Source of the DNA: Paraspadella gotoi
Lineage: Eukaryota > Animalia > Chaetognatha
Direction: 5' to 3'
DNA: 64,000 nucleotides
Assembly: GCA_051294375.1 (NCBI GenBank)
Contig: CM119268.1
Location: 4,144,404-4,208,403 of the forward strand
Both the position numbers and the translations under genes were made by a program. The notes below the pieces were generated by a model. That model saw only the letters and a list, made by a program, of their open reading frames with translations. It was not told the DNA's origin and made no database searches. Shown here piece after piece: positions 1-64,000 of this stretch; the first letter of the stretch is position 1, and each line of letters opens with the position of its first letter.

Positions 1-1628
1 GTCGCGCAAAAGACGTGCAGAGAGATCCAAGCCTTTCTTTTGGATAAAAATAAAAAAAAACTAGCAAATTTTTTTGGTTGATTATATAATACTAATATAT
101 ATATATCATAGCCTAGACTCCAATAGCATGATGTAATAATGTTAATTTTTTAAAAGTTTTTTTTTTTTAAATATAAAAAATTCCCAATAAATATGTTTTG
201 AAAATTCTGGATTGAGTTGTAGTCTAATTACCGTTTAAAACGTATGTATGTTTGCCATNNNNNNNNNNNNNNNNNNNNNNNNNNNNNNNNNNNNNNNNNN
301 NNNNNNNNNNNNNNNNNNNNNNNNNNNNNNNNNNNNNNNNNNNNNNNNNNNNNNNNNNNNNNNNNNNNNNNNNNNNNNNNNNNNNNNNNNNNNNNNNNNN
401 NNNNNNNNNNNNNNNNNNNNNNNNNNNNNNNNNNNNNNNNNNNNNNNNNNNNNNNNNNNNNNNNNNNNNNNNNNNNNNNNNNNNNNNNNNNNNNNNNNNN
501 NNNNNNNNNNNNNNNNNNNNNNNNNNTTTTTCGCGCCGTTTCCCTCCCGTCCTTATATGTCGTCGGCGGCTCGGGCGGCTCCAGCTGGAACCCATTACCA
601 TTACCATAAATTGGGGTTAACCAAACTTAAACACGCGAGATGCCACCCATAAACCAGAACCGAGATCGTTTCAGACGATGGATTTCGCGAGGAGAGATAA
701 TTTTGATGCAAAAGTCTTATTTTATTCATGTCAATGTCATGACATGTCATTATAATGTATCACAGAAAAAATAAAGTCCACATAGGAATTACCGTTCTTG
801 TTTTTTTAATTTTATTTTCAAAAAAGAATTATGGACTTATGAAGTTTATTTTTCAAATGGAAAAAAAATTATTTTTTAAGCTCGGCTTTGAATCCATTTT
901 GTTTATTTGACCTTTTATGTTAATATTATTCGGATTGTATTGAAGGATACAAGAATTAAATTGAGAGTATGCGATTATTTCATTAAGAGTAGAAATTTAA
1001 ATTTAATTGTACATGAGTATTTTTTTTCTCAATTCCACCAATTTTTTTTTTATATAATAACAAAACGATATACAACACAATAAAAAAAAGTAACGAAATC
1101 GATAACACCGTAAAAGAAATCATGGAACCCCGGTAAACAAATAAAATACTACAAAGATCCAAAAATAAAAAAAACCAACTAACATCAATAACAATATAAC
1201 ACTACTGGAATGTTATAAAATGTTTAAAAACGAAAATTTTTTATTCATGAAATCATTAATAAACGTCATGAACTAATTCATGAGTAAAAACATTAAAACG
1301 TTTCTCCATATTATATAAGCCGTCGCTTTGAGCTTTTATCGTCGTTCTCACAATTTGCATCAAGTTTTTAACTAATTTAATCCTGATTCGATGCGGGATT
1401 TTGGAGTCACGACGATAACAATAACAACAACCAAATACTCGGGGTTTTTTTTGTCCGGTTTAAATGTAAAGAAAAACAAACTAATTTCCAAGAGTACGAA
1501 ATACTTATCACGTTATCATTTTAACTAGAAAAAGCAATTATATACTTTTAATTCATTTGGAAAAAGATCGCTTGTCCCTATGAGGAAGTTTTCCAAGAAA
1601 ATGATAACCTGGCCGTGACATAAATCAA

Positions 1629-1668
<40 letters not shown>

Positions 1669-2117
1669 ATCCTTAATGAAGATGACAACTTGGAAAAACA
1701 TAAACCAAGAGAAGCAGAGGAGAGAGATACTAATTCCTTTGTGATTAATTCAACAATTAAAAACAAAAAGTTTGAACAAAAAATGTCGGATCTGCCCACG
1801 ATTCAAGTTAATTAATTAATTAATTAGGTTAATTAATGGATTTGATCCAAAATGTTTGTTTTGATTGATTAATTGACTGATTAATTAATTATTGATTAAT
1901 TAAATACTTCTTGCATTTACAGTTAATATAAAAAGAAAAAAGAAGCGATAAACAAATAAGTGAAACAGGTTTTTTGTTTTTTTTCCATTTAAAACTCATT
2001 CACTTTAACGATTCCATCGAAACTTCATATCCCAACTCAATCATACATTTTTCCTCCACACACAAAATTTCATTCCAATCCATCTATCCAATCACGAGTA
2101 ATTGGAGTATAATCTAA

Positions 2118-2290
2118 GGGGGTACGGACGAGACGGAAGGACGGACACCAATTTTTTTTGCATAATTTCATAATTTTGGTTCTGGAGATGATCAAGTGAA
2201 TGACCAACAGATTGGGGGGTGGACAGACGGGACCCGACAAAGTAAATTATAGAGTCGGAATCTGCGATATGCAGATCCGACTAAAAAAAT
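2118..2290 (+). mobile_element. DINE-1/HINE-like (Helentron-associated) element end; inverted copy ~8278-8462
   Basis: (GACG/GACA)n tetramer runs followed by TATAG, the stem-loop AGTCGG(A)ATCTGC..GCAGATCCGACT and an A run. Related ends at ~25210-25310 and ~47655-47730. Confidence 0.45.
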
Positions 2291-3077
2291 TAAAAAAACA
2301 AAAGGCTGTCAGGCGTGTTTAAAGCGGGGCACGTGTTTCGCTCAAAAAAACGCGTTTCTTTGTATTTTTTTGTTTTGTTTTTTTTGTTTTTGGTTTTTTT
2401 AAATTAAGTTGGTAAGAGTTTTGTACTGATAATTCGAAGATAATTTAAAAAGAAACATAAACAAATGTTTATGTAAACAAGTTTGAGCAAAACGGCTCTC
2501 TTTTCCCAGAATGCCATATTTCTGTAAACTTTTTCCCGGAATTTACTTTTAACCTTAGTATAGATCACCAAAGTATAATTGTAAAATTTTATAATCTAAT
2601 TCCCAAACCGCTATTCTTAATAGCTTTTAACCTAACCTTGAACCCTATAACTTTTTTGCTATTTCTAACCGCTACATACATCCTAACCCTAACCTACCTA
2701 ATTCTACTACGACATATATATATATATTATATTAACTTAATTATCTGCTAACTAAATTATCTCTAACTAAAAATTATCTCTAACTAAATTATTTCTAACT
2801 AATTATCTCAACTTAATTATCTCTAACTTAATTATTATTAATTATTATCCTTAATTACCAACCTAATCTTAACCTAATCCATAAGCTTTTCCCCGAACGT
2901 AATCTTGGACTTGAAAAATTAATCTAATTCCGAATTTAAGTTAAATGGGCGTTTTTGGAAAATAAGGTCCAATTTTCTATGATATTCTGCATACAAATTT
3001 TGTTCTTATTATGACGGTGAATGCAATTTAGCGTCACGAGCTAAGGGTTGGGTCGAGACGAGGATTTATGTGCGAAG

Positions 3078-3115
<38 letters not shown>

Positions 3116-4513
3116 GAGAGAGAGAGAGGAGAGTAGTTACGCAAAATAATCCATGCATGTAATTATTTATTTGTGTTTCTGTTTGTTTTTTGCTTACTTT
3201 ATGGAAATCGTTTCAGGTAAGACAATATTCTATTTATGTGTTTGTGACAAACAAGTCTGAACATGAAAAATCCGGATGGGAGGTTTGAAAGAAAGAAAAA
3301 AAAGAAAAGAAAAAAACGAAAAGAAAATGGAAGACAAAGAAAAAAGGCAAAAATAAGCAAAAAAAAAATATACAGAAATAAAGAAAGAAAGTAACAAAGA
3401 AAACAAAAGCAACAAAGAAGCAAAGAAATAAAGATACAGAGAAAGAAAGAAAAGAAAGAAAAGAAAAGAAAGAAAAGAAAGAAAAGAAAAGAAAAGAAGA
3501 AGAAAAGAAAGAAAGAAAAGAAAAAAGAAAAGAAAAGAAAGAAAAGAAAAAAAATGAAAATAAAAGAAAGAGAGACAATGACGCGCCAAAAAGCTTGTTC
3601 TCCCATTCAGCCCCGACGTATCGCCAGAGAGAAAAAAAAAGTATTCTTTGAATGGAGTCCTGCCCCTAGAAGCCCAGAGGTCAGAAACACACACACACAC
3701 ACACTCAGACACACACACAAAACCCGAACTTTTCGCTGCGATTTTTTTCCCCTTTTCCCTTTTTTTTTCCTCCACCAAGTCTTTCACAAAAAGGGTCACA
3801 TTTTCTTGAGGCCCTTAATTCCTTTTTCTGCCCAAGTCTTCCGCCAAAAGAAAAACTTCTTATTTTCTCCGCGTCTTTAATTTTTTTTTTTCTTTAAGGG
3901 TTTTGATATTTATTCGAGCGAGGTTTTATACGTCTTAAAAAATATTGTTTTATTTCACTAAAATGTTTAAAGATGTAAAGTTCTCATATTGTTGGTTATT
4001 AGGGTTTCTAGGGGTACTACTTTTCATTTATAAGCAAAGCAAAAAAAGGTAATTTGCAATATCTTCCTTTTTTCTCTCCTTATTCTCTTTTAGCCAAACG
4101 AACATATAATCATAATGTTTCCCTTAAAACTTAAATTCATCTCGTATTCTTTTTCTTCCCACTTTCTTTCTCGTTTTCCCCTCATCTGTATGAGCGCCGA
4201 GACATTTACTGCCGGATGTGAAAATATTGTAAATGTAGGCAGAGAGCTTTTTAGTCTTTTAAAGCGCCGCCCTAACAGTTACTATGATGACTTTAACAAT
4301 GATCGAGAGGCCGAAAGCTATGGAGATTTTCTACTTTTTTTTTTTTTTTGAATCATTGAATTAAATGTTATTCGTAAAACGTAATGGAACGAGTTTGATT
4401 GGAGCTGGAAAGAAAAGGTGTTTGAGTGATTGTTGGGAGGAAAATAAACAATAAAAAAAGAAGAAAGAAAAGAAAGAAAGAAAGAAAGAGAAAGAAAGAA
4501 AGAAAGAAAGAAA

Positions 4514-4558
<45 letters not shown>

Positions 4559-5597
4559 AAAAGAAAGAGATAGAAAAATGGAAGAAGAAAACGAAAGAAA
4601 CCAAAGAATCAAAGATAAAAAAGAAACACAGAAAACAAAGAAGAAAGAAATCAAGAGGTCAAAGGAATCGAGTCTCCAGACGGAGAGTGACTTTCCCCGT
4701 TGCGATGAGAAACCAAAATCGCTTCATGATTACTCTCTCTCCTTCGCTCATACTCCCCCCTCGAGCCTCTACATCACTATTAGTACATTTGACCCCCCCT
4801 CCCCGCCATACTAACTTCTAAGATGTAACGTTATATATTCTTTCCCGCTTACTCACTCTGTCTCTCCTCTTCCGATTTCTTCCAACTCCCCCTCCCGCCC
4901 CCCGACCCTCTCCNNNNNNNNNNNNNNNNNNNNNNNNNGCGAAGGAGAGAGTAATCATGAAGCGATTTTGGTTTCTCATCGCAAACGGGGAAAGTCATCT
5001 CCGTCTGGAGACTCGATTCCTTTTGACTCTGTCTCTCTTTAAAATTTAAAAAGGAAGAGAAAGAAAGAAAATAAAGAAAGAAAAAAGAAAGAAAGAAAGA
5101 CAAGAAAAGAAAGAAAGAAAAGAAAGAAAGAAAAGAAAGAAAGAAAGAAAGAAAGAAAAAAGAAAAAAGAAAGAAAGAAAGAAAGAAAAGAAAGAAAGAA
5201 AGAAAAGAAAGAAAGAAAAATGGAAAGAAAACGAAAGAAACAAAGAATCAAAGATAAAAAAGAAAACAGAAAACAAAGAAATAAGAAAGAAATCAAAGAG
5301 AGACAGAGTCAAAGGAATCGAGTCTCCAGACGGAGATGACTTTCCCCGTTTGCGATGAGAAACCAAAATCGCTTCATGATTACTCTCTCCTTCGCTAACT
5401 TACTCCCCCTCGAGCCTCTACATCACTATTAGTACATTTGACCCCCTCCCCGCCATACTAACTTCTAAGATGTAACGTTATAATTCTTTCCGCCTATCAC
5501 TCACCGTTCTCTCCTCTTCCGATTTCTTCCACCTCCCCCTCCCGCCCCCCGACCCTCTCCCGAAATCCATCGTCTGAAACGATCTCGGTTCTGGTTT

Positions 5598-5787
5598 ATG
5601 GGTGGCATTCTCGCGTGTTTAAGTTTGGTTAACCCAATTTATGGTAATGGTAATGGGTTCCAGCTGGAGCCGCCCGAGCCGCCGACGACATATAAGGACG
5701 GAGGGGAAACGGCGCGAAAAAAGAGTGGCAAACGGGACGGCAATGACGAGAAAACGCTGGCATTGCCGGTCCAAACGGCGCCGGGGG
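5598..5787 (+). CDS. Possible signal-peptide/Ig N-terminal exon (inverted copy at 527-690 on -)
   Basis: (FWF)MGGILACLSLVNPIYG then FQLEPPEPPTTYKDGGETAR, resembling an Ig A/A' strand 'FxxEP....GETA'. GC-rich island. No Cys seen as assembled. Confidence 0.3.
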
Positions 5788-5841
5788 TGTGGCGAGTGAA
5801 ATGGCAAAGAGACTCGCGGGATCGATGGGAAAACAGATGGC

Positions 5842-5931
<90 letters not shown>

Positions 5932-7462
5932 TCATTGCAAAAGAAAGTCTCCCAGTATATAACGGTGATAGACAGACGCGGCGTCTATTTTACCCCCTCC
6001 TTTTCTGCACTTCACCTCCTCTTTTCATCGCTCTCGCCAGGGTTTCGGGGCCGCGGTTCACGAGATTCAGCTTCACCTTCCTTCGTCTTCTGCCTACTGA
6101 CTCTCTCCTTTTTTACCCCTTCTTTTTGTCTTCGTATCTCTCTTCTNNNNNNNNNNNNNNNNNNNNNNNNNTTGTTTTATTTTCCTCCCAACAATCACTC
6201 AAACCCTTTTCTTTCCAGCTCCAATCAAACTCGTTCCATTACGTTTTACGAATAACATTTAATTTCAATGATTCGGAAGAAAAAAAAAGTAGAAAATCTC
6301 CATAGCTTTCGGCCTCTCGATCATTGTTAAAGTCATAGTAACTGTTAGGGCGGCGCTTTTCAAGACTAAAAAGCTCTCTGCCTACATTTACAATATTTTC
6401 ACATCCGGCAGTAAATGTCTCGTCGCTCATACAGATGAGGGGAAAACGAGAAAGAAAGTGGGAAGAAAAAGAATACGAGATGAATTTAAGTTTTAAGGGA
6501 AACATTATGATTATATGTTCGTTGGCTAAAGAGAATAAGGAGAGAAAAAAGGAAGGAAAAATATATTTGCAAATTACCTTTTTTTGCTTTGCTTATAAAT
6601 GAAAAGTAGTACCCCTAGAAACCCTAAGTAACCAACAATATGAGAACTTTACATCTTTAAACATTTTAGTGAAATAAAACAATATTTTTTAAGACGTATA
6701 AAACCTCGCTCGAATAAATATCAAAAACCTTAAAGAAAAAAAAAGAATTAAAAAACGCGGAGAAAATAAGAAGTTTTTCTTTGGCGGAAGACTTGGGCAG
6801 AAAAAGGAATTAAGGGCCTCAAGAAAATGTGACCCTTTTGTGAAAGACTTGGTTGGAGGAAAAAAAAAAGGGAAAAGGGGAAAAAAATCGCAGCGAAAGT
6901 TCGGCGTTTTGTGTGTGTGTCTGAGTGTGTGTGTGTGTGTGTTTCTGACCTCTGGGCTTCTAGGGGCAGGACTCCATTCAAAGAATACTTTTTTTTTCTC
7001 TCTGGCGATACGTCGGGGCTGAATGGGAGAACAAGCTTTTTGGCGCGTCATTGTCTCTCTTTCTTTTATTTTCATTTTTTTTCTTTTCTTTCTTTTCTTT
7101 TCTTTTCTTTTCTTTTCTTTTCTTTTCTTTTCTTTTCTTTTCTTTTCTTTCTTTTCTTTCTTTCTCTGTATCTTTATTTCTTTGCTTCTTTGTTGCTTTT
7201 GTTTCTTTGTTACTTTCTTTCTTTATTTCTTTTTTTGCTTATTTCTTGCCTTTTTTCTTTGTCTTCCATTTTCTTTTCGTTTTTTTCTTTTCTTTTTTTT
7301 CTTTCTTTCAAACCTCCCATCCGGATTTTTCATGTCAGACTTGTTTGTCACAAACACATAAATAAGAATATTGTCTTACCTGGTAACGATTTCCATAAAG
7401 TAAGCAAAAAACAAACAGAAACACAAATAATAATTACATGCATGGATTATTTTGCGTAACTA

Positions 7463-7504
<42 letters not shown>

Positions 7505-8904
7505 TCGCACATAAATCCTCGGTCTCGACCAACCCTTAGCTCGTGACGCTAAATTGCATTCACCGTCATAATAAGAACAAAATTTGTATGCAGAATATCA
7601 TAGAAAATTGGACCTTATTTTCCAAAAACGCCCACTTAACTTAAATTCGGAATTAGATTAATTTTTCAAGTCCAAGATTACGTTCGGGGAAAAGCTTATG
7701 GATTAGGTTAGAGATTAGGTTGGTAATTAAGGATAATAATTAATAATAATTAAGTTAGAGATAATTAAGTTAGAGATAATTTAGTTAGAAATAATTTAGT
7801 TAGAGATAATTTAGTTAGAGATAATTTAGTTAGAGATAATTAAGTTAGAGTTAATAATAATTAAGTTAGAGATCTGGTAGTGATTAGGGTTAGGGTTAGG
7901 GAGTAGGGTTAGAAATAGCAAAAAAAGTATAGGGTTCAAGGTTAGGTTAAAGCTTAAGAATAGGGTTTGGGATTAGATTATAAATTTTACAATATACTTT
8001 GGTTATATACTAAAGTTAAAAGTAAATTCCGGGAAAAAGTTACAGAAATATGGCATTCTGGGAAAAGAGAGCCGTTTGCTAAAACTTGTTTACATAAACA
8101 TTTGTTTATGTTTCTTTTTAAATTATCTTCGAATTATTCATTACAAACTCTTTACCAACTAATTTAAAAAAACCAAAAACAAAAAACAAAACAAAAAAAT
8201 ACAAAAGAAACGCGGTTTTTTTGAGCGAAACACGTGCCCCGCTTTAAACACGCCTTGACAGCCTTTTTTTTTTTTTAAATTTTTAGTCGGATCTGCATAT
8301 CGCAGATTCCGACTCTATAATTCACTTTGTCGGTCCGTCTGTCCACCCCCCAATCTTGTTGGTCATTCACTTAGATCATCTCAGAACCTCAAATTATGAT
8401 AAATTATGCAAAAAAAATGGTGTCCGTCCTTCCGTCCGTCCGTCCATCCGTCCGTACCCCCTTAGATTATACTCCAATTACTCGTGATTGGATAGATGGA
8501 TTGGAATGAAATTTTGTGTGTGGGTAGGAAAGTGTATGATTGAGTTGGATATGAAGTTTCGATGGAATCGTTTAAGTGGAAATGAGTTTAAATGGAAAAA
8601 AAACAAAAAACCTGTTTCACTTATTGTTTACAGTTCTTTTTTCTTTTTATATTAACTGTAAATGCAAGAAGTATTAATTAATCAATAATTAATTAATCAG
8701 TCAATTAATCAATCAAAACAAACATTTTGGATCAAATCCATTAATTACCTAATTAATTAATTAATTAATTAACTTGATCGTGGGCAGATCCGACATTTTT
8801 TGTTCAAACTTGTTTGTTTAAATGTTGAATTAATCACAAAGGAATTAGTATCTCTCTCCTCTGCTTCTCTTGGTTTATGTTTTTCCAAGTTGTCATCTTC
8901 ATTA

Positions 8905-8945
<41 letters not shown>

Positions 8946-10064
8946 GATTTATGCCGGCTAGGTTATCATTTTCTTGGAAAACTTCCTCATAGGGACAAGC
9001 GATCTTTTTCCAAATGAATTAAAAGTATATAATTGCTTTTCTAGTTAAAATGATAACGTGATAAGTATTTCGTACTCTTGGAAATTAGTTTGTTTTTCTT
9101 TACATTTAAACCGGACAAAAAAAAACCCGAGTTTTTGGTTGTTGTTATTGTTATCGTCGTGACTCCAAAATCCCGCATCGAATCAGGAATTAAATTAGTT
9201 AAAAACTTGATGCAAATTGTGAGAACGACGATAAAAGCTCAAAGCGACGGCTTATATAATATGGAGAAACGTTTTAATGTTTTTTACTCATGAATTAGTT
9301 CATGACGTTTATTAATGATTTCATGAATAAAATTTTTTTTTCGTTTTTAACATTTTATAACATTCCAGTAGTGTTATATGTTATTGATGTTAGTGGTTTT
9401 GTTATATTTTTGTGATCTTTGTAGTATTTATTTGTTTACCGGGTTCCATATTTTTTACGGTGTTATCGATTTCGGTACTGTTTTTTATTGTGTTGATATC
9501 GTTTTTGTTATTAATAAAAAAAAAAATTGGTGGAATTGAGAAAAAACAAATACTCATGACAATTAATTAATTTCTTAATGAAATAATCAATACCTTAATC
9601 TTAATTCTCCTCCCAATAATAATCCGAATAAATATTAACATAAAATGTCAAATAAAAAAAATTGGATTCAAACCAAGTTAAATTTTTTTTTTCCATTTGA
9701 AAATAAACTTCATAAGTCGATAATTCTTTTTGAAACTAAAAATAAAAAAACAAGAACGGTAATTCCTATGTGACTTTATTTTTACGTGATCACATGATAT
9801 GACATGTCATGACATAACATGACTAAAAAGATTTTTTGTCCGTGTATTTATGACATGCACTGCATCAAAATTCCGTCTTTTTATCTTCATAATTATTGTT
9901 TTACTCCTTTTTCTTCCCACTCATCAGTCGTTAAACATTAAACAAAATCCGTCGTGATATAAATTTCTATACTACAATATAAAAGCGAACGCTCTTTTTA
10001 GAAGAACTCCTCTTACGAACACAAGAATACATAAGGCGCCATCCGTTGCTCTTTTATTTCTAAA

Positions 10065-11723
10065 ATGAAATTCCCATCGGCCTCGCTTTGTCTCTTCGCC
10101 GCCGCTTCCGTGTCGCTGGCGTCTCCGAATTGCGTCAACGACAAAAAAGATAAAACATCATCGAGCAACTGCACCAGCGACATCCACCTGCCATCGATGG
10201 AGGTCAACTTTTACAATTATTCCTCAACGAGCGAAAACTTCACTCTGTCTCAACATTCAGAGAATCAATGCGAGGAGAAGTTAGTTTGGAAACTCGCGTT
10301 GATCAAACGAATCTTGATCGACAATTCGACGAAGACTCATTATCTACGAATTTCGATCGATACGAACGACGCGGACTCGAACGGCCGTACAGAAAAACTG
10401 GTTATGGTGACCCAAAATTGTCCGGACGTTAAACATTTCGATGCGTCAATGAAAATTCAAAAGAGTTACGCGTACAAAACTTTTTCTGAAAGGGCGACGT
10501 TTTCTCTGTCAAAACGATCGGAACCCGAACTGGCGAATGGCAATTGGTTCGTCGCCATCTACGCCAAGAGGAACTTTTCAGATTCCAACGAGACTTTTCG
10601 CCTGGACATCTCGATTAGTCACTTTAGATCCAGTTACGGGATCATGTTTTTATTTCCTCTTCTCACGGGGACCCTTATGACTCTAATCTACCAAGTCACG
10701 TTTTGTAGCTTGACTCGGTCCGCCCGAGATAACATCTTGAATAATGAAAACTACGGAAAGACTTCGATAATCAAGAGAATTCGCGATGTCTCCAAATTGG
10801 AATTGAACGCCTTCCTTCCTTTAACGATATTATGAAACATAGTCTTCGGCATCCCAGCCTTTCAATCCGTTTGGGCTAATTATTTTCTCTCCCAGTCCAC
10901 GGGAAATAAAGACATTTGCTTCTTCAACGACAAATGCTATTCTCCTTCCTACTGGATGCCGGTAGACATTCCCGACAATGCAATCTCTTCCAACGTACCC
11001 TTCATGGTACACGGGATGTGTCTCCTTCTCCAGCTGGTCTGTATGCAGCAAAGGTGCTACAAAATGAACCACCTCACCTACTTTGATTACGGCACGAGTC
11101 AAGCCGTCGCCTTCTCCATCGTTTCCGTGGGAATCTTCTCAATGATTTATCACATTTGTCCGTCGAAGACTCTCTTCCACTTGGACAAAAACGGAATATT
11201 CTTTCTCGCCACGCTCGTAATTGCGTCCGTGTTCCGAGGCTGGACTCCCAGCGTCGAGGACGGCAACTTGGAGATTCGACTCAAAGGCCAAGATACGGAG
11301 CTCGAGGAAATTCTTCGTTTGGTCTCCGACGTCCGATCCAAAAACGACGACTCGAGAAAATCTGGAAAAGCGATGAGGCCTTCCTCGGTCTTCTTGGGAA
11401 TTCTTTGTCCCTTGATCATCTTCAACTTTCTCGGATCGGCGATCGACATCGATCATTACGAGACGTTCAGTCTGCCTGAAGAAATTTTGGAAAATGCGGT
11501 GTATATAAAGATTTCGACGAGTTTGGTCTTTCTGATTTGGTTCGTCATTCTCATTGGTTGGAGCGCGAGAAGGAACGGATTTTATTTATCTGGATGTAAA
11601 AAGTTGTGTCGGCCGAAGAGAGAGATGAGAATAAATGATGATGACGATGACGATGACAAAGAAAGTCAAATGATTCATACGAAATTCCGCACCTTTGCTA
11701 CGTCGCGGTCATTGTGGCAATAG
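10065..11723 (+). CDS. SID1: SID-1/SIDT family transmembrane protein (CREST superfamily), exon 1; contains in-frame TGA at 10833-10835 and needs a frameshift near its 3' end
   Basis: ORFs 10065..10835 and 10956..11723 share one frame. Reading through the TGA gives IVFGIPAFQSVWANY..STGNKDICFFNDKC..NAISSNVPF, matching SIDT 'FYALPVVQLV..TGNQDICYYNFLC..NNILSNLGY'. GIFSMIYHICPSKTLFHLD matches 'GxLSACYHVCPNxxNFQFD'. N-terminal signal peptide present. GT donor at 11724. Confidence 0.88.
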
Positions 11724-11807
11724 GTTACATTCAATTTTATAATTAATGTTCATTATAATAAAAGTATAACTTTACATCTGTTTTTTTTATCAGTTCCATT
11801 CCGCCTG

Positions 11808-11864
<57 letters not shown>

Positions 11865-11921
11865 GTCTCACTCTCTCTCTCCTCTTCTCTCTCTCTCATC
11901 ATCTCTCTCTCTCTCTCTCAG

Positions 11922-12201
11922 GCTTTCCTAATCGCCGTCAGCTTCGCCACAGAATTGTTGGAGACTTCCCATCGATCTTCATGGACGCCGTCATCGGCGT
12001 CGCCATCTTAACCTTGTTCGCGGGCGAGATTCGCCATTGCCGCATCTTCTACAAGATCCACGGAAAGAGTCAAAGAACCGGCGCCTTTTTTGGCGCCATT
12101 TTCCTTTATTATCTTGTTTTCGGCGTCTTTTCTGCGGGCGCTATTTATTTTTTCGGCTACGAGGGATCATCGCACAAGAACGATTTGCCGGCCCAATTCA
12201 G
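11922..12201 (+). CDS. SID1: SID-1 family gene, exon 2
   Basis: (CT)n tract then CAG acceptor at 11920-11921. Encodes GDFPSIFMDAVIG (SIDT 'DFASYLLAI'), hydrophobic helices and KNDLPAQFR (SIDT 'TPAESR'). Phase-2 donor AG|GTTGGT. Confidence 0.8.
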
Positions 12202-12677
12202 GTTGGTGGTTTGGGAACCGATTTTGTTGTTGTTGTTATGGGGATTTTTTTTTTTAGTCAACGATAGATGAGATTAGCTTGTCGTTGTATATTTAATCCG
12301 ATTATGTTGATTAAGACATTAACAAAAAAAAACAAAAAAAAACATTGCGGAAAATAGATCAGAATGCGGGATTGGTTAGCATGACCCAGACAGATTTCCG
12401 GAACAGAAAGATAATATTTGAATTGATTTTTTTTCAGTGACCAAAAATTTCAAATTTAAAGTTTTACATTTCTGCGTTTGAAATTAAAGACCCAGAGTCT
12501 TGCTCATTTCCGGTAGGAGGCGAAGATTCGACATTATAAATAACAATATTACTCATTGCAGATTTGATTAAAATATTTCATCGCAAAGAATGAATTCTTT
12601 TAATAATTTCATAAAAAAATTTCAAACGAATGTCATTTTGTATAATTTTAATTGTAATCTCAATTCTCAAAATTAAG

Positions 12678-12787
12678 AAACCACAACAAAGACTGCGTAC
12701 TTCTCTCCTATTACGATTCTCACGATCTTTGGCATTTTCTCTCCTCTCACTGTCTGCTGCTCGCCGGATTGAGGGCCGCTACTCTGG
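12678..12787 (+). CDS. SID1: SID-1 family gene, exon 3 (HDxWH zinc motif)
   Basis: Not in the ORF track. A phase-2 acceptor continues R-NHNKDCVLLSYYDSHDLWHFLSSHCLLL, matching SIDT '[20 protein letters not shown]'. Donor CTGG|GTAAAA; if unspliced, the frame stops at TAA 12810. Confidence 0.85.
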
Positions 12788-12862
12788 GTAAAACGACTTG
12801 GAGGATTTAAAGTTTAAAAATGTTAGTTTAGAGTAGTTGATATATTTAATTTTATCTATCAG

Positions 12863-12957
12863 CTTTTCCCTGCCGAGCTTGTCGCTTGATGATGCTGACC
12901 ACAAATTCCCAAGGCAAAAAGAACCGGGTGGAAATGCGGAGGAATCCAAAGAAATAA
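12863..12957 (+). CDS. SID1: SID-1 family gene, probable terminal exon 4
   Basis: A 75-nt GT..CAG intron at 12788-12862 with compatible phase 1 gives AFPCRACRLMML...NPKK*. Splice logic only. Confidence 0.45.
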
Positions 12958-13791
12958 TTTGTGATGGAATCGTGATGAAATATATAATAATATGTGTTTT
13001 ATTAAAATGTTTGTACAATGTAAAAATATCTAAAAGTAACAGTTTTTTTTTTGAAGACAGTGAAATATGTTTTCTTAATGAATATTTTTACTGGTTTAAT
13101 GAGATGAATTTCTATACAAGGAATTGACGACGTAAATAAATCATTTTTCCCTTTAAAAATATCCCTCTGGTGACCTTCGTTCTCAACAGGCGTTCATTAT
13201 TCGATTTATGCCTGGCGCCTGCTTAAATCATCTTGGTCTGATTTCCTTTAAGTTCATTCGGATCAAGACTCAAAAGTTAGACGATCCAGGGGTGAAATAT
13301 TTCTATGAACTCTTGAGTAAAAAAATTGAGTGTTATTAATTAATTGATTAATTATAGATTTTTATTTTTTTGGTACGCAATGTTTTACGTATTAGAAAAC
13401 TCTCTGTTAACTCCCATTAACCAATATCTGAGATGACCTTTTCTTGGTCCTTTCACCGTTTTGCGTTCTGATTGTTTTCTTGCCACTTTCTTTCTGTATG
13501 ACATTTTTTACGAAGAGTTTAAACTTGTTGTCAAAGAATAAAACATATGTACATATTACTAACTCCTTAGTATATTTTATTTCAATTTTTAAGAATAAAT
13601 ATCTCAATTACACCGCCCCCTTTTTTTTTCTTTCTCGAAACCTCAAGATGTGTTTTTCTCTCGATCTCAACTAAATCGAGCGACGAAAAACTGAGAAAAC
13701 ATTTTTTTTCGGACGCGATGACAAATCGGATTCTGAGAAGTTGAAAATCCAACTGGCAAATCGAATGCGCTCTCTATCTCCATTCGCTAGG

Positions 13792-13827
<36 letters not shown>

Positions 13828-14691
13828 CTCCTCTCTCTCTCTCTCATCTCTCTCTCTTCTCTATCTCCCTTTCTCTCTCTCTTTCTCTTTCCCCTTTAGC
13901 TCAGTCATCTTTGCTTGGAGATTTGCTTGCAGGAACCAATTAAGATAAGCAGCTGTGACGAGAAAAAATTCGCTGCTAAGATAAAAAGGGTGGAATTGAG
14001 TTGTCGTCGTCGTCGGTGTTGTTGTTGTTGTTGTTTGAAAGATGATGTATCGCACATCCGCCTTTTCTCCGATGCAAATTTCTTTTTATCTAAATTGCAA
14101 AAGAGAGAAAGCGGAGTCAAATCAAAATCACACTACAATAATTTATTCTTTTTTTTTTTATTTTAGGTTTAAGGATATTATTTTTTTAACACTTTTTGTA
14201 GTTTTTAAATAATCGACTTAATTTTGAGTTCCAACAGGAAACATTGAAATATATCCAATATTGTCCAATGATCATCCCTGGATGCAGCAACTGGTCCGTT
14301 ATGTCTCCAATCTTTCAACTTTCATCAACAAAGATTTCGCTTCTTCTTTTTCATTTAAGAAGTTGATCGGATTTGAAATGAGGCGATTTTTTTCTGCTTT
14401 ACTCATAGGATATGTCATTTAGAAATTTACGTACATTAACATATCTTTTTCACTCGTAGCTTATTTTCTTAGCAAATCTTTTCCCCTTCAGTTTGGTTCA
14501 TGAAAGTTTTCGTGATATATTGTTAAAACCTCTTTGTAACTAACGTAGTAGTTTTTTTCTATTTTAACGCTTTTAACGATTTTCTTAAATTACTAACAAA
14601 TTTAAAATTTTAGTTAGCAGTTTAGTTTAAAAAAAAAACAACCGTTTTTACGACATTTTCTCCAAAAAAAGAGAAAAAAAAACCCAATAAA

Positions 14692-14872
14692 CCAATCACG
14701 TGATTATAACGACCTCCGCCAATCACGTGATCAACCTCACGATCACGAGATTTAATTGCCGTTCGAGTAATTATGACGCAATAATTATGAATCAGGTTTT
14801 TTCGTTGGATTAGATGATGTCGGATTAGATATAATAAGGTGATCACATTATCACGGAGCGAATCACGTGACC
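14692..14872. promoter_or_regulatory. Cluster of CCAAT-fused E-boxes (AATCACGTGA x3)
   Basis: CCAATCACGTGA at 14692 and 14719, GAATCACGTGAC at 14860, plus ATCACGAG variants. Function is inferred. Confidence 0.35.
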
Positions 14873-14932
14873 AAAGGAAACGAGGATAATGAAGCTTCGA
14901 CGCAAAGAGGATTAGGACTAAAACAAAATGTC

Positions 14933-14972
<40 letters not shown>

Positions 14973-16275
14973 GAGAGAGAGAGGAGAGAGAGAGAGAGAG
15001 AATGGAGGGAGAGAGAGAAGAGAGAGAAGAGAGAGAAGAGGAGAGAGAGAGAGAGAGAGAGAGGCGAGAGAGAGAGAAGTGGGAGAAGTCAGAGGAGAGA
15101 GTGTCAATGTCCGTTTAGAACGAAATGCAATTTGCTTAGGCGCGCGTTAAAAGTTTTTTGGTAACACGAGAAAATATCAGAGAAAATGATGAACTGCAAA
15201 TTAAAGAGATGAAGTAAAGAAAATAGAAAATAATTTTTTTTTATATTAGAAAGAAGGAAAAGAAAGGAAAGGAAAGGAAAAGAAAAGNNNNNNNNNNNNN
15301 NNNNNNNNNNNNNNNNNNNNNNNNNNNNNNNNNNNNNNNNNNNNNNNNNNNNNNNNNNNNNNNNNNNNNNNNNNNNNNNNNNNNNNNNNNNNNNNNNNNN
15401 NNNNNNNNNNNNNNNNNNNNNNNNNNNNNNNNNNNNNNNNNNNNNNNNNNNNNNNNNNNNNNNNNNNNNNNNNNNNNNNNNNNNNNNNNNNNNNNNNNNN
15501 NNNNNNNNATGCATCCACGCATCGAAAATGTCGAGAGACGAGGGAGAATGAGCGACGACGACGACCACAACGACAAAGACAACAACGACAACAGAAAGGA
15601 CGACGACAAAGACGACGACGACGACAAAAACGACAACAGCAACGACGACAAAGACGACNNNNNNNNNNNNNNNNNNNNNNNNNNNNNNNNNNNNNNNNNN
15701 NNNNNNNNNNNNNNNNNNNNNNNNNNNNNNNNNNNNNNNNNNNNNNNNNNNNNNNNNNNNNNNNNNNNNNNNNNNNNNNNNNNNNNNNNNNNNNNNNNNN
15801 NNNNNNNNNNNNNNNNNNNNNNNNNNNNNNNNNNNNNNNNNNNNNNNNNNNNNNNNNNNNNNNNNNNNNNNNNNNNNNNNNNNNNNNNNNNNNNNNNNNN
15901 GCGGCGGCGGCGGCGGCGGGAGGGTGAGGCTTGGTGTTTTTGTTTTTCTCTCTTTGACTATATATGTTTGACTGTACTCTATGTGAAGTCATTTTTGGGT
16001 TTAAATGTTATTTATGTCTTTCTTACACTCTCTTGTTTATTTCTCTGTCTCTCTTTGTCTGTCTGTCTCTCTCTCTCTCTCTATGTTTCTTTCTCTCTCT
16101 CTCTTTATNNNNNNNNNNNNNNNNNNNNNNNNNNNNNNNNNNNNNNNNNNNNNNNNNNNNNNNNNNNNNNNNNNNNNNNNNNNNNNNNNNNNNNNNNNNN
16201 NNNNNNNNNNNNNNNNNNNNNNNNNNNNNNNNNNNNNNNNNNNNNNNNNNNNNNNNNNNNNNNNNNNNNNNNNNN

Positions 16276-16310
<35 letters not shown>

Positions 16311-17498
16311 AATTAATAAACAAACTAACTCATATAAAAAAAAATCTTATAACGGCCCAAGGCGAGGTCGTTAAAAACGAGACGCCTCCCTCGTTAAATC
16401 CGATTCGCATTTATCGCTTTTTCCGCCGTCCGCTTTTTAAAGACGGATAAAAAAAAAACACAATGTGGCGTAAATAATTATAGATGCCTTTATAATATTT
16501 TTTCTCCTTCTCTTTCGTTGAAAGGACAACGAGGAGAGAAAAGGACAAGGGAGGACGACGACAACGACGACGACAACGACAACGACGACGACGACGACGA
16601 CGACGCCACCATTTATTTTATTTTATTTTCGCCGCGTGGCTGATTTCGATGACAGCGACGCCGACGACAAGAGGGGAAAACAACAACAGAAGGACAACAA
16701 CAACAACGACCGGACGATAACAAACGCATTTTAAAATTTTTATCTTAATATTCTTAATTTAAATAAATATAATGGCTTTCAGTAGGGGGAGACTAACTCA
16801 ATAAGGTGGTTAAGAAATTGAATTAAGCACCTACTCAAACGAAAATTTAGACATTTAAAAAAAATTGAATAGACAAATTTTTTTTATATAACTCCATACT
16901 CCATATATTAATTTTTTAATATTTATTTATAAATAGGAAAGGCTAAAAATTTTTTGGGATTTTTTGATTTTTAAGATCAGATTCAGGTAGGTACAAGTAT
17001 AATTCTTTTTNNNNNNNNNNCTTAATATTCTTAATTCAAATAAATATAATGGCTTTGAGCAATCGTATTGATAACTATAATTTCTGTTATTCCTTTCCTT
17101 TTCCATTTTTTATATCATTTTCCTCCTTTCCACTTCCTTTGCTCCCTCTCTCTCTCTCCCCCTATCTTTTCTCCCAACGTTTCTTTCCCTTTTGTTTTTC
17201 CCTCGAAAAATCCGGTCGGTCGTCGACGGATTTTTAATGCGTCCTGATTTTGACAACATCGCGAAAGAAACGATGAAAAACGAGGCGAAGGGGGAAGAGT
17301 GGACGCATCGATCAGAATCGAGAGATAAGGAAAACAACGACAANNNNNNNNNNNNNNNNNNNNNNNNNNNNNNNNNNNNNNNNNNNNNNNNNNNNNNNNN
17401 NNNNNNNNNNNNNNNNNNNNNNNNNNNNNNNNNNNNNNNNNNNNNNNNNNNNNNNNNNNNNNNNNNNNNNNNNNNNNNNNNNNNNNNNNNNNNNNNNN

Positions 17499-17536
<38 letters not shown>

Positions 17537-18284
17537 AATAAATTAAAAAAGGAGAAAGAGAGAAAAGATCAAATGTCGTCTTGACTGTCAAACGAGAGGC
17601 AGACAAGAGGCAGAAAATACTCGGGTCAAGTCGAAGCAGAAAAAAAAAGGGTCACAGTGGAAAATAAGGATGTCTTATTGTAAAAAAAAAATACAGTTAT
17701 AAATATAAAGAANNNNNNNNNNNNNNNNNNNNNNNNNNNNNNNNNNNNNNNNNNNNNATGTCTTATTGTAAAAAAAAAAATACAGTTATAAATATAAAGA
17801 AATGATCTAAACATTTACCAAGTTGCAAATAAATACTTATCATTTAAACAATCTTCAATCTTTGGCTTTCACTCTTATATCATCAAGATTAACCGAGTCA
17901 GTCGCTAATCGTTGGGGCGACATGTGTGGTACAGAGGAGCGACCGGTGCTACGCGGTGGTGCGACAGATGCTGCTCGGTAGCGCGACAGGTGCTACGCGG
18001 TGGCGACGGCGCCGTCAGATGCCTTCGACAGGTGACACTTTCAGTTCGCTCGTCAGAAACGAAGGAAGAAAGAGGAAAGCGGGGGCGGGGAAGCTGGGGT
18101 AGCTGGGGTTGCTAGATTTATGGGGTTGTGACAATGTGTGGCTGGGGTGGCTGGGGTGGATAGATTGATGGGGTAGTAACTGTGGTGTGGGTGTGCTGGG
18201 GTGCTTGGGGTTAACAGGTTTGCTGGAGTGGATGATGGAGACGTCGACCGACTTCGTTACTGGTTTCCTTTGGTTCTCTAATAC

Positions 18285-18344
<60 letters not shown>

Positions 18345-18651
18345 TTGAAACCGGATTAATTTCCATGATTGCCACCAGGGCGACCAAGGATCGCAAGGAG
18401 GGGGGGATTGTTGAACGTGGAAAGAAAAGACGACGACGAAAACGACGACGACGAAGACGATGAAGAAGACGAAGACCAAAAAGACGACGAAGACGAGGAA
18501 GCAGACGATGATGATGACGATGAAGAAGAAAAAGAGGATGCCGATGTCGGGGTTAGAAATAATCCTATGATGATAATCCGACGTCGTCTTTTATTTCCAT
18601 CTCCTCCTGGCGGAATAATATTGCGCTGACGAAGAAACATACAAAATAGTA

Positions 18652-18840
18652 AATACAATACGATACAATACAATACAAAACAATACAATACGATACAATA
18701 CAAAACAATACAATACAATACGATACAATACGATACGATACGATACGATACAATACAATACGATACAATACGATACGATACGATACGATACGATACGATA
18801 CGATACAATACAATACAATACAATACAATACAATACAATA
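18652..18840 (+). repeat. Compound pentanucleotide microsatellite (ATACA/ATACG)n
   Basis: Directly visible. A perfect (GAC)n tract lies nearby at 18287-18343. Confidence 0.95.
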
Positions 18841-19188
18841 TAGCTTATAGCTTCGACTGTTGCTAAGTCGACTTCTTTCTAATCTCGCAACTTTTTAACG
18901 ACTCCAATGCAACAGCAAACTTGACGACTCATAGCTAGACGATCACATTCCTCTTCGTCATGATTTTCATTTTTCGTCACATTCACACTTGTCACCATGG
19001 AAACGACCGAAACCACGACTCTCCTCACTTGGCTCAAGTCTTGAGCAACAACACACATTCGTTTTAACGTCAACTAAAAAAAACAAATGTAAACAATTGG
19101 ACGGATTATTTTTTTCTCTCTTTCTCTCTCTCCTCTCTCTCTTCCGTCTCCTCTTCTCTCTCTCTCTCTCTTCTCTCTCTCTTCCTCA

Positions 19189-19239
<51 letters not shown>

Positions 19240-20907
19240 GTCTCTCTCTCTCTCTCTGTTTGTCAGGGAAATAATGAGAATTAAAAAAAATAAAAACTGG
19301 AACATCAATAAAATCGTCGAAATTAGGAGAGAAACCAGAAAGAGGGGCAGAGAAAAAGATAGATAGATAGACGGACAGAGAGAAAGAGATTCACCGGTGA
19401 GGAAGGAACTGTGAACTATGAAAGGAAAGAATTGTGAACTATGAAAGGAAAGAACTGTGAACTGTGAAAGGAAAAAAAAACGCCCTTGGAAGAGCAAGAT
19501 CTCGAATTTTTCACGATTCTCTCTCTCTTTCCTATGTTCTCCTTCCGAAGTTTCTATGAGTGTTCTCCGTTCTCCTTCTGTATCTATTTTTTTTTGTTTA
19601 TGATTTCAACTTATTATTTTTTTTTCCTTTCAGTTTTTATCTCATTTCTTTTTTTTTATTTCTTTTTTATCGTTTATCTTTTTTTTATTTTCTACAGTGT
19701 AGTACGTATTTCTATTTTTCCTTTTTGTTTTTATTTCCTTTTTCTAGATTTTACTTTTCGTTTTATCTTTTCTCTGGTTCTTCCGACGAAAATGATTGCT
19801 GACCAGAAAATCGGAATTCCTCCGGCGAAACCCAAAAAAATGATGAAGGAAAAAAAAGGAGGAAGGGGAAAAAAGAGGAAAAGGAAAAAAGGAGGAAGGA
19901 AAAAAAGAAAAGAAGGGGGTAAAAAGCGAGGAGTGGGAAAAAAGGAGGAAGGAAAAAAGAAAGAGTGGAAAAAAGGGGAAGGGGAAAAAAGAAGGAAGGG
20001 GTAAAAAGGAGGAAGGGGAAAAAAAGAGAAAGGAAAAAAGAAGGAAGAGGAAAAAATAAGGAAGGGGAAAAAAGGAGGAAGAGGAAAAAAGGAGGAAGGG
20101 GGAAAATGTGGAAGGAAGAAAAAGAATTAAAGATACAGCGAATAGAAAAAAAGTCGAAATAAAAGAACTGGAGTGAAAAAATAATGTTAAAAAATGGTAG
20201 AATAGTAGAGAAAAATGTAAAAAAAATAAAGTAAATTCTGAATCACAAATTTCAAAAGTAGTAGGTCTATGTACCAATAAGGTACGACCACAATTCCTTA
20301 AACTTTTCTAAGGACGTGAGGGAATTGGAAAATGGAATCAAAAACAAATCCTGACTGTTTTATGGCTCGATGCCAGGGTTAGAGAGAGAGAGAGAAAGAG
20401 AGAGAGGTTTAAGATAAGATGCGCCATCTTTCGGGACGGAAGGTACAGCGAGAGACTGGGAAAAACCGTTATTTCACAGCTTAAGACCTTAAAAAGAAGA
20501 GCCAGCAACCATAAAAGCAAATGACGAATAAATAAATAAATACAATAAAAAAAAATTAGAATCGGACTTTTAAAAACAAAAGGGCAATATGCGGAGGAAG
20601 AGACTCTTTTCTCGGAAATGAATGATGGAACTGGACGTTTGGAAACGCTGAACGGCACCTGAGAGAAAAGGGAAGGAAGTCGAGCTGTGACGGTTCTGTG
20701 GTTTAGTTGTGGTTTAGTTGTGGATAAGGGGTGTTTACTGTTTAGTGGGGAACAAGTTGTGGTCAATCCGGGGAGGGTGTGGATAATGCAATGAGTGAGC
20801 TGAAGGAAACTCAAGGAAACTTCTTTAGCTCCTTCGCCAAGCAATGGAAAGCGTTTTTGGTCTCGAAACCGGGCGTGGGGGTTTTTCACGCCCCCATGGC
20901 GGTTTTG

Positions 20908-20951
<44 letters not shown>

Positions 20952-21303
20952 AGAGAGAGCGAGAGAGAGAGGAGAGAGAGAGAGAGAGAAGAAGAGAGAG
21001 AAAAGCGCGTGGTAGTGGGACCGGAAATGGGCGTGGCTCGATCCCTCGCCGACGGCAGTTTATTCCCGATTTCAGGGGAAAAGAAAAAAAAATAATATTG
21101 ATATTGGTCGTTGTTTCTGGTCGCTCGAGCGTGCCAGATAAAAGTGGCGAGGAGAGAGAGAGAGAAAGAGAGAGAGAGCGAAAGAAAGATATATGCCTGG
21201 TCGACTGGTAATACCGACAATAGAAAAAAAGAAGAGAAAGAAAAAAAACATGCTAACAACTCTATCTCTCACAAATTGGATATTTGTCGGTCTTTGAAAG
21301 GAA

Positions 21304-21336
<33 letters not shown>

Positions 21337-21759
21337 GAGAGGGAGAGAGAGAGACAGAGAGACAGTCTCCCATCCAGTTCTGTCTTTAGTACCAGAATAA
21401 ATCCAACCCCCATAACGACGTGGAAAGGGCATCTCCCTAACGCGAAAATAAGAGAGATTAAAATAATTATAGGCAGTCTAGCAAAACCAGAAAATAAATT
21501 TTGAGGCCGCCAGGGAACAAAAAAATAAATTGGAATCTATCTGAATTGGAACTGCCAACTTGAATAAATGTTTGAGGCGCCAGGGGACAAAAAAGAAATG
21601 GAACTCTGAATTGGCCACTGCACTTTAATTCAGCTCCTTAGTATTTTGATGCTAGTGCGGATACAATAAGTATTTCCCGATCTAATATTTAAGGGGTGGT
21701 CCCTTTTCAATACAATTGAAACATTCTTTGAAATATTTCCACTTCATTGATTAGGGAAG

Positions 21760-21945
21760 CCGTACTCTGGAGTGAATAAACGAGACTGTGAGAGAGACTG
21801 ATTGAAAGCTTGAGGACCTGCTATGTCAATTATCTTGTAAGAGTGATGGAGGCCTTAACCACCAAAGCCTGTCCAAAAGTCAGGGGCAAGATAGCGTATT
21901 TATTAATGAATGGATAATTTTTAATATTGGTTGTACCAATTTCAT
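21760..21945 (+). repeat. Dispersed repeat; second copy at 47842-47900 plus 48287-48412
   Basis: Shared blocks GTACTCTGG..AATAAA..GATTGAAAGCTTG and CTTGTAAGAxTGATGxAGGCCT..AAAGTCAGGG..GTTGTAxCAATTTCATA. Confidence 0.65.
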
Positions 21946-23215
21946 ATATAATGAATATATATAAATATTACAGTTAATAGAGAAATCAAAGTTTTAGGCA
22001 AAGCGTAACTATCACGTCATGATCTTTGAAAGAATGGTCGAAGAGAAAGAATGATCGTGGCGGGTGAAAGTATTCTATAAATGGAACCAGGAAGATGTTT
22101 GGCATATACATACCGATCCCTGGTAACATTTCGAAAACCGGACATTCCATTAAATTATACCGATTGAATGAAACATATATTGTTTTAATAGTGTTACTTA
22201 TTATTCATGATTACCTTTTAGCATTGCTTATTGCTATTTGTGCTTTCGATTTTATACTTTATTCATTACGTACCTTTGCGTTTTGCAAAACCGTGGGAAA
22301 AATAACCGCCAGAAAAAGTGTGAAATTTTTTGTGAATTTTGAGCCCGTAAAGAAATGGATCGAAAATCTCTGGCGTTTAAGTAGTACACAAGAAATAAAC
22401 CTATTTTCCCCTGACATATAAACGACCCGGTGAATAAGATCGATTTCACCATATTTGTTTCATATTTAACTCGTTTTTTGTTTTTTAACACCTTTACAAT
22501 ACATGGGTGTCCAGAACAGAATTACGAGACACTTGTCTCATAAAACTATATTTACGAGCTGTATACTTTCACTTAAGATGTTACAATTTACGCAATCTTG
22601 GTAACAGATCGAATACACCTCCACTCTTCAAGTGCAAAAGATCCCTTCGCCCATTTTTTTTCCTTGGGGGGGAGTGTAGCGACATGATTAATGAATGGTA
22701 CGAAGAAAAGAATGATCGTGGGGGTGAAAGTATTCTATAAATAGAACCAGGGAAGTTGTTTGCTGTTTCCCACCCCTTGAGCGAGCCCGGCTTCGGGATT
22801 TTAAAAATCCCAGTGAAATCAAGAAGCCGGTAATTGCGCAAACAACTCCAGGGTGATCTAAATAAAAGTATAAAAAGGGAAAACCTAGAGAGAGAGAGAG
22901 GCAGATTCCTCTCCACACAAAACTTTGTAAAAATTGATGTAAATAAAATTGTGTGAAAATAAAAATACAAACCTTTACGCATCTTGTTCTATTCAAATTT
23001 GGGACAGCCTCAGTCAGAGTATTGTAGCCAAGGGATGCTACATAACGCAAACTCCGTGAATGGAAAAGAAGCACGTCCTCGTCTTTGTTTCTTTCCTTCC
23101 TTTCCTTTTATACGCTTCCTCCCTCTTTGTCTCACATTTACTCCGTTCCCTCCCTTTATTCCTCTTTTCTTAATCGTATGGCAAACGTCTCGGGCTAGAG
23201 GAAAGATAATAATTC

Positions 23216-23270
<55 letters not shown>

Positions 23271-24195
23271 TAGCCGCTTCACCCTCCCCTCATAAACATA
23301 TCCGACAGCCGCTGTCCAGCGAGTCATAAATTTTTTTGTTTTTAATTTTTTTAGAATTCAATTCTTTTCGAAATCCTCTCGATGTCGGATTTCGATTCAG
23401 TTTTAACCTTTTCGTTATTGAAATCTGAAACCCTCGTTTTTTTTCAACAGCTGCGTCGAGGGCCCCGCATCGCTTCAACGATGCCGGTCTGGCGCTGGAC
23501 AGCGTATTAAAAGGGGAGCGGGGGAACCCGAATTCTTCTCACTCGGCTTCCCCATTCCTCATCCGTTTACCCTTTTTCCCCTCTCGCCTCACAAATGCGC
23601 CTCTTTTTCGTTGCGGTAAGTCCTACCCAAAGGGAAGGGAATCGGCCAAAGTCCAACGGTGAGGTGACACTAATTACAGTAATTAACAGTTCAATTAAAC
23701 AATTGAACAACATGCATAGAGGAATCCGATAGGTAAATTCACAGTAACCTCATAATGAGATTACATTTATTACTTATTATACTCCCTGTGGATTGCAATG
23801 ACACTCAAAACAAAACTTAAAACTCCTTTTCCTCTCATTCTTCGAAAGTAAAAAGAGTCTTTTTTCGTCTAAAACTGAATACTCACATAGTTAGCTCCTC
23901 GGAAGAAAAAAAGTAGATAGTGAAGCGGCTAGAGAGAGAGAGAGGTGATTGGTTCTTGCTGCTACAGTAATGATGGGTTTTCTCGAGATGCTACAAGATA
24001 TTGAGACCCATTCTGGCCATGTCAAAAAATAACCGAGATTAAACCTATCGAAGAAAGCTATTTTAAATAACTAGTTTACCTAGAATTGATTCGGGCGCAA
24101 TGGGGTTTTTCGTTTCCGCGCGTCTTAAGGAACGGCGCCCTTTGAATAATCGCGTCGGACGACGAATAAGAACCGACAGTCGACAACAACTGAAA

Positions 24196-24382
24196 CTAAG
24201 CGAAGAATGAGGCTTCAGTCTGGGTTGGCGGTTCTTGGCGTCCTTGGCGGCCTTGCTCCAAAGCTCGACAGGCCGGATTAGGTGCTTTTTTGGAGTCAAT
24301 GACGACTTTATTCTCAGCGACAAGATGATTGGCGACAGCGCAGAAGTATGGGCCATTGTTGGTTTTTGGTAGTAATTGAAAT
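24196..24382 (-). CDS. Ig-domain exon of a second IgSF-like gene (gene B)
   Basis: Acceptor cactacag|; the phase-2 frame (not in the ORF track) reads FQLLPKTNNGPYFCAVANHLV...APNPAC...FFA*. G-x-Y-x-C-x-V-x-N is the canonical Ig F strand; APNPAC resembles APLPSC in gene A. Confidence 0.6.
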
Positions 24383-24512
24383 CTGTAGTGTATTATTTAA
24401 CTTTATTTTGAATATTATCTAGCGGTAGAGTAGGGAGCTTAAGGTTTTCAAAAAACGCTTCTATTCTGTTTTAAAAAGTGGAATGAAAGCATAAATTTGG
24501 TTTGTTTGTTAC

Positions 24513-24715
24513 GCTCTATATATGATCTCGCGCAACCCCATGTAACCCATAACAAAGGACCCTTATTTTTGGGACCAACTTTCCGGAGACCGGACTGTGC
24601 TTCCGTCGAGTTTGGTGCGCCATTCAATGTCGCGAAGGCAGACTTGTGTGTCAAGGGAACGTTTTCATAACACTCAGTGGCGAGAACGATCATTATGCAA
24701 GAAGTAAGTCGCTTC
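24513..24715 (-). CDS. Possible Ig B/C-strand exon of gene B (frameshifted as assembled)
   Basis: Acceptor ttttttaag|. Pieces in different frames read GSDLLLA.., ECYENVP.., LRDIEWRTKLDGS (I-x-W C strand). Needs indel correction. Confidence 0.35.
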
Positions 24716-25953
24716 CTTAAAAAATTTTTGAGTGACAAAGTTTAGTTATACATCACGACAACATAACTTGAGAGTTAGCAATATCTGATGTCATTAATTT
24801 TTATTAAAGTTACTTATTTTTAGGAACCTAAATATATCTTTTATAATTCTATTGGCGTTGTTTTATATATAACCTTGCAGAATAACACAGGACACAAAGC
24901 CAAGTGGACAGGAAATATCCTATATTCCAATTATTCATAACTAATAAAACAAACATCTGTCCATCAAATGTGTTGCGCCAACGTTGACTACACAAGTATG
25001 AAACCAAGCACAAGTATTAACTAAAAATAACTCTAAGCCTTGGGCCATGTATTTTATGATACATACTGCATCGGAATTCTCTCTTTTTAATCTTTATAGT
25101 TCAGGATTTCCAGAAGGCGGCGCTTGCATCACTTAAATTTACAGTTTTTTTCCTGTTTTAACAAATTAGCAAACAACTCATAGGCGAGTTATTAATATTT
25201 TAAACGTAAGTGGGACAGACCAACGGACTGACATATCGACCGACCCGCCCGACAAGTTCACTCATAGAGTTGCTGCTCCGCGAATAACTCGCGATGTAAC
25301 TAAAAATTCTTTCGACTATCAGGTGCCGTCTACGGTGCGCGTCCCTCGGATTCGCTTAAAAACGTGGACGTCGTCAACTCGTACTGTCCCCCGGGGATCG
25401 AAGTCAAATACTTTATTTCAGATTGTCTTCGTCTACCGTGCGACGCAAACTTTTGGCAACACCGGTAGGTTCGTTGGGAAATTGTGGAATGAGGCTACAT
25501 TGTCCGAGTCCGCGTGTTAAAATGAAGACAAAATAGAAATCCAATTATTCAGAAATTACTTCCGAATAGATAGATAAATAATACTAAATAGAATAAGCAT
25601 GCTATTATAATTTAATAGAACTCGAGAAGAATTTATTTACACGACTTGACCAACCTATATTTAACACAAACAAAATTTTTTATTGGATCCAAATTCCTAT
25701 TTCATTTTTTAGCGCCACTTCATATTGAACGATGGTCCCAATAAATGGGGTCGTCGTTTAGTTCTAAATTTAGATCGTCTTTTTATAAATATTTTTAAAT
25801 TGTTATTGAAGCCTGGAAATTTAGATATATATTGTGGCGGTTATATTCACACCGCCTCACGTCCAACCATCCTTCAGCAACTCGCAATTGCTCAGAGGGG
25901 GAACACACCATCCCAGGCGTAGTGTTCCATCCACAGTCCTAACGACTTCCCTC

Positions 25954-26032
25954 TGCGTTGGCAAAAGCGAGACCGTCCTAAGGGTAACCGCGCCAGTGAC
26001 TGATGCGTCACTGAGTCGGAAGCCCCAAAGCC
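25954..26032 (+). ncRNA. Candidate twister ribozyme, P5-permuted type (copy 1)
   Basis: In order: P5 strand UGCGUUGG, A-rich linker CAAAA, P2' GCGA, conserved GA, T1' CCG, P1 hairpin UCC-UAA-GGG, cleavage motif U^AA, P2 CCGC, T2 GC, P3 CAGUGAC/GUCACUG, L4 UCGGAAGC, P5' CCAAAGC. T1 (CGG:CCG) and T2 (GC:GC) both pair. Confidence 0.72.
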
Positions 26033-26445
26033 AACAAGTGAGATGCCATCCCAATGGCATCACAGGCAACCCGGCCTGTTTTGCCATAAGTGTGAGCCCC
26101 TACTATCGAAACACGCACCTTTCTCAGGTACGCTACGACAAAGCGCCTATGCCCTGCCAACTTCGGGACGCTACGACAAACGCCTATGCCCCTGGGGTAC
26201 GCTACGACAAACGCCTAAATGCCCCCACAACTCGCGCTCTCTCTCTCTCTCCCACTATGGTAACAGTCTTGTCAGACACCTCTCAGGCTTTGAGGAACCT
26301 GAGTGGAGTCTTGGCCCGGGGATCCTGTGGCGGTATATTCACACCGCCTCACGTCCACCATCTTCACCAAATCCATTGGCTACAAGAGGGGGAACACGAA
26401 CCATCCCAGCGCGTAGTGTTCCATCCACAGTCCAACGCTTCCCTC

Positions 26446-26525
26446 TGCGTTGCAAAAGCGAGACGCGTCCTAAGGTAACCGCGCCCAGTGACTGGATCCT
26501 CACTGAGGTTCGGAGCCCCAAAGCA
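26446..26525 (+). ncRNA. Candidate twister ribozyme, P5-permuted type (copy 2)
   Basis: Same elements in the second repeat (GCGAGAC..UCCUAAGG UAA CCGC GC CCAGUGA..UCACUG A GG UUCGGAGC CC CAAAGCA), differing mainly by 1-nt indels and in the P3 loop. Confidence 0.62.
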
Positions 26526-28588
26526 ACAGTGAGATAGCCCATCCCAATGGCATCAACAGGCCAACCGGCTGTTGCCATAATAATCCATTATCAACGGTCC
26601 TTGGAAAATTTTAGGATATAGGAAAAATATCATTTGTTTACATTTTATATAAACAATTTTTTCTATTTTTATCTATACATACAAATTATATTTATAAAAT
26701 AAGGTCTTTCTCTCTTTTATTCTTCCAATTATATGTCCGCGCTCCTCTCTCTCTTTTCTTAATCGCCGGTTCTTTGATTGGTCAATAAACGAATTGATTC
26801 TGCATTAATGCACTCTTTTTTTTTATTATTATAATTATTATTATTTATCAGTTTTTCGAACTCGGATTTAAGCCTATACCGCTTTGGGTGTATCAAATGT
26901 TTGAAGGCGCCGGGGAACAAAAAAGTAAAATGGAATCTGAATTGGCACCTGCAACCTGAACTATATGTTGAGCGCAGGGCATAAAAGTAAAATGAATCTG
27001 TATTGGACTGCAACTGAATAAATGGTNNNNNNNNNNNNNNNNNNNNNNNNNCTCATAATTCACGACAACCGAGAATCAGGAAAGAGGGAAAAGATAAGGA
27101 AAAGGGAGGAAAGATAAATTGGTAGGGAGAGAGAGATGGGTATACTCAGAAGCTCGAATCAGCGCAGCCTCCGGGAGCAGCCGCGCGGCGGCCGAGCGGC
27201 TTCTCTGCCTTCGACTTCTTCGCTCGGCTCTTCTTCTCCTCTTCTCTTCCCTTCTCCCTTATCTCCCGATCCGTTGATGCGCGGTTCTGCAAAGTCGATC
27301 CGATCGGAGCTGCAGCGGATAACCTTACTCTTTTCCTCTCTCTCTCTTACTCATCGTCAACCCGAGAGGCTCTTCTCTCTGCCTCGACCGATCGATCATC
27401 GGTTCGCGCGGATCCGTGAGTCTCTTTTAAAGAGCATAACGGCTTTTTTGAAAATATTACATTTTGTAGGGTCATTTCACGATGTCAAAAAAAAAAGAAA
27501 AAAACAAAAAACAAAAGAAAGACAGAAAAACGAGAGAAACGAAAGAAAGAAAAAAAAAAGGAAAAAAATATTAAAAAATTTAAGACAACAAATTTTTTTT
27601 AATATTAATTTTGAGCTTAAAATATACTATCAATAAAAAAGATATAATCTAAAAATAATGATTAAATATGCTGAAAACAATTGAAAATATGATAAAGAAT
27701 AAAAATGATCGTAAATAGATGAATAGATAATTATTGCCATTTTGTTACGTGAGGAACGTATGAAGAGTAAAGAGTAGAAACAATTTTTAGAATCAAGTAG
27801 AATCAAAATTTGAGCTTTGGCACAATGAAATTTTATAAATAATGTTTTTTTTTTATTTTAATTTTTGCATAGCCAAATATTTTATACCATAGTAAATGTC
27901 AAAATTTTAACATATTTTTTCTTATTTTTGAAAGCAAAGATTTAATTTCTCCATTAATTTAAATTTAATATCTCGATTGACTAAATAATCAAATTCTTCT
28001 AAAAAAAGTCTAGCACATGTTTTTTAAGGTTTGCCATTTTGTCCTCAGAAAGCTTCCTTAGTGGTCCTACTGTTTTGAGAGGTCGCCTTAAGCCTTATAC
28101 CAGGAAGTGGAGCCAAAGTTGAAAACAAAGCCATGCAAACATTTGTCTGGAATCCTAAAGCGTACTACTACTACTACTACTACTAACTACTAAATACTAC
28201 TACTACTACTACTACTGTACTACTACTATTTAATTAATATAATTAAATATCTGACATTATCATTTTCACTCATTTCTAAAATTTTAGTATTTCTTCTCCG
28301 ACCCAAATGAGGTCTTTGATTTGAGCAATCAACTTGATTGAAATGATAGAAAGAAGAGAGACCCAGAGCAAGAAGAGCACAGAAAGAGAAGAGAGAGAGA
28401 GAGAGAGATAATCCCACCGGCCCCGATCCGCTCGGACTCTTCGACCGGAAGAAGCCGATCACCATCCGAGAGAGAGAAAATCTCCCCGATCCGAGCGGAA
28501 GAAGCCCGGAAGGTAGAGTGATCGTCGGCAGCGCCGAGCCCGCTGCTCCGGTGGACGGCTGCGTTCGGGAGAGCTGAGTATATGACTC

Positions 28589-28637
<49 letters not shown>

Positions 28638-30304
28638 GGGAGAGAGAGGGAGAGAGAGAGAAAGGGAGGAAGAGGGCGAGAGAGGGAGAGAGGAGAGAGA
28701 GAGGGAGAGAGAGAGAGAGGGAAAAAAGAGGGAGGGAGAGAGAGAGAGAGAGTGAGAGAGAGAGAGAATGAAGAGAGGGAAAGGAGAAAAAATAAATAAA
28801 AGACAAAAAATAAAGGGGGGGGAAGAGAGAGGGAGGAGAGAGAGAAAAGGGAGAGAGAGGGGAGGAGAGAGGAGGGGAGAGGAGAGGAAGAGAGAGAGAG
28901 GAGAGAGAAGAGAGGAGAGAGAGAGAGAGAGGAAAGAGAGAGAGAAAGAGAGAAGAGAGAGATTGATCATTCTGGAAATTAAAGGAAACTTCGAGAAAAA
29001 AATTGATGAAAACTACAAATAATAAAATAAAAAGTAAAAAATCACTAATTTAATTAACGTATAATAAATTAGTAGTAACTGTGGAAGAAAGTTAAACAAG
29101 ATGACGTTAAAGTTAAGTTAAAGTTAAAGTTAACGTTAAGTTAAAGTTAAAGTAAAGTTAAGAACATGTCGACGATCGAGAACAAAGAAAATTGTAATTG
29201 TTTGAAACAATTGCGTCAACAGCGATCGACATTTGCTTCCTGCAGATAATTCTCTTCTCTTCTCTCTCTCTCTCCTCTCTCTCCTTCCCTTCTCTCTCTC
29301 CTTCGCCTCTCTCTCTCGAATCTCTCTCTCATCTCTCTCCTCTCTCATCTCTCCTCACCCATTAAATTCGCGCTCACAACCTTTCTGTTCAAATATCGCA
29401 AGCCGAAATAAAATACGTGAACGAGCACGAAATCTTTTCAGCAACATTTTTTTTTTCAATCGATAAATTCATTCAAACTAAAAAAAAAATCAAATAAAAT
29501 ATCGGTTTAATTGGAAATTCCGGCGAAAGCAAAATTGGAATTGGTCTCAACAATTTGGTTGATATCAAATCTTAATTTATAATATTTTTTTCATTCGAAG
29601 GAATGAGTTGCGTAACGGAATTTAATTCATTCTTGTTTCAATGAAGGAGCCGATTGTGATTTCCTCCAAGTCGGGGAAACGTAAAAAGGAATCGAATCCG
29701 GCATCCCGCAACAGAAATAAATGTTTTGAGGCGGCCAGGGAACAAAAAAAGCAAATGGAGAGTTAATTGGCGCTGCAAACAGAATAAATGTTTGAGGCGC
29801 CTGGGACCAAAACAATAAATTGGGGATAAAATCCGCTCACGCAAAAACAGAAATGAATGTTTTAGGCGCCAAGGGAACAAAAAAATAAAATGGAATCTGA
29901 ATTGGAAACTGCAACTGAATTAAATGTTTGGAGGGCGCGCAGGGGACAAAATAATTTGGGTTCGGAAATCTGCTCTGCATAAACAATAAATGTTTTGTGG
30001 CGCCAAGGGAAGAAAAAAAGGCAAATGGAGATTAAATTGGCACTGCAACCTGATAAATGTTTGAGGCGCCAGGGGACAAAATAAATGAATCTGTATTGGG
30101 CACTGCAACTGAATATGTTTGAGGCCAGGGAAGAAAAAAGAAATGGAGATTAAATTGGCATGATTTGCACTGAATAAGTGTTTGAGGTGCCAAGGGGACA
30201 AAACAATAAATTGGGGTTCGTAACTCTGCTCTGCAAACAGAATAAATGTTTGTGGCGCCAGGGAAGAAAAAAGGAATGGAGATTAAATTGGCGCTGCAAC
30301 AGAA

Positions 30305-33466
<3,162 letters not shown>

Positions 33467-34408
33467 TTCAAGCTGAGGGAATAAAAAGACCAAAAACGAG
33501 AACGAATAAAAAACGAGTAAAATTATAGGAAAAAGAACATGAACAGAAAAAAATAAGAACAACAGGAAAAGGAAGAACAAGAAGAATAGGAGGAATTAAA
33601 AAGAACAATAAGGTGAAATAAGAATAAGAACAATAAAAGGAAAAAAATAATAAGAAAAATAATAGAGGAAGAAAAAAAAATAAAAGGAAAAAAAAATTAA
33701 AAGGAAAAAAAATAACAATAAGAAAAATGGAGGTAAGAACAAAACCAATAAAAGGAAAAAAAGACAATAAGAACAAAGAAGGAAAAAGAACAATGAGAAT
33801 AAGAGAAAAACGGAAAAGAAATAAAGAAAAAAACCCGAAAAGAATTTAAGTAGTCGACGTCGCACTGATTAAAAATGCAAATTTCATTGAACGACTCAAA
33901 TCCCCGAAGAAAGGAAGAGAAAAAATCCGGGATATACGTCGACGAAATTGTCGTTGCGTCGGCAAGATCGTCGTTGGTCGGCAAGATCGTCGTTGAGTCG
34001 CAATATCTCGTTGTGTCGGCAAAATTTAGTTGCGTCGGCAAAATCGTTGTTGTGTTGTCTGGTATATTCGTTGTGGTTGCATGATAGGATGTCATTGCGT
34101 CCTTGCGTTGTCATTGTTTGTCAAGATAATCACTGCGTCGGAAAAATCTTCATTGTGTTGATCGTCATTTTTAATAATTAAATCGAGTTGAAATGAAAAA
34201 TGTATTAACCCGTGCATGTACTCATCGATAGAGTAAGATTGCAATTTTTTATCTTTTATTATTGGTTTTAATCGTTTATTCTTTAATCTTGGTTTTAGTA
34301 TTTTAATTTTAATCATTGGCATGAATCGTTTAATATTTTTAATTTTGGTTTTAATGTATTTAGTATTTTTTAATCTTGGTTTTAATCTTTTAATGTTGGT
34401 TTTGATCT

Positions 34409-34506
34409 TTTACAAAGAATTTTATTCGCGTTTGTTTACAACGATTTTTATTTCAATTTTAAAATAAAAATCGTTGTAAACAAACACGAATAAAATTCTT
34501 TGTAAA
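34409..34506. repeat. Near-perfect 98-bp palindrome (45-bp arms, one mismatch)
   Basis: TTTACAAAGAATTTTATTCGCGTTTGTTTACAACGATTTTTATTT pairs with AAATAAAAATCGTTGTAAACAAACACGAATAAAATTCTTTGTAAA. Confidence 0.9.
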
Positions 34507-34747
34507 TCTCTATAACACAAAGAAAAGAAAGTATTACTCAATCTCAGAATATTTTTATCTTGGTTTTAATCTTTTAATCTTGGTTTTCTTGTATTTGCGA
34601 GAAACTGAACGGAGTCCGAATTCAGTTGGGCTGGAACTTCTCTCTTTAACTGGTCTCTCTTTGGAAGCAGGTAATGGCTCGCTTATGGCACCGGTTATAC
34701 CTGAGATAAAAAGGAGAAGAGAAGAGAGGAGAGAGAGAGGCAGGAAG

Positions 34748-34803
<56 letters not shown>

Positions 34804-35659
34804 GAGAGAGCAGAGAGGAGATATTTATGCTCGGCGGCAGACACAAATCATACCTGAATCTCATCGTTCGAGGAAGAAATAAAGGCGAAAAGCGAGAAAG
34901 AGTGAAAAAAAAGAAGAGAGGTGGGACGAGCGAGGGAGATGGAAGGAGAGAGAGAGAGAGAACGAGAGAGAGAGAGAGAGAGACACGAGAGAGCAGAGAG
35001 AGAGAGAGACGATAGAGAGAAATAAAAAAAGGAAGCGACGGTGGAAAAACTGCGTGAGGAAGACGAAAACAGTTAAAAAGAAAAGGGAAGGAAACGATTT
35101 TCAGTTATGGGATTTCACAATTTTTTTTGCTTTTTGTTTTTGTTTTTTCTAGTAAAAATTCTTTCTTGTTTTGGCATTTTTTCCTTTTCTCAGAAAAGAA
35201 ATAGGAGAGAACCGTTTTAACATTTGTAATTACTCGGAGTTAAGTTCGTTACTAACTTATTCATTACGCGCATAATTTCGTACCAGAAACAAGAATGGAA
35301 ACAATGTTCTTGTTCCTCCTCAGTTCTTCACTTTTGTACCTGAGTAACGTGACAAAGAACGTGACAGAAAAAACAAAACGAAAAGGAAGAATCACCATTC
35401 GCTCTTTTGTCTCACGCTCGAGGCGCGAGATTCGTCACACTAAACTAGGGAAATTGTTGAAAACGTTTCGTGTCGAAGTCATTGGCGTCAAATGAGACGC
35501 TGAGCAAATTTCATTGTAGTATTCCATTGTATTTTTAAATTGGTTAAATCTGATTAAATGAAAGCGACATAAAAGTTAATTAATTATTCACTAGTTATCT
35601 ATTAAGGCATATAATTCTGAGAAAAATTTTTTGATATCTTGGTTGATAAGAATGTGGGA

Positions 35660-36520
35660 GAGCTGGAAATGCCAAAGCGCTGGAATGCCCCTAAGAGCTG
35701 GAATGCCAAAGCGGCGATGCCCGCAGTAGATTGCCTGGAAGAGCACGAAGCGCTGGAATGCCACTAAGAGCTGGCAATGCGAAAAGTGGAATGCCACCGA
35801 ACAGCTGGAATGCCGAGAGTGGAATGCCGACAAACAGCTAGAATGCCGAAGAACTGCCATTGCCACAAGAGCTGAATGACGAGAACTAGATGAACATTAG
35901 AATGCACCAAGGCTGGAATGCCGAAGGAGTTGGAATGCCACCAAAGAGCTGGAATGCCGAAGCCTCTGGCAATGCCACCAAGACGCTGGAATGCCAAAGA
36001 GTGTGGGAAATTGGCCACCCAGAGCTGGAATGCGACAAAGAGTTGGAATGCCACAAGATGAGATTCGAGGTGGAAGACAACTGAACCAAGAGTGGAATAG
36101 CCAACGACGAAGAGTAAGCACAGCTGGGAATGCCGAGCTGCTGGAAATGCCCACAAGGAGAGCTGAATGGCCGAAGAGTTGGAATGCCCACCAAGAGCTG
36201 GCAATGCCGAAGCGCTAATTGCACAATGGAATGCCAAGAGTAGGCTGATGCCGAGCAGTGGAATGCCAAGAGGTTGGAAATGCCAAGAGTTTATCCACAA
36301 GAGCTGGAAATACCGAAGGTTTGAATGCCACCAAGAGCTGGATGCCGAAGAGGTTGGAATGCCACCAAGAGCCTGGAATGCCGAGGTGCTGGAAATGCCT
36401 GCAAGACGCCTAGGAATGCCGAAGAGTTGGAATGCCACCAAGAGCTGGAAATGCCCAAGTGACGTGGAATGCTCGAGCTGAATGCAAGATTGCAATGCCA
36501 CCAAGCGATGCCCAGAGTTG
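35660..36520 (+). repeat. ~17-20-bp minisatellite, core AGAGCTGGAATGCC
   Basis: Dozens of GGAATGCC-containing units followed by GAAG or ACCAAG. Confidence 0.9.
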
Positions 36521-38272
36521 ATGTGCAATCTTGAAAACCGAGACGAACGCAAACAATAATGATTGATCTCTGTTCTATTCAGAGGATTAATAAGTCGCGA
36601 CTGAATCTTTTCAGGTTTTTTTTCCCTGTCTAATCATTTCATTTTCGATTCATTTTGTTGGTTGGGGAGGAACCGACTTTAATGAATGAAAAAAAAACCC
36701 ACAACGGTTTTCGAGAAAAACAAAATATTTCCCGATAGAACTTTGAGAAAATTCTTTTGTTTCCCTATATAATTTATAGCACACATTTTCTTGTAAACTT
36801 TTTGTCAAACTATAATCTTAAAACTATTCAAAACGAAATTTTCTTAAAATTTTTCTTTAGATATAATCTGTGGTGTGGATATTTTTTTTATTTTTCTAAT
36901 ATTTTTTTATAATTTTTTAATCTTATTGTTTATCTAACTCGAGCAAAAAAAAGAGAGTCGAGAACTTTTTAATCTAAAATCGAAACGCGCAGGCTATTTT
37001 TTTTTTAAAATTTTAGTTTGTTTCTTGTTCCAGACCATCTTGAAACCAAATTCATCTCTGCCTCCTCTCTCTCTCATTCCTCTCTCTCTCTCTCTCTCAG
37101 CTCTCTCGTCTCTCTCTCGTCTCTCTCTCTCTCTCTCTCTCTCTCATCGTCCCTCCGTTTCTTGCTGCTTCTCATTCGAATTCGCGCATCAAAGTTAATG
37201 CGACAACAGGAGAGCGAGAGAGACAAGCCAGAGGCAAACCAGATCAACAGGCAATGAGAGAAGAGAGAGAGAGAGAGGAGAGAGACAGGAGATGAGAGAA
37301 GAGAGAGAGAGAGAGGAGAGGAAAAGGAAGGGAATAATTTTAGCTTGGAGGCGTATAACTGCGGGCCTTTTCTCACATCCGCGCGGTCACGGTGAGAATA
37401 GAAAAGCAAGGAAGAGAGAAGAAATAGAAGCAAGACTGGAGATGAGAGAGAGAGAGAGTGTAAGTGAAAGGAAGAGAGAGGGAGAGAGGAAACCAAATAA
37501 TTGTGAATAGGAAGCATATTTATTATTGGTAAGAAGAGATTAGTAATATTTATAAAATTAGATAAATATGATAGCAGTAATTTTCATATAATTTCAATAA
37601 AAAATACAACATTTTCGTTCTAGGCGGAGATGGAAAAGAAAAAGATGATCAACAATGATGAGACAGGAGAGATGAAGACAAGAGAGGAAAGAAAAGAGGA
37701 AAAAGAAAGGCAAAGAGAAGAAAAGAAAAGAGAAAAAATCAAAGGAAGAGAGAAAAGAAAAGAGAAGAGAAAAATAAAAAAGAAGGAAAAGAAAAATAAG
37801 AGAATAGAAAGAAGAAAAGAAAAGAAAGAAAGAGAAGAGAAAGAAAGGAGAAAAAAAAGAAAAAAAATAAGAGGAAAGAAGAAACAAAAGAAAAAGGGAG
37901 AGAAGAAATGAAAAGAAAAGAGAAAAAAGAAAGAAGGAAGAAAAGAAAAGAGAAGAAAAAAAAGGAAGGAAGAAAAAAAAGAGAAGGAAAGAGAGATACG
38001 AGGAGATCACGAGGGTGAAGATCGTTTGAGAAGAGGAAGAGAGAGGAGAGGAGGAGGAGGAGGAAGAAGGAGGAATGGAGAAGTTGTGTGACCCAGTTGA
38101 GCGGCGGGTGAGAGAAAAGGTAACAAAATGTGAGATTTGAAAACATACGAGTGGATCAATATATCATTGTGAGGAGAATTGTGATAGAGATCTAAGATTA
38201 TAAGGTGAACACTCAACGTCACTAAATACTTAACGTCTGTTCTCAGAAGCATTGTAAAGTCTGTTCGTTAGG

Positions 38273-38491
38273 CTATGTCTTCTCTTCCACATTTCGAGAA
38301 TCAAGAGTTTGAAGAGGAAAAGACGGAACGCACTCGGAGGAAGGGTGAGTTTGATTGTAAGGCGCCTGGGTTACGGGTGAAAGGAGTGAGATCGGGGTGA
38401 AGCTGGTGTGAGTTTTTGGGTGAGTGACGTTCGTGAGACGACCCAGCATAAACGGTGACCCTCTCCCAAAAATATCTCCCGAAATGACCGT
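38273..38491 (-). CDS. IgSF type-I membrane protein (gene A), probable last exon, cytoplasmic tail
   Basis: Open frame TVISGDIFGRGSPFMLG...RNVEEKT*, phase-0 compatible with the upstream exon. The acceptor reads ttttccccg, one base short of AG (probable sequence error). Confidence 0.55.
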   Translation of the reverse strand, partial: TVISGDIFGRGSPFMLGRLTNVTHPKTHTSFTPISLLSPVTQAPYNQTHPSSECVPSFPLQTLDSRNVEEKT

Positions 38492-39137
38492 CGGGGAAAA
38501 AGAAGAGGATAAAAAAAAAAAGAAACAAAAAATATTTTTCCCCAAAGCGTTTAAAAAAAAATATACGGCGTAAGAAAAATCATATAAATTACAAAAAAAA
38601 ATATCGAGAAACGTAATAACAATATACATAATATCTATATAAACATTATTAGCGGAATATACAATTTAAGAAAATAAAAAAGGACTCCAACCAAAAGCGA
38701 GGAAAAAAAAGAATTTATGTTTAATTTTGATAAGAGTATGAGATCGTAAAATACGACTGACAAAACATTTACTAAAAAAATTTAACAGAAGAAAATAGCA
38801 AAAGTGCAGAAGGAAATAAGAATTAAACATAAAACTTAAAATTAAAAAGTGAGAGAGAAACAACAAACGCGTGAACATGTACTAACAGCAAGAAATTTTC
38901 TTTTTTTATTACGTCGCGTTAATCGAATATGAAATTTGATTATTATTGGATTTTTTTCTTTTACTTTCGTCGCCTGTACTGTAATTTAATATTTACATAG
39001 TTTTATACTTTTTTCCACTTTTTCACGCATCGTGAACTTTGTTTACAGCCACGACCCCCTGGCGAGGATTTTATCGCTCTCTCTCGCTCTCGCTCTCTCT
39101 CTCTCTCTCGCTCTCGCTCTCGCTCTCTCTCTCTCAC

Positions 39138-39412
39138 CTCCCGCGAAGACACTTCCGTCTGTAAAGTCGCGATCTGCGTCGACGCCGGAACCACGCCCAC
39201 TCCGCCGCCGACACCCCCGACGCCGACGTTAAAGGCCGGCGTCAACTGGTAGATCTCTCCGTTGGAGTAAGCGCCGGGCGCGATGTCCACCGTGCGGATC
39301 TGCGGCAGCGAGAGGCTGCTCCTGACGCCCGGCGTGGCCAGCGTCAGCAGCGGCAGAGTGATGGTGCGGGAAACCTGAGCCATGTGGGCCGCCTCTTCGG
39401 GGGAGGGGAAGC
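39138..39412 (-). CDS. IgSF gene A, cytoplasmic exon
   Basis: GC-rich island. Acceptor cgccag|, donor GAG|GTGAGA, phase 1 to 0. GFPSPEEAAHMAQVSRTITLPLL...GAYSNGEIYQL...EVSSRE. Confidence 0.75.
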
Positions 39413-39812
39413 CTGGCGAGGGGAGGTGGGGAAGGAGGGGAGAGGGAGGGGAATTGAGAGTGAAAGAGAAAGAGAAAGAGAAAGAGAAAGAGAAAGAGAA
39501 AGTGGGCAAAAGAGATTAATGATTTGACTGTTTAATAAGGATATTCGATATTTTAATTATGCGGTGAGATTACGTCATCTATTTGTCTTTCAGTTGGCTC
39601 GTCTTTCTGACTTTTTATTCATGTATTTGTCTTTCTCTCGATCTATTAATCTATCTAATCTATCAATCTATTTCTTAAATATATCTATCTTTCTACTAAT
39701 TCCCGATTGGCTTCAATATTTGGTTAAACTTTACATATTTAACCGAATCAAAGGGCACACTACACACTGCACAATGCACAGTGCACCAGGCACAATCACA
39801 CAGTGGACTTAC

Positions 39813-39863
39813 CCGTGTTGTAGGATTGCGACATCGTCATTCCCGTCGCGTTCATCGTCGTCA
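39813..39863 (-). CDS. IgSF gene A, 51-nt cytoplasmic exon
   Basis: Acceptor tttttttcag|, consensus donor G|GTAAGT, phase 1-1. Encodes (V)TTMNATGMTMSQSYNT(G) and joins both neighbouring exons in frame. Confidence 0.75.
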
Positions 39864-40519
39864 CTGAAAAAAAAATCTTAATAAATGATATTTAAAAACA
39901 AAAAAATAATAAATAAGCGGATTTAATAAAGAGAAACGTTCCCGTCGTAAATTAAGCCGTTTTTTTATTATCGTAAATAATTGAATCTTTTATCGTCATC
40001 ATCATCGTCGTTGTTGTCGTTGTCTTTTCCTTTTGTATCCGATTTCTGTTATAAACTTCGTTCTTTTCATCGAATATACCATCCATCAGTATAGACTTTG
40101 TCACCGTCGTTGTCAGCTTCTCTCAATATATATCAACTTTTCTATTCCGCTTTAAATATTGAAAAGAATACAGGTAATAGTATAATCTTATACGACTCTA
40201 TTAAATGTTCCTGATAAGATACCAGTAATACTTGCCTGTTTCTAGAAGCGTAAAGTGAAAAAATCATGAAATTGGTAAAACTAACAAACAAAATTTCTAT
40301 TCCTTCAATAAATAGCTCACTTGCTTGCTGACTTTGGACAGAGAAGCAGCAAGCTTACAAATAAGACTATCTCACAGACGAAGGCTATTAACTTCCTAGA
40401 TATAGTGTTTCCCCAACACTTAGTGGTAAAACGTATTTTATTAAGTTTTGTAGTATTGCATTCTAACGAGCTTCAAATAAAAATAACTCTCAGGAAATTG
40501 GTTAAACCTAAAAAATAAT

Positions 40520-40720
40520 ATCTATGGCGAGGGGAGAATGCCTGTGATACACGGGGCGATGAGTATTTCATCACTGCGTAAGGGCTGCGGGCCTCAGTGA
40601 CAGTTTCCTATCAATGGCTGTTTAGACCGCGCCGTCACATTGATGTCAGAAACGGGATAACCAGGGATTGAACCCAACGCACATACAGATAATTTAGCCT
40701 ACACACAGCCATCGAGACGA
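40520..40720 (-). mobile_element. Possible tRNA-derived SINE
   Basis: Minus strand has an A-box-like TGGCTGTGTGTAGG and B-box GGGTTCAATCCC at plausible spacing, followed by a GC-richer body ending in a T/A tract. Confidence 0.35.
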
Positions 40721-43367
40721 GGCTGAGAACGCACAGCAGTGGAGGCAGCTTTAATATTGCTGCCACAATCCTTCCATAAATAAAAAAAGCCATCCTCTCT
40801 TTTTCGTCGTCCTCATATTTTTCGGACTCAAGTTACTCATAGAGAGAAAAAAGTAATGTTTTCACGTCGGCAACGTTAATGGATGATGAACCGTTAACGA
40901 GTTCACACCGACGGCGCTTGGCCATTCACGTGATCGCGGTGAAACGGACGATGACAATGACGTTGCAAGAGAGTACGNNNNNNNNNNNNNNNNNNNNNNN
41001 NNNNNNNNNNNNNNNNNNNNNNNNNNNNNNNNNNNNNNNNNNNNNNNNNNNNNNNNNNNNNNNNNNNNNNNNNNNNNNNNNNNNNNNNNNNNNNNNNNNN
41101 NNNNNNNNNNNNNNNNNNNNNNNNNNNNNNNNNNNNNNNNNNNNNNNNNNNNNNNNNNNNNNNNNNNNNNNNNNNNNNNNNNNNNNNNNNNNNNNNNNNN
41201 NNNNNNNNNNNNNNNNNNNNNNNNNNNNNNNNNNNNNNNNNNNNNNNNNNNNNNNNNNNNNNNNNNNNNNNNNNNNNNNNNNNNNNNNNNNNNNNNNNNN
41301 NNNNNNNNNNNNNNNNNNNNNNNNNNNNNNNNNNNNNNNNNNNNNNNNNNNNNNNNNNNNNNNNNNNNNNNNNNNNNNNNNNNNNNNNNNNNNNNNNNNN
41401 NNNNNNNNNNNNNNNNNNNNNNNNNNNNNNNNNNNNNNNNNNNNNNNNNNNNNNNNNNNNNNNNNNNNNNNNNNNNNNNNNNNNNNNNNNNNNNNNNNNN
41501 NNNNNNNNNNNNNNNNNNNNNNNNNNNNNNNNNNNNNNNNNNNNNNNNNNNNNNNNNNNNNNGAAAGAGAGAGAGAGTCCAGTAACCTTTTTCTCCTTCA
41601 TTTTTTACCCCAAATTAAACAATAATAAACATCATAGAAACAATTTTCGAATTATTTTTGTTTTCCGAATTTGAAACTAAAAAATATAAGTTTATTCTTT
41701 TTATACCTTTATACGTAGCGTAAATCGAATATAAAATTTGATTTTTATCATGTAGTAAAAAGAAGAAGTACAATTTTTGCTCGACCGCAACTTTGAGCTA
41801 AAAAAATCGAACAAATTTTTAATATTTTTTTATCTTCAAATTCTTCTTAAAATATGAAAGTAAAAAAAAATATTCTTCATCATGAAAAAGAAGAAAAAAA
41901 AGGAAAGGAAAATAAAAAGGAGATTAGAAAGGATTCAAAGTAGAGAGAGAGGAAAGAAAGAGAATATAAGATATAAAAGTACCTGGAGGAAGAAGAAAAA
42001 GTGAGGAACGGAAGTAGAAAAACAAAGAAAAGTAGGAAAGTAGGAAAAGAAGGAAGGAAAGAGAAAATAAGAAAGAAGGAGAGAGAAAAGAAAAGAAGAG
42101 CAAGAGCTAGAAATAGTGAGGGAAAAAAGAGAGGAAAAATGTAAAGAAGGAAAAATTGATGAAAAGAAAACTGAAGTTGTGAATGAAAAAGAAAGGAAAT
42201 GAAAACTAGTCTCTCTCTCTCTCTNNNNNNNNNNNNNNNNNNNNNNNNNNNNNNNNNNNNNNNNNNNNNNNNNNNNNNNNNNNNNNNNNNNNNNNNNNNN
42301 NNNNNNNNNNNNNNNNNNNNNNNNNNNNNNNNNNNNNNNNNNNNNNNNNNNNNNNNNNNNNNNNNNNNNNNNNNNNNNNNNNNNNNNNNNNNNNNNNNNN
42401 NNNNNNNNNNNNNNNNNNNNNNNNNNNNNNNNNNNNNNNNNNNNNNNNNNNNNNNNNNNNNNNNNNNNNNNNNNNNNNNNNNNNNNNNNNNNNNNNNNNN
42501 NNNNNNNNNNNNNNNNNNNNNNNNNNNNNNNNNNNNNNNNNNNNNNNNNNNNNNNNNNNNNNNNNNNNNNNNNNNNNNNNNNNNNNNNNNNNNNNNNNNN
42601 NNNNNNNNNNNNNNNNNNNNNNNNNNNNNNNNNNNNNNNNNNNNNNNNNNNNNNNNNNNNNNATTCTCGAGTGAGTCATCAACGCGGTCGATCGGTCAGC
42701 GACGTTGGAGTGATGATTTCTTTATGTACGGAAGTAACGGAAATATTATACTGAGATTCGTTACGCCGATGGCTTCAATTGCGGAAAACCATAAATCGAA
42801 GCTTAAAAAAAAATGTAGTATTATCAATAATAATATCAATAATATCATGGACGAAGTTGAATTTATATATAAACCAACTGATATTACTTTTTTATAGACT
42901 TAAAGTTAAACGGTAGAATTTCTAATTTACGAACAAATTTTAAATCAGAGCGATGGTTTCGTTGAATATTAAACGTTGAAAAGAAACGCTAGGGCGTGGT
43001 CAGTCACGTGAACCTTTACTCCGTCGAAGGTCGAGATTTCACTGTGAATTTCTGATTTGAAATTCTATCGTTGGGTTCAGCTGTTTGCTCTCTTTTTGGT
43101 GGTTAAATGAGGTGAAAGTGAAAGGCGTGTGGTTTGGGTAGGGGAAGAAGTGAGTGGTTGAGGTTAGTGGTTGAAAAGAGTGATTGAAGTTAGTGGTTGG
43201 CGTGAGTGGTATAGGTGAGTGGTTGAGGTGGGCGGTCACTGGGCGGGGTTGGATGGTTTGATCGTTGGCTTTGCTTGGACCTCAGCCGTTGTGAGAAAAA
43301 CGAGCCTCGGTTTCTTGATGGGCAGTCTTTTTTTTATTTTCTTTCTTTGTCTCTTTTAATTTTTTCT

Positions 43368-43447
<80 letters not shown>

Positions 43448-43826
43448 TTTCCTCATTTTTGGCAACCTCTCTCGCTTCTTCTCCGCAGAATCGAGCAAAA
43501 AAAAAAAAAAATGGAAATCCCAATTTCATTGCAAATCGCAATTCCATTGCCGCCAATTGACGACGGCTTAATATTTCACGGGATGAAGGGAAGAGTCGTC
43601 ATCGGTCTCGGGACGACGTGATTGACGTCAAAATGACGTCATCCTCGTCCTTAACGACGTCATCCGCGGCGTCACGACCCCATTTCCTTTTAATTTATTA
43701 TTGTTTATTAAAGACTTCGTATACCTTCGCCTCGACTGAGCGACGCGGTAATAAATCTCAACGCGGGTAAATACCCATTAACGCTTATGAATATGTATTT
43801 CGGTTCCGGAGGCGGTGGTTGTAGAG

Positions 43827-43871
<45 letters not shown>

Positions 43872-45757
43872 GGGAGAGAGAGAGAGAGGGAGAGAGAGAG
43901 AAAGAGAAAGAGAGCTATAAAGAATTATTTACTTAAAAAGTGTCTCGATCCAATCTAATCTTCTTTTTTAAATGTTTTATAATTTTTGTGCATTTGTTTT
44001 TATTATTTTTGTGTCTGAATTTTGAGTTTTCTTGCGATGACAGTCGATAATATATCAAAAACTAATTACTTCAATATAATTTATAACAATTTTTACTGAT
44101 TTTTCTAAAAATTTAATGAAAATATATAGTAAAAGAAGTAATTTTGTAATTTTTATACTGAAACAAAGACATTAAACTCCTGGTCTCCCCCTGTACACAA
44201 CGACCGCGGATTTCGTCGCCAAATCCGGTTCTCACTGTCGCGCTACGCTGCCCCCGTCGAGACGAGCGACCGAGCGTGACGCCTGATTTACGGAGGAGAA
44301 GAAGAATCGGGCGCCTGACAAATGGCGAGGGTCAGCGTAGCGTGGGGCGGCGTGGTTTGGCGTGGGTCGGCGTTGCGAGGTCTTGTTTGGCGTGACTTTG
44401 CGAATTGGCCGTGTCTTGGCATGGTTTCGAGTGGCGTAAGGAGAACATCTATTTTGTCCATAGTCTAATTAAAAAGATTTTCAAACATTCATTCATTCAT
44501 TCATAAATAAATTAAGGACTGAAAAGTTCAGTTAAACCCACAATTCCTCAACGTAATCTGTCAACGAATCAAATCAGTTTCGTCAAATTTATTTGATCTC
44601 AAATCAAAAATGAATCAGTTGAACTCGAAGTTTCTCGATGTCTCGAGTCTTAGATTAATATTAAATTAATATTTCTTGTCTCGAGTCTTAGATTAATGAG
44701 AAGAATTAATTCTCACTGAGAATTTCAGTAGTGAAACCCTATATCGATTCGCCTGATGAGACGCGATGATGATTTCTCGTTTTGTCGCGAGACAGAAGAN
44801 NNNNNNNNNNNNNNNNNNNNNNNNNNNNNNNNNNNNNNNNNNNNNNNNNNNNNNNNNNNNNNNNNNNNNNNNNNNNNNNNNNNNNNNNNNNNNNNNNNNN
44901 NNNNNNNNNNNNNNNNNNNNNNNNNNNNNNNNNNNNNNNNNNNNNNNNNNNNNNNNNNNNNNNNNNNNNNNNNNNNNNNNNNNNNNNNNNNNNNNNNNNN
45001 NNNNNNNNNNNNNNNNNNNNNNNNNNNNNNNNNNNNNNNNNNNNNNNNNNNNNNNNNNNNNNNNNNNNNNNNNNNNNNNNNNNNNNNNNNNNNNNNNNNN
45101 NNNNNNNNNNNNNNNNNNNNNNNNNNNNNNNNNNNNNNNNNNNNNNNNNNNNNNNNNNNNNNNNNNNNNNNNNNNNNNNNNNNNNNNNNNNNNNNNNNNN
45201 NNNNNNNNNNNNNNNNNNNNNNNNNNNNNNNNNNNNNNNNNNNNNNNNNNNNNNNNNNNNNNNNNNNNNNNNNNNNNNNNNNNNNNNNNNNNNNNNNNNN
45301 NNNNNNNNNNNNNNNNNNNNNNNNNNNNNNNNNNNNNNNNNNNNNNNNNNNNNNNNNNNNNNNNNNNNNNNNNNNNNNNNNNNNNNNNNNNNNNNNNNNN
45401 NNNNNNNNNNNNNNNNNNNNNNNNNNNNNNNNNNNNNNNNNNNNNNNNNNNNNNNNNNNNNNNNNNNNNNNNNNNNNNNNNNNNNNNNNNNNNNNNNNNN
45501 NNNNNNNNNNNNNNNNNNNNNNNNNNNNNNNNNNNNNNNNNNNNNNNNNNNNNNNNNNNNNNNNNNNNNNNNNNNNNNNNNNNNNNNNNNNNNNNNNNNN
45601 NNNNNNNNNNNNNNNNNNNNNNNNNNNNNNNNNNNNNNNNNNNNNNNNNNNNNNNNNNNNNNNNNNNNNNNNNNNNNNNNNNNNNNNNNNNNNNNNNNNN
45701 NNNNNNNNNNNNNNNNNNNNNNNNNNNNNNNNNNNNNNNNNAGAGAGAGAGAGAGAG

Positions 45758-45791
<34 letters not shown>

Positions 45792-45793
45792 AA

Positions 45794-45825
<32 letters not shown>

Positions 45826-45955
45826 TTATGGAAAGGATATTTCCCCCGCCCCTTTCCCGGCGGGGATTGCAATGCCATTCCAAGCCATATTTTCCTTAGT
45901 ACGTCACCATAATCGTCGAAATGAAATACGGAAAGTGAGCGAGAGAGAGAAGAAG

Positions 45956-46018
<63 letters not shown>

Positions 46019-46082
46019 AAAGAAGAGAGAGCGAGAGAGAGAAAGAAAGAAAAAGAGAGCAGGAGAGAGAAGAGAGAAGAGG

Positions 46083-46129
<47 letters not shown>

Positions 46130-48591
46130 TCTTAATTCCCCCTCATATCATGAGTCATAACCTGTCAATTACGACCCGTGAAACGATCGTCATGGAGAAA
46201 AAAATTCAGTGTCCAAAAAGTATGTAATATTTGCTTTTATGTATAAATTTAGGTTTGCATAACCAAGAATATCTCAGATTTTTCTAAAAAAAGGTAACTT
46301 ACCCTAACATGAAATCGAATGTCATAAAAATGTTTGTTTTTTATAATGAAGTTGGCAGATTAATTTTTTATCTCTCGTCCTGCGCGAGGAGGATATTGCT
46401 ACGTAATTGAGAGAAGCATCGAAGCTCGGAACAACATCAACAAAAACACATCGAGAGTTGGAGATGACTACTCGTCGCGTAATAACGAGAACGATGGTGA
46501 GGATGATGGAGGAAAGGGAGGAAAGGGAGGAAAGGAAAAAAGGAGGAAAGGAAGAAAAAAAGGAAACTAAAAAGAGAGGAAGGAGTAAGGAACGAAAGTA
46601 TGGAGGAAAGAAAAATGGCGGAGAAAAAAGTGAGAAAAGAGAAAGGAAGGAAAGAGGAGATAAGAAAAGCATAGGAAAGATACAATTAAAAAAGAAAAGA
46701 AAATATGTATTTAAATTTTGAGGCTGAAAAAGGGGAGAATGAAAAAGGGAAGGAAAAATTGAGAAAATAAAAAAGGAGGAAAGAAAGAAAGAGGTGAGAG
46801 AGAAGGATGGAAAGAAAAGGAAAAGTAGAAAAAGGAATAAAATATAAAAGGAGGAAAGAAAGAAAGAGGTAAGCGTGAGGATGAAAAGAAAAATGAAGAC
46901 AAGAAAAAAAGAGGAAAGAAAAAGCAAAAACCAAAAATCGTAAACGAGGCAGAAAAAGAAGAGGGAAAGAGAGTAAAAGACAGAAGAGATAATTTGACAG
47001 GAGATGAGGGAAAAGTTGGAATTTCCTCATGACGGAAGGAGGATGAAAAGGAATGAGGAAGAAAGTATAAAATCGAGAAATTAATCAATATTATTAGTTG
47101 CGGGAAGTAAATAATAGTTAAAGGCAAGTTATGAAGTGTTTAAAAAAGAAATTAGTAAATGGAAAAAAAATTTAGGCTTATGATAGAAAACTAAAACAGT
47201 TGGGCCCTAGTGTAAAATGAAATGAAAACAAAGAATTATTTAATATCATACCAAATTAAGCTTCAAGTAAATCGGACCAATGTTAAGGGGAAAACGATTT
47301 TATACGATATCTTGCACAACGTCTCAGGGATAAAAGTGAGATGTGAGAGTCGGTGAAGTTTGTGAGAAAAAGAAAAGGAAGAAGTGAAAGCAAAAACAGT
47401 TTTCCCTTTCATGAGTTCATCTTTCATCAAAAACACAAATATTTCAAAAACAAAAAAATGTCTGGAAAGAAAAACATTTTCTTCTGCTTTAATTACTCTC
47501 ATTAAAAAACATGTTTATCATTTCGTCTGAGTCGAAAGATTTAAGTCGAGCGGAAATAAACAGCTAAATGAAATAAAAACAAAAGTAAAAAAAAAAGGAA
47601 AGAAAAAACAAAAACAAAAAAGAGACGAAAGGAACTCGTTATATCAAGAAGTACATACGGACAAGCAGACGGACTAACAGACGGACAAACCGTTGATGTA
47701 AAAAGGACAATCGCTTCAAGTGACGAAAAATATTGAAGAAACAAACCGAGGTTCACGCACCGCAAGAGGAGAGAAAGATTTGGAAACAAAAAATCAATTA
47801 AAACATTCTTTAAAACATTATACCACTTCATAAGGAAACCAGGTACTCTGGGAGTAAATAAACTGCTAGAGAGATTCTTGATTGAAAGCTTGCAGGGTCA
47901 AATCTGGTTTTAAAATTTTAAAATTTTTATTTTTTTACTTTAGCTTATTTTTTATTATTATTTATTAATAAATATAGCTAACAAACTATTAATAGAATAT
48001 AAAATTTGTAAATAAACTTACCAAAATATTTATATGGGTCTTTATTTTCATATTATGTAAGTTAAATATGGCTTTTATAAAATCTTAATAATTTGAGTTT
48101 CTTATACACTACAATGTTTGCTCCTTTTTAATAGCACCTTATATGCTGCCATTTCCGACAAAGAAGATGAGACTATACAAAAAAATGGTTATCATCATCG
48201 AATTCTACAGACTTTATTACACTAAAATAGCTACGTACCTCACTTGATTTGTTATATTTCGTTATTTTTCAACGCCCTAAGGGTCATGCGATGTTATTGT
48301 CTTGTAAGACTGATGAAGGCCTGAACCCATCATCGCCTGTTCAAAGTCAGGGACAGGATAGCTTATTTATGAAATGAATGAAAAATGTTTATATTCGTTG
48401 TATCAATTTCATAATCGGTAAAGAAACAACGATAACGACGACGACAACGACGACGAAAACAGCGACAAAGACGACGACGTTTTTCCTCCATAAAAGCATC
48501 ACTGGATGCTTTAACGGATGGAGCAAAAAATGTGAAATGGCGAAATGGTCAAACGGTTGACCTCAACCTGAATCTCTCTTTGAAGGACGAG

Positions 48592-48643
<52 letters not shown>

Positions 48644-48699
48644 AAAGAAAGTAGAACGAAAAACAAACTAGATTCTCTCTTAACAACTCTTCACCTTTC

Positions 48700-49135
48700 T
48701 TTTCTTTCCTCCTTTCCTTTCCTTTCCCTTACCTTCTCTTTCCTACTCTTACCTCCCTTTAGTCCTCTTTTATCCTACTTTCCTTTTCCTTACCTTCTCT
48801 TTCCTACCCTTACCTCCCTTTCAGCCTCCTTTTCTTTCCTCCTTTCCTTGCCCTTACCTTTTCTTTCCTACCTTACCTCCCTTTAGCCCTCTTTTTTCCT
48901 CCTTTCCTTTTTCTTACCTTCTCTTTCCTACCCTTACCTCCCTTTTAGTCTTCTTTTCTTTCCTCCTTTCCTTGCCCTTACCTTCTCTTTCCTACCTTAC
49001 CTCCCTTTAGCCCTCTTTTTTCCTCCTTTCCTTTTCCTTAACTTCTCTTTCCTACCCTTACCGCCCTTTCAGCCTTCTTTTTCCTCCTTTCCTTTCCCTT
49101 ACCTTTTCCTTCCTTCCCTTAACCTCCCTTTCCCT
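48700..49135 (+). repeat. ~60-bp pyrimidine-rich minisatellite
   Basis: About seven copies of TTCCTCCTTTCCTTxxCCTTACCTTCTCTTTCCTACCCTTACCTCCCTTTAG. Confidence 0.85.
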
Positions 49136-50239
49136 CAAAATCTCCCCCGAGATTATTTCGTCGCGATTTTGGGCAAAAAGAAAAAGTGAGGCAGACAACA
49201 GATGGCGATTCTTGGTCCGAGATAATCAAATGAAAGAACATAAAAAAAACAAAGATATAAACAAAAGAAAGAAAAAGAAAAAAAAGAAAAACCTTTAAAA
49301 ATCTTATAGAAATTATCAATGTTCTTTGCGAATTTAATGTGGATCTCTTTAGGTATTTAGAAGAGTAACTTGTGATATTGAATTCTTAAATATCATTTAC
49401 AAATTAGATTATTTCTTATGTATCTTTTGCCTTGTTTTTCTTAGATGTTTTGTTTCACTATTTTATATAAATTTTTAATAAAGTTTAATTATGATTTAAT
49501 TTTCTAAATAATGTTTAGAGTATTGTAGCGTAAAAAATGAAATTATTTTTCTTGTTCTGAATGACTGTTTCATGTTTGATCTCAGATAAAATTCGTTGGA
49601 GACCAATGAGCCGAGGCGACTGGCGATGTGAATTGCGATGTATTACTATTATTAGATATTTTCAAACTACGTAATATTCCAAAGTTAACGTAAAGTCAAT
49701 ATTAAAAGACATTGCGTCAAAGATACGAGTAACTAATGACAATNNNNNNNNNNNNNNNNNNNNNNNNNNNNNNNNNNNNNNNNNNNNNNNNNNNNNNNNN
49801 NNNNNNNNNNNNNNNNNNNNNNNNNNNNNNNNNNNNNNNNNNNNNNNNNNNNNNNNNNNNNNNNNNNNNNNNNNNNNNNNNNNNNNNNNNNNNNNNNNNN
49901 NNNNNNNNNNNNNNNNNNNNNNNNNNNNNNNNNNNNNNGAGAAAAAACGGAAGAAAACAAAAGACGTGGATGATAAACAAAAGAAAACAAAGAAATGGAG
50001 GAAACGTTTTGGTTCGATGGTTGACGACGACCGATTTTTTTTTAAGTCCGAGGGTGTCAGGACCTTTTTCATTAATTTTAATTTAAAAAAAAGTATTAGT
50101 TAAAATTAGTCATTTTAGTTAGTCAAATTAGTCAGGTTTACTTATTCGTCCTTAACGTCGCAAGGATATCTTTGAGTACATCACAAATCACAAAATATAA
50201 CCAAATACTAGTAGTAATACTAATAGTAGTAACGGTTCT

Positions 50240-50284
50240 CCGGGAATCGAACTGCGGACTCTCGCGTGACAGGCGAGGATACTT
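50240..50284 (-). pseudogene. tRNA-Asp(GTC)-derived fragment (anticodon arm plus T arm only)
   Basis: Minus strand reads AGTATCCTCGCCTGTCACGCGAGAGTCCGCAGTTCGATTCCCG, close to eukaryotic tRNA-Asp AGTATCCCCGCCTGTCACGCGGGAGACCGGGGTTCGATTCCCCG. D arm and acceptor stem are missing. Confidence 0.75.
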
Positions 50285-50407
50285 GTTCATTCTTTTCTTA
50301 CATTAATTTTAGGTAGTGTCCAAGAAATTTTTAGTTTTAAACTAGAACTTGCCAATCAATTCCAACTGATCACCACTAAGTCCAACTGGTCAAAATAAAA
50401 TCCTCAC

Positions 50408-50535
50408 CTTGCTGCGCGGAATGCTCGGGTGGGGCCGGGTTAAAAGCGGTGGAGCCGCTCCTGCTGGGGCCGCCTCCGCTGCCGCCGCCGCCGACCAGCG
50501 GCTGAGTGGACGCGGAAGTGGGGATGTTTTTTCCG
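50408..50535 (-). CDS. IgSF gene A, juxtamembrane cytoplasmic exon
   Basis: Acceptor ccttccag|, donor CAAG|GTGAGG, phase 2 to 1. GKNIPTSASTQPLVGGGGSGGGPSRSGSTAFNPAPPEHSAQQ; phases match the TM exon and the 51-nt exon. Confidence 0.75.
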
Positions 50536-50871
50536 CTGGAAGGTAAGGCAAGGAAAGGGGAAAATTAAGGAGGGAGTACTAAGAGGAAAAATTATAATAA
50601 TAATGGAAAACAGAAAAAACATAAAATAAGTAAGCGATTTTTAATTAAATGAATGTAAAGATGATTTTATAAATTTAGGAATTAAGATTCAACGAAATGA
50701 AATAGAAAATAAAATAGAAATAAAAATAAATGAAGAAAAATGAAGAGAAATGAAATGAAACGAGAGAGAAAAAACGGAAATGAAGAAAATGAAAAGAGAA
50801 AAAAAACGAGAAAAGAAGACAAAAAATCGATAACTAATCAGAGGAGACACTAAGAGAGAGAGAGAAAAAAG

Positions 50872-50930
<59 letters not shown>

Positions 50931-50993
50931 GAGAGAGGAGAGGAGAGAGAGAGAGAGAGAGGAGAGNNNNNNNNNNNNNNNNNNNNNNNNNGC

Positions 50994-52723
<1,730 letters not shown>

Positions 52724-52940
52724 GATAAGGTTTAAGATTTTAGATGAGAATTCCTCTTTCTTTTTATTATTTTATTTTTTTAATCCTCTTTTATACGTAA
52801 GTTTTTATGTCCTTCTTTTTTTCTCTCTTTTCCTTTTTATTTTTTTCCTTATTCATATTTTTGGGTGTTTTTTATTTCTTTTCTTTCTTTCTTTCTTTCT
52901 TTCTTCTTTTCTTCTTTCTTCTTTCCTTTCTTTCTTTCTC

Positions 52941-52972
<32 letters not shown>

Positions 52973-53078
52973 TTCTTTCTTTCTTTCTTTCTTTCTTTCT
53001 TCGTTCTTCTTCTTTCTTCTTTCTTTCTTTTCCTCTCCTTTTTTTTCTTTCCTCCACAACACTTCTCCCCCCTCTCAC

Positions 53079-53364
53079 CCTGCATCGCCGGGGTCCTCAG
53101 CACGGTAAGCCCGACCCTGACCCCGTGCGGGATGGGCACGATCTCCTTGGAGGTGACCTTAAGCCCGTTCCGGTCGAAGTTGTCCGAGAATTCCAAGGTC
53201 ACGTTGTTATTGTGGACGCGAGGGTTGGAGATCACGTCGCAGGAGACGTTGTACTTGGAGAAGACGTCCAGGAGGAGGAGTTCGTAGGGGCGACACTGGA
53301 TGCGGACGCTGAAGACGACTTCCAAGGTGAGGTTCTTGGCGAGGATCACGTGTTCAGAGATGAC
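53079..53364 (-). CDS. IgSF gene A, Ig-like domain exon
   Basis: VISEHVILAKNLTLEVVFSVRIQCRP..YNVSCDVISNPRV..GVRVGLTVL; C-x3-SNP is a typical Ig B-strand/turn; several N-glycosylation sequons. Donor CAGG|GTGAGA, phase 0 to 1. Confidence 0.75.
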
Positions 53365-53999
53365 CTTTTTTTGAGAGGGGGGAGAGGGGGGGGCGAAGAA
53401 GGGGAGGAGGAGGGGAAAGTGGAGAGAGGGTAGATGGAAGAAGGGAAAGCGGAAGGGAGGAGGAAGGGAGGAAGAAAAAGGAAAGAAGAGAAAAAGGAGG
53501 AGAGAGAAGGAACAGGAAGATAAGAGGAAAGGAGGAAGGACAGAGAGGAAAAAAAGGAAAGTAAGGAAAAAAGAAAAGGAAGCGATGAAGAAGGAAAGGG
53601 AAAGGGAGAAAAGAAAGAAAGAGAAAAAGGAGGAATGGAAAGGAACAGAAGATAAAAGGAAATAGGGAAGGACAATGAGAAAAAGATGGAAAGTAAGGAA
53701 AAAGAAAGGAAAGGGAAAAGAAGAAAAGAAGAGTGAGAGAGAAAAAGTAGTAGGTAGAAATAAAGTGGAAGAAAACGAAGGGAGGAAAGGAAAGTAGAAA
53801 AAAAGAAAACAGCGAGGAAAGATGGAAGAAAAGAAATGAAAGGAGGAAGCGAAAAAAAAGGGAAATGAGATGAGCGACTAAGAATATTATTTGAATAAAA
53901 GCAAAAATGCAAAATTATCACATATAAATGGAGATTCGTTAAATCTTGACGGATCATTTCGAAAATCCTTCGTCACGAAACTCAAGCTGTGATTCTCAC

Positions 54000-54121
54000 C
54001 TTTAGAGAAACGTTGAGCGTCGCCTTGGTAACGGAAAACATCGACTTGCGAAAGGCGTGACTCACTTTGATGCCATTCACGCCCATGCGATAGGAGTCGG
54101 AGCTCTGCTGGGCCACGATGC
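54000..54121 (-). CDS. IgSF gene A, probable Ig D/E-strand exon
   Basis: IVAQQSSDSYRMGVNGIKVSHAFRKSMFSVTKATLNVSLK with phase-0 donor AAG|GTGAGA matching the next exon. Acceptor position uncertain. Confidence 0.55.
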
Positions 54122-54141
54122 GTGGTGGGGGAGATTGGATT

Positions 54142-54194
<53 letters not shown>

Positions 54195-55607
54195 AAGAGG
54201 AGCAGAGCAGAGAGAGAGAGAGAGAATCACTAACCCCAACCGCGAATCCAGAGTTTTCACCACATTCGCTCTTCAAATCTCCCGTAGAGAATTTTTTTAT
54301 CCCGACTTTTTTTTTCTCTCCTCAACGAAAAAAGAAAAGAAAAAAAGAAAAAAAAAGACAAAAAGGAAAAGAGAGGAAAAAAAAGGGGGAAAAAAAAAGG
54401 GATTTGCATTTCCATTTTCGTCTTTCGGTTCCACTCGAATATATATGTCGATCGTTAGGAATGGAAACTTGGACGGTTCCGGGGCGTTGCCTTCGCAGCC
54501 GCCGCCGCCGTCGCCTTCGCAGCTTCCGGTCTCCAGTCGCGCCACTTTTTTTTGACACTCAATCCTTTGAACGTACAATGCTCCAACCCCCAGCCGTGAC
54601 GATTTCTTTAGCTCAGCGCGTCTCTCGTTACCTGGCGTTTTATTTCTTTGACAGTCTTATCACATTCACCGTGTTATCACCATGCAGTTGCCGTTGGTAT
54701 TATTTTGAATCATATCAGGACTATGGCTGATGGTCTTGCAACTATTTCAAATTTTTCTTTCACAATTGTTGCTTCAATTGCTTTACCACGTCTCGCTTTC
54801 AACTTATCCTTTAACCATTGTTTTTTTTTTAACCACTCACTGAATATTAACTATCACGATCTTTCATCAGCCGAACCTCTTTAAACATTTCTCGTCCTCT
54901 GTTTCCAGTTACCATGACAACGCCGAACGCCGAAATTAGTCGCTCGCCGCAGATTTCGTTATTTTCCAATTCCCACTTTTTTTTCTTTCCCCAACGTCGA
55001 TTCGCCTTCTAACCTTTCTCTCCTTATCATTCGCCATTATGAATCCCATATTCCACCATTAGGCCAAAATCCGCTATTTCATTCGCCCGGTATCATTTTC
55101 TTCTTTCATGCTTTCTCCCTAATGCGACCCTTTTTTTCATTTCTTTTCTTTTCTTTTATTCTCCATTTCTTTTCTTTATCTCCTTACTTTTTCTCTTTCT
55201 TTTTTTTCTTTCCTTTTTTTTATTTTTTATTTTTCACTTTACTTTTATTTCTTACTTTACATTTTATCTTTCTTTTCCTCATTTTTATTCTCTCAATTTT
55301 CCTTAATTTTTTCTTTTCCACTCTTTCTACTTTTATCTTCCTTTTTCTCTTTCTTTTCTCTCACTTCTTCCTCTCATTTCTTTTCTTTCCCTCCATATTT
55401 TTCATTACATATGACGCCATTTCCTTCTCACAATTCTGTTCCTCTGACTCCGAAATATCGACTGATCGTGATTCAACTGTTCATTCTTAACTTTGGTTTC
55501 CCTCTTTCTTCCTTCACCACCAGCTCCGAATTTCCCCTCCTCCCCCAGATGACCCCACCCCCTCAACCCACAGAGGGTGATAAATGCCCCCAGGGCTCAA
55601 AGGTCAC

Positions 55608-55710
55608 CTGAAACCCTCGTCGCGAAACCCCAACTGATGTTTTTGGCCGGAATCACGGGGTTGGACAGAATCTCGCAGCTGAGTGAGTACGAGACGATTT
55701 GGCGCTGACT
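55608..55710 (-). CDS. IgSF gene A, Ig B/C-strand exon
   Basis: Acceptor cttttcacag|. SQRQIVSYSLSCEILSNPVIPAKNISWGF has the Ig L-x-C..SNP..I-x-W pattern. Donor CAG|GTGAC. Confidence 0.7.
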
Positions 55711-55931
55711 CTGTGAAAAGATCGTTGAAAGAAAAATAAATGTTTCTCTCTCTCTCTCTCCCTCCTCTCTGACACACGGCAAATCTAGTACAGTAATTTT
55801 CTTTTCTTCTGAGTTAAAAACTTAAAAAGAAAAATGTGTTACTCACTACACCACATCTACCTGACTCGACTGACTGACTGACTCACTCACTCACTCACTG
55901 ACTCACTCACTCACTCAACCAACTGACTTAC

Positions 55932-56050
55932 CCTCTTGGTAAGTGGGACACTGGAATCGAGGTTGAAACTTGACAAGGAGATGATCAAAACCACAACTGG
56001 GCAGCGGAGCGAGATCGGACTCGTCTCTGTAGGCGTGAGTGACGAGACAC
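55932..56050 (-). CDS. IgSF gene A, Ig F/G-strand exon
   Basis: CLVTHAY...LLVKFQPRFQC; C-x-V-x-H followed by V-x-F-x-P is characteristic of CD80-like C2-set/nephrin-type domains. Consensus donor GTAAGT. Phase is off by one relative to the next exon (homopolymer error or a missed exon). Confidence 0.6.
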
Positions 56051-56102
56051 CTGCGCGTCGAAAGTAAACTCATCAAAGACTGTAAAACTGAAATCAATTT
56101 TC

Positions 56103-56190
<88 letters not shown>

Positions 56191-56877
56191 AGTTGTTAAA
56201 ACGGTTGGCGACAACGCTTGATCGCACTCGAAAATAAATTCCAACGGAAATATAATCCAAAGGTTTTCGTAGGAGAATCGTTGGAGCACGCCTCTTCCTC
56301 CTCCTCTCCTCCTCCCTCTCTTTCTCTTCCTCCACCTCTCCCTTCTCCTCCTCTCTCCCGTTCTTCAATTTCTTTTTATCCTTCTGTTCATCTTGTTCCT
56401 CCTCCAGTTTATCCTCATCTTTTTCCTTTATTTTATTTTTCATATATCTTTCTTTCATTTCCCACTCTTTCCTTTCCTTTATCCTCCTTCTTATTATTTT
56501 TCCTTTCATTTCCTTTTTTCTTTTCTTTCTTTTTCTTCCTTTTCTTTCCTTTATTCTTTTCTTTCTTTATCTTCCTTTTCTTTCCTTTATTCTTTTCTTT
56601 CTTCCTCTTCCTTCTCTTTCCTATCCTTTTTCCTCCATTTTAATCTTCTTTCTTTTCTTTCCTTTATTCCATTCTTTCTTCTTTACATAGAGAGAGATCA
56701 AACAATAACTCATTAAGTATAACAAGAAAAATTTTATTAATAAACTATTTGTCTGTCATATTGTAATACTCTCTCTCGCTCTCTCTCTCCTCTCTCTCTC
56801 TTCTCCTCGCTCTCTCTCTCTGTTCTTTCTTTCTTTCTTTCTCGTTCCAAATTCAGGGCACATGCCAAATTTCTCTA

Positions 56878-57857
56878 AGGGGACCTGCAGTGATAAAAAT
56901 GATATCATAAGCTAAGGTCTATCTATAAAAGGAATTTTGTAATGGTGATAGTCATTAATCTTTTCTTTGCACGGGATAAGTGGCAAAAAAATTCCCTAAA
57001 TGCTCTTATTTGTAGGCGGAAACAAAAATTTAATAATTAATGAAAAAACATTTAGTGACCCTACCCTAAGATATTTTATGATATATCCCAATTATTTTAT
57101 TTTTATATTAGAAAGTAATCTTTTACTAAATTCCAACTTTTTTATATTTTTTCTACGTAGTAAAAAGCTACATATTTTAGGGTTTAAGCTATTGAACACA
57201 AGGCTTTTCAAGACTAATATTTTCTTTATTTTTATATTTTACTTAAAAGCCGACAAATCAAACCTAAATGTCTCATTCTTACATGAAACAAAACCTTGTA
57301 AATAATTTATTAATGTAATATTCTATTCATCCCTTAAATGTATTGATTAAAACTATATTTGATTCCTTAATTATAACAATTAAATTTTAGTCAAAAAGAT
57401 AAAGAATTCTTCTTCTCTTTCTTTAATATTTTATATTACCGTTCAATTAGAGTTTCATTTTTAATTCTCAATTAAATCTTAAATTCATTTGAAAAAGAAA
57501 GTTTTAAAGTAAAAATCAGTCGATATCATTTAAAATTTTGATTCATTCCTTAGTTTTTTTTCTTTATAAATTTTTTGTTGATAATAAGCTGAAAATCTTT
57601 TAAAAATGTAAGATCTTACCTCTTTTTGGAAAAAAATAATTTTAACTTGAAAAAGATTTAGTTCTTCTTACCTCGATTTTTTAAAAGGACAAATTAATAG
57701 CTGACTGAATTTTATCGAATTATTTTTAGAACTACTTTCCCAAATTGATTTATAGAGTAGTTAAAACAATTATAGTGGTTCAGACCAGCTTAAGTAAAGG
57801 GTCAAACGTTTATTGTTTTTCAGCTTCTTTTACCCCACTGGTTCACTTGGTCCCCTG
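56878..57857. mobile_element. ~980-bp non-autonomous DNA transposon (MITE), TA target site, Tc1/mariner-type
   Basis: Ends AGGGGACCTGCAGTG ... CACTTGGTCCCCTG are inverted, with TA on both sides (56876-77, 57858-59). The duplicated segment has the empty site GAATT-TA-AGAGATTTGG at ~63121-63137. AT-rich interior with no credible coding sequence. Confidence 0.7.
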
Positions 57858-57924
57858 TAAATTCGTCTGAATTTTCTCTTCAGCTCCCAAAATTCGGTTT
57901 CGCTTTTCAAAGGCTGAGATTTTT

Positions 57925-58580
57925 TGAAAGTCGCGACCTCCAAAGACGAGAATGTTCGGTCGGGATGAACGTGTTAATCTGATGAAGAGATCGGTGAAAG
58001 ATTTAAAGGGAGGCAAGAAGAAAGAGAGGAAATAGAGGAAGAAAGAGGAAGAAAGAGAGGAAAAAAGAGGAAAAGAGAGGAAGAAAGAGGAAAGGGAAAA
58101 AGCAGGAAGAGAGAAGAAAGATTTTTGAGTCGCGACCAGTCGAGACAGAATTTGGTCGTGGATGAAACTGTTAAATCTGATGAGAGAATCGGAGGGGGCG
58201 GGGGTTAAGATTAAAAGGGAGGAAGAAAGAGAAGAAAAAGAGGAAGAATAGAGAGAAGAAATAAGGAAAAAAAGGAAGAATAGAGGAGGATAGTAAAATA
58301 AATATAAGTAAGAAGATAAATTTTGAGTCGCGACCGCTCATGAGACTAGATTTGTCGGGATGAACTGTTAATACTGATGAATGATTGGAATGTATTATAT
58401 AAGGGAGGAAGAAAGATGAGGTATAAAAGAGGAAGTATAGAGGAAGAGGATAAGATAGGAAGAGGATGAAGTAGATTTGAAGTCTGGATCTGAGCAGATG
58501 TGGAATGTATGTTAGTAGTGATTGGAAGTGCACTCGAGACGAGATTAGGAACGTATCTGAGAGAGAGGAAGATTAAGGAG
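57925..58580 (+). repeat. ~185-bp tandem repeat (GAGTCGCGACC..GGTCGGGATGAACTGTTAATCTGATGAGAGATCGG plus purine tract); inverted copies at 60190-60275 and 62415-63070
   Basis: Three to four units per array, visible directly. Confidence 0.85.
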
Positions 58581-58845
58581 AGAAAGAGAATAGACGGAAG
58601 AAAAGAAAGGAAGAAGAGAGGAAAAAAGGAAGAAAGAGAGGAAGAAAGACAGGAAAAGAGGAGAAAGAGAGGAGAAGGAAGGAAAAGAGGGGGAAGGAAG
58701 AAGAAGAAAGAAAAAAAAGAAGGAAAGAAAGAAGAAGAAAGAGACGGAAATAAAAGAAGAAAAAAGAGAAAAAGAAATAGGAAAACAAATTGAAAGAGAG
58801 AAAGAAGAGAGAAATTTTAAAATAAAACATTAAAAAATCCAAACC

Positions 58846-59085
58846 TAGTAAAGACTGGAGGCGACATGCCGCCCTCCTCCACTCCGCACCAACTCGCAAA
58901 CTCTCCACTTCACGCACTTCCCTCCCCCCTCTCCATCTCCTTCAGCCTCCCCAGGGCCTCCTCTGGGTGAAAGGCCTCGCCCGACGAGAAGGTGAAACTC
59001 GTCTCATTCGGCACAAACAGATTTTTCCATCTTTCACCTTTTCAACCTTCGCTTATCTCGTAACAGTACGACACCAGATGCTCAG
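58846..59085 (-). CDS. IgSF gene A, probable upstream Ig exon (error-rich; second copy at ~61915-62144 on +)
   Basis: The two copies give fragments ETSFTF..ARPFH and NASGE(V/F)xC, resembling the Ig D-x-G-x-Y-x-C strand. Donor ACTAG|GTTTGG. Many indels. Confidence 0.4.
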
Positions 59086-60427
59086 GTTTTTGGAGGGTGA
59101 GGAAGGGTGTAGGCTGGTACTGGAGTGGTGGTTTTGGGGGGTTGAGTTGTGAGGAGTGGTTTGGGGTGGTGGTTCTTGGGTGGTGGTTGGGGGTAATTTC
59201 GATTTTTAGGGTGTAAGATTTTGACGAGCCTGAATGTAAACGCCCTTGAAAGATAAAGGTGACTGACCACTACAACATGTCACAAGTATATATTATCACA
59301 AAGTATATTCACCAATTATTATCTAGTTTTTTAATATTTTTCCTCTCTTAGTGTTTTTTTCCGTACCTTATTATTCTCCATTACTTTTTATCTTTTTTTT
59401 CCTCTGATTTTTTTCTTTTTATTTTGTTCTTCCTTTTTTTTCTTCACACTTTTTTTTCCTTTTGACGAATTCGAATGAAAGTAGGAGAATAAACCGCAAC
59501 AGAATTTTGTTCTCTTTTTTGCAAGAGTTGGTTTCCTGTTCTTGTAGTCGTCCGTCGTCCGTCGTCGTCGTCGTTTTCGTTGTAGTCTCTTATCGTCATC
59601 GTCATCGTCGTAGTCCGTTATCTTTCCGCGGAAGTTGTTCTATTTGTCACATTATAATTCGTACGTGTGTCGTCCTTTGATCATCATCATATCAGCTTTT
59701 GTCCCGTCATTATTCGGGGTTTTTTTTATCAGTTTTTGATCGTCGGAACAGTTGTTGTTGTATGTTATTGTCTGTTCGTTTAAATTTGTGATTCGTTCAG
59801 CGCGATTGTGTTGTTGTCTGTTGTCTTCAAAAAAAGGTAGAAAAAAAGGCCGGGCAAAAAAACAGTATTCTACGAAATAAAATGGAAAGCAAAATTCATG
59901 AAAAGGATGAAAACGTGAAAAATGAGCTCCGCAATTAATTGTCGAGAAAAACCCCGGAGATGACAAAGGGAGGAAAGGAAAAAATGGGAATAGGAGAAAG
60001 AGGAAAGAAAAGGAGTTAAAGAAAAAGAGGAGAAGGAGCANNNNNNNNNNNNNNNNNNNNNNNNNTTTTTTTCTTTCTTCTTCTCCTTCCCCCTCTCTTT
60101 CCTTCCTTCTCCTCTCTTTCTTCCTCTTTTTCCTCTCTTTCTTCCTCTCTTTCTTCCTTTTTTCCTCTCTTTCTTCCTCTCTTTCTTCCTCCCTTTAATC
60201 TTCCCGATCTCTCATCAGATTAACAGTTCATCCCGACCAAATCTCGTCTCGAGGTCGCGACTCAAAAATCTTTCTTCCTCTTTTTCCTCTCTTTCTTCCT
60301 CTTTTCCCTCTCATTCTTCCTCTNNNNNNNNNNNNNNNNNNNNNNNNNCTTCAGGCTACCTTCAGCGTCGTCAAAATTGTACACCCGCTAAAATCGGAAA
60401 TTACCACCCAACAAGACCACACCCAAC

Positions 60428-61818
60428 TAGTGGTGGTTGTCACCCAAATTTGAACAAGTTTTCAGATATTAATTCACATCTTAGGGAAAATATGTTGTGA
60501 GGTAAAAAAATATAAATTGTACTACTTTTTGTCAAAATTGGTTCAACACCCTTAGTGCTACCCCGCCTAAAGGAGTAAAAAGGCACACCTTTGGGCACAT
60601 TTCGTCAATTGACTGAATCCTAGTCGAGCCAATCCACGTCCCAAAGGCTCTTATTAGTGTGTCCCACTCTTAAGTAACTGATGAGAACATTTTCAGCTTT
60701 CTCATCATTACGCAAGGCCTCACACTACAAGCAGTTACTGTGTGAATGGAGTATACGAGAACAGCAGGCTTTAAACATTTAAACTCAAAAATAAAATTAT
60801 TTCTCTTCAGATCTAATTATTTTTTTTAATATATTATCATTACTAGTAAGAGCCAAAGTGTTCCTATATTTTTAAAGGTGTGCACCACATCCTCGTGTGA
60901 TATTCCTGTACAAAATAATAAAAACATTATTTATCACTATTGTTATTTCATTTCACTTTTTTCGCAGCTTTTAAATCTACAGAGTGTAATTGTGAACATA
61001 CTAATTAGTAGTCGTCTTGCCAACAGTGCAATGGACCCTTAAAATTATCATGTCTAGATTAAATTAAAAACATAATGAGACAAGTAGTGAGATCAGTCCT
61101 ATGGTAAAAATCGCATTCATTCGCGCCGCGATGCTTAGTTTTCATAAAATTTAAAGTTGCATTTAAGTACGGACCTCGCAATGAAAAATTTTAAGAGTTA
61201 TCCACAGTTGCAAGATGGACACTAATAGTATTATGTCACAATAATACTGATAGCATTTAAAAACTGTTTAAAAAAGTACCAGTTTAATATAACAGTAGAT
61301 GATATGTTTTTAATAGCTAGCAGGAGAGTATCCACCAGGACTTGGCACACCTTATTTACAAAAGTAGGACACTTGGACTCCTAACTAATATGATAAGTAT
61401 AATAAAAAAATATGTAGATCTGACGAGAAATGATTTTTATTTTGAGTTCTAAATGGTTTAAAAACCTTGCCGTCGTCTCGATTTATATTCCATCAACAGA
61501 ACTGCCGTGTAGTGTGAGCCTCGTCATGATAGGAGTGCTTAAAAATTTTTACTGCATCTTCCTTAGAGTAGGCGGGCAATTAATACAGATCTCTTTGGAC
61601 AGTGATTGGCTTACTAGGATTCGTCATTGACGCAAAATGTTGCCCAAGCGTGTGCCTTATCCTAGGCGAGAGTTAGGCATCAACGGGTGTTTGAAACCAA
61701 TTTTGACAAAACAGTACGTACAAATTCTTATTTTTTACCTACCACAACATATTTTCCTAGATCCGCATGTGAGATTATTAATCTAAAACTTTTCAATTTG
61801 CGTGTGAACACACCACTA
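60428..61818. mobile_element. ~1.39-kb foldback/MITE element with ~620-bp inverted arms, 8-9-bp TSD (hAT- or Mutator-like)
   Basis: Starts TAGTGGTG and ends CACCACTA. Arms ~60428-61050 and ~61180-61818 align in reverse complement. Flanks ACACCCAAC / ACACCCAAA. Empty site in the other copy at ~59160-59200 (- strand). Confidence 0.72.
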
Positions 61819-63157
61819 ACACCCAAACACCACCACCCCAAACACTCCTCCAACTCAACCCCCAAACCAGCCACTCCGCAGTACCACCTACACCCCTTCC
61901 CACCCTCCAAAAACCTGAGATCTGAGTGTCGTTGGTCGAGATAAGCGAAGGTTGAGAAGGTTGAAAGATGGAAATTGTTTGTGCGAAGAGACGAGTTTCA
62001 CCTTCTGTCCGGCGAGGCCCTTTCACCCAGAGGAGGCCCTGGTGAGAGGCTCGAAGAAATGGACGATGGGGGGAGGGAATGCGAGTGGAGAAGTTTGCGT
62101 GGGTGCGGAGTGCGAGAGGGCGGCATGTCGCTCAGTCTTACTAGGTTTGGATTTTAATGTTTTATTTTTAAAATTCTCTCTCTTCTTTCTTCTTCAATTT
62201 TGTTTTCCTTATTTCTTTTTCTCTTTTTTCTTCTTTTATTTTCCGTCTCTTTCTTCTTTTCTTTCCTTCTTTTTTTTCTTTTCTTCTTCTCCTTCCCCCT
62301 CTCTTTCCTATCCTTCTCCTCTCTTTTCTCCTCTTTTCCTTCGTCTTTCTTCCTCTCTTTCTTCCTTTTTTCCTTCTCTTCGTTCCTCTCTTTCTTCCTC
62401 TATTTCTCTCTTTCTTCCTCCCTTTAATCTTCCGATGCTCTTCATCAGATTAACAGTTACATTCCCGACCATACTTCGCTCGAGTCGCAGACTTCAAAAA
62501 TCATATTCATTCCTCTTTTTCCTACTCTTTACTTTCCTCTTTCCCTCTAATATTCTTACCTCTTTTATCCTCTCTTTCTTCCTCCCTTTAAATACTTACC
62601 CAATTACATTCATCAGCTAATTAACAGTTCATCCCGACAAAATCTCAGTCTCCCATGAGGAGCCGGTCGCGACTCAAAAATCTTTCTTCCTTCTTTTCCC
62701 TCTTCTTTCTTCCTCTCTTTCTTCCCTTTTTTCCTCTCTGTTCTTCTCTCTTTCTTCCTCTTTTTCTTCTTTCTTCCTCCCTTTAATCTTCCCTCGATTC
62801 TCTCATCAGATTAACAGTTCATCCCGACCAAATCTGTCTCGACACTGGTCGCGACTCAAAAATCTTTCTTCCTCTCTTTTCCTAACGCTTTCTTTCCTCT
62901 TTTTCCTCTCTTTCTTTCCTCCTCTTCTTCCTCTTTTTTCCTCTCTTTCTTCCTCTCGTTTCTTCCTCTATTTCCTTCTCTCTTCCTCCCCTTTAAATCT
63001 TCCCGATCTCTTCTCATCAGATTAACAGTTCATCCCGACCAAATCTCGTCTTGAGGTCGCGACTCAAAAATCTCAGCCTTGAAAAGCGAAACCGAATTTT
63101 GGGCTGAAGAGAAAATTCAAGAATTTAAGAGATTTGGCTGTCGCCTGAATTTGGAAG

Positions 63158-63208
<51 letters not shown>

Positions 63209-63645
63209 CAATATGACAGACAATAGTTTAGTAATAAAATGTTTCTTGTTTAATTAATGAGTTATTGCTCTGTGAATCCTGACCTTCATTATAATCAAAG
63301 CTATTTTCTTTATATTTCATAAATAGAAATAATAATTAAAGACAAAAAAAATGAATATTATCATTAACAACAAACTTAAATAAAAAAAATATAATAGTTA
63401 AAATATAAGAAAGAGTTAAATAATTTTCAATAAAAAGTAAAATGTTTGAAAAAGAAGAATTTAAAACAAAAGTGCCGAAAGATGAATTCCCGTCAATGAT
63501 GCACTTTGCGAGTTCACTGTGCCAAAGAAAATGGAAATCTCGCTCCTTCCTACAAAATAGATTCGCCATAAGAAGACATAAAGAAAATCTCCAGATTCGG
63601 AGAACTCAGTCTTTTTAAAAGATAGAGGTGAATCTCTCTCTCTCT

Positions 63646-63683
<38 letters not shown>

Positions 63684-64000
63684 AGTTTTTCTCTTTCTTT
63701 TTCACGATTCATCCCATTTAATTCTCAAAAAGTAGTTTGAAGTTACTTAAATTAATGTGTTTCTGTAGTCCATTCGAACTTACTGACCCTTCAGCCACAG
63801 CTGCGCGGCTCAGCCAGTTTATCGCCATCTGAGACACTTTTAATATATTCCAATATGTAATGTTATAGTATACCAGTTTGATACAATTGCTTGTTTCCCC
63901 TGTTTGAATATTATCTAAAACACAAGATGAAAACAATCGACTTTTCCCAAAGCAGAATCATGCTGACTGACATCATACCTAATTCTTATGACGTCTTAGC

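Follow-up and report, generated by a model that had tools for sequence, protein, structure and literature searches.

Introduction

Can the retrozyme lifestyle be carried by a ribozyme other than the hammerhead? The question is raised by a locus in a 64-kb stretch of DNA (the whole stretch analysed, hereafter the window), where two direct repeats enclose a short non-coding core and a twister-like motif lies within the repeats. To our knowledge, retrozymes have so far been defined by hammerheads (type III in the LTR forms of plants, type I in the tandem forms of animals), twisters in retroelements are known only as processors of the 5' ends of RTE/Perere-3 LINEs, and the biological role of twister is still largely open. 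The plant LTR retrozymes, with a type III hammerhead in each LTR, were reportedly described by Cervera et al. in 2016. The preliminary description of the locus was aware of no twister-based retrozyme, and a literature search likewise found none described.

The locus can plausibly be read as an LTR-like, retrozyme-like element that bears a twister-like motif. If this is true, more than one ribozyme class could sustain the retrozyme lifestyle, whose origin, or change of ribozyme, would have been an independent event; retrozymes of the LTR style would occur outside plants as well, and twister would acquire a second concrete function. The variant itself, with its swapped T1 pairing and a C.A mismatch, would then be a natural test of the tolerance of the twister core.

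Architecture of the Element

25833..26090, + strand: 5' direct repeat (LTR-like), starting TGTGGCGG and ending GCCATAA
25842..25847, + strand: TATATT, a possible TATA box proposed from its letters, with a second copy at 26334-26339
25891..25956, + strand: long hairpin directly upstream of the motif (CAGAGGG.../...CCCTCTG and GGAACAC/GTGTTCC)
26042..26062, + strand: hairpin downstream of the motif (GATGCC/GGCATC)
26091..26325, + strand: non-coding core, with a 22-nt repeat present three times (26127-26217) and a (CT)n run
26326..26580, + strand: 3' direct repeat (LTR-like), located by repeat search, MAFFT and blastn

The direct repeats of ~255 bp around a non-coding core, as first described, were recovered by repeat search, MAFFT alignment and blastn alike, and the core measures 235 bp. 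The two repeat copies are 85.5% identical over 269 columns in blastn; their MAFFT alignment has a mean column identity of 86%, with 201 of 279 columns invariant and many 1-nt indels. Seven two-copy repeat families with a spacing of 492-494 nt emerged from the repeat search of the window, in which a third copy of the repeat is absent and the remaining blastn matches are of 38 nt or less. The G+C content of the element is 56%, and the flanking DNA is AT-rich.

The TATATT hexamer falls inside a 24-nt block identical between the repeats; it was also flagged by a bacterial-type promoter scan, a type of scan not applicable to a eukaryote. The upstream hairpin accounts for a mir-1994 alignment on the minus strand that is weak and falls short of significance (E=3.6). 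Both arms of the downstream hairpin are longer in most contigs of the family, through insertions of CC or C behind 26045 and of G behind 26055.

The preliminary description had called both the PBS (primer-binding site) and the PPT (polypurine tract) weak, and no clear LTR hallmarks were found: the GCCATAA of the 5' repeat is followed by GTGTGAGCCCC, without the TGG start of a canonical PBS, the 3' repeat is preceded only by GGGGA (a 5-purine run) in place of a clear PPT, and no target-site duplication (TSD) is readable between the flanks ...ATATAT and TAATCC.... Such short features are blurred by the indel noise of the window sequence, which differs from most other family copies by many 1-2-nt indels, and the window holds no tRNA gene for comparison. 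A tRNA-derived SINE was considered and rejected, as ARAGORN returned no tRNA-like gene in the window and no A box lies at the proper distance; the stretch GGTCGGAAGCC resembles what we take to be the B-box consensus at 8 of 10 specified positions. A SID-1 exon elsewhere in the window gives the host an animal-like character.

None of the 167 N-free open frames of at least 90 aa in the window carries a retroelement domain, and no Pfam family was found in those of the element. A 214-aa open frame has no relatives of 30-116 or 117-375 aa in a collection of 5.8 billion protein clusters.

A Very High-Copy Family

Family copies were followed in public short-read contigs (contigs, not raw reads) of one organism, from runs X1, X3, X4, X5 and X7. 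Contigs lying on 25600-26800 at a likeness of at least 80% number 1222 in X1, 4126 in X4, 278 in X5 and 281 in X7, and the summed word depth over the repeat exceeds that of the single left-flank contig by 3-4 orders of magnitude, a ratio that is not a copy number. The element is a member of a very high-copy family. Run X7 is labelled 'RNA?'; its contigs and depths nearly equal those of the DNA run X5, and the two are probably the same data.

The left edge (TGTGGCGG...) is sharp in three runs, with varied AT-rich DNA before it. In X4, the match of 120 contigs (30 + 90) begins at 26325/26326, behind dissimilar AT-rich DNA that differs from contig to contig (agreement 0.43-0.44); contigs of this kind number 6 in X5 and 5 in X7. 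At the right end, five X5 contigs, which form a loose end behind 26075, pass from ...TGTTGCCATAA (...GCCATAA) into AT-rich DNA. The core is itself high-copy, and contigs bridge it to the repeat start (pieces 26174-26381 and 26266-26362). Because flank-to-repeat and core-to-repeat junctions both occur in independent assemblies, the arrangement in the window is not an assembly duplication. In X4, the summed depth is 1.1-1.5 million over the first half of the repeat and 0.54-0.65 million over the core, about a twofold difference.

Contig joints that go back by 425-491 were entertained as signs of tandem arrays or circles and rejected, since these contigs match the start of the second repeat and then fit the first repeat better across the variable 25861-25889. 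A metagenome scan with an 18-mer from 25922-25939 gave 18 loci, all of them chance matches of 19-28 nt, and a 33-letter pattern across the motif had no match in either a genome-contig or a viral-contig collection.

A Twister-Like Motif in Type-P5 Order

25957..26035, + strand: twister-like motif, copy 1, type-P5 order
25957-62 / 26030-35, + strand: P5
25963-66, + strand: AAAA linker
25967-70, + strand: P2' (GCGA)
25971-72, + strand: GA
25973-75, + strand: T1' (CCG)
25976-84, + strand: P1 hairpin
25985-87, + strand: U^AA
25985..25986, + strand: predicted scissile U^A of copy 1, from its position in the parse
25988-91, + strand: P2 (CCGC)
25992-93, + strand: GC after P2
25994-26013, + strand: P3
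26014 and 26015, + strand: A and G after P3
26016-23, + strand: loop UCGGAAGC
26024-26, + strand: CCC after the loop
26449..26527, + strand: twister-like motif, copy 2, degenerate as sequenced, placed by MAFFT alignment with copy 1
26476..26477, + strand: predicted scissile U^A of copy 2, from its position in the parse

Copy 1 was delimited by a descriptor match and by domain-by-domain comparison with Table 1 of PMC8501958; the descriptor, built from that domain table, was run on both strands of the window, and copy 1 is its sole match in 64 kb. The preliminary description had placed the twister elements in each repeat. Those of copy 1 lie where it put them; copy 2 fails the descriptor as sequenced, so that a motif "in each repeat" rests on the two-copy consensus. 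Copy 2 has an extra letter in T1' (CGCG), lacks one A in the loop (UUCGGAGC) and has a P5 of 5 bp (GTTGC/GCAAC).

Starting 124 nt inside the repeat (~125-150 nt), copy 1 runs P5, AAAA, P2', GA, T1', P1 hairpin, U^AA, P2, GC, P3 hairpin, A, P4, loop UCGGAAGC, P4', AAA, P5'. Its unpaired signature letters (AAA, GA, UAA, GC, A and U-NNN-AAGC) are all present together. Those of the scissile step are in place: UAA at 25985-87, in the L1 loop, directly follows the P1 hairpin, and opposite it lies GA at 25971-72, with the conserved catalytic G. In place too are the letters of the T2 pseudoknot, GC at 25992-93 (L2) and GC at 26022-23 (L4). The T1 pseudoknot consists of three Watson-Crick pairs between CGG 26017-19 in L4 and CCG 25973-75 on the 3' side of L1, just as first described, and differs from the CCC/GGG of published examples.

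The helices depart further from the class, whose features as given in PMC5408937 include a P2 of four Watson-Crick pairs and a P4 of ~3 bp that an invariant G-C closes around the loop U-NNN-AAGC. P2 of copy 1 has three Watson-Crick pairs (25967-69 with 25989-91), and the C.A mismatch already noticed earlier is indeed there, at C25988.A25970, beside the active site. P4 in the window copy begins with G26015 and has one or two pairs only. P1 has 3 bp and closes on itself as a hairpin, with no strand supplied by flanking DNA; its shortness is tolerable, because P1 is dispensable for efficient cleavage, as mini-twister results in PMC5408937 and PMC8501958 indicate.

Variation of the Motif Among Family Copies

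Variants were listed at a threshold of 5%, with the window sequence as reference. GG is inserted behind 26014 in 41 contigs (X4 13, X3 14, X5 2, X1 12), and loose ends lie behind 26002 in 39 (X4 18, X3 13, X5 2, X1 6), with agreements of 0.86, 0.68, 0.93 and 0.98, respectively. These loose ends continue through the P3 arm, and three of the four lines give the consensus GGG-UCGGAAGC-CC(C); the X3 line is without it, and the X5 line also shows a UUGG loop and a broken 3' arm of P4. Family members other than the window copy regain a 3-bp P4 (GGG/CCC) around UCGGAAGC, a result predicted under the twister model; the caveat first recorded, a very short P4, is thereby answered in the twister reading's favour.

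No substitution at or above 5% is listed within 25964-25998 (P2', GA, T1', P1, UAA, P2, GC and the 5' arm of P3) apart from the P1 loop; this conservation is not distinctive, since the whole family is little diverged. The changes listed fall in the P1 loop (25980/81) and the P3 loop (26001, 26003, 26004 and an added G) or leave a helix with a wobble pair (A25999G in P3, C26032T in P5), and those that would disrupt L4 are a minority (1-11%). One variant copy has UGG in T1, where pairing is still possible via wobble, another has UGA instead of UAA, and none among those listed at 5% or more repairs the C.A mismatch of P2. The motif is altered or missing in some copies: a jump over 25966-26555, equivalent on one repeat to ~98 nt with the motif included, occurs in one contig each of X4, X5 and X7, the last two apparently a single data set.

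Chance Expectation, Covariance Models, and Folding

A relaxed core descriptor matched once in 48.5 Mb of block-shuffled window and not at all in 50 Mb of random sequence of the element's composition, so that ~0.001-0.003 descriptor matches are expected per window by chance. Once a scan extends to large amounts of sequence or to an entire genome, a chance match is not negligible unless the extra features are counted. Each of these (the AAA linker, a gap-filling P3 of 6-7 bp and a P5 of 6 bp) has a chance of 0.014-0.031 in random sequence, figures that overstate the weight of P3 and P5, as both helices also occur in a rival fold and structured GC-rich RNA has hairpins anyway.

The covariance-model check proposed in the preliminary description came out negative on the window sequence: the Rfam models, twister included, gave no match at the gathering score in the window, and no twister match appeared at E<=10 on 25700-26700 or on the 106 bases of 25945-26050. 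The Rfam hammerhead models were also without a match at E<=10 on either strand of 25700-26700.

The minimum-energy fold of copy 1 contains P5 and P3 (z = -3.78); that of copy 2 has z = -1.68. With pseudoknots not counted, the nested twister helices of copy 1 reach -18.5 kcal/mol versus -32.0 kcal/mol for the rival fold, in which the CCG of P2 pairs with the CGG of the loop. The predicted 491-nt monomer shows no unusual degree of structure (z = -1.11, with 12 of 100 shuffles doing equally well); the circles of retrozymes are characterised in PMC7229834 as highly self-paired.

On balance, the motif is probably a genuine twister or the relic of one and not a chance likeness. That it cleaves is an even proposition.

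Proposed Life Cycle and Alternative Readings

The best reading, which we put a little below an even chance, is that the locus is a high-copy, non-coding mobile element of the form direct repeat-core-direct repeat and a twister version of a retrozyme. One point in its favour is the layout of plant retrozymes as set out in PMC7229834, small non-coding elements with a ribozyme in each of their terminal repeats. The TATA-like box of the 5' repeat would drive transcription; self-cleavage at 25985^25986 and 26476^26477 would release an RNA of ~490 nt (491), whose 5'-OH and 2',3'-cyclic phosphate ends could be ligated by a host RNA ligase into a circle, and the circle might then be copied back into DNA in trans by the reverse transcriptase of another element. 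This full retrozyme-like circle cycle is somewhat less likely than not.

A lesser but serious possibility is that a TRIM-like, SINE-like or decayed LTR element, a non-autonomous repeat of the ordinary sort, produces a structured GC-rich RNA whose likeness to twister is coincidental or a dead relic, and no cleavage takes place. The silence of Rfam even at E<=10 on 106 bases speaks for it, as do the C.A mismatch in P2 and the 3-bp P1, the stability advantage of 13.5 kcal/mol that the rival hairpin fold has over the nested twister helices, the failure of copy 2 on the descriptor, and the rate of about one relaxed-descriptor match per 50 Mb, from which a few matches are to be expected in a large scan. 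However, coincidence would have to account for the co-occurrence of the full set of unpaired twister signature letters with a perfect T1 pairing, for a P4 that is complete in other copies, and for the retrozyme-like placement of the motif, which both repeats of this small non-coding element carry.

HDV-like ribozymes process the transcripts of R2 elements. A real twister might similarly trim a linear transcript only, at its 5' or 3' end or in separating it from read-through host RNA, with no circle being made, and the locus, instead of a true LTR element, might be arranged in tandem, non-LTR or Penelope-like fashion and comprise ~1.5 units. Precedents lie in Perere-3, whose 5'-end twister variants process RNA and allow translation according to PMC8501958, and in the same role noted for RTE elements in PMC7761336; the earlier statement that twisters occur in non-LTR retrotransposons is borne out by both sources. 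Animal retrozymes, moreover, are described in PMC7229834 as tandem and without LTR, PBS or PPT, in keeping with the failure to find a PBS, PPT or TSD at the element in the window, and the 491-nt monomer is not strongly self-paired. This reading is nevertheless unlikely. The 120 X4 contigs begin at the repeat start and not at the predicted cleavage site, and no varied-flank cluster of loose ends was seen at 25986 among the rows listed; P1 is a closed hairpin and does not draw on flanking DNA; no reverse-transcriptase frame follows, with 0 of 167 open frames in the window bearing a retroelement domain; and the twofold depth of repeat over core in X4 is more readily explained by two repeats per core than by long arrays, weak as this evidence is.

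Finally, the + strand of the unit may encode, or have encoded, a peptide, as a ribozyme-bounded small coding RNA with possibly an endless frame on the circle. Of the 22 stop trinucleotides on that strand, 16 lie in one frame, and two frames are free of stops over 217 and 177 codons, lengths that both exceed one unit (a pair reached in none of 3000 dinucleotide shuffles); within the unit 25986-26476, the stops per frame are 1/0/11, again with no shuffle of 3000 as extreme, and zeta-like RNAs are presented in PMC13725137 as ribozyme-bounded circles with sizes divisible by three and stop-free frames. A genome-encoded, twister-processed circular RNA of ~492 nt (3 x 164), with thousands of DNA copies in an animal and an endless stop-free frame, would provide the zeta-like coding circular RNAs with a chromosomal counterpart and would also be the first twister retrozyme with an LTR-like architecture; such a circle is highly improbable. 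The peptide reading as a whole is very hard to credit, given that the frames belong to no Pfam family and have no related protein of 30-375 residues, that many 1-2-nt indels separate the window from most other copies, that the two cleavage sites of the window lie 491 nt apart, a number three does not divide, and that the frame test was made after the frames had been seen.

Comparison With Known Systems

Among the known systems, the twister variants of Perere-3 and RTE elements share with the present motif its twister class, its place on an animal retroelement, the presence of P3 and a weak P1 (PMC8501958), and its domains agree with the P3-bearing twisters in Table 1 of that source in UAA, a 4-nt P2, GC, P3, P4, GU-NNN-AAGC, P4, ..AAA, P2' and GA-NNN. 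The Perere-3 variants are, as portrayed there, of type P1, occupy the 5' extremity of a non-LTR element that codes for reverse transcriptase, have a TSD that is the 5' strand of P1, and carry CCC/GGG in T1 (PMC8501958); unlike them, the motif described here is P5-permuted, with P1 as a closed hairpin, is internal to the terminal repeat of a non-coding element in a window whose 167 frames include no RT domain, and has CGG/CCG in T1 and a C.A mismatch in P2.

The likeness to twister type P5 (RF02684), as outlined in PMC5408937, extends to helix order, signature unpaired letters, pairable T1 and T2, an optional P3 and closure by P5. The motif differs in giving no covariance-model match, in pairing three of four positions in P2, in a P4 that has a single pair in the window copy, against three in other family members, and in the swap of two T1 pairs.

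Metazoan non-LTR retrozymes carry a type I hammerhead in tandem repeats of 150-450 bp, according to PMC7229834. The element resembles them in its animal genome, very high copy number, lack of coding capacity and unit of a few hundred nucleotides, and can be read as ~1.5 tandem units; it differs in ribozyme class, having no hammerhead, in its G+C of 56%, compared with values below 45-50% (PMC7229834), and in a unit longer than the circles of 170-400 nt reported in that source. The shared left edge and the right end (five contigs, one run) suggest fixed termini around 1.5 units, in contrast to variable multimers.

Plant LTR retrozymes differ from the element in their type III hammerhead and host kingdom, the present motif being twister-like and its host seemingly an animal, and in a unit of 600-800 nt as given in PMC7229834, compared with ~490 nt and repeats of ~255 bp here; a tRNA-type PBS, a clear PPT and a 4-bp TSD were not found at the element. 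The two are alike in being small, non-coding and non-autonomous, with a ribozyme motif in both direct terminal repeats (PMC7229834), and this plant-retrozyme layout is what the locus displays, with a twister-like ribozyme motif that is convincing only in window copy 1. They further share a G+C content above 55% (PMC7229834; 56% in the element) and, as the parse predicts for the present case, a monomer that would be bounded by two cleavage sites.

Architecture of the element

The direct repeats around a core that the preliminary description had reported were recovered independently by a repeat search, MAFFT alignment, and blastn, and they divide the element as follows.

25833-26090: 5' direct repeat
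Between the repeats, within 25833-26580: core of 235 bp, with a (CT)n run and a 22-nt repeat that occurs three times
26326-26580: 3' direct repeat

Seven two-copy repeat families, spaced by 492-494 nt, were returned by the repeat search of the window. The two repeats share a mean column identity of 86% in the MAFFT alignment (201 of 279 columns invariant, with many one-letter gaps) and 85.5% over 269 columns in blastn, which found no third copy in the window, all remaining matches being 38 nt or shorter. The G+C content of the element is 56%, and the surrounding DNA is visibly AT-rich. The repeat begins with TG and finishes with GCCATAA, giving a short imperfect inverted match (TGGC/GCCA), and a TATATT hexamer lies 9 nt from its start, within a 24-nt block that is identical between both copies. 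The start upstream of this TATA-like box is common to many copies, as would be expected from replication of the LTR type, in which U3 is regenerated from the 3' repeat. Several observations nevertheless speak against the element being of the true LTR kind: a TGG-type primer-binding site is missing after the 5' repeat and only GGGGA precedes the 3' repeat, as anticipated by the earlier remark that both signals are weak; no target-site duplication is readable at the element flanks in the noisy window sequence; and no retroelement domain occurs in any of the 167 N-free open frames of at least 90 aa in the window (149 from one domain search and 18 from another), a search in which broken genes may have been missed because of the ~5% indel noise.

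The reading frames of the element are unusual in composition. On the + strand of 25833-26580, one frame holds 16 of the 22 stop trinucleotides, and frames are open at 25825-26475 (217 codons) and 26004-26534 (177 codons), both of which exceed one unit in length; such a pair arose in 0 of 3000 dinucleotide shuffles, a figure inflated by the lack of independence between the 1.5 units. Counted over the single unit 25986-26476, the stops per frame are 1/0/11, and again none of 3000 shuffles was as extreme. Neither a Pfam family in these frames nor proteins related to the element's frame (30-375 residues) were found, and the frames of true copies may differ from these, given the indel noise.

Sequence quality and surroundings

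Comparison with public short-read runs of the same organism (X1, X3, X4, X5, and X7) bears on how literally the window may be read. The best run contains 0.20 of the element's 31-letter words, equivalent by rule of thumb to ~5 changed letters in 100, and the sole contig over the unique left flank shows 9 letter changes and 10 gaps along 188 nt. Across 25600-26800, the window departs from the short-read contigs by ~5% (up to 10% on the flank contig), mostly through one-letter gaps, often at homopolymers. The window looks like an unpolished long-read assembly, and frames, target-site duplications, and short helices anywhere in it are therefore unreliable.

Elsewhere in the window, an open frame at 10836-11720 (+ strand) matches the dsRNA-gated SID-1 channel family (Pfam PF13965, E = 7.8e-14, profile positions 224-357) and probably represents a single exon of a SID-1-like gene, which gives the window the look of animal DNA; its Atlas neighbours are eukaryotic SID-1 clusters (0.85-0.88), a lead only, and no family was found for the adjacent open frames 10035-10832 and 11762-12268. 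A tandem array at 29708-30512, which repeats every 63 nt (12.4 copies, 66% matches) or, read otherwise, every 135 nt (4.7 copies), is satellite-like and unrelated to the element. Microsatellites are abundant, including long (GA)n/(CT)n tracts at 20910-21362, 23218-23270, 28589-28962, 29251-29356, and 30990-31124, and N masking covers 3418 letters in 17 runs (10-942 nt); the region is therefore repeat-rich.

Copies in short-read contigs

At a likeness of at least 80%, 25600-26800 is matched by 1222 (X1), 4126 (X4), 278 (X5), and 281 (X7) contigs, X5 and X7 probably being one data set, as their contigs are almost identical. In X4, the repeat accumulates a summed word depth of 1.1-1.5 million versus ~240 for the flank contig; depth is not copy number, and it is read here only as a sign of very many copies of the element family. 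A left edge is common to the copies: 30 + 90 contigs of X4 begin matching at 26325/26326, the repeat start TGTGGCGG, as do 6 contigs of X5 and 5 of X7, and ahead of this edge lie 220-255 nt of unlike AT-rich DNA that differs between contigs (agreement 0.43-0.55). A common right end is limited to five X5 contigs, which pass from ...TGTTGCCATAA into AT-rich DNA. Other contigs bridge core and repeat (e.g., 26174-26381 and 26266-26362). As flank-to-repeat and core-to-repeat junctions both occur in independent assemblies, the arrangement seen in the window did not arise by duplication in the assembly. For the first half of the repeat, the summed depth is about twice that of the core, which is weakly compatible with two repeats per core.

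The repeat is uniform except for a hypervariable stretch at 25861-25889 (and 26354-26385), which holds 13 of the 29 substitution rows within the element and in which the window copies are most unlike; false joints that appear to go back arise because contigs switch between repeats at 25861-25889.

The twister-like motif

Twister ribozymes are built from essential stems P1, P2, and P4 and optional stems P3 and P5, in three permuted types, with at least 10 nucleotides of loops L1 and L4 more than 97% conserved (PMC5408937). Cleavage falls at a U-A step whose A is highly conserved; P2 comprises four Watson-Crick pairs, P4 about three pairs, to which an invariant G-C and a U.A pair are added, and pseudoknot T1 three Watson-Crick pairs, while pseudoknot T2 is made by the conserved GC of loop L2, and efficient cleavage is possible without P1 (PMC5408937). 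The motif of the 5' repeat (copy 1, 25957-26035) contains all of the twister signature letters, with its helices in the P5-permuted order, and its T1 pairs CGG with CCG in place of CCC with GGG.

Parts of copy 1, in 5' to 3' order (a prime marks the other strand)
P5: GUUGGC
Linker after P5: AAAA
P2': GCGA
Between P2' and T1': GA
T1': CCG
P1 hairpin: UCC-UAA-GGG
Predicted cut: U^AA
P2: CCGC
After P2: GC
P3: CAGUGAC-UGAUGC-GUCACUG
Between P3 and P4: A
P4: G
L4: UCGGAAGC
P4': CCC
Linker before P5': AAA
P5': GCCAAC

The rarity of this arrangement was assessed with a descriptor of twister class features drawn from the literature, namely a 4-nt P2' with at least three pairs, GA, a 3-nt T1', a closed P1 of at least two pairs, TAA, and P2, followed by GC, a gap of 0-50, T, a fully Watson-Crick T1, AAGC, and P4 of at least one pair. 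The descriptor matched once on the + strand of the window, at copy 1, and not at all on the - strand; controls gave 1 match in 48.5 Mb of block-shuffled window and 0 matches in 50 Mb of random sequence of the element's composition. In random sequence, the AAA linker, a gap-filling hairpin of at least 6 bp, and a closing helix of at least 6 bp each have a chance of 0.014-0.031, although P3 and P5 lend modest support only, because structured RNA has hairpins anyway. The proposal of a candidate twister in each repeat accordingly holds for copy 1, the sole match, and not for the motif of the 3' repeat as sequenced (copy 2, 26449-26527), which fails the descriptor with T1' reading CGCG, a loop of UUCGGAGC, and a 5-bp P5 lacking one letter per arm.

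The contigs add considerably to this picture. P4 was noted initially as very short in copy 1 and is indeed close to absent in the window, yet many copies have it as a 3-bp GGG/CCC helix: GG is inserted behind 26014 in 41 contigs, and 39 further contigs (18 of X4, 13 of X3, 2 of X5, 6 of X1) are soft-clipped behind 26002 while continuing along the P3 arm, with a consensus of GGG-UCGGAAGC-CC(C) in three of four lines. The X3 line (13 contigs, agreement 0.68) is without it, and in the X5 line the loop reads UUGG and the 3' arm of P4 is broken. This GGG/CCC stem is the helix that the twister model requires, and it was invisible to the preliminary description. AAA replaces the window's AAAA (25963 omitted) in 36, 51, 6, and 28 contigs of X4, X3, X5, and X1, respectively; the P1 loop is one A shorter (25980) in about half of the contigs, and in most the P3 loop gains a G behind 26001. 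The stretch 25964-25998 has no listed substitution among the contigs at the 5% threshold; the changes that are listed fall in the P1 or P3 loops or form wobble pairs (A25999G, C26032T), and L4 changes (26018, 26020-26023) amount to 1-11% of depth. The motif is not singled out by conservation, because the family is little diverged outside 25861-25889. One X1 variant group has UGA instead of UAA and GU instead of GC. A joint from 25965 to 26556 (25966-26555 skipped), found in one contig each of X4, X5, and X7, corresponds on a single repeat to a loss of ~98 nt comprising the motif and the next hairpin, so that a subfamily may lack the whole twister-like domain.

Evidence against a working twister

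Covariance models, recommended initially as a check, gave no twister match in the noisy window sequence: no Rfam family reached its gathering score in the window, and no twister model matched 25700-26700 or 25945-26050 (106 bases) at E<=10. Four weak matches on 25700-26700 (mir-1994, mir-890, Xist exon 4, and flavivirus xrRNA; E = 3.6-9.7) were dismissed as noise. The Rfam miss is likely due to the swapped T1 letters, a C.A mismatch, the truncated window P4, and the short P1. That mismatch, C25988.A25970, adjoins the active site and leaves P2 with three Watson-Crick pairs only, and no variant repairing it is listed among the contigs. The minimum-energy fold of copy 1 (-32.0 kcal/mol, z = -3.78) retains P5 and P3, but P2 CCG pairs with L4 CGG, while the nested twister helices reach -18.5 kcal/mol in a comparison that leaves out the pseudoknots. 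Nor does the stability of the 491-nt monomer stand out, with z = -1.11 and an equally good fold in 12 of 100 shuffles.

Taken together, the motif is probably a genuine twister or a twister relic, and whether the predicted twister would cleave is, judged from its sequence, an even question.

Proposed cycle and relation to known systems

A retrozyme-like cycle through a circle is possible, although we hold it more tentatively than cleavage. In the reading preferred here, cleavage at 25985^25986 and 26476^26477 of a transcript across both repeats would free an RNA of ~491 nt bearing a 5'-OH and a 2',3'-cyclic phosphate; this RNA would probably be circularised by a host ligase and would then be copied by the reverse transcriptase of another element. 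From transcription onward, each step is one that we infer from sequence features, the only part directly observed. The preliminary description was largely right in its observation, and its interpretation as a twister retrozyme stays at the level of the plausible.

The retrozymes of plants are non-coding LTR elements of small size, with a type III hammerhead per LTR, a primer-binding site, a polypurine tract, 4-bp target-site duplications, a G+C content above 55%, and circles of 600-800 nt, whereas those of animals consist of tandem repeats that carry type I hammerheads, have low G+C, lack LTRs, primer-binding sites, and polypurine tracts, and form circles of 170-400 nt (PMC7229834). Twisters are likewise associated with mobile and viral RNAs: 5'-end variants process the RNA of the RTE element Perere-3 of Schistosoma mansoni (PMC8501958), truncated twisters occur at RTE 5' ends (PMC7761336), and ribozyme pairs, twister included, bracket 186-399-nt segments in totivirus RNA genomes (PMC13725137). 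No twister-based retrozyme was found in the literature covered, in which few subscription journals are represented, in keeping with the earlier remark that an animal LTR/TRIM-type retrozyme built on twister is not known to have been described. As regards the twister class, the Rfam models did not recognise the window sequence; as regards retrozymes, the element works like one on paper and is a member of neither described group. If the motif is active, a twister retrozyme would notably extend a known idea without introducing a new principle.
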